A stretch of DNA of 64,000 nucleotides from Microbotryum violaceum (Eukaryota), in NCBI GenBank assembly GCA_001244265.2, contig LN717261.1, positions 1,379,591 through 1,443,590 of the forward strand, written 5' to 3'. Below are positions 1 to 64,000 of this stretch, piece after piece. The notes below the pieces were generated by a model. The model was given only the letters and a program-made list of their open reading frames with translations, was not told the origin of the DNA and made no database searches. The stretch's first letter is position 1. Every line of letters begins with the position of its first letter. The position numbers and the translations under genes were made by a program.

Positions 1-2322
1 TTCGGACCGCACAAAGCCTCGCATTGATTTGCCCTTGACCATCCGATCGTGCTTGACCGTAGCCGCTTTCACCAATCCCTCCAAGATGTTCGCTCCGTCA
101 AATTCTCCTGAGGCCACACCTTGCGCGAATCGTAGATACACGGTCCCTTGACCGTTGTCATCCAGGATCTCTTCTAGTCCATGATGTCGCCGGTAGATGG
201 CCGAGAGAAGTGTATCGCCCGCGACATATTTCTTGTTGGTGTATTTGCGAGTTGCGCCAGCAGCATATTGACGTCGAAGAGCTGCTCGACAGGATGAATC
301 CTTAGGAAGCCTCGCGCATTCTTCACACGGTAAGCTTGGTCCGTCCTTGTTGATCGAATCTCGAGCGCTATACTTGCGACAATTCACACTGATGATGCGC
401 GGTGCTCGATGATCGTTGCGCCACTTCCATTCATTCGCTTCCAATTTGTCCACCTCCTTCCTCTCGAGCTCCGTCATTGGTCGTTTACCAATTTTGGGAT
501 AGAGGCGCAAACAAAGCGTCCGTCAAGGAGGGGCCCCGCCACCCTGCGCCGCAGTTGATGAAAGATAATGCATCGCCGTTTCAGACGTAAGGCCGGGGCA
601 CGGTCCTAGCGAGGGGCTGGTAGCAGTTGAGCCAGAGGCGATAGGTCTGAAGAAATTGCTGATGGGTTGGAGGTTGACACACTTCTTATTGCCGAGATGT
701 AATTGAAATCGTGCCTTGCACAGCAAGGCCGCCATTGGAACCAAGACATAACAACGTCCACACCGCACGTACTTTGGATTGTTGACGTCGACATTCGATC
801 CCGGGCAAAGATCTTCGACTTTTTCAGCAAACCTCCTGAAAAGAGGCGGATGGTCGCGAGCCCACGCCGTATGCTCCTCGGGGTGAGCTCTCGAGCTTTC
901 GTCGGCTTCGATGCCTTGGTGAAGGTCGTTTGAAGTCGAGAAGTTGGCGGGTTTTTTGAGGATGATGCGACTCGTTGATTTGTTGGCTTGATTGTCGCTG
1001 CCTTGCCGGACTCTGCCGACGTGCTCTTGCTGCTCAGTGTTCCGGCAGCGGATCCCCTCCCAGACTTTGCCTTTGATTTTGCGCCCGTGGCAACGATGGA
1101 TTCGATCTCTTTGGGATCCTCGACAGCACCAACCAGAGAGGATAAACGACAGAATTGACGGAGCCGTGACATGTGAGCGCGCGCTGCGTTGAATGACCCA
1201 ATCCCGAGCACCTCCGTCTCCACTGCATTGATCGTAGCCGGCCCGCACGAGTAGCTGTCTTCCTGTTGTTCCGCCTTAGGAGTATGAGGGAACTCGTTTT
1301 TGATGTCCAGCTTCAGAAATTTGAATAGCGTAAGGACGGCCGTCCGAGTAGCCGCGGTGATCGGAGTGGCGGAGAGTGAGTTGATCACAGACCATGTCCG
1401 CTTGTGCATGTTGATGCGGGCCAGACCCAATGGCTGTCGGAGCAGAGGGGTAGAAACCAGATTGACTTTGACGTCGGCGTGTTGCGCATGCAATCGCCTA
1501 GCTCGATGAGATTCCGATACTGGTTTGGCGGGCCGAAAAAGCAGGCTTTGAAGACCGAATGAGGATCCGAGTCGGGAGGGCGAGCCATTACCAAGGAGAT
1601 GACGGTGGAGGGTATAAGTCCATACGATGTTTCAAAATCGGGATTCTGCACTCGTCCAGCTCGAAGGACACTTTCAATTGACAAGTTCACCGCGGCTTCA
1701 CCGAGCCAATCATGACCTGGGTAGTGACGCGAATAAGCAAGTTGCCTCAGATACGAGATGAATACGAGTGGCCAGCTGAAGGATTGGTGTACTGACTTAA
1801 GAATCTCAGGAGATAAACCAAACTCGTTCCACTTGCAAGAAGAGGCAATGGTAGAAGCCCGTCTTGCTCTTGCCATTGCAATCCGTTCAGTATGCGACGT
1901 GCGACAGCGATACGGTTGCGGTCAATTTCGTTGATAACGATAATTTTGTCCATCCATCGTTGAGCTCGCAGCGCCCAGCTTTGAACGTCTTTTGCTCGGT
2001 CGTACTCTGACCATAGCCGATCGGCGCCGAGCGGCAAACACGTCGACCCGACGGCCAAAGATCGATATCCTTTCTTGCGTGCATTGATCAGAGCATCGGT
2101 AGCGAGAAACGCGTCTCTGGTCTGAAGAGTCGGGTAGGGTAAGTTCGAATACTGGGTGGGCTCGTCTTTGGACAACTCGATGTGAAGAGACGCGTCGGCG
2201 GGAGCGACATCGAAGGCGAGGAGCTCGGCAACCGTCATGTTGGTGAGCGGCAATAATCGATCAAAGTCATCGTCGTGCAAACAGTAGTCCTGATCTTCGT
2301 CAAGAAACAAGCATGGAATCAT
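1..2322 (-). pseudogene. Disrupted large ORF of a probable DNA transposon: Ulp1/C48 peptidase-like domain, then Cys/His-rich region; continues beyond the left window edge
   Basis: Split over ORFs 1747-2322, 1385-1876 (WLGEAAVN, WFLPLCSDSHW), 606-1493 (INSL, QQEDSYSCG) and 523-1248 (VRCGRC..HLGNKKC, PCPGLT, GGGAPP). After an in-frame TGA (523-525) the frame stays open to base 1 (WKWRNDH..C..CEEC..YLRFAQGVASGEFD..GKSMRGF). Confidence 0.65.
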
Positions 2323-3059
2323 TTCGTCGTGCTATGCTCCAGTGTCAGAACGAAGTGAAGCGGAACGGAACCTCAGGGGCCCCGTCATTTTTATCTTACT
2401 CGATAGGGGTATCTAATCGCTAATATTCTCTAACAGCCACTGAACTAAAGTGATTAGCGAAAATGACTAGTGACTTGTTCAAGCGCGAGCATCGCGAAGC
2501 GCGTTTCGAAGCGAAGGCAAACGGGCCCAAAACGATGCCGTAGGCTGCTCAGGGTAGGCCAAAATTGGGCCGACTCACGGGAAAATGTCAAAATCTGGGC
2601 ATGCGCCTCGGGGGCGAAACGTGTGTTTCGTCCCGAAATGTCAATTTTTTGCGATGTGCCTCGACGATTTTCAGGATTTTGGGTCCTCAAAATGTCAAAA
2701 AAAAAAAATGCGCCTCCGGCTGGGCTTTCGGGGGTCCTGCGCAAAGGATCTACTGCAAATTGGGCGGAACGCTGCGAAGCTTCAAGGACCAGACTCCAAG
2801 GTGGGCCATCGGTAGGCTTTGAGAGGTGTTGTGTTGGACAACGTGCACGAGGGGAAACATATCCATGATGTCGAGTGTTGGTAAGCGAGGGAGTCCGTAG
2901 TGACGAGTCCAGGTTGCGAACGGCGGGCGTCGTGCATGGGCAATACTCGGGATGGCCGATGGAACACGAGGACGGCGGCGGCAAGTTGGAGGTGACTAGG
3001 CGGAGGCATTGGCTTGGCAAGACTGGAGGGCGGATCGACTGAGTCCTGATATGGAGGCG

Positions 3060-3460
3060 GCGGCGCGCGAGCGTGAGTTGAACAGGCTGGCGCGGAGGCG
3101 GCGAACAAGGGGGCGGCTTGGCTGCGAAGGCGGAGGCGCCGAGGCGAAAAGCGGCGGAGGCGTGCAGACAGGCAGGCAACGGCTGGATGGGCGGACCAAG
3201 ATGTGGACGAGTTGACGAACGGTGCACATGGGTCGAAGGACGAGACTAGGCGCAAGTGACATGCGGCGATGCTCAAGGACGGGGCCAGCAAAGGCGCCGA
3301 GGCGAAGGGGCGGCTTGGCTGCGAAGGCGAAAAGCGGCCAGGTGAAAGCGGCGGAGGCGTGCAGAGCAAGGCAGGCAACGGCCGGGCAAACGGACCAGGA
3401 TGTGGACGAGTTGACGAACGGTGCACATGGGTCGAGGAACGAGGCTGGGCGCAAGCATCA
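3060..3460. repeat. Imperfect GC-rich tandem duplication, period about 199 bp
   Basis: ATGTGGACGAGTTGACGAACGGTGCACATGGGTCGA at 3201 and 3400; GGCGGCTTGGCTGCGAAGGCG at about 3112 and 3309. Confidence 0.85.
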
Positions 3461-3986
3461 TGCAGCGAGGCTTAAAGGACAGGGGGCGCGGTGGAGGCTT
3501 GCGGAGGCGAAGGCGCGCGTGTCAAGGCGCCGAGGCGAAGGCGCGAGGCGAAAGGCGGACAAGCCGTCAAACGGCGGCCCGATGTCGAAGTGTTCGAACG
3601 CTTGACAGAATGCAATTCAACACGAAGAACAGGTAGGTAATCGGGGCGCGCCGGCAAGCGCAGGATTTTTTTATTTTTTATTTTTATTTTTTTCGTGCTT
3701 CGACCATATGCCAGATCAAACGATCAGGGTATAGAAAGCCTGAAGTCGCGCATGTGGGCCTCAGTTTAGCTCAGTTCCTACCCTTTTTGACGAAGAGGTC
3801 GTGCCTCCCACGAGCGCTACTGGGCCTACGTCGGGTGGGAGTAGTTCCGGGTGGTTATCCTTCTTCAATCCATTGCAAAATGGGTCTACTCGTCCCAAGA
3901 CGGTGGATGCACCAAGCCCTTTGAAAAACTAGGTCAAATACATTCATGTGAGACTCCGTTGAGACTCGAGCGCCGCGGTGTCCCGG

Positions 3987-4500
3987 TGTCACGAACGGGA
4001 TCTTGCGACTTGCGCCCTTGGCTCACGTGATCTCACTCGGACCACGTGACCTCGGCTCGCTTCGAGTACGGGTCCTCGCTTCAGTGTCGCACGTGATCAT
4101 GTCTTGATCACATGATCTCGCTTCGCTTACATCATCAGCTCACTTGGTCACATGGTCTCGCTTCGGCTGCATCAGCTATTGTATACGTGTTCTCGCCTGG
4201 TCCACGTGGTCTTGCCTGGTCCACGTGATCTGGCTCGGTCACATGACTCCGTTTGGCTCTTATCATCTTGCTTGATGCACATGACTTCGTTTCGTGGGCC
4301 CGTGTTCCTTTGCATTCTATCCTGTGTATAAAAGGTGTCCAATGTGATAGCTTGTTTCTCTTTCTCTTTTCTGCAACTCGAATCTCGCAAAAGGTCACAT
4401 CCTTGCTCTCGTCCCTCGTCCTCGCCTCTCTCGGGAAGTCCTTGGAGCATCTCTCGACTCGTCCCTCGTACCTCTCCTATCTCTTCGCCCCTTCGTGATA
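3987..4500 (+). mobile_element. Solo LTR (514 bp) with 5-bp TSD CCCGG
   Basis: Ends TGTCACGAA...TTCGTGATA (inverted, one transition); CCCGG at 3982-3986 and 4501-4505; TATAAAAG near 4327. Confidence 0.85.
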
Positions 4501-4649
4501 CCCGGTATCCCTAACGTCGAGCGACTCGGTTCCCGTTGTCGACCACGTCATTAATCCGCTACCGTGAGAGCTCTTGTGCATCACCAACAACCGTAGGTAT
4601 CAGATTCCGCATCACGCCCTGAACTTCAAAACGCCAATCTCAAACCGAA

Positions 4650-6042
4650 TTATTCCTTATCTAAGAGGGCTTTCTCGAAGCCTTCCCAGTCCTCACACCA
4701 AGCGCGTGCGAGATCGCCCTGCTTCCCGGCCCTTCGTTTGCCCAGTGTATAGGAGAAACGGTCGCCTTGTACCAGTAGGGGCACGTGAGACAGCGTGCCC
4801 TTGTTCTTCCATCGGTCGGAGGGAGAGGTCGGCTTGGAAGGCGCGATGAGGAGATCGGAGAGATTCGCGAGGGCTCGCGAGACGGGCTGGAGACGCCGAT
4901 TGCGGTGATGGTTAGTGTCAAGACAGATGGAGGACAGGGCAGTAGGGTGTACTTACGTTGTGTCTCTTATTCTGGGCGGTCCCTATGGGAGAGTGATGTG
5001 TTGGATGCCAGCTCTTGGGTCCTTGCGCTAAAGGACCCAGAAGGACGAATCGGTGGAGTTCAACTTGTCGCGGTCTACCGCCCATGATGGGAAGTCGGGT
5101 CAAGGGTGTGTATATTGAGACCAGTGACGTAGGAGGATATCGAGTGGCGAGTGGTGTTGAGCTTTTGGGCGTCGCCGTGGTCGGACCTCTTCGTATCGTG
5201 AGTTTGGTTATGACTCTGCCAGCCAATACAAGCGTCAGGGTGATTCTCCGACGGAAAGACGAGAAGCTGGGTCATTACCTACCTCCCCGGTGCCAGTGTA
5301 CCCCACAGCACCAACCCAACCGAAACGCACACGAAGCCGCCCGCAAAAGTATACCTCTTCCAAGGTGAAGCCAGCTCGTATGCTTCCTTGTCCTCGTCAT
5401 AAGAAGCGTATCCCCTGCGAGCGATGTCGGCGCCGCTGAGGCTGAACACACTAAAGGCAAAACAGGCCGACATGAGGAGAGGTACGTTGAACGGCGGTGG
5501 AGAGGTATAAATCGTCCCTTCTTCTTCTTGGCTTTGGTGTAGTTCATCGTGTGAGGATGAAACAGCTGGACATACGATGGTTGTGATGACATGCGAGTGT
5601 GAGCATACCATAAAATACTGGATTTTCTTTGCCGGGGAGGAAAGAAGGCGCGAAAGAAGGGATTCGACTTACTTGATTGCTTGGCATCCACCACCTCCGG
5701 GTGGTCTGAGATGACCTCTTTGGCCGATGCACCGTTCACGCTCGATGTAGTGAAGACCTCGGGTGCTCGGTGGATAGGCTGGGAAGGTTCTTCTTCCTCC
5801 TCGAGCAGATCTCTGGGGGCAGTACTTGCTTTGCCCTTGTTGCTCAGGCCCGCGACGCTTCCGGAGTCGACTGCAATTTTGACAGCGGTAGGTTGTCGTA
5901 CGAGAAGCTTGGTCTTCTTACTCCTCGATTTCGACGCTTTGGACTGCAGCGGAGGCACGCTTGAGAACGGTCTCTGGAGTGACACGAGCGAACGAGTGGT
6001 CGCCGCCGAGGCGAGGGCGAAGCATCGAGGTGTCCGTTGCAT
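4650..6042 (-). CDS. Probable mitochondrial membrane protein, TMEM223/Mrx15-like; about 4 exons
   Basis: Arg/Ser-rich presequence-like start MQRTPRCFALASAATTRSLVSLQRPFSS at 6042; GT-AG introns near 5672-5567, 5282-5218 and 4955-4888; two hydrophobic segments (LLMSACFAFSVFSL, FAGGFVCVSVGLVLWG) then R-VITKLTIRR; TAA at 4650-4652. Family call is by resemblance only. Confidence 0.55.
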
Positions 6043-6458
6043 GGTTGGGAAGGGTTTGAGCCGATCTGGAGGAAACCAGTGAGTAGGTCGCGGAGTTGTA
6101 GACAAAGACGGACTCAGATCTTGGGGAAGCAGTCTAAAAGAGTATCGGCCAGTGCGAAGGCGCGTCAGGCCAAGTCGCGGAGTTCTGCGGAGCTCGTCAC
6201 GAGTGGCTGGCAGTCTTCTTCCTACCGGACCGCCGAAGAATCTGCCAGGCCGCTTGCATCCCGTACCACATCCTATCGTTCCAGGACTCGTCGAGAACGC
6301 ACTGCACTCGAACCCGCTAGGTTCCGCATCTGGGCTTGCACCGCGGAACTTGACGTCGTTTCCCCCCACTTGTCCCTGGCGACGTCACTTCATCCCAGCT
6401 ACCTCCGTTCTCTCCTGCGCAGCCTTACTCAAGGTTTTCAATCACCTCACGTGGCACC

Positions 6459-7374
6459 ATGTCGTTGGCACGAGTGAGAAAGATATGGCTCAGCGCGCTC
6501 CAAAATACCCACTTCATCGTCACGACTCTGACGATTGTACTGCTCCTTCGACTGAGGACGGCCCATGCGCTCTGGTTCGGCGCAGGGACATTGTGTGCCG
6601 CTTTTTCGGGTACGACCCTTTCGCTTTCGATTCTTCCGATTCGATCTTAAGAGCCACGCTAACTTTCGCCTTTTTCTCCCCGATTGCCGGTGTACCCCAT
6701 CTCTCTGCCTCCCACCCCACCCCACAGCCAAAGTGCTGAAACGTTTCATCCGCCAACCTCGACCGGACGGTGCCCTCCACTACGAAACAACGTATGGCAT
6801 GCCCTCGACACATTCCTCCTCCATAGCCTACTTCGGCACCTACCTCACCTTATCCTCCCTCTTACTCCCTTTCCACCCTCGTATCTCCTCCCTCGTCCCT
6901 TTCTACGTTCATATCGTCAAGGTCGGATCGGACAAGTTCATCTCGGGGGAGAATTTGATTCGACTTTCTCTAGCGTGCTTGTTCGTATTCAGCGCTTCGA
7001 GCGTGTGTTCGTCTCGTATTCGCTTGGGGCATCATACCAAAGCTCAAGTGATCGTAGGGGCTTTGTTGGGGACCGGTGTCGCGTGCGTTTGGTTCGTGCT
7101 TTGGATAGGCGTCGATCGAGCGTTCGAACTCACCTCTCGGATCGGGGGGACCCGGTGGCGGAACGGTCACTTCAAGCTCGCTTACCCTTGGATCCCCGCT
7201 TTCTTTCGGGATGGAGTTCATGAGTACGGTACGGGGTGGGAGCGGATAGCAGAGGACACGCTGTTGTTGAGTTTGGAGATATGGGCATCTGGGGATTGGA
7301 GGCGAGGGGTGGGAGAGATGGGCAAGGTTCTGAAAGGGGGTGTGGTGGGGGGAATGAGTAGGGAAGAACTATAG
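6459..7374 (+). CDS. PAP2-superfamily lipid phosphatase, dolichyl-diphosphatase (CAX4/DOLPP1)-like; 2 exons
   Basis: Exon 1 6459-6609, intron 6610-6727 (GTACG...CAG), exon 2 6728-7374. All three PAP2 motifs: KRFIRQPRP, MPSTHS, SRIRLGHHTKAQ. Confidence 0.85.
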
Positions 7375-7566
7375 AGACCGTGTAATACCGTCATGCAGAA
7401 CATAGAATCCCTCTGTTTCCTTCGCGTGTGCCGAGATCGGCGTCTCGAACGCTAGTTCGAGGGGATACAGAGCAGGGCCGCCTCGAGGTTATCATGAGAG
7501 AATGTAGCGCATTGCAACGTCACGGACTGGAACATCCATCTACTACTTTTTTCTTCAACTCCCACC

Positions 7567-10067
7567 TCAATGCCCACCTTCTCTCCTCCTCGGTGCGGCC
7601 CTCAAGATATCATCGACCCTCAAGATCATTTCCGCCGCCTCGCTCGCCGAAAGCACGACCTGTCGCTTCAGTTTGTAACTCTCCGTCACGCCGCATTCCT
7701 TCATGGACCCGACGATCCCACGATCCATGTCCAGACCGGCGTCACTGCGGCCTTCGTAGTGCGCGGCTCGGAGTTTGGCGACCAGGTCTGAAGAATCGTA
7801 TCCGGCATTGTCGGCCAGGATCGTCGGCATCTGTCGTAAAGCTCGGGCGTACGATTCGACCGCGAGCGCCTTCTTGCCCTCGGTCGTTTTCGCCTTTTCG
7901 TCAACGGCGATGGCCATGATCATCTCGGCGCAACCACCACCCAAGGTCGTTCGCGTCTCCTTGACCGTTTGAGAGAGGACCGAAAGCGCGTCGTGGAGCG
8001 ATCGATCGGCTTCTTCAACCATTTGCGAGGTCGCACCTCGAAGGACTACGGTGCACGCCTCACCCGCGGCAACGCCAGAGAATTTGATGAGCTGCCACGA
8101 ACAGGTACAGAGATAAGTATGCGGAGCAAACGAATGACGCAGCCGCGCGACGAGAACGGGTACAAACCTTGTCTTCGCCGATCATGATCTCCTCGATCGT
8201 TCCACACTTGCCCAACTTTACGCCGGACGGGTTATCGAACGTACTCGCAATCTCACCCCCCGTGACCAACGCCAACCGCTCAACGCCTTCAAAGTCCGCA
8301 TGCTCGATCGACATGATCCCTGCCTCGGCGAAGAGGGATTCGGGGTAGTTGTAGATCAACTGTCGGTTCACGAAGCAGGTCACGCCCGAGGCCTTGATCT
8401 TAGCGACCTTGACCTTCATCTTCTCCCTTTCCGCACGTTCCAACTCGGCCAACTTGCCAGTCGAATCGACTTTGACGCGCGCGCCAAAGATCTTGATCTT
8501 GTCCGTGTCCATCGGGGTGTTGGCGATCAGGATCTTGGCGTTCTCGATCTTGTGCGGGCAGTTGACGCCGATCTTCTTGTCGAGGATGAAGCCTTCGTCG
8601 AGGTACGAGTCGGTCAACTTTCCGCCTTGCTTTTTGATGATTTGAATGTGCTCCAAGTCCGTGGAGCCCTGTGTAGAAATCGTCACCAGAGTGAGTAGGC
8701 GAATTTGGAGTGACCAAAGTGATTTGAAACTACCTTCAGTCGGAGCACGGCCGAGACGGCCAACTCGGCAAAGTAGTCTTTGTCCGCAGCGAGAACTTTG
8801 GAGGAGAGGGTCGTTTTGGCGATCGCAATCAAATCTTCTCGGAAGGCGACGGGATCTTTACTATGATCGCGCAAGGGGAGAACCGAGAGGGAGTCAGTTC
8901 CTCAGCCTCGTTCTGGCTCTCGTCCCGACTGACCCATGGTCAACTGCACTCTTCTCAAGAGCTTCGAGAGCAGATTTGGAAGCGATTCGGAAACCTTCGA
9001 TGACACTATGAGATGAAGGGTGACGCATTATCAGGACCGTCCTCTCGCATCCGATGACGATCTGGACACTTACGTCTGCGGGTGCACCCTCTGCAGGGTG
9101 ACCAGCTTCTCTGCCTCCCTCAGCAATTCGGCGGCCAGGACGGTGACACTTGTCGTGCCTGTTCCAAAAATAAAATCGACTTGGTCTCAACATCCATCTA
9201 TATCCTTCCCGTGTTGGCTGAGCTCAACGCACCATCTCCAACCTCGTCGTCCTGGACCTTGGAGATGTTGACGAGGATCTTTGCGGCGGGATTGTCCAAT
9301 GCGATCGATTTGAGGATTGTCGCACCATCGTTGGTGACGGTGATTTCGCCGGTCGAGGTTGAATGCAAAATCTTGTTCATGCCTTTGGGTCCGAGGGTGG
9401 ATTTGACGAGGTCGCCGAGGGCGAGAGCGCCGACGAAGGACGAGAGACGCGCCTGTGTTGGAACGGCGAAGAGGAGAAAGAGCGAGGTCAGCCTTCCGTA
9501 GCTGAGATGTTCATGATTTGATTTGGTTGATGTGGGCATGGGTCGTGGTGTATCGGTGGTGCGACCGGGTGGAGGAGCGTGGGTCGGGGTCGGGTCGCAG
9601 CACGTGTAGCTTCGCACCAGAAACAGTCCGAAAGCCAGACGTGATCTGATGCGGTGCAAGTGGTCGGCTGGTGGTGATTTCGGAGTCATCGTAGTGCCGG
9701 CTTGGGGTTGTTATTGCATTCGGTCGGTATCACGTCGCACCACACCACACTGCTCCACCGAGACTGCCCCGCGAAAAGAAGGTCGAGGCGAATGCTGACA
9801 GTCGTTTCCGAGTTGTGGGTCGTGGTATGATGTCGAGGTCAAAGTGCTGGGTACGAGAGGGTGGGTGGGGCTTACATTCTCTGCGCGCTCTTGTGTTGCC
9901 TGGGTCGGGTCGTGTCGGGTCGGGAAAAGGAGTCGAGAGTCGAGACGAGCACGAGCACGACGACGGTGCGACGTAATCAGAAACAGGTCAGTCACACGAG
10001 AGCAACCAAGAGGTGTAACGTAGCTGCACAAGCAACGTACCTCTGCACCGAATACGTTGACCGACAT
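7567..10067 (-). CDS. CCT2: T-complex protein 1 subunit beta (chaperonin CCT/TRiC), multi-exon
   Basis: Exons give [46 protein letters not shown]...VTNDGATIL...[12 protein letters not shown]...TTLSSK...[15 protein letters not shown]...[19 protein letters not shown] introns. Confidence 0.97.
9602..9797 (-). ncRNA. Candidate intronic box H/ACA snoRNA in CCT2 intron 2
   Basis: Intron about 9453-9875 is far longer than neighbouring introns. Hairpin closed by GCATTCG/CGAATGC, H-box ATAACA (9714-9709), second hairpin CTTGCACC...GGTGCGAAG, then ACA (9607-9605) plus 3 nt. Confidence 0.45.
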
Positions 10068-10287
10068 GACCGGGTGTGTTGGGGTGAATGAGGCGGGTGC
10101 AGAAACACGAGATGCGCGCCAGGCTCACAAGCCGCCCAGTCTCGGCTCGCCTTATTTCCCATTACAAATCAGCGGAAGCGCGCAATTATGTCTTTCCTCT
10201 GCGCGCGCGGGCCTCCTGGTCGTCGCCGTAAACTTCTCTCGCGCTTCGTCCTCAGCCACGTTGGGCAAGACAGCCCAGTACAGTACC

Positions 10288-11377
10288 ATGGCCTCCGAAG
10301 AACGACAACGCTGGCTCCCTCTCGAATCCAACCCCGAGTCGTTCAATACGTGGTCCCACTCGCTCGGACTGGACACGAGCCAGTACTCGTTCCAGGACTG
10401 CTACGGACTCGACGCCGAGGTGTTGGGCTGGGTCAAGCAACCGGTCAAGGTGGAGTGGACACCACATTCAATCAACAGTACAGATTCGGAACTGACAACG
10501 GGCCGCTTTGATCCGCAGGCCGCGATCCTCTTGTTCCCCATCACCGAAGCCTATGAAAAGGTCCGACGCGAGGAAGATGTTCGCATCGAGGAGGACGGCG
10601 TAGAGCAGGTCGCCGACATCATCTACTTCAAGCAGACGATCGCGAACGCCTGTGGGACATTCGGCTTGCTGCACGCCTTGGCGAACGCGGGCGTGCCACT
10701 TGGTTCGTTCTTGCTCGCACTCGACGTCCAGATCTCGTCCCCACATGACTGACCTCGACGAGGCTGGCGTTGACATCTCCGACAGAACCAGGGTATTTGA
10801 CAAAGCTGTTTGAGCAATGCAAAGACAAGGTTAGTAGCGCTTGACGTGTTTTTTCCGAGGTGAGGTGAAAACAGATCCATTTTTTCCCTCCTATCCCGAA
10901 ATCTCAAGACCCCACTTGAAAGAGCCCAGCTCTTGACCGCGACCGACGAGCTCGAGCGGGTGCACACCCAAACTGCTTCGAGCGGTCAAACCGCTGCAAG
11001 TCCTTCCCAGCAATTCGATCCTGGTTCGGAGCGTCATCTTACTTTTTCTTTCCACAATAAAATCTTCCACCACAGACCCCCGACCTCGACACTCGAGTCA
11101 ATTTGCATTTCTGCACCTTTGTCGAACACAAGGGCAACCTCATCGAACTCGACGGACGAAGGAATTCACCCATAAACCTAGGCAAGATCTCCAAAGATCT
11201 GCTACAGGTAAATTTTCAAGCTTGTTTGGATCATAAGCATATGAGCTCTCTGTTGAATATCATTGGTCTGCTATGCTGTGGTGACAGGACACCGCCGTGA
11301 GGGTGAAGAAGATCATCGAGCTGTCAAACTCGCTCGAGTTCAACCTCATCACCCTCAACCCGACACCGGAGGACTAA
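10288..11377 (+). CDS. YUH1: Ubiquitin C-terminal hydrolase (peptidase C12, UCH-L3/Yuh1-like), multi-exon
   Basis: WLPLESNPE, QTIANACGTFGLLHAL (catalytic Cys), LHFCTFV (His), ELDGR (Asp); TAA at 11375-11377; head-to-head with CCT2 across about 220 bp. Confidence 0.92.
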
Positions 11378-12733
11378 GGTCACATTACCTACCCTGCGAA
11401 CCGTTTCCGAACGACTTGTAAAATTTGCCTAGCTGCTGGACCTGGTCCTCAGCTCACGTGTAATTTCAATGCGTTTCCGGATTCCTGGGATCGAGCTGTA
11501 TGCGACCGGGGCAGCTATGACTCCGTCGATCGCTCGAGATGTAACTGACAGCTAATTAAAGCCAGAGTCGGTCGATCCTTATCTTTCTATCGCTTTTCCG
11601 ATCGCCATCGTCACAATCTTCTATCGATCTCCAACGCCGATCTCGAATCGGATCTCCTATTTGGTTCGGCGAAGCGATCAGACGACCACAAAGTAAGGGG
11701 CGGGATCCCGGTAGTCGAGCGAGGGGCGGGCGAGACCCAAGATGTCGACAACGAGACCGAGGTCGGTGGTTCTGACGAATTCGATTTATAGACCACCAAA
11801 CGGTTCTTTTCTCTTTCTCCCTCTTCCACGCCAACCCTGGTCCCTCTCAAACGCTCAGTCCCACCCATTTCCGCAAGCCCCAAAACATGAGTCAATTTCA
11901 AAACCCCGTTCGCCCTCGCCCTTGCCCTCATCACTTCGACGACCAAAGCCGCTGTCGTCTCCGGACCGGTGGAACACAAGGCCAACGACAACCGGGACTC
12001 TGCGTGGTGCGCAGATCTCCCAGCAAGCAAACACCTCCTCTACTTCATACCGTTTACTCATCCAAAACCCGCGCTTTTGCGTTTACGTGAGTGATCTGGC
12101 TGGTCCACCGGCATGTGTCAGCGCCGCGTTCCCACTCACTGCGGGGCGAGGAAGTGGCATAGCTCGGGGCAATTATTCCGGACTGGCACACTTATGCCGA
12201 GGGCTACTGCACAGGTGAGTCTGGGTTTGTCATCATTCAGTTTTGCTCCATATCTAGCAGGATATATTTGTGTGCTGTCAGTGTGATAGGCTGTTACGAG
12301 TCGTCACAGAATGCAGCGTCCGTTGCGCTACCACGAGGTCCCTCACTGACAACGACCGGATGGAACGTATTGAACCATCCCTGTGCTCCGAATTTCATAG
12401 TCAAAGGCATGCGTGGACAACCTCATTTTTACCCCTCGATATCTGCTCGATGATCGATGATGCAACCCGCCGCGGCGATCCACGAGCTATGGCAAAAGAC
12501 ATCCTCGACTTCAAGATGCTTTTGGGATCGAGCGAATTTACAACCAGGTGTCCTTCTGACGCCGCTCTCTGTCCTCTCTCCCATGCTCTTTGTGGTTCAG
12601 GTAGGATGATATTCTATTGGTGTCTAGAACTTCTCATCGTGATTGATTCTATAAGGATACTTCCCTTCTTTCGCGCTTCCCCCCTTGGGACTCCGTTGCC
12701 ACTTCAACGAGACCGCGTGTCCCGGGTCGTTCC

Positions 12734-12890
12734 TGTTGGAAACAGCGATGATCCCGAAATGATCAACAAAAGAAGAAGAACGGCTGGACCAGGAGTCGAA
12801 CCTGGGTCGCTTCCATTCATTGGAAAAGCTTTGACCAACTAAGCTATCCGGCCCCTGATATCAGTGCAAGGTCTACTAACACCTTCAACA
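12734..12890. mobile_element. Short TGTTG...CAACA LTR-like unit enclosing the tRNA-like sequence
   Basis: TGTTGG at 12734 and TCAACA ending 12890; no matching TSD (GTTCC vs TTGTT). Confidence 0.4.
12781..12853 (-). tRNA. tRNA-like gene or pseudogene (73-nt cloverleaf; nominal anticodon TGA, non-canonical loop)
   Basis: GGCCGGA/TCCAGCC acceptor stem (1 mismatch), D-arm with A-box TAGCTTAGTTGG, TTTCC/GGAAG stem with loop AATGAAT, 4-nt variable loop, CCAGG-TTCGACT-CCTGG T-arm (B-box), downstream TTTT. Confidence 0.75.
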
Positions 12891-13594
12891 TTGTTGTCAG
12901 CATCGTCAGACGGGCGACGGATCCCCCCCACCACACCCCACACACACACACCATCACGCTTCATCTTCCAACAAAACACTGTATACTAAATATCTTGCTT
13001 TCATCTTTCATCTATTACAGGTCTGCCTTCGTTGCTCATGGACCGGCTCGCGATTTGAGATTGACTCGACGGTGACTCACGCTCTTTGGCTTCGGGGTTC
13101 TGAGTCAAGGGAGGGATCAGCAGACACAGGCAGAAAGTCGGCTTTGAGGGGCCAGGAACTGCTGAGGTGGAGGTTTTGAGGGGCCTCCACCGCGTCTTGT
13201 TGTGACCGAGCATAGACTTAGGACTTCGCGGGTCAGGGTAGTTGCGCAGTCGATCTCCTGTCTTTGTCTCGACCGAGTTGGGAAGTGACGGCGGGGTGGG
13301 CCTCTTGTCGCTTAGTAAATTGTTTTGTTACTCCTTTCTCTTTCTCTCTCTCTCTCCTTCTCTCTCTCATTCGTCTCCTGGGGGGGAGCAACCGCTTGGC
13401 TGGGGCACTTGAATCCCAAGTATCGGATTGGTGGACACCGGCCCGTTTCTCGCATCTTGCGGGCGGTTTGTGTTATCATTGTCGACTTCCATCTAGTTTT
13501 TCCGTAGGCCAATCAGGGGGAACAGGAATTGGGGGCAATATGATGAACAAGTTCTACAACAAAAAAAAAGACGGAGGCGACGGGAGGCGCCGCC

Positions 13595-15889
13595 TCCGTC
13601 GCCCGTCTGACGATGCTGACAACAACCCACCTGATCCGAGTCAGATTCCTGATGGCTACGAGCCGGTGGTACCTACGACGGAGCGGACTTCCGAGTTAGC
13701 CGAACGCTGGGGTGCTCCGGCAGGGTCCCGCCGTCGAGGGGGGGCAGAGCAGCAAGCAATGTTCGTCGACGTGGGGACCATCTTGGGAGACGTGATTCTC
13801 CTTAACGAGCTTCGAGGCTGGGAACAAGTCCTCAACGTCGTCGTCAACCTCGAAGAATGCAACGATTGGACCAACCTTTCGTCGATCGTTCAAGGATCCA
13901 CCGAGGGCATCAGCGGAATCGAGGAACTTGAAGCGTACCAGGTCTGGACCGGAAGTCCCGACGAGCCGACATACAAGCAGGCGATGGCCGGCGAGGATCG
14001 CGAGGATTGGTCCTTTTCCCTCATGACCGAGTACTCGATTCTGAACGGCATGAACACATGGGACAAGGAGGCCACCGATCCGCCGCCAGGTGTTCGAGCA
14101 ATCCCAACGAAGGTCGTCCTCACCCGCAAGCGGAATGACAAAGGTGACATCATCAAGTACAAGGCAAGGATCGTCGCACGGGGGGATCTCCAGAACCATC
14201 ACGGGGAAACATTCTCACCGACAGCTCGAATCGCCTCCATCCGGATGATCAACATCATAGCTCACGTCAAAGGGTATCGGCGGCTTCAGTTCGACGTCAA
14301 CAGCGCATACCGTCACGGCCACATCGCCGAACCACTATGGATCAAGCTGCCGGACGGTTCCACCCATCGACTGCGCAAATCCCTGTATGGTCTCAAGCAG
14401 TGGGGTCGTGAGTGGAACAAGGTCTTGCATTTGCATGCTGCGCTCGTCGATCGCGGTTTCAAACGAATGGAGGAGGATTTTGGGGTCTACCGAAGGGTTC
14501 GCAACATCGGGGGCGTCGATCGCACAACTCTCTTGGCCATCTACTCAACGACGGTCTTCTCGCCGGTGACGACGATCTCTGTCAAGATATTGCTGTTTCA
14601 TCCCACTTGTATTCCCGATTATGATTAGCTACTAGCTGTTGATATTAGTCGCCTCGCGCGTCTCGAGCATGCCTCGCGCGCGCTTCCTTAGCGCTTCTCT
14701 TCTTTCTCCAACTATCTTTACTATCATCTTCGGCTCTCGTACTTACGCACCTCGTGCCTCGGCTTCAGTTCCCAAAAATCTTGAAAGGTTCCTCAGCGAG
14801 TTCGAGCAACAGTTCAAGCTCAAGCGAGGCGAGGTCGAGTTATTCCTGGGGATGAAGATTACCACCGACGACGCATCGGGGATCATGACCATTGACCAGT
14901 GCCACCAGATCGAGTCCATCCTGAACAATCACGGGTTTGCGAACGCTTCCGCGGTGGCAACCCCAACCTCCGACAGCGATCAGCACTCAGATGGAGGGAC
15001 TGCTCATCTCAAGCTCAACTATCGCCAGGTCGTTGGTGAGCTACTCTGGGTCTCAGGATGCACAAGGCCCGATATCTCTTATGCGGTCACCCAACTGTCA
15101 AGACACTGCGCCGATCCGAAACCTGAACACTTTAGGTAAATGCGGCGAGTGCTTCGCTATCTGCGCGGGACAATTATCGTCGACTCGAGTACAATCGACA
15201 CTTGGAATCGATGTGACCTTGTACTGCGACTCGGATCATGCAGCGGAGAAGTCGGGGTGTCGATCAATTTCGGGTTACACAGTCATCATGGCCGGGTCGG
15301 CGATCACATGGGCGTCCAAGCGCCAAGTATCGCTTGCCACCTCGTCCGTCCAAGCCGAGTATCAAGCTCTCTCGGCTGCTGCCCGGGAGACGCTATGGAT
15401 TCGCTCTCTGCTTTTCTCACTCGGGGTCCCTCCATCTTCACCCACCATCATTCATGGGGATTCAACGGGAGCAATTGCCTTGGCCGATCACCCGACCTCA
15501 CACGCGACCACCAAGCACATTGCAACACACTGCCACTTTACTCGAGAGCTTGTCTCGAACGTCATCATCGAGCTCCGATGGATCGGGACCAAGGAGATGG
15601 TCGCGGACGGATTCACCAAGGGGCTCTTGCGTGTGCCACACGAGTCGTTCGTTCGGATGCTTGGAATGGTGGACGCTCCTCGCCAGGGGGCGTGTTGGAA
15701 GGGACTGCGCGAGCAGTAATGGCTAGAAGCGTCTTTGGGGTTTTTGGGTAGTTTAAGCCATTTTGGCCAGGGAGGCGCGGACTGCGTCAGCGGCGGTGCG
15801 GAGTCCTCTTGATTGGTTCCTCACCAATCATTGACTCTGCTATCGACCGTTGACTGAAGTTTGTGTTCTCGCCTTCCTGGACCAAAGAA
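13595..15889 (+). mobile_element. 5'-truncated Ty1/copia element (family B): degenerate RT-RNase H, PPT, start of 3' LTR
   Basis: EPTYKQAM, KYKARIVARG, LRKSLYGLKQ, YRQVVGELLW..RPDI, DSDHA, KHIATHCHFTRE, MVADGFTK; PPT AGGGGGCG then TGTTGG at 15693; frameshift at the YVDD region. Confidence 0.9.
14580..14777 (+). mobile_element. Solo LTR of copia family A inserted in the family-B RT (intron-less LTR form)
   Basis: TGTCAAG...CCCAAAA, homologous to LTRs at 41570 and 46216; TSD ATCTC/ATCTT (one C-to-T change). Confidence 0.88.
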
Positions 15890-28985
<13,096 letters not shown>

Positions 28986-29392
28986 CAGCTGACCAAACAC
29001 TTTGCGTGCAATGAATTGCGCAACTCGCATTACATCGTTGATACCCGGTCCCTGCTTCAGCTTGTCACTGCGCCGTCCGTAAAGACCCAAAGCTTCGGCC
29101 CCCGAGTCCCCATTTTCACTCGAAGCTTGTCATGATGCGGCCGCGGACGAACCGCGCATTTGATCTCCCGTTGCGTTCATGAACAACCCCCGTGACTGTT
29201 GCATCTGCTCGAGCTCCATCTGCTTGTCCTGCTGATGCTTCATCAGTGCCGGTACAGTGATGGGATAAGAGAAGCGAGGAAAGCGCGAACACGCCATTTG
29301 CAAAGCAGCATCCGCACACACATCTGCATGGGTTACAGAGAAGTGGTCAGAGATTTTACATCGCAATCAACTCGTATTCCTTGGGCAGAGCA

Positions 29393-29683
29393 TTACTGAC
29401 AACAATTCACTGCTTCATACGGTAGACAATGAGCCTTGCTTGCAACACGCTTGACCGTTTGGTTGAGCTGCTCCATGGCAAAGCACCAAGTCATGGCAGG
29501 TGGCCCATGCCATTCGATGAAATCGGCTATGTGTAATACCGCATGAACCGAGTGCGGCAGATTGATCAAGTGAACTGATTTCCCTGAGTAATATAATCTG
29601 AAGCCGAGGTAAACAAGGCAGATTAGGGTCAGATGACTGAGGTCCTTCAGGGAAGAGTGGCACCGTGAGGGCTTACGATTCAA
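29393..29683 (-). pseudogene. CACTA/CMC-like transposase C-terminal fragment
   Basis: PHSVHAVLHIADFIEWHGPPAMTWCFAMEQLNQTVKR resembles the H..lH....GP....W.F.mER motif of EnSpm/CMC transposases. Confidence 0.7.
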
Positions 29684-29689
29684 ACTCGG

Positions 29690-31640
29690 TACACCAGGAG
29701 GCTATGTCACGTCGAAGAGCGCCATCCTTGGCTACATCCTCCTTGTTGATTTTTATAGCCATGCAATCTTTAACCCTCCTCCGAAGCGCCTGCCCACGCC
29801 CACCGCCCCCAGCCACAGCCCCACGTATAAACCCAATGACCCTCCCCAACTCCATAGCACCTCGATGGAGGCCTTGCGCGAATACTTCATGCGCCTGGAC
29901 TTCTACAACCGTCGCATCGCCCGTACACCCATGACGAGCGACTACAATAAGATCGAGGGGGCCGGTATGGGGTTGCAGGTCTTTGCGCTCAAGACCTGGT
30001 TCACCCAGGGCCTGAGCAAGCACCTTGCAAAGCCATACGCTCAGTTCAAGTCGGAACTGATTCGCCGGGCTGTACCAGCGGACTTCGTCTGGACCCAGCT
30101 CGCTGAACTCCACCGTCTACGCCAAGCCCCCGGCCACAACATCAACGCCTTTCAGGAAATCTCCGATCAGATGCGCTCACTGCAAATGGAGATTGGCTTC
30201 CAGGTTGTCTCCGACCAAGAAGTGGCCAAGCTGGTTCTCCTGGGCACCGATCCGGAACTTTGCCGGATCCTCCGCACCTACATGGTCTCGTCGCTGGCTG
30301 GCTGGTCGGACCTCTCGCTCGAGAAGCTTGCCCTCAACGCTCCGGTAGTCTCTACCAGTCCGGAGGCCGCCGAGGTTTTTAGTGACGCACACACGGACCA
30401 ACCTCTCGAATTCGATTACCAAGTCTTTGAGAGGATTGGTCGCGAGGAATGGAGCGTCATTGCGCAGCGACGCCAAGCCATTGCGACCCAGGTCAGTGCG
30501 CTACAACAGCGCCCCACGTACTTGCGACCCGCTGCAGTCTTGGCTACACCTCAAGTTGCGACAGCTGCTACCGCCCATTCCCCAATCACGGGTGGCCCCT
30601 GCCCCGTCGCCCGACTCACCATCGATGAGCGCGCGTACCTGGACCAGAACCACGGATGCTATCGCTGCCGCACTCTCAACGCCGACCACATCTTGCGCAA
30701 CTGCCCCTGCTACTTGTCACCCATGGGAGTGTCCGCCACTCCGTCGATGCCAACGTCGACCGCTCCTGCGCCTCGCCCCGGGCCCCGTATGGTGGCAGCC
30801 ATTCGGACCTTCCAAGAAACTGGCGATTCAACCGTGTTCGCTGGCCTCAGCAGCGACTCGGAGGACGACAACGATCCTTCGTACGCACCGCATCCCTTTC
30901 CCCCCTTACCCGTCTCCCTAGCCGGCGCTCATGGTACTCTCCTTGCCTCCGCCCTAGTTGATTCGGGATCGCCTCAAACGTTTCTCAGTGAGGAGCTTGT
31001 TTAGCGATTGGGTTTGGAAAGGCACGCCCTGAAACAGCACTCGAAGTACACCCTTGCAATGCTAAACCAAGTCCCCACTGTCTTCACCTGCACGCATTTT
31101 GTTCGAGTCCCGCTCGAGCTGGCCAAGGGCTCTGGGCCGCGGGACCAACGTACGCCGAGGTAGCGCCCCTCGGGAAGGACCTCGAGATTATCTTGGGAGG
31201 CAACTTCATCTATCGGCACAAGATGGAGCTCGGCCTCTTCCCTCAGCCACACCTCACCTGCAAAGCCAACCCCATACACGCTATAGACCTGCTGGCGCTG
31301 TCGTCCCAGCCGTGCGCCGCCGCGTGGGTTGCCGCAACTGCTCCGGTTTTTGACGCCGAGGAGCAGCTCCGCCTTGACGTGCTTGACCATTGCCTCCGAG
31401 CGGAGTTTGCCGACCGTTTTTCTGCGGATATCCCGCCTGTACACTCGTACCAATCCCCGGTGCGACACCGCATCGAGCTTGACAAGCCGTCCACTGTCGT
31501 CAACCTTCGAGGATACCCCTTCCCGAAGAAGTATCGCGAGGCATGGTACTTATTGCTACAGGAACATCTTGCGGCCGGTCGCCTCCACCCCTCTCAGTCG
31601 TCATACTTGTCACTCTTGTTCATCATCCCAAAGGGCTGCG
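29690..31640 (+). mobile_element. Truncated Ty3/gypsy fragment (gag, protease, start of RT), related to the element at 17189
   Basis: GCYRCRTLNADHILRNC knuckle, LVDSGS protease, [28 protein letters not shown]; in-frame TAG at 31002-31004; ends before the RT core. Confidence 0.85.
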
Positions 31641-32239
31641 ACAGGCGAGCAAGTGGCGGTGAAGTATCACTGCGGCCACCCTTTAAAGGCCCTGGGTATG
31701 TCAGGCTCTGTTAGTTGGCATACAAGGTCGACTGTGTCCCATTAACTAGGTATTATCCACGGGAGAAAAGCCAAGACCCGTTTAGACTGGACACACACCG
31801 AACTGCCATCTGCCGCTGAGGCTGCAGATTCGAGGAATCACGCGCCCTCACGCTCACTCATCCTGGCTCACGGACCACATAGGAGAGTAATGCAAATGCT
31901 AGCATCGCCTTTGGGCGCAGTTTTAGCTCCTGGGATTCTCTGACCACCAGTCAGCACCTAGGTAAAAGAAAACTCAAAGTACCTACCTCTTGAGTTGAAC
32001 GCATACATTTCACGGCCCACTTGCTCGCCCTCGGATCACTGGTCAACCGCTTCATGATAGCCCTCACTAGTGGGGCCAGACTGTGCTGTGGGCCACCACT
32101 AGGTACAAAGTACTGGCATCAAGAAAGATAGTCTTTGGCATCGAATCCAACCCTTGAGATACTTTACACACCGAGTTGTTTCTGAGAAATACCAAAAACA
32201 AAACCCTCAGAATAACCTCGGTGACCCGAAGCTCTTTTC

Positions 32240-33193
32240 TCAGACGACGCCTTCGCCTAATCGTTCCTTGGGTGCCTGCGTCGTATGAAGCGTATAAGAA
32301 TGCAAAATCGTCAGCTCAGGGTTTTTCTTATGGAAAGGAGTGCTTATCAGCCTTTGTGTAGACTCACGGATTCGAGTACGGGTGGTTCGTCAATGAAGTC
32401 GGGGAGTTCGGCCGTCACGTTCGACGGTTGGAGGTACGACGGGATCGCTTTCTCCTCTTCGAATTCGTCGCCCAGTGCATCCAGTTCTATCCACGTTGAA
32501 GGAGAGAAGGTCAGAGTGCGGGAAGGATGAAGGTTGTAGGGTATCGTACGGACCTGCTTCGAGATCAGCTTCGTCTACGTCGTCCGGTACGCCGTAGGTC
32601 CGTGACATGGACTCTTGTACCTCGTTCGCTTGTTCGATCAGGTCTTCCATCTCGAAATGCATTTGCTGTGGGAGGAAAAATGACGCATCGGTGTAAGGGT
32701 CGACTGACACCCATTTGATCGACGGATCGAGGAAAACCGACCTCGATCTTGTCAACGTCCAATTTGCCGTACTCTTTCTTCAACTGCTTGTTGGCGGTCT
32801 TCATTGCGTCGACGGTTGCCATCGTATTTCGTAAGTTTTCGGTTGTAAGCGAGGCTTGCTCCATGTTGAAAGTCTGTTGTTGAAGTTGGCCAATCTGGGC
32901 TTCGTAGAGTTTCTTTTGCTTGAGGACTCGTAAAGCCCTTTGTTGTACCGCGGACTGAATGAATGGGAACGATCAGCGAATCAAAGGCGGGTAGAGCGCC
33001 ATGCTCAAGCGTCGCTGCTCACTTTGCCCGCGCCTTCTTTCATCTTCCTCATCTGATCCCTATACTTTGTCAGCTCGGCATCGAGCTTGCGGATCTTGAC
33101 CTCGATCGAGTCGATGCGCAAGTCCGTTGAGGCGATCGCGTCCGAGAGGGAGGGTTTGGGTATCGAGGACGAGGCGCCAAAGAGGCGGTTCAT
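32240..33193 (-). CDS. VPS60: ESCRT-III Snf7-family protein Vps60/CHMP5, multi-exon
   Basis: MNRLFG..KPSLSDAI..DSIEVKIRKLDAEL, ALRVLKQKKLYE, MEQASLTTENLRNTMATVDAMK, MEDLIEQANEVQESMSRTYGVPDDVDEADLEA; the last exon and TGA at 32240-32242 are inferred. Confidence 0.92.
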
Positions 33194-33905
33194 GATGGGG
33201 GATCGAGGCTGGGGAAAGTGGCAGGGGGGAAGAGGGGAGGAGGGTGCAGGGGGGAAGCAAGTGGGGCGGCAGATAGGCGGGACCGACGGAGGCGAGAGGA
33301 GTGGGGTGTCAGCGCAGAGTGCGGGTGTGGGAAAATAGCCTCTGTGTACGGTTTTCTTACTTGCTATCAACACTGTGCGTGGATCGATCGATCGGCAGTC
33401 GTACGCAGAGAGGCGTGTGGGTGGGGACGAGCGTGACCGGTGCCAGCTTACAAGTGGGTGAGATTGACGAGCTTCGAGTCTAATAGTAGCGGTTGGTTTT
33501 TGTGGTATGGCCGATTCGAATAAGCTGTCGGGTGATGTTGCGACCACATGCGGGTGGGGGCAGAACCCAAGAAACGAAAGACGAATGACTCGGAATGTCT
33601 CGAGCGACGATCACAAATCAGTCACGAGCGATGACGTGTTTCGTCTTGCCTCGTCGCCATTTCATTCAGCTCCTCTCCGCTCTGTCCAGTCTCTCCTCGC
33701 CCCCGGGAAACCTCAACTACCTCGATCCCCTCACGTCAGTTTCCGAGGAAACTTGTTTTGCCACCTCGCATCCCGCTCAGTAGCAAAAGACGTCGCTGGG
33801 TGATCCCCAGTTTGACCTCGACGCGAGCTCAATCGCCCGAACCGTTCACCGACGCGTTCTCATCTGTGCCTCGTCCCCATGCTCTAATCGAGTCATACAC
33901 CGACC

Positions 33906-36147
33906 ATGTCCTCCTCCGAATCGTCGCGCCCCACACCATACGCACCCACTGCGACCCCTTCCCGCCCTTCTCGAACCCGGGAAAGCTCCTCCTCGACCCA
34001 TCTCACGCGCCAGAAATCGTCCCACGTGCTGCTCCAAACCCCGGCTCCTGCTCGAACAACGACGACCTCGTCCTCGGGTAAGACATCGACCCCGGCCGGT
34101 GGGCCCGTGACGTCCGCTTCCTTCTCCCCTGCGTACCAAACTTCGATCAGGTCAAGGCATTCCCTCTACGGCATCGAGGACCGCATCGTACTCGACCTCG
34201 GCTCACGAATTTGGAAACTCGGTTTCAGTGGCGAACCTCGTCCGAGGGTTTGTCTCGATGTGACCAGTCTTGTTGAAGAAGAAGGCGAGACGGCCAATGA
34301 AGAGGCAGGGGGTTTGTTGTGGGCTCTGGAAGGGTATCAGGTCGATGAGACGAGGGAACGGATTAGGTACGAGAGGCTCAAGAAGGGGTTGAGGAGGATT
34401 TGGTACACGTACGCTCCCCACCTTTCTCGTGGTGCTTTTTGTCGGAGAGCTTAGTCATATTTTTTCCTCTTTTGTTGCAGTAACTTGATGACCGACCCGA
34501 AACAACGCAAGATCATCATCAGCGAGAACCCACTGCTCTCGACTCAGGTCAAGTACATGATCGCCAAAGTGCTCTTTGAGAACCTCCAGGTCAGTAGTCT
34601 CGATCTGTTCAGCAAGGTCAATACCTGAACGCAAATGACTCATTGTGACTCTATCATAGGTCCCGTCCATCACTTTTGCGTCTGCACCCGTCTTGGCGCT
34701 CTTGGCAACGGGGAACGTAACCGGACTCGTCGTCGACTGCGGTCATCTCGAAACGACCGTTTTACCCGTGCGTTCCACTTCCCTACCTTCCCTTCCCTCC
34801 ACCCCCCCCCCCTCTTCTCTCTCGAACTTACATCGTCCCCCTCCCACCCCTCCAGGTCTTCGCCTCCCGACCCTTATTTCCCTCCCTACTGTCCACCCCG
34901 CGTGCCTCCTGCCTTCTTAACGCCCGACTCAAAGCGCTCCTCCTCGAATTCGCTTCTTACGCACCCCCACCTACTTCGTTCAATTCCTCTAAGCCACCGA
35001 CGATAGGGAGGGTACCGGAATGTATACTGAGTGAGCAAGTGGTGGAGGAGGTTAAGAATAGGTGTTGTTTCGTTGGGAAGAGGGTGGAGGAGGAGGGGCA
35101 CGAAGAGGAGATAGAGGAACGTGAACGTCCTGATCTTGAAGGGTCGGCACTCCAAAAGATGGAAAAGAGGTTCGCGAAACGGACGAAGGCGATGACTTTA
35201 TCCTGGAGGTTACCCGTCAGTACAGCCAAAGCAGGTCGGACGACGAGTACCACACCGGGTACTTTGACGGGTCAAGGGTGGTTATTGATCCCCGGGTGGG
35301 TCAGGGAGCGTGCAGCGGAAATCATCTTCGAAAGTGGGGACGGGGGCGAGGATGAAAGAAGTTTACAAGAGGTCGTTTTGGAGGCTTTGTTGAAGGTCAG
35401 TGCAAAGGACGACCTGTCTGGCCAAATTGGAGGGACTGATCTTCTTTTTCTTACCCTTGCCTTGGCCTGTGTCTTTCTCCTCAGTTACCGATCGACTTGA
35501 GAAGGCCGTTGGCGCGGTCGATTCTATGCACGGGAGGTACAACGATGCTACCTGGCTTTATACCACGACTTAGGCACGAGATTGATGAAGTGTTGAGGCT
35601 TTCGCAAACGGCACCTCTGGGGTCCAAGCCGATTACCCAGGGAAAAGATTCGGCGACGAGACGAGCGTATCGAGCGAGGTTGGACAAGCTACGAACGACA
35701 CCGAGGTATGCGTCGTTGACACCGCTGAGGAACCAGATTTCCATCCTCAACGATTCTTCCAACTCGTTCAATGACACCGAGACCGCAGAGGATGGGGAGG
35801 GACCAAAAAGATTGGGTCCTCGATCGGGAAGTGCTCCTGCTTGGAGCGCAAGTCTGTTGAATTGGGTCGGGGGTAGTCTGGCAGGATGCTTGAAGTTGGG
35901 GGGTGTGGAGGAGGTCAAGAGGGAGGGGTGGGACGAGAGACAGATCGAACGGGAGAAGGGGAAGGAGGGGTCTGAGAGGGCGGAGGTAGGGGTGCAGCTC
36001 GGGGAGGAGGCAGAAGAGGAAGAGAGGATGGCGAGGGGTACGGCTCCGCTTGGACCGACGCTGGGGATGGGCGTGGTGGTGAACAACGTGGAGGAGGGGA
36101 GTGAGGGGCGGCCGAGGGTCAGCCAATGGGTTGGTTTGGAGGCTTGA
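33906..36147 (+). CDS. Divergent actin-related protein, dynactin Arp10/Arp11 (Ro7)-like, multi-exon
   Basis: RHSLYGIEDRIVLDLGSRIWKLGFSGEPRPR, TGLVVDCGHLETTVLP, IPGWVRERAAE, LCTGGTTMLPGFIPRL, WVGGSLAG. Confidence 0.8.
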
Positions 36148-36298
36148 TGGCCTCTTCCGGGACTCGGGGACATATCTCGCAGTAGAAGATGTGATTTATG
36201 TTACAACATACAATATATAGCAATCACAAAATACACCAGACAACACTCCGGATTCCTCCTTTCTCCAACCTAGGTTTGTCAATCGTCGAGCCATGTCT

Positions 36299-37223
36299 TC
36301 AGGTGACAACCTTGAGCGCTACGGCGGAAATGACGATTTCGTCCAGGGCTTTTGGAGAGGTTCGAGGATTGTTGGAAGCCTGAGCTTTGAGAAGAAGGGG
36401 GTCTTGGTTGAGTTTGTAGAGCTTCGGGAGCGGAGAGGCGCAGACGGGGAGCAAACGTCAAAGAAACGAAGGGTATCGAAAAAAAGGTAAGTTCGGTGCT
36501 TTAGAGAGTGGTCGCACAGAGTGCAATAGGACAGCTTGGCCACGAAAAGGGAATTATGACCCTACCCTCCTCAGACTCTTCTCATTCACTAAACTTCCTT
36601 CATGCCCACCCAGTTGATCCAAGCTGAGCAAACCCCCGCCATCTACCAAAGCTTGCATCCTTTCCAATACTCGTTTACCCGCCTCGTTGATGGAATTGAG
36701 TGATTCGGCGGGAGTGGAAGTGACGTGGACTAGGCAGAGGTGTTGGGTCGTGTTCGAGAGGCCAAAATGTTTCAACGAGTCGGAGATCTGCCGGGGGATG
36801 AAGATGAACTCGGGGCATCAAGAAACCGAACGAAGACGGACTGCGTGTACGTACATTTGTTCCAGGTTCGAGGGAATAGAGTATCTCGGAATGGATCGTA
36901 TGAGTTCTTGCGGTGCCATTCGAGCGACTGAGCAACGCTTGCGAGACTGCCGTCAGGAGATGCAGGCGAGAAGTCAACTGGAGGGCAGAGCGGCGCGGCA
37001 TCAGCTCCGTGTACAGCTTCATGTGGGACGACCGGGTCGGTGCACTGACCATGGAAGCATCGAGGAATGCAAATTTGACGGCTTGGCGTTCGCTCGTACC
37101 GTGTTCGTCATCGGGTAAGGTCGACGCAGCGATGAGGCGTTGACGCAGATAGGAGGCGTTGCGGAGGGAAAAGAGTGCGTAGTGCACGACCACATTGTGA
37201 TGTGAGAGTAGGATGGTTTCCAT
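36299..37223 (-). CDS. CGI121: KEOPS/EKC complex subunit Cgi121 (TPRKB), multi-exon
   Basis: NASYLRQRL..FAFLDASM|LTSRLHLLTAVSQAL..THTIHSEILYSLEPGTN|ISDSLKHFGL..|YKL..VALKVVT*. Confidence 0.9.
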
Positions 37224-37453
37224 CACTGAACTGGGTAGGCCGGGGCAGAGTGAAGCGAGGCGGGAGCCAGTTCGTGCGTGAGCTGCAGCTTCGAGGAGCA
37301 GTTACTGAGCGCTGACTCAGGGCTACTCAGGGGAGCTCAGAGGACGGTTCAGCATCACGTGATCGCGTGTCAAACAAACGCCCCACGCATGCGTCGCGCT
37401 GTCTTTTCTCATCACCTCTGATCGCGGCCACCCTCACGGAGACTCGCGGTAGG

Positions 37454-39837
37454 ATGGCACCACGTCGCGACTCATTTACACCAGGACAAGGCTTCCTCGA
37501 TAATACCACAGTTAGTACACCCATCTCCCGCCGGGGTCAATCTACAGAGCCACCGTGCAGAACAGCCACTGATTTTCGGCTTTCCCCGCCTAGAACACCT
37601 ACCGCCCTTCCGCCTTTTCTTCCTCCTCCTCCTCCTCCTCAGCCTCTCGAAACAAGTCCTTAACCCAGGCCAGGCTCTTCGGGATGCACAAAGCCGCGAT
37701 CATCACACCTCGAGCAACATTGACCGCAGCCTCGGGGAGCTCGTCGCGCTCGCGTACTGCTTTGACTAAGTCAATGGGTTTGGTCGATGCTTTTAGTCGA
37801 CAAGCTAGTCAGAGTACCAGCTCGGCATCCAAGACCAGGGCTAGTCAGTCACGACGACGCGTAGAGCGGGCACAACCGAATGCTCGATCGCCAGCCAGTG
37901 GCGATGACGAAGACGACGATGACGAAGACGAGCGCGACGAGGCGCGTCGACCCGACTCGAGCCATCAGTGGCGAAACCGAGGACGCGATGTTCCATCTTC
38001 CTCGCGCCACTCTGAAATCACCTGTTCCGGCGTAGGGAAAGAAAATCTTGCCCAATCCCGTCGCCACTCTTCCGAAAGCGAAAGCCATCTACCCTCCCCT
38101 ACCTCGAATACTTTCGCTCGCTCGATTCTCAACCCCTCGTCTAAACGCCGCGGCCCGCGCCTCTCTTTCGACGACGACCCGCACGAGAATGACGACGACG
38201 ACAAGATGATGATGATGGGCGAAGAGGCGAGGAGGAAGAAGAATAGGATCTGGACAGGGGGCAGGGTACAGTTGGATTTGGTGCCGTTGCGGGATTGGGA
38301 GGAAGATCAAGCGAGAGAAGAGAAGGAGAGGGATAAGGGACGGAGCTCGGCGACAGCGGTGGTGGAGGCTGAGAGCAAGGGAAAGAAACCACTCGAGATG
38401 TTGGGTGACGAGGAAAACGTCGAGATCCGACACCGTGTGCAACAGTCTACACAGTCTCGACTCGACCACCCCATGTCCGCCTCACCTTCCGACCCGGAGA
38501 CCGAAACCGACGAGCCGTTCCCTCTGTCCGCGCGATCAAAGCCTCGGATGATCGAAGCCCAACCTTCCTTTGCCGACTCGAGCGAATCCGACGTTGGGGA
38601 ATACTTGCAACAATGTCTTGTAGGAGGAAGAGGGGACGAGCTCGTCCCGTCCTCGAGTCCGGATGCGGAGGTTCTCGTTTGCGATTCCGACGAAGAAACG
38701 CTCGATCGATTGGCGTATCAATTTGGGAGGGGAGGCGTCGACGATTCAGGCTTTGCGGACTACAATGATGAGGAGGAGGAAGATGGGGGATCTGAAGAAC
38801 GGGGAGATGCGGGGATGATCCTCCCGAGTTTCCAACCCCGGTCGGACGAGGTGACCATCTTGGAACCGGAGACGAGGAAGGCCGTGGGGTTGGAGAGAAG
38901 CGAGTCGTCGATCCTTATGCCGCCCCCTCCGGTACCGATTCGTCAACAAGCTCGACAAGTCGTCAAAGTGGAGGAAGTACCGCAACCTCAAGCCAGGGAT
39001 CAAGTTTCTTTCGACGAGATCGAAACGCAGTGGGCTGTTCACTCGCCGATCAAGTCCCGACCCAACGCAACGCTCGAGACAATTCCTAGTCGACCCTCAA
39101 CATGGTCCTCTCTCGACGCAGCATGGCAAGGAGCACGGCCCCTGACACCTCCGCCCCCTGAACCAAGGCAAGCGAATTTGCTCGAGTTTTTCCCTAAGAC
39201 TCACGAAGCGAGAGCGGACGAAGGGGAGGAGGATCAAGAGAACTGGATCATTGAGGACTCACAACCTGGTTCGTCGATACCTTTGGGTCAGCATGAAATG
39301 AGGGCTTTCCAAGCTGCGTTGATCACGACGCGTGTGATGGGGAAGAAGAAGATCCGAAGCGGGAACGGATTGGGAGGGATTGAGGAAGAAGAAGATGTTG
39401 AGGAGGCGGAGGAAGAGGTCGATGTGCCCTCTTCGGATCAGGAGGATGGGCCTTGGTCACCTTTGGGATCTCCTGTCAGGATGAGGTTCCCTGGATCGGG
39501 GGTTGGGAAGGAAACGGAGATGGTGCAGCTGGATGCCGTGGAAGAGGAGGACGGAGAGGATGTTAGGAGAGACGATGATGCCGAGGTTGTTCCCGAAGCA
39601 GAAGAATTAGGAGACGATTCAATGGATTTCCTCCCCCCTCTCCCCTCGTTCCCGCCATCGAGCCAGATGTCGTCGACTCAGAGGGATCGGATCAAGAGTC
39701 GGAAAGATAGCTGCGAGATGGAAGAAGCAGAACGGGAGGAGACGCAGTGGGAAAGTTATTGGACGGTAGAAGCGGTCGAACCGTCGCCCTTTCATGCGTT
39801 GATGGATGATGATGATGAAGAGGACGAGAACGTGTAG
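37454..39837 (+). CDS. Hypothetical acidic, low-complexity (probably disordered) protein of about 766 aa with a PIP-box-like motif
   Basis: Exon 1 37454-37510, intron 37511-37593 (GTTAGT..CTGAT..TAG), exon 2 in frame with ORF 37684-39837. Confidence 0.8.
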
Positions 39838-40050
39838 ATGGGATCATGCGCCTTGGCATTTTGTTGTGATTTTGTTGGGTGACCTTGAAGCAAAGCATGC
39901 GAGAAGAGAGCTTTTCCAAATGTGTTGAAGACCTAGGGTATGCGTACAACATAAATCTATAACTACGGTGAGATAATAGAGTGACTACCTCCAGACAGAT
40001 AAGAATTGTCAAAGCTCTATGCATATATCGAGAACCTCTCTGCCATCCAT

Positions 40051-40320
40051 CTAAACTGCTTCCGTAGCCACGATCAACACCGGTTCATCGCCCAAACCCT
40101 TGACCCCTTTGAACGTCGGCGTCGTCTCCTCCTGAGGCGGCAACGCTCCGACCCTCTGCGCCGAAGCGAGATAAACGGACCAAAGACAACTCGCCACGCT
40201 ATGAAGGGTGGTCGAGCATAGACGGGCATGACGGACATGTTGACGATCTGCGCAGGGAAGAAGAGGCACCACGAGTGCGAAGTCGAGGTCCAGAGGCGGT
40301 CTTGGAGACGTTCGAATTCG
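40051..40320 (-). pseudogene. 3' fragment of an Mpv17/PMP22-family membrane protein gene, frameshifted
   Basis: RLQDRLWTSTSHSWCLFFPAQIVNMSVMPVYARPPF, then a shifted frame SVASCLWSVYLAS; matches the W...Q..N...P...R......W..YLS pattern. Confidence 0.65.
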
Positions 40321-40327
40321 GCGGCGT

Positions 40328-41152
40328 GGGCTTGGGAGATTGATGACAATCTCAACATTAGTAATTCTGGTTGGCGGGGGCGGCTCCCGGCCGGCGGGCG
40401 GGAGCGCGAGCTTGGGAAATTGGCGACGGTCTCAACATTAGTAATTCTCGTTGGCGGGGCGCGGCTCCAGCACAGGCTCCCGCGGAAGGCCAGCACCCGG
40501 CCAGCACAAGCCGACGCAGAGACCGGCGTGGACCGGTGTGGAACGCCGCGGAACGTCGCATGCCCGACTTCGGCTCCGTCCGATAACCGGTACAAACATC
40601 AACATCTCTCAGCTCATGGTACAAGCTTCCTCGGGAAGTAGATAATCAGTTGGGAACTAGTAATCCCTGAAGCTCTTTAGAGCTGAAGGTTTTTTCCAGA
40701 AAAATTTGGTGGCGCGGGCTTGGGAAATTGACGACGATCTGAGCGACTTTGCGAAATTGACGGCGATCTCGGCGCCGGGGGGCGGCTTGGGGCGCGCCGC
40801 GACTTTGGGAAATTGACAGCGCCGTGGGGCGGCCTGGGTGGGCGCGCCGCGACTTTGGGAAATTGACGACGATCTCAGCGCCGGGGGGCGGCTTGGGGGG
40901 GTGCCGCGACTTTGGGAAATCGACGACGATCTCAGCGCTGAGCGCTGAGCGGCGGCTGGCGAGGCGCGGCGAGTTTGGGAAATTGACGACGGTCTCAACA
41001 TTACAGCCAACCGGCAAAAGCCAGCACAGACCTGCACAGACCGGCGCGGAACGGCGGTGAATGACACGGACTGCAAAGTCCTGTACTAGGCGTGCGTTTT
41101 GGCCCGTCTGATAGCTGTGTGCAAACATCAACATCTCAGTAGCTCATGGTAC
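40328..41152 (-). repeat. Two related transposon-end-like blocks with about 8 subterminal GGGAAATTGACGACGATCTC-type repeats
   Basis: Both blocks end in CAAACATCAACATCTC..AGCTCATGGTACA (about 40623 and 41152), i.e. TGTACCATGAGCT on the minus strand. Confidence 0.7.
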
Positions 41153-41299
41153 AGCCCTCCTCCACCGTGGAGTAGTTCATCAGTCACAAATGGTGCTCAG
41201 TTGGTCCGACACACTAGTCATTGGTATCAAGTGGCATTTATGTCCACCCACCCTGCGGCAATGTCAATCTCTCCCAGTTCATGTGTCATAGTTGTGCTT

Positions 41300-47580
<6,281 letters not shown>

Positions 47581-48259
47581 GTTCAGTCGCGAGCACTTGC
47601 CTCCGGAAAGACAGCAGCCGCAGCATTTGATCCGTGAGATCGGCCTCGAGCTCGTGACGTCCGAGGTGCTTGCGACTCAGGCCATGGAGTCCGAGTTGCG
47701 ATGCTTGTTTTCTGAACATGCAGCAACGGCGTGGAACTTGGGGAACGGTCAATGTAAGCCGCGGTACCTCTTGTATCTGAAGCCATTGCAGAAACCTGAC
47801 TTCCTCCCCTTTCTCATCCTCACCCGGCCCGGCCAGCAATCGAAGTCAACATGCCAAACCTAACGACGAAGCCGCAGGTGGTCTTCACCCACCACCAGTT
47901 AATCATCCCCAAGGTGTAAGTACTACTTTACATTTTTGCTTTTGTAGGCTCCAGGATCTGATGGATGGGCCGACAAGCGTGTGTGCAGTCATTGGGAAAA
48001 TGCACAGGGGGCGAATCGCTTGGGAGAACCAGTCGATTTCATGCGGATGTCCGAAAGGGGCTTTTTACCGGTCACAAGTGCGCCGAAGGATCTCCGACGC
48101 CACTCCCCGTGACTGTCCATGGGCACCCCGGGCGATTTGCACGCACCATCCTCCGTGAAGGTGATCTGTGTGCGCTTGTCTGCACCGTCGAGGCTCGCGC
48201 TTGGAGGGACAGGTCCTCCGGCAAATGCAGTGGCACGGGCGCCTAAACTTCGTGCCCCT

Positions 48260-48930
48260 CAGGATTCGAGACAAGAGCAAGCGTCTTGTTGTAGTCAACC
48301 CCCACTCGTGGAGCAAAGCCTCGGACGATTAGCTGAGCCATGCAGTTGATGATGTTGCCCTCGGCGTCTTCCTTTCGAGTAAACACCCAACGATAGCCCA
48401 GGGCACGAGCCCCAGTAGGTGGACTCGAAAGCTTGAACACCTTGTGCGAGCCCATGGAGTTAAGTTCCTTGACCGACGCAGCGTACCAGGACTCTGCCTC
48501 GGGCGAAGCCAGCGCATCCTTGAAGGTCTTGGGAAGCGGTGGATGACGAGTGAAAACCAAAGCGATGAGCTCTGGTTGTGGACACAATACTGAGGGCGGC
48601 GACGCGACGCTGAGCACGTGTGCGAACCGGTAGAGTGTTGCCCTCGTTAATGTTCTTGAGCAGGCCCGGGGTGCGACCGACACGATAAGGCCGGTACTCG
48701 TGACCATCGTCAGGAGGTAGAGGCGGATCACGCTCCGCAGGGTCGTCGTCTTTGTAACTGTTAACAGCCTCAACAGCCTCCTCGCATCGATGATCGATAG
48801 GCTCCTCTTTCGTCTTCAACCCCTTCGGCCAACGGGCCGCCAGCTGATACAGGAATAGGAGCGGCCTCACCATGGTCTGCGTTGAAAATGAGGAAGTTGA
48901 AACTTGAGGCAGCGCTGGCAGTAAAGGCAC
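48260..48930 (-). pseudogene. Ty1/copia RT N-terminal fragment
   Basis: PKTFKDALASPEAESWYAASVKELNSM..GYRWVFTRKEDAEGNII..LIVRGFA..GVDY. Confidence 0.8.
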
Positions 48931-49699
48931 ACCAGGCTCGGGAATAAGAGCAGGCCGTAAAGCCCGATCCGCCTCAGTAATGGGAGCAGGGCATAAAGTT
49001 GGAATCTGATCCCAGGCAGGCAGTTAAGATACTAGCTCGTACTCCTGTAGAGGTTCGATTGCGTACATGCAGGGCTCGTCAGCCGAACATGAGTCCGCCT
49101 CACGCGCAGGCGACGGCGTCAATAACTTCGGAGCAGAGGCCGCCGACAAGGATCGTGAAGTCTCCTCCGGACGCGCGGCTGGCTCTTGAACGAAATGTGG
49201 ATTTGTCGTTAGAGCCTCTAGCCTTGTCTTGTGGCGGTTATTCACTTTCGGCTAAGTAGGAGGTACTGCCTATCCTCGGGCCATGGTTGTGTGAGTGTGA
49301 GTGTGACTTTATACAGGGCACAGTGCAGTGGAGGGAGGTTCAGGGACTGGTCGCCGCCCCGCGGTGCGTTAATGTTAATACAAGTCTAAAAAACCCCGTT
49401 ATATAAGTCTGAGAAAGCCTCACTCATGGTCCACCCCGACTCCACCCCAAGTCGCGCCCGAGTCCCCCTTGCACACGTCGAATGCTCCAGAGAGCTTGTT
49501 TGCCAGCGCGTTGCTTAGGGTTGCCGGTCCTCGATCTGCTCCTCATCTTTGATGGTCTTCCGTCCTCTTCTTCTTCCTTGCCTTTCCCGAACTGGAACCC
49601 ATCTCCTGGACAGCGTCCTATGTTCGCTCCGGGGGATCGTTCGTCAGTCCAAGTTCGGCATGTGGTCGACTGAGAGCGCCACTCACGGCTACTCGGCTG

Positions 49700-51990
49700 G
49701 CAAAGCTGAGGTTGTTGACTGGATCCTCGACGACTTCGGAGCAGACGGCTTGTATCGCGTGATCGCTGAGTGTGTTTTGGGGAGCCGTCCGGATGCCGGA
49801 ATGCCGCTTCATCTTCGCAGTGACCGTGTCGAAAAGGTACGCGCCAAAAAAGTCACCAAGTGTCAGCATATTCGATTATGCCATGTATCTCACCATGAAG
49901 CATGAAACTCACGCTTGATGGTAAAATCTTCCATTCCTCTTGTAGCCACCCGCGAGGTGTGTTGTCGCGGCGTCTGCGGCGAGGCTGTCACCATAACGCT
50001 TGAGCTTGTTTGCGAAGCTGTTGGCCTTGCAATCGCTGGGGTTCGAAATGTTCGGCGCCTTCATTGCCTGCCACTGGTATGGTGATCACAAGCGCAGGTC
50101 AGGATCGAGGGTGGAGGCGGGCTCTTCATATATACGCACCAGTATACTCCACCAGGTCACGTGTCCTTCCGTGACGGCAACCTGCTGGCCTTTGAACCAT
50201 TGATTGATGGTACGGCCTAGAGTAGCTTTGTCCTTTTGAGCTCTATGGATCTGGGAAGAGTTACAATTCTGTCAGGACCGCTCGGAGACCACAAGACGCG
50301 AGGTGTCTGCTCACGTGTCGGAGGAGATCACTACAACCCTGCACCAACAGAGCCGGAATGTTTGAAAGCAGGTTGTGGCGGAACGAGAGATTCTTGTTGT
50401 ACGCTTCGGTAGGGACGAAGCCGCTTTTTGTCAAGACCAACTGCGGGTGATGAAGCCTGTATGAGACAATCGTGCGCTGGTACCGAAGTGAAGGTCACGT
50501 ACTGCAAAAGACTCCGCCGAAGCCAATTGCTTGTAAAAGAAGGGGGTAGCCACAAAGATCTTCACCACGGGGGGGAGTCGGCTCTGCCAATGGTTGTGGA
50601 ATACGTCTCGTCAGTTGAATCTATGCTTCGCGTCCTCACCATTGGAGATCACACGTACCTTGAGATGGTCGATGCTTGGCGTGTTGATGAACGTGATCAC
50701 TGGCTCGAGCATGGCACATAATGCCTGAAGGTCGCATCGTATCTGGCCAAGCTGATCTTCAAGGCTCTTGGCATCGGGTTGTTCGGTCGAGGACTATAAG
50801 ATTGGCAGGCCAACGACGGTCGATGCCAGAGAGCAGTGGGTCATGACTCTTGTCAGTGGCGCGAAGCGTGGCGGATAATCGCATCGGTCACAGCTCACCT
50901 TGCGATAGTTATCGATATACGCTTGTGCACCTTTCAAATGGCGAATGCAGACCTGCAGGAGACGCAATGGCAATCAGCAGGGTGCAGGTTCATCTCAAGG
51001 CACACAAGAGCGCACCTCAAACGTGTCGTCGGGTTCGTCGTCTACGTCCGAGCAGACGACCTTCGTCTTGACTAGTTTGGACCAATCTTCACCTAAGGCC
51101 GTCTCGGATGGTACGTTGCCATCCTTATCACTGCCGTCCCCGTCACCAGAAGCTTCAGAGCTCTGTGCGGGTTTACACTTCGTCAGTGTCGTCTTACTGC
51201 TAGACTAGAGGGAAGCCAGGCCGGGCTCGGACGTACGTCGGATTCCGAGCTTAGATTCAAGCGAGAGGAAGATGAGTCGGGCTTGGTATCGACCTTCTGC
51301 ACGTCCAGGCGTTCCCGATTGGCGGGAGATTTAGCTTGGGAGATTTCGCTTTTAGACAATTATCTATGATCGACCTTACCTCTGATTCTGTATTGACCTC
51401 ATTGACCTCATCGGCAACTCCCCAGGCACGTTTGCGCTTGGTTCCGGTTTCTGAGGAAACCTGTTTGCGCTGCACCTTGAATAAACGACAGGATGTCAGC
51501 CGAGACTAAACCAGATCACAAGGTCGCATTCTCAGCTTGTGCGACATACCACCGAGTCCTCGAGGTTGAGGCCATGCGATGCTTCGGGTTCGAGGTGCGT
51601 GGAGGCCGCGTGGTGAGCGGATGGGCCGACATCGGCGACATGGCTCTTTCCATCAGAAATCGGCTCAAACAGAAGTGAGGCACTGGTTTTCGCGGTAGTG
51701 GTGCCAACCGTCAAGGTCTTCGTGTGAGGGGTGGGGACGCCAAGTGGCGGTGTGATGATGGTGGGTCGACGTAGTGGTAGTGTCGTCCGCAGGCGCATCT
51801 TGGGACTTCTTGGCCGGGTCTTTGTTGATCACGTCTTTAGTGAATTAACCGTGGTCTTGGGAGCTGCCACCTTCTGTTGCGTTGTTTGGGGTTGACGAGC
51901 AGGCGGACGCTGAAGTGGAGGTGTCGGTCAGCCGGTGTGGACCCAAGTTAAGTGGAGGTCGCCAGAAAAGGTCGAATCGAGCATGTGGGG
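49700..51990 (-). other. Probable multi-exon gene or gene relic of unknown function
   Basis: Repeated short GTGAG/GTGCG/GTACG...CTGAC/CTGAT...YAG intron signatures separate short open frames on the minus strand; no recognisable domain. Confidence 0.3.
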
Positions 51991-52325
51991 TATGATTCTG
52001 AAGCACAGGGGTGAAAAGGACCTGCCATGATGTCGGAGGCAGCGCCTCGAGCGCGAAGACGCCTGAGGGTGATCAGAAGTGGGAGCTGCGACGTCAAAGG
52101 CGAATCAGCAGAAGTCACGCGGTCACGCTCGTAGCCGCGTGTGCGACCCGGGCAAAAAATTTAGCGCAAGGCCTGACGTCATCCCGCAGGCCGCAGGATG
52201 CCGGGTTCAGCCAAAACCTGCAACTTGACTAGCTTCACCGGCTAACTTGACTCCGCTCGCGCACTCTACGGAGGAGTCGACAGGCTCTAGTACTACATGT
52301 CGATAGCGCGGCAAAATTGACGGAT

Positions 52326-54400
52326 TCATGGAGCGGCGTGCGTTGGATCACACGCCTTCTCGTGTACAAGTTTGTGTTCGACGACATTCACAATGGCAGG
52401 ACCGCACGAGAAGTTATCTTGTTGTTGAGGTGCCCTTGTCGTTGTACCGTGATTTCCATCGATGATGAGATTAAGTACTTTGAAAAGTGCCTCCAGAGCG
52501 TTTAGAGCGGCGACCGTGAGCGTCCTTTGAGGAAAGTGAATTGTGTATGGACCAGGCTCCACGTTTCACATCAATCCTTCCCAGGAACCAGTGGTTCTCG
52601 TCACAGATTGGCAAAAACAGACCGAGTCGGGGTGTGCGCTGATGAACTCGGCGGTGCTTGCGATCCCGACGCAGTCGTGCCTTGCCCAGTCGGCTAGCCA
52701 CAATTCAAACTGATATTGTCCACGCAAACGTTGAACAGCAGATGAGTCGTCGGCATCCCATAATAGATTGCGTATGAGATGCAATCAGAAGGAACAAGTC
52801 CATATACTAGTATTGTCGTCGTGTGTTCGAGCTGCTGGGTGTGAATAATGCCTCCGATGAGAAAATTGATGAGTGTCTCGCCAACCCATTCATTGCCTGA
52901 TGAACGGAAAAGGAGAGCATACGATCAGACCATTGCTCATCAGATCATGGCGAGAAGGAGAGTGGCAAGAGTGGGCATGAGAAGGGTAAACTTACTGCAG
53001 TGAGCAAGTTCACAAGTCGCTTATGCCCCAGCTCGTTGCCCACGCCCGGTAACTCGTGCCACGGCAGGGTTAAACGTTCTTTCTTAGCCTTGTTGATGTA
53101 AAATTCGTCGTCGACCCACTTCTTTTCGATTTTCCTTCATCCACTCGAGCGCGTCTTTGATTCTTCTCCGCGCTTCGCACGAGAGGGGTCAATGAAGGTG
53201 TTGCAAAATGCTGTGCAGAATTGTTCGTTCCCGGAAACGATTCAGTCAAAGACATTCGACCATTGACACGCACGGAATCGCAGGGACCTACCGCAGCGAT
53301 GTAATCGCGAGGCGACACCACGTGAAGGGAGCGTCCGTGAGTCCTCCTCCGTATACTGGCGGGGCTTGAAGAGCGGAATCTCCTTTTCCAAGTTGGCCAG
53401 AAACTTTTTGACGGAAGACGCCGCAGGAAGGCCCTGCACGCCGAAAGCCTTGGCGAATGCAAGCATGTCGTCCAGCTCTTGCACGCCGACCCGGCGTTTG
53501 TAGGATCTGAGAAAAACGACGATGATTATCATCTATGTTCGCAAGGGGGTCAGCTCCTGGCCAATCGCGTGATTCCGGAGCAACGAGAGTAGATCGACGC
53601 ACGTTCTGACTGGGGAAGGGATACCAGGGATGCGACGAATCGGGCGCGCTTGTGTAGTTGCGTCCGCATCGCGCGGGTGCCTGTCACCACAGCTACAGAC
53701 AATAAGTTGGGACAAGTTGGGACATACTTGCGTTAGTGGGAATTTCACGAGGGGCATTGCATCATTGCTCGTCCCCACTCACTGATGGAGCCCGCAGTGG
53801 CCCAAGTCTGCACCCAGTCATCCGACTCTTCTTCCTCTGCCCCGCCATCGATCTCGACCTCGCTGTCGGACTTGGAGCCAGTGCCCTGGGAATAGGGCGA
53901 GCAATTGCCTTTTGGAAGGAAGAGGGCGTGGTCGAGAACGGAATCCTCGTGATCACTTGGCGGGGACGGACGTGAAGCAGGCACGCTTTCAGACGACTTG
54001 ATGATCTCGCCAGCGACAGCAAGCAGAGAGTGGCCTACTGTTCCGGTCTCTGCCGGATTTTGATTGAAATCGACCAAGTCCGCCTCGTCGCTGCTCGAGA
54101 GCGCCTGGGGCGTGGGTTGCAGTAACCGGTTCGTCCAATTGACAGCGGGATCGGCTCGACTGTTGTACGCGTCGAGGTGCTTCTTGGTCGTGGCGTGTCG
54201 AACGGCGCGACGATACCACTGCACATGCGTTCGCCACCACAGTACCGGCACACATAGCCGGCAGAAGCTCGCTGAGAGGACCATTCCAAAACAAAGTCTG
54301 TTAATGATGGCGATGAGGATGATGACACGATGAAAGTGTTCGTGTCAACGCGACTGCGAGCCGACGGCCGGGCGTGGGTCCGAGTGCCGCAAAGAGTCGC
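52326..54400 (-). pseudogene. Degenerate DNA-transposon-like gene(s): zinc-finger-like N-terminus plus Ulp1/C48 peptidase domain
   Basis: CRLC..HATTKKH; QELDDMLAFAKAFGVQGLPA; LFLPICDENHWFLGRID..HNSLS; APQQQDNFSCGPAIVN; several frameshifts. Confidence 0.6.
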
Positions 54401-54911
54401 TACCACCCAGGTCGGCCGGGAACCATGACGTTGTTAGCACCCATCATTCTCCATGACTTGTTCCAAGTCCCTCGACTGCACGGACATGGTGTTCACTGTC
54501 GAGGGATATGTTGTGCCCGAAATTGTCAAATGGGCAAACGAAAGAGAGGGTGGGGCTCCGCGAAGGCGCCAGGGCCGCTCCAGCTGGCTCCTCTTGCCTC
54601 CTCTCTCACAACCGGTCGGTCTCAGCCCCCGCCGGGCACGTAGTGACAGGGGGGTCCCAGAAGTCGTTGTCACTAATGTCACTAAGTACCTAGGTAGGTA
54701 CTGGGTACCGGTCTAGACCCGGTCTACTTGCTTGTACTTGATGGCGACCCTGGAATATGAATGACAAGTCTGGAAGGCTATTTACGCACACGAAAATGCC
54801 GGGGCCCAACTTTGGCCCATGCGCCTCTTAAGTTTTGATAGGCTTCTTAGCCGGACTGCAGTGGGCTGTGGGCCGTGGCACGCCGATGGCCTGCCGTCGA
54901 CTGTATAGAGT

Positions 54912-56885
54912 TGTAGCGACTGCTCAAGCGGTGGTAAGGCTCTGATCAACGGACCAAGGAGACCAAACCAAGGAGTTGCTTGTTACACACCTGCTCAAGC
55001 ACTACAGTGAGTTATGATAGCTAGGAAGGTAAAGGAAGAAGGAAATGTAGTACTCACCTGCTCAAGCGGTGGTAAGGCTCTGATCGACGGACCAAGGAGA
55101 CCAGACCAAGAAATTGCTTGAGCAGGAGAGAGAGGAGCGCGGAGCCAGTTGGCTCGGGTTAGCGCGCGGCTGGGCCAGCCGCCTTTGTCAGGTGCACGGA
55201 CCTAGCCCAGGAAGGAAGAGAGCTAAGGTGTGGAAAGACAGGCCAAATGGGGGTAAAATAAGACCAAGAAAAGGAGACCTGATGCGAGAAGGAAACATAG
55301 GAGGCTGTCAATCTCACACACCCCCTACTTCGAGTATCAGGGAGCACAGACGCCAAGGCGACCGCGGTGCCGAGTAAAGAGGTCGCGAGACAATGCCTTG
55401 GTGAAGATATCCGCCGTCATCTCGCCAGTGTTGATGTATTGAACAATGATATCACCCAGGGACACCATATCCCGGACAAAGTTTTCGCGGAGGCAAATGT
55501 GCCGAGTCTGCGCATGGAAAACCGGGTTCTTGGTGAGGGCATTGGCGCCTTGATTGTCGCCATAGATGAGAACAGGCTTCGAAGACGGAAGGTCGAGCTC
55601 ATCAAAGAGCTGACGCAGAAAAATCGCTTCCTTACCAGCGTGCAACAGCGCAAGGTACTCGGCGTCACAAGTGGAATCCACAACGCGCGACTGAAGGCGG
55701 GAAGACCACGAGACGGCAGCACCTGCATAGACGAAGGTGTAGCCCATAGTCAACTTGGAAGAAAGGACGCACGCACCCCAGTTGCAATCGGATTAGCCCA
55801 AGAGCGGAGCCGGATCCCCACGAGCGTAGCGTAAGCCGTGGGAAAGAGTGCCAGCGAGGTAACGGAAGGCGTGCTTGACAGCTCCCCAAGCAGCAGCAGA
55901 CGGCGAGTGAGAGAAGCGGGCCAAGTAACCAACAGTGTAGGCCAGATCGGGCCGAGTACCAGTGGACGCGTACATGAGGGAGCCAATAGCCTGCAGGTAC
56001 CGAGTACCATCCGGGAACGGGGTGGGCTGGAGCTCGATTTCAAGGCGGAGATCAGACTACATGGGAGTCGCAACAGGATGAGCGTCGGACATACCAAATT
56101 GGGCAAGGACGTCCTTGAGGTATTGCTCCTGACTCAGGGAGATGGAGCCGTCTGGGGAACACCGGATCTGGATGCCAAGGATGTATTCCGCCTCACCAAG
56201 CCGTTTGACACCATAGCGCTGCTCAAGACCCTGAAGAGTACACTCAATCTCCGGGAGAGAAGGGCTGATCATGAGCAAGTCGTCGACATAGAGTGCAATG
56301 TAGTGGTGCACATTTCCCGTAGTCCTGACGTAGACGCAGTGGTCGGATTCGGTGGCAACATAGCCAAGTGCAGACAAGGCGGAATCGATCTCATCATTCC
56401 AAATGCGACCGGCCTGGCGCAAACCGTAGAGGGACCGGTGCAGCTGGAGGACCTTGCCCGGCATGTAGATACCGTCGGGCACACAAATGTACAGGGGTGT
56501 GTCGAGTTTGCCGTGAAGATAAGCTTTGTCGATGTCGGCCTGGTGGATGTTGTACCCATGAGCGGCAGTAAGGGCCAGGAGTGCACGGGTGCAAAGGTCT
56601 CATCAAAATCGATACCAGAGCGCTGGGAGTCACCACGGGCAACAAGGTGGCCCTTGTAGGACTTAACCTGGCCATGCTGGTCACGTTTGGTGCGAAAGAC
56701 AAAGCGGGAGCCCAGGACCTTGGAGTCTGCTGGGACAAGGGACTCGTCAATTGGTGTGAATGCTGAAAAATCCTGCAAGAGCGAGTCAAATTTGTCGCGG
56801 GCCGCAAGGCACCATCCATCCGCTTGAGGAGTGGCCATTGCTGCGCGCCAGTGAGGTGGGTCGCAAGCAGCCTGGGTCGAGTTCA
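54912..56885 (-). mobile_element. Ty1/copia family D, copy 1: 3' LTR 54912-55318 plus degenerate RT/RNase H; 5'-truncated
   Basis: [45 protein letters not shown]; purine-rich PPT; TG...CA LTR. Confidence 0.92.
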
Positions 56886-56975
56886 TTTCTTCGCGCGCGA
56901 CCGGTTTAGAGCGGTTTAGAGCGGTTTAGTCCGGTTTAGCGATGCGCGCGCTTCCACTAAACCGTATGAACCACA
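56886..56975. repeat. Short insert with four tandem CGGTTTAG units and one inverted copy; probable transposon end
   Basis: CGGTTTAGAG CGGTTTAGAG CGGTTTAGTC CGGTTTAG...CTAAACCG; ends CCACA (TGTGG on minus). Confidence 0.6.
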
Positions 56976-59165
56976 CGACTGCTCAAGCGGTGGTGAGTCT
57001 CTGATCAACGGACCAAGGAGACCAGACCAATGAAGTTGCTTGGGATTACACACCTGCTCAAGTGCTACAGTGAGGTACCATGACTATGGAAGAGAGAGAG
57101 GAACTAGGAAGTGTAGTGCTCACCTGCTCAAGCGGTGGTGAGTCTCTGATCAACGGACCAAGGAAACCAGACCAATGAAGTTGCTTGAGCAGGAGAGTGA
57201 GAAGCGCGGAGCCAGTTGGCTGGGGTAAGTGCGCAACCAAGTCCGTGCCCCAGTGTCAAGCGCACGGACCCAGCCTGGAGGTAAGGGGAGCTAGGCGGAG
57301 AGTGACTAGGTCCGTGCACTTGATGCAGGTGCACAGACCAAGCCCAGTGATGAGAGAGCAGGGTGAAGGACAGGCCAAAAATCACAGAGAGGACAAGACA
57401 GAAAGAGGGAGATGATGTGAGAAGGAAGTAAAGAGAGTTGTAACTCTCACACCCCCCCCTACTTCGAGCATCAGGGAGCACAGACACCAAGTCGGCCGCG
57501 GTGCCGAGCAAAGAGGTCGCGAGACAAGGCCTTGGTGAAGATATCCGCCGTCATCTCGCTGGTGGCAATGTATTGGACGACGATGTCGCCCATGGAGACC
57601 ATTTCCCGGACAAAGTGTTCGCGAAGCCGAATGTGTCGAGTGCGAGCATGGAAGACCGGGTTTTTGGTGAGAGCATTGGCACCCTGATTGTCGCCGTAGA
57701 TGAGGACGGGCTGTGAAGAAGGGAGACCAAGCTCACCAAAGAGTTGGCGTAGGAAAATGGCCTCCTTGCCGGCGTGGGACAGAGCGAGGTACTCGGCGTC
57801 GCAAGTGGAGTCGGCGACGCGTGACTGTAGACGGAGGACCAGGAGACGGCGGCACCTGCGTAGGTAAAGTTGTAGCCCATAGTCGATTTGGAGGAGAAGA
57901 GGCATGCACCCCAGTTGCAGTCCGAGTAGCCGACCAAGGGAGCCGGATCACCACGAGTGTAGCGTAAGCCGTGAGACAGGGTGCCGGCAACGTAGCGGAA
58001 GGCGTGCTTGATCGCACCCCAGGCAGCAGCAGACGGTGAACGAGAGAAGCGGGCCAGATATCCGACGGTGTAGGCGAGGTCGGGACGTGTACCGGTAGAA
58101 GCATACATAAGAGAGCCGATCGCTTGCAGGTACCGAGTTCGATCCGGGAATGGGGTGGGTTGGAGTTCGACTTCGAGCGGAAATCGGGCTGCATGGGTGT
58201 GGCGACAGAGTGAGCATCGGACATACCGAAGCGGGCAAGAACGTTCTTGAGGTACTGCTCCTGACTGAGGGTGATGGAGCCGTCGTTGGAGCGCCGAATT
58301 TGGATGCCGAGGATGTATTCTGCCTCACCAAGTCGTTTGACGCCGTAACGCTGCTCGAGACCGTGGAGGGTACGCTCGATCTCTGGGAGAGAAGGGCTGA
58401 TCATGAGCAAGTCGTCAACGTAGAGCGCAATATAGTGACGCTCATCACCGGCCGCCCGAACGTAAACGCAGTGGTCCGACTCCGTGGCGGTGTAGCCGAG
58501 AGCCGACAAGGCAGAGTCGATCTCGTCGTTCCAAATACGTCCAGCCTGGCGCAAGCCGTAGAGAGAGCGGTGCAGCTGGAGAACCTTGCCCGGCATGTAG
58601 ACTCCATCGGGTACGCGAATGTAGAGTGGCTTGTCCAATTACCGTGGAGGTAGGCCTTGTCAATGTCGGCCTGATGGATGTGGTAACCATGGACGGCTGC
58701 GAGGGCAAGGAGTGCGCGAATGGATGTGAACTTAGCGACGGGTGCGAAGGTCTCGTCAAAATCGATGCCCGAGCGCTGAGAGTCGCCACGGGCAACAGGT
58801 CGGCCTTTGTAAGACTTGACCTGGCCGTGCTGGTCGCGTTTCGTACGGAAGACGAATCGAGAGCCAAGAACCCTGGCATCTGCAGGCACGAGGGACTCAT
58901 CAATTGGTGTGAAAGCGGAGAAATCGCGGGAAAGTGAGTCGAATTCGGCCTGGGCAGCGAGACGCCACTCGTCAGCTTGAGGGGTTGCCATTGCAGCACG
59001 CCAGTGAGGGGGATCCCGGGCGGGCGCGATCAGTTCCGTCGAGTCCGTAGGCGCGGTGTTGAGCAAGGCGACGGCGCCGGGGGCAAGGTGGGCGACGGGT
59101 GGAGGCGAGTGGAGAGCGTCGTCCAGGTCGTCGGGGAATTCGGGTGCGAGACAGACGGAAGCGAT
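56976..59165 (-). mobile_element. Ty1/copia family D, copy 2: 3' LTR 56976-57451 plus RT/RNase H; interrupted by family E
   Basis: Closely similar to 54912-56885; ORFs 58401-59066, 57733-58638 (YVDD), 57551-58108 and 57471-57905. Confidence 0.92.
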
Positions 59166-62100
59166 TATAACGCGATCACCACGACTGTCAGGAGAGGTTG
59201 AGAGTCAAACAGAAGTGATGAGAAGGAAGCTAAGAAACAAAAAGGGGGGCCCGCGCTGGGATAGGCCCAGCCGCGGGTGAAATCGCTGGCGCGCTGAGGC
59301 AGTCGCGCGCGTCTAAGTCCTCACCGCAGGGGGGCGGGCTAGCGGGCTCGCGCAACGACCGAGGCGCCCCTGTCGAGCTGAGAGTGGACTCTTCACACCC
59401 CCCCCCACGCGAATGCGAGGCGCGGGTGTCGAGTGCGAAGACCGAGGGCGTAGCAGTCTGTCAAGAACACCTTAGGGCCGAGAGCCTTGGTGAAGATGTT
59501 GGCCACCATGTCGCTGGTTCCAACATGCGAGAGTGAGATGTCGCCCCGATTCACCATGTCCCGAACGAAGTGCTCGCGCAAGCGTATGTGTCGCGTGCCG
59601 GAGACACGGACAGGGTCGTGGGCGACTGCTGCAGCGGCTTCGTTGTCAGTAAAGATGTGAGCCGGTGCAACGGGTTGGACATGGAGCTCTTCGAGTAGCT
59701 GACTGAGGTAAATCCCTTCCTTGCCAGCATGCGAGAGGGCGAGATACTCAGCGTCGGTGGTGGAATCGGCAACTCGAGATTGACGTTTGGATGACCAGGA
59801 CACGGCGGAGCTGGCGATGTAGAAGACGTAGCCCATGGTGGACACCGATGTATTGACACAGGCCCCCCAATTCGCGTCGGAGTAGCCTACCACACCCGTG
59901 ATACGTGTCTCGCCACGAGCATAGAGCAGTTCGTCGCGATACGTGGCTCGGAGATAGCGGAGGACGTGCTTGACCGCGATCCAATGACGACTGCCGGGGT
60001 TGTTGGCGAAGCGGGCCAGGTAGGAGACGGCGAAGGCGATGTCGGGGCGGGTGCCAAGTGAGATGTAGAGAAGCGAGCCGATAGCCTGCAGATACCATGA
60101 CTTGATCTGTTCGGTGCCTTGACCCGGGATGGCGGTGAGCGAAAGGCCGGGAGTCATTGGGACTGTAGTGCCGCGAGTCGTGGTGTCGAAATGGAACCGA
60201 GCGAGCACGTCCATGATGTACCGTTCCTGGGACAGGGCGATAGAATCGTCGTCGAGCCGCCTGATCTGAATGCCGAGGATGTATTCTGCCGGGCCAAGGC
60301 GCTTGACTCCGTAACGTCGTTCGAGGCCCGAGATGACACGTTCGATTTCGGCCAGGTCCGGGCTGATCATGAGGAGGTCGTCGACGTACAGCGCGATGTA
60401 GTGTGGGCGTTGACGCTCATCGAGCCGAGAGTATATGCAGTGATCGGTGCCCGTCGCCGTGTAACCGAGGTCGCGAAGCGAAGCGTCGATGTGTCGATTC
60501 CAGATTCGGCCGGCCTGTTTGAGCCCGTAGATTGAGCGTCGCAGCCGAAGCACCTTGTCGCTGGGAAGGTCGAAGCCGCGCGGTGCCGTCATCCAGATGT
60601 CGTGATCGAGGTCGCCGTGAAGGTAGGCTTTGTCGATGTCCGCTTGGTGTACGTGCAGGCCATTGGCGGCCGCCAGCGCGAGGAGTGAGCGTATCGAGGA
60701 GAATCGGACGACCGGTGCGAAGGTTTTGTTGAAGTCAATGCCGTCCCGTTGCCGATTGCCCTGCGCTACCAGCCGTGCCTTGTGTCCAGTGATTTCGCCG
60801 AGTGCGTTCCGTTTCGTTTTCCAGACGAACTTGGACGTGACGATGGTCGCGCCCGTGGGTACCGTAGAGCGTTCCTTGATGGTGAAAACCTTGAAGTCGT
60901 CGCGCATGGAATTGAACTCGTCATCGGCGGCCCTGGCCCACACTTCACGCTTGTCGCTCGACATCGCCTCGCGCCAGGTCTGTGGGTCGCTTGTGATGGA
61001 CTTGACTGGCTGGATGGCCTCAGCGTCAGAGGTGTTGTCGTCGGTCGCGATGAAAGCGCGGTGGTGTCGGGTGAGGAAATCGATTTCGTCCGGCGATTCG
61101 TCACCAGAGTGGCGCCCAATGAGGTCGAGTTCGTCGGGCGACTCCTCAGCCGATGCGGGCTCGCGGTACGTGCTGAAGTCGGGGCGGTGCACGTCCGGTG
61201 GGTCGAGGCGAACCTGGGGCTGTGAGCTGATGAGGTCGAGAGGATCGGCGGAGTATTCAGAGTCGGTTGGCAAGGCCGAGGGTGACGATGACGCAGGGAA
61301 CGACGGTGAGGGCGCAGGCGAGAGCGCAGGCGACGGCGACGAGGGCGGCTCAGGAGACGGTGACGAGGACGGCGCAGGCGACGGTGACGAGGACGATTCG
61401 ACATCTGTAGAATTAAGCAAGGTTCCGCCAGTGTACCCTGGGGTCACGTCAACGGCGCTCATGGCAGAATCATCAAGAGGGGATGAGACGTCCATGTGCG
61501 CCGCCCTTACTAGTGGGGTCCATGTCTTGACAGTGTCTTGAGGTTCGGCAATGGGAGCGCTGGCGAAGTGCGTGTCGGCGTCTTGCTCGGTGGAGTCGCC
61601 ATGTAAACCGGGGAATTCAATGTTGAGGAAGCTGGCATTTCTGCCCAAAATTATCTTCTTGGTCGTTGTGTCGTAGAAACGGAAGGCTTTAGAAGCCAGG
61701 TCGTAGCCGGTGAAGAGAACGCGAACCGCTTTGGGGTCGAGTTTCGAGCGAAGTTCGGGCGCGACCGTGAGCCAAGCTGTGCAGCCAAACGGGTGAAGCG
61801 CCAAGGCGTTGGCGCGCTCGCCCTGCCAGACGGAGTTCGGTGTTTCCTTGTCGAGGGCCAAATGTTGACACAGATTCTTGCAGTATACGAAATAAGCTGC
61901 GGCCTCCTCCCAGAATGTCTTGGGTAAGTGTGCGTCCGCAAGAAGCGCAAGCACGCCTTCGACGATGGAACGATTGACCCGCTCTGCACGACCGTTCTGT
62001 TGAGGTGTTCGAGGGATAGAGTATTGTCGGCGTGTGCCGCGTGCCTTGCAGAAATCCGTGAACGCTTTCGAACGGTATTCGCCACCGTTGTCGGTTCGGA

Positions 62101-62502
62101 GGACCTTCAGTGTTGCACCCGTCTCGAGTTCGACTTCGGCAAGCCAAGTCTTGAACACGCCGAACACTTCGCTTTTGTGTCCGATCGCGTAGGCCCAGAG
62201 TTTGCGGGAGTAATCGTCGAGGAACGTGACAAGGTACTGTTTGCCAGTCAAGGACCGCTCGGGGAGGGAAAGCACATCACTGTGCACAAGGCCGAGTCTC
62301 TCGGAGGAGTGCGAATCCGAATCGGGAAAAGGAAGACGATGGCCCTTGGCACTGAGGCAAGCATTGCAGACAAACTTCTCTACCTCTTCGTCACTATATC
62401 CGGCCCCGAGACCCTCCAGCAAACCAGTGGCAACCATCTTCTGTATGGACGACGGTGCGAGATGGCCGAGGCAGCGGTGGAGAGTCAGCAGGGGCACGGA
62501 AG
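59166..62502 (-). mobile_element. Ty1/copia family E: 3' LTR 59166-59397 and uninterrupted pol ORF (pre-integrase, integrase, RT, RNase H)
   Basis: 1034-aa open frame 59393-62497 with [37 protein letters not shown]-run PPT; stop codon overlaps the LTR start TGTGA. Confidence 0.96.
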
Positions 62503-64000
62503 TGTGAAGAGTCCACTCTCAGCTCGACAGGGGCGCCTCGGTCGTTGCGCGAGCCCGCTAGCCCGCCCCCTGCGGTGAGGACTTAGACGCGCGCGACTGC
62601 CTCAGCGCGCCAGCGATTTCACCCGCTGCTGGGCCTATCCCAGCGCGGGCCCCCCTTTTTGTTTCTTAGCTTCCTTCTCATCACTTCTGTTTGACTCTCA
62701 ACCTCTCCTGACAGTCGTGGTGATCGTCTTATAGGTACGCTGAAATAGATCACTTCTGTTTGACTCTCAACCTCTCCTGACAGTCATGGTGATCGTCTTA
62801 TAGGTTATTCGCCCATCGACCTACCGCTGGCATGGACACGTCGTTGCCCCTAACGACGGGTGCCCACCCAACAATCCCCGCCAAACAGCTCGCCGCACTT
62901 ACGTCGCTGCTGTCGGGTCTCACCACTGCCACATCCGCCACGTCGTCCGGCACCTCTCGCACCGCCTTTCCCAAGCACGCACGCTTGGATGGGCCCAAGA
63001 CGTTTGCGAGCTGGACACGCCAGCTTCGCCTCTGCCTCGCGGACGACATCCGCTCATACGTCCTTGACGGGATCGTGCCCGCCGACTGGACACCTTCGCA
63101 CCGCTCCGCCCGCGATGTCGTGGCACGTGAGCTCCTAGCGAACTCGATCGACTCAGCCGACGTCTCGGCAGTCCTCGACCAAATCCCTACCGCCGACCTC
63201 ACAGCGCCCAAAATCTACTCGACGCTGAAATCGCGGTATGCTCCGGATGACGCCACTCGCACGCTCGAGCTCTTCTCACGACTATGGAGTTTCTGGCCCA
63301 TGCCCGGCACCGTTTGCGAATTCGACGGTTGGATCATGGAGTTCAAAGCCATTGCGCAAGAAATCATTGCTACAAAGACGACTATCAACAATGTTCTCGC
63401 CACACTCCTCCTCGCCATTGCACACCCGTCCCTTGAGAGCTTCAAGGCGTCGTTCACCGATGAACAGCGCACCCAAAGATCTCTCCCTGCCATCGATTCG
63501 CTTGCCGATCGCATGCGTGTCCAACTTTGGTCCACCAACGTCCCCAGCACTCAATCAGCCCTCCTTGCCTCGTCGTCACGTTCTACCCGTCCCACATGTC
63601 TTGCCTGTCGCAGCCCTTCGCACCGTGTGGCGGAGTGCCCTGTGAGAGCGAAACACCCGCCGCCAGGCCCTTGTCGCTCCTGCAAGAAGAATCACTGGTC
63701 ATTCAACTGCAAGAAAGCTCTCGAGAACAGCAACAGGCCCGACACGGCCGACTCGACCGCCGACTCGCAACACCATGTCGGATGTCTCGCTACCGGCCTT
63801 CTTGCGCATCGTCGCCAGCTTCGCGCCAACTCCTTCGTCATTGACTCGGGCGCCACTTCGCACATGGTCTCGGACAAGTCACTGTTCACAAACTATCGAC
63901 ACGTCGCCCCTACGAAGATTGGTGGTATTGCAGGGGGTATTAACGCCATCGGGACGGGAAACATTGCCTTTGTTGCCGCCACGGGTCATCCGATCACGCT
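62503..64000 (+). mobile_element. Second copia family E copy in opposite orientation: 5' LTR 62503-62802, PBS, gag-protease ORF from 62832 running off the window
   Basis: LTR near-identical to the reverse complement of 59166-59397; GGTTATTCGCCC after the LTR; two CCHC-type knuckles ([27 protein letters not shown]) and [11 protein letters not shown]. Confidence 0.95.

Follow-up and report, generated by a model that had tools for sequence, protein, structure and literature searches.

A candidate duplication-built intron in the LTR of a Microbotryum violaceum Ty1/copia retrotransposon and a possible cycle for its maintenance

The 5' LTR of a Ty1/copia retrotransposon in Microbotryum violaceum contains a 69-nt unit that may be a young intron, built by duplication of the LTR end. 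Retrotransposons replicate through mature RNA, and reverse transcription of a spliced transcript should therefore erase any intron that precedes gag. We tentatively favor the idea, drawn from sequence, that the candidate intron is kept by a splice-and-regenerate cycle. We are slightly more guarded about the general form of this proposal: copia elements in the window (the whole 64-kb stretch of DNA analyzed here) could carry a true spliceosomal intron in the R region of the LTR, built from a duplicate of R, with the 5' copy spliced, the 3' copy not, and the intron rebuilt in both LTRs each generation. If so, the duplicated R would serve as both the 3' half of the intron and the landing pad for strand transfer, which would resolve the intron-loss conflict. 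Introns help expression in many fungi.

Anatomy and origin of the family-E unit

Family E is represented in the window by element B, which carries the unit, and by element A (Table 1). The initial annotation described a 69-nt intron-like duplicate whose acceptor straddles the border between LTR and PBS, with donor GTACGC, a branch-like CCTGAC, and a TAG acceptor; its sequence and coordinates are exact. Of the family-E ORFs that it called intact, the gag-protease and pol frames are both open within the window. The nearest cluster to the element B gag-protease is from Basidiomycota. In element A, integrase precedes the RVT_2 reverse transcriptase, the Ty1/copia order. The element B LTR begins directly beside the truncated integrase of element A, and the 3' LTR and target-site duplication of element B lie beyond the window edge. 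The LTR at 59166-59398 had been taken as the 3' sister of the element B LTR. It does have the short form and, at 98% identity, ends in ...TTATA before unrelated flank; it is, however, the 3' LTR of the truncated element A. The 5'/3' asymmetry read from this pair is not supported: the two LTRs come from different elements, and no asymmetry is shown within one family-E element.

Table 1. Coordinates of the LTR units, their elements, and the host reference gene (positions within the window)
Feature	Position	Strand	Remarks
Element B (family E), 5' LTR, long form	62503..62802	+	300 nt; 98% match to 59166-59398
Element B, short-form equivalent of 5' LTR	62503-62733	+	231 nt, TGTGAAG...CTTATA
Family E, repeat copy X1	62680..62736	+	54 nt of LTR end plus GGT
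Family E, intron-like unit	62735..62803	+	69 nt; AG|GTACGC...CTGAC(62777-62781)...TTATAG|GT
Family E, filler between repeat copies	62737..62748	+	12 nt, ACGCTGAAATAG; patch templated by gag
Family E, repeat copy X2	62749..62802	+	private G>A at 62786
Element B, PBS-like sequence	62803..62821	+	GGTTATTCGCCCATCGACC
Filler source in gag	63222..63233	+	ACGCTGAAATCG
Element B, gag-protease ORF	62832..63998	+	389 aa, open to window end; Pol_BBD
Element A (family E), 3' LTR, short form	59166..59398	-	PPT GTGGGGGGGG upstream
Element A, pol ORF	59393..62518	-	1041 aa; gag_pre-integrs, rve, SH3_retrovirus, RVT_2; 5'-truncated where element B begins
Family C, 5' LTR, long form	46216..46487	-	candidate intron 46307->46227, 81 nt
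Family C, 5' LTR parts	X1 46368->46308; spacer 46307->46288; X2 46287->46227	-	spacer GTTAGTCTTGCAATATACCG
Family C, 5' LTR end			after X2, tail ATGTGCTAAAA, then PBS GGTTATGAGCC
Family C, 3' LTR of same element, short form	41570..41760	-	X, then ATGTACTAAAA
Family C', 3' LTR, long form	15888..16174	-	PPT upstream; candidate intron 15980->15899, 82 nt
Family C', LTR parts	X1 16041->15981; X2 15958->15899	-	spacer GTTAGTTACTTTGCAATACTTG
Family D_b, 3' LTR, long form	56976..57275	-	candidate intron 57123->56979, 145 nt
Family D_b, LTR parts	X1 57187->57124; X2 57042->56979	-	81-nt spacer starting GTGAGC; X2 ends GAGCAG, then TCG
Family D_a, 3' LTR, long form	54917..55207	-	candidate intron 55057->54920, 138 nt, donor GTGAGT
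C lineage, solo LTR, short form	14580..14779	+	inside the RT of another copia
Host actin-family gene, splice-signal reference	34488..35900	+	collinear Actin matches
Host actin-family intron	34590-34659	+	70 nt, GTCAGT..TAG
Host actin-family intron	34768-34855	+	88 nt, GTGCGT..CTTAC..CAG
Host actin-family third intron	35396-35484	+	89 nt, GTCAGT..CTGAT..CAG

The unit is framed by a 57-nt direct repeat (62680-62736 and 62749-62805; 56/57 identical) with a start-to-start spacing of 69 nt. The 69 extra bases are made up of GGT, the 12-nt filler, and 54 nt duplicated from the end of the LTR; deleting them from the element B LTR yields the short form. The LTR border splits the acceptor, whose A closes the LTR (62802) and whose G opens the sequence beyond it (62803). 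In signals and length, the unit conforms to a U2-type intron: it runs from GT to AG, its donor is GTACGC, and the branch A of CTGAC lies 23 nt before its final G. With AG|GT at both ends, it likewise has the form of an AGGT tandem duplication, though not of a simple one free of foreign sequence, since the gag-derived filler separates the copies. The AG|GT junction may be a by-product of the LTR-terminal A standing beside a PBS that starts with GGT. X1 begins directly 3' of a CT-rich tract (...CCTTCTC), and we infer from this sequence context that its first base is the transcription start and X1 is exon 1. The A at position 62786 in the window copy of X2 is G in every contig covering the site.

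Standard feature searches add little. The 57-nt repeat is not among the reports of Tandem Repeats Finder, Rfam gives no match at E up to 1 across 59000-64000, and the predicted RNA fold of the short-form leader equivalent (62749-62860) is nothing special (z = -0.24). A scan for sigma-70 promoters and terminators, irrelevant for a eukaryote, returned no sites.

The filler points to the origin of the insert. It matches gag at 11 of 12 positions, 485 nt downstream, and the 10-mer ACGCTGAAAT occurs only in the filler and at 63222 on both strands of the 64 kb (expected, 0.14). A patch so close to the element's own gag makes template switching in the course of reverse transcription the most likely source of the insert.

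Contigs of public sequencing runs (labeled X1, X4, X17, and X18, not to be confused with the repeat copies) place the insert outside the window copy as well. Specifically, the filler is spanned by contigs of runs X1 and X4 from organism A and run X18 from organism E, with two to nine differences each; run X18 contains at least three distinct filler-bearing variants, and run X17 has no cover at the filler site. The C at 62738, as in gag, is present in both organisms, and the T variant is a CpG transition. Depth at the filler relative to the leader is ~6% in run X1 (1105 of 19596), 8-19% in run X4, and 7-8% in run X18. Most family-E copies in these contigs are without the insert; thus, the insert is not needed for activity. 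Long family-E copies have six variable sites, none in the GT, the +5G, the CTGAC, or the AG, an outcome that we estimate at ~35% by chance. A 69-nt skip is not among the listed joints of the contigs from the four runs, and contigs seldom show one. The two runs guessed to be RNA may be DNA, because their contigs include LTR sequence upstream of the inferred start. In metagenome scans, the LTR pattern retrieved nothing, and gag gave 118 pattern matches, none of them confirmed.

The same build in families C, C', and D

The family-E unit is not alone in the window. An unbiased list of direct repeats at least 30 nt long and spaced at most 300 nt apart comprises eight families, four of which (E, C, C', and D) are LTR-borne X-spacer-X units. 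Common to C/C' and D is a repeat X, a spacer starting with GT, and a second X ending in AG. In both C and D, AG forms the last two bases of the repeat and GT the first two of the spacer, giving donors GTTAGT and GTGAGC/GTGAGT, respectively; in E and C', the repeat extends 2-3 nt beyond the junction. X follows a CT-rich tract in all three lineages, and all five long LTRs (E, C, C', D_a, and D_b) contain exactly two copies of X, reaching from a start-site-like position to the junction and separated by a GT-starting spacer. Short forms in the E and C lineages correspond to precise loss of one period. The short 3' LTR of the family C element has an X identical at 61/61 positions to X1 of its 5' LTR, and the short solo LTR of the C lineage has flanks, ATCTC and ATCTT, that resemble a target-site duplication. 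We considered and rejected C' as a 5' LTR, as it has a PPT and 3' internal sequence.

These families also reveal concerted evolution of the two copies. In C versus C', seven informative sites group X1 with X2 within the element, none group orthologous copies, and none group crosswise. In D, at least two substitutions and one indel do the same (at least 3:0). C and C' have homologous spacers, as do D_a and D_b. The 56/57 identity of X1 and X2 in family E, from one copy, is uninformative on this point because the event is young. A 10-mer source for the C-family spacer is absent elsewhere in the window. The junctions of C and C' read GGTTA, like the PBS start GGTTATGAG. Given this and the LTR-terminal A plus GGT in family E, the GT may be partly a mechanical by-product.

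How often would chance produce such units? On the sense strand, the GT..AG phase with G at +5 is found in 5/5 long LTRs (four scored by script and C' by eye), and in 2/5 in an antisense control. In simulations, a repeat ending exactly in AG with a spacer starting exactly with GT has a chance of 0.0036 per event, falling to 0.0009 with +5G, and any phase with +5G has a chance of 0.063; the GT..AG phase alone appears in 21% of random duplications. Among trials with an AGGT-ending 57-nt duplicate and a random 12-nt filler, 0.44% produce both a GTRNGY donor and a CTRAY branch located 10-40 nt ahead of the AG; AGGT occurs in 19.5% of random 57-mers. The joint chance of GT..AG with +5G in three lineages of one 64-kb window is ~2.5e-4. 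All of these statistics were defined after the data were seen, and the structure may be ancestral to C and D, which would then not be independent.

Host introns offer a reference for these signals. Removal of the three introns of the actin-family gene yields a 470-aa frame, and the unspliced frame stops at aa 46. The LTR units resemble these introns, which are 70-89 nt long, with donors GTCAGT and GTGCGT and branch-like CTTAC and CTGAT. None of the verified host introns of the window uses the donor hexamer GTACGC. One apparent host intron with this donor, at 34409-34480, was rejected: the frame runs into a stop past the junction, and the ATG at 34488 is the more likely start of the gene.

A possible splice-and-regenerate cycle and competing readings

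The proposed cycle would begin with a single reverse-transcription event in which the polymerase switched template, so that a gag-copied 12-nt patch, followed by the final 54 nt of the LTR in a second copy, came to lie ahead of the PBS and behind the LTR end with its GGT. Since the LTR closes with an A and GGT comes right behind it, the junction becomes AG|GT and the unit runs from GT to AG. Its place upstream of the PBS makes the insert U5/R sequence, which passes to descendants together with the LTR. It would subsequently have spread to a minority of family-E copies.

The notion is that transcription begins at the first base of X1 and that splicing removes the unit from the 5' end of the RNA. 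Its counterpart at the 3' end would be unspliceable, because cleavage or the LTR end removes the acceptor and the downstream exon. Minus-strand strong-stop DNA templated by the spliced 5' end would then copy exon 1 (X) and could anneal to X2 in the repeat at the 3' end, which is still unspliced. From there, synthesis across the filler and X1 would rebuild the long LTR, overwriting X2 with X1; landing on X1 instead would generate a short LTR. Such a cycle predicts AG|GT borders of the repeat and concerted evolution of X1 and X2, and it would also account for the constant two copies, the start of X after a CT-rich tract, and the presence of long forms in 3' LTRs. The older families C/C' and D would be mature versions of the design, and family E would represent a newborn intron of this kind, with 11 of 12 filler positions still matching gag.

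The regeneration model put forward in the initial annotation is strengthened by the recurrence of the design in two other lineages and by the concerted evolution of X1 and X2, and is left without the within-element asymmetry in family E on which it had leaned. In DNA, the long form is not specific to 5' LTRs: the 3' LTRs of C', D_a, and D_b are long, and one contig (record 29) hints at a family-E LTR that is long without being in 5' position. Given long forms in 3' LTRs at the DNA level, any asymmetry would have to exist at the RNA level. A counterpoint to the cycle comes from element C, with its long 5' and short 3' LTR: the simple cycle does not predict this arrangement, and an extra late deletion or a heteroduplex would be needed.

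A rival reading, which we regard as unlikely, is that the unit is an R/U5 duplication that is never spliced. The LTR-internal X-spacer-X would be copied in full-length strong-stop DNA, and misaligned or premature first-strand transfers between X copies would delete the unit, giving short forms, and homogenize it. The GT..AG phase would be accidental or would follow from a PBS that opens with GGT. The long forms in three 3' LTRs (C', D_a, and D_b), together with a probable one in a family-E LTR that is not in 5' position, behave as ordinary LTR sequence would, and a GT..AG phase in 21% of random duplications and 2/5 antisense controls sits well with such a duplication, as do the junctions made of LTR-A and PBS GGT in E and of GGTTA in C/C'. 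In addition, aberrant retroviral strand transfers that produce duplications and deletions are documented in PMC12657518. Left unexplained are the exact AG|GT borders with strong donors in C and D (0.0009 per event), the constant two copies in 5/5 long LTRs, and the start of X at a start-site-like position. Moreover, plain inheritance gives no homogenization of X1 and X2, whereas informative sites stand at 7:0:0 for concerted evolution. If the unit is indeed unspliced, an exactly two-copy R/U5 duplication with concerted evolution has recurred in three copia lineages, an outcome that would constrain the mechanism of strand transfer in half-tRNA-primed elements.

The insert could instead be a neutral, one-off template-switch accident in family E, hitchhiking with an active subfamily, in which case C and D would be unrelated tandem repeats and the likeness coincidental. 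The gag-templated patch is the mark of an error event, the long form is a minority of family E, and the variable sites of long copies show no preference between signal and nonsignal positions. We nevertheless consider this account improbable, because three lineages within a single 64-kb window share the architecture (joint chance ~2.5e-4 for GT..AG with +5G alone), C and D evolve in concert, and the signals match those of host introns. A stricter version, a private accident with long forms only in 5' LTRs, was dropped after the same units were found in C/C' and D, including long 3' LTRs. Finally, duplication of the LTR end after insertion, by replication slippage or break-repair template switching, is very improbable: DNA repair can make tandem duplications with short templated insertions, and the two LTRs of element C do differ, but long-form variants in three runs and two organisms imply multiplication with the element, homologous spacers in diverged members imply inheritance through retrotransposition, and the duplicated segment crosses from the LTR into the PBS and has its first base where a start site would be expected.

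Related systems and primer binding

Intron gain by tandem duplication of an AGGT-containing segment is the subject of the Rogers model, as set out in Hellsten et al. 2011 (PMC3265369), and a report on potato RdRp presents a further case (PMC4974935). Family E is alike in that a short duplication spanning AG|GT creates GT...AG, the candidate intron is exon-like, and its removal would restore the original RNA. The introns in those accounts lie in coding exons, in contrast to a candidate located in a retrotransposon LTR/leader. In family E, moreover, a templated filler supplies donor positions +3 to +6, and the origin is probably reverse transcription. If the favored reading is true, family E would provide a dated, mechanistically traceable intron birth, because the filler is still recognizable as a copy of gag.

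HTLV and foamy viruses have their major splice donor inside R, hence at both RNA ends, with the acceptor far downstream. The donor is thus in a repeated part of the LTR, as here, but these viruses are not known to have a duplicated R or a regeneration step. Engineered split-intron retroviral vectors (Ismail et al. 2000, as summarized in the review PMC3182074) place a donor between U3 and R of the 3' LTR and an acceptor downstream of the packaging signal. In that summary, LTR copying positions the donor to make, in the integrated copy, an intron that packaged RNA could not keep; this much is shared with the proposed design. Unlike the vectors, the proposed design is natural, the whole candidate intron lies in R/U5, and the duplicated R is the landing site. 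Family E would, if the cycle is real, be a natural counterpart of those vectors. The aberrant retroviral strand transfers in PMC12657518 have junctions at the RNA 5' end or near the PBS and yield duplications, deletions, and foreign patches. There, such products are defective dead ends, whereas the family-E product has multiplied and is conserved in older families. A literature search, with subscription journals mostly outside its coverage, found no description of a natural LTR intron or of its regeneration.

The family-E PBS-like sequence GGTTATTCGCCC has only GGTTAT (6 nt) in common with the Met-tRNA anticodon-loop (half-tRNA) type of PBS in neighboring families; it diverges after these 6 nt and fits none of the tRNA anticodon loops that we could reason out. 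Taken as such a loop, it would need a G at position 33. Plus-strand synthesis could, speculatively, stop at a modified tRNA base at position 37. The only tRNA in the window is tRNA-Ser, and inspection by eye for Tf1-like self-priming showed nothing at the family-E PBS that would pair with the putative 5' end of the RNA. Family C and the element at 24255-28986 have the PBS GGTTATGAGC directly after the LTR. Half-tRNA priming is described for copia and Ty5 in PMC5371799 and bioRxiv 10.1101/2025.04.25.647736; the PBS of C and of the 24255-28986 element and the GGTTAT start in family E are like it, and the rest of the family-E PBS is unlike it.

The family-E unit and its gag-templated filler

The long 5' LTR of element B, a plus-strand Ty1/copia copy of family E, carries a direct repeat (copies X1 and X2) around a filler; we call this arrangement the long form and a single X the short form. 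The sequence and coordinates that the initial annotation gave for the 69-nt unit, 62735-62803, proved exact on re-reading: GTACGC...CCTGAC...TTATAG, with a branch-like A 23 nt upstream of the final G. Tandem Repeats Finder did not report the 57-nt repeat. The window has a GC content of 55% and contains zero N, and the protein cluster closest to the element B ORF comes from Basidiomycota.

Features of the window discussed in the text
Feature	Position	Strand	Description
C-lineage solo LTR	14580-14779		short form; flanks ATCTC/ATCTT
Host actin-related gene	34488-35900	plus	three short introns
Host intron 1	34590-34659		70 nt; GTCAGT..TAG
Host intron 2	34768-34855		88 nt; GTGCGT, CTTAC 25 nt before CAG
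Host intron 3	35396-35484		89 nt; GTCAGT, CTGAT, CAG
Family C element	41570-46487	minus	LTRs 99.4% identical over 180 nt
Sole other family-E LTR	59166-59398	minus	98% identical
Element A ORF	59393-62518		1041 aa; gag_pre-integrs, rve, SH3, RVT_2
Element B LTR	62503-62733		TGTGAAG...CTTATA; then 69 nt, then GGTTATTCGCCC...
Direct repeat, 57 nt	62680-62736 and 62749-62805		56/57 identical; start-to-start spacing 69
Filler	62737-62748		12 nt; ACGCTGAAATAG
Element B ORF	ATG 62832, open up to window end		389 aa; Pol_BBD

The filler is templated by gag. Specifically, the 10-mer ACGCTGAAAT has only two sites on both strands of the 64 kb (expected count 0.14), one in the filler and one at 63222 in element B's own gag, on the same strand and 485 nt downstream, where 11 of the filler's 12 nt match. 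A patch of nearby element sequence between two leader copies marks template switching and is not a product of simple slippage. The duplicated piece crosses the LTR/PBS border (…TTATA+GGT) and starts directly after a CT-rich tract (…CCTTCTC|ATCAC). Its left edge would be the RNA 5' end, and its right edge the 3' end of a strong-stop product with 3 nt of primer copy, where, we speculatively assume, a modified tRNA base stopped the polymerase. The accessible text of a retroviral study describes aberrant strand transfers with junctions near the PBS or at the RNA 5' end (PMC12657518). Intron gain by AGGT tandem duplication, as outlined in the available part of PMC3265369, fits the unit except for the filler and the location.

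The initial annotation had set element B against a sister 3' LTR, the one at 59166-59398. On that LTR's own strand, a G-rich polypurine tract and the 1041-aa ORF lie upstream, which makes it the 3' LTR of another copy of the family, the 5'-truncated element A, and not the partner of element B. The 3' LTR of element B lies beyond the window, and no 5'/3' asymmetry is demonstrated for family E, the sister LTR being from another element. Element B interrupts element A at 62502/62503, in opposite orientation and at the protease/integrase border; in contigs of other strains, A's sequence runs on past this point (loose ends 62499, 62502). A private G>A at 62786, in the second repeat copy, creates a 5-codon upstream ORF, ATG GTG ATC GTC TTA TAG (62785-62802); every aligned contig covering the site in four public runs has G.

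Those runs come from a search that gave 24 coded runs, none recorded as RNA, of which four (runs X1, X4, X17 and X18; all contigs) were aligned at 90% likeness. Contigs span the filler in run X1 (e.g., record 5, 62683-62781, 8 differences), run X4 (records 27, 28 and 29) and run X18 (records 17, 18 and 19, 2-6 differences), with variant letters at 62746, 62748, 62750, 62758 and 62759. Thus, the long form has multiplied; it is no artefact of assembly and extends to copies other than element B. Summed depth at 62738 vs 62810 was 1105/19596 in run X1, 29464/157909 in run X4 (12819 at 62748) and 19.2/234 in run X18, a long-form share of ~6-19% of leader depth that is rough, depth not being copy number. 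Run X17 had no cover at 62738. At this site, all cover in run X18 has C, the gag letter, and T makes up about half of the cover in run X1 and 82% in run X4. On this basis, C looks ancestral and T a CpG transition.

In run X18, record 20 joins a short-form 5' LTR to the PBS and gag (loose end before 62749). Record 29 of run X4 covers 62713-62802, filler included, and continues for 76 unaligned letters past 62802; this single record tentatively suggests a long family-E LTR outside the 5' context. No joint listed for the contigs of the four runs skips the 69 nt. The low-depth record 18 of run X18 joins filler position 62747 straight to 62856, omitting 108 nt that include the second repeat, PBS and gag ATG; it is either chimeric or derives from a copy with a deletion.

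The same build in three copia lineages

An unbiased listing of direct repeats (length ≥30 nt, spacing ≤300 nt) across the whole window gave eight families, four of them LTR-borne. In family C, the 5' LTR runs X1 (61 nt, ending CCTCAG), GTTAGTCTTGCAATATACCG, X2, ATGTGCTAAAA, then the PBS GGTTATGAGCC; the 3' LTR of the same element runs X, ATGTACTAAAA, then flank. This young element has its 81-nt GT..AG unit in the 5' LTR (46216-46487), 11 nt inside the LTR end, and lacks it in the 3' LTR (41570-41760). Standard reverse transcription should make both LTRs identical. The diverged relative C' has the order X1, GTTAGTTACTTTGCAATACTTG, X2 in an LTR that adjoins a PPT and 3' internal sequence and is thus a 3' LTR. 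The two family D 3' LTRs, D_a and D_b (54917-55207 and 56976-57275, minus strand), carry X1 (64 nt, ending GAGCAG), GTGAGC or GTGAGT with a 74-81-nt spacer, X2 and TCG; at the end of their spacer, part of the repeat end recurs a third time, with GTGTGT directly after it (CTTGAGCAG|GTGTGT). A plus-strand copia with ORFs at 13222-14628 and 14925-15719 harbours the C-lineage solo LTR within its RVT_2 region.

Long LTRs in the window are the 5' LTRs of B and C and the 3' LTRs of C', D_a and D_b; short ones are the 3' LTRs of C and A and the C-lineage solo. Both forms therefore occur in 3' LTRs, and no tallied LTR holds three copies of X. All five long LTRs show a GT..AG phase with G at +5 on the sense strand (C' read by eye), and two of five show a GT..AG phase on the antisense strand. 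Simulated random X plus spacer gave any phase in 20.7% of trials (6.3% with G at +5) and an exact AG|GT boundary, the type of both C and D, in 0.36% (0.09%). Under every reading, an LTR-terminal A followed by a PBS starting GGT would yield AG|GT for free, and the C/C' junctions read GGTTA, resembling the PBS GGTTATGAG. A CT-rich tract precedes the start of X in all three lineages. Among non-LTR controls, the GC-rich tandem arrays at 40319-40987 and 3096-3517 (units ~50-80 nt and ~199 nt), neither strand has the phase.

The repeat copies evolve in concert. Spacers are homologous between C and C' and between D_a and D_b, so the duplications predate both splits. X1 and X2 nonetheless agree better within an element (C 59/61, C' 55/61, D_b 63/64, D_a 59/64) than do orthologous copies between elements (52/62 and 46/62 for C vs C'). 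Of the informative sites between C and C', all 7 are within-element, with none orthologous or cross; in D, with the first 12, misaligned, alignment columns ignored, 2 substitutions and 1 indel are within-element and none orthologous.

Proposed splicing and regeneration against rival readings

We consider it possible, at slightly less than an even chance, that the LTR units are introns that are spliced and regenerated. Transcription would start at X1, and the 5' unit would be spliced; the 3' unit would stay unspliced for want of an acceptor or downstream exon, cut off by the LTR end or the cleavage site. The strong-stop DNA made on the spliced end would then be a copy of exon 1 (X) and could land on X2 or X1 of the 3' repeat. 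Landing on X2 would rebuild X1-spacer-X2, with X2 overwritten by X1; landing on X1 would give a short LTR. Such a cycle would account for a repeat reaching exactly from start to splice junction, for just two copies, for homogenisation, and for short forms alongside. The regeneration idea of the initial annotation is thereby tentatively kept in essence, with the asymmetry it required placed in RNA, not DNA, as the 3' LTRs of C', D_a and D_b are long. The long 5' and short 3' LTR of element C would not follow from the cycle alone; this would need, in addition, either a heteroduplex or a deletion, whether late in a single strand or later in the chromosome.

An unspliced R/U5 repeat, kept and homogenised through misaligned strand transfers, is a plausible rival that agrees with the 3' LTR data, yet it does not explain why the boundaries fall exactly on AG|GT, why the donors are strong or why the copy number is fixed. 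That the unit is a neutral accident in E, which C and D resemble by chance, is unlikely. Chromosomal duplication is very improbable, since the long copies multiplied and diverged. All three lineages lean towards splicing with regeneration. In engineered split-intron retroviral vectors, LTR copying creates the intron, according to the accessible part of PMC3182074; full-text literature with few subscription journals yielded nothing relevant on natural LTR introns or their regeneration.

Host splice signals and primer sites

Only once its three introns are removed does the actin-family gene read open for 470 aa from ATG 34488; unspliced, the frame stops at aa 46. Two exons match the Actin profile collinearly, slightly below the Pfam cut-off. 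The LTR units measure 69, 81, 82, 138 and 145 nt, with donors GTACGC, GTTAGT and GTGAGC/GTGAGT and branch-like motifs CTGAC, CTTAC, CTAAA and CTCAC; their lengths and signals are in or near those of the host introns. A further stretch with donor GTACGC was rejected as a host intron after it failed the frame test.

Half-tRNA priming of copia and Ty5, as described in the available portions of PMC5371799 and bioRxiv 10.1101/2025.04.25.647736, matches the GGTTATGAG sites in the window. Two minus-strand copia families (28797 leftwards and 46215 leftwards) have the PBS GGTTATGAGC directly after the LTR, of the Met-tRNA anticodon-loop half-tRNA type; the two diverge after 10 nt (TCAACGGGC vs CACACCGATC), a difference that suggests either drift or two distinct Met tRNAs. 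In the element at 17189-22212, a T-run takes the place of a recognisable PBS. Other genes amid the retrotransposons are a DUF6570-domain ORF (47075-47860, plus strand) and a tRNA-Ser(TGA) (12781-12853, minus strand).
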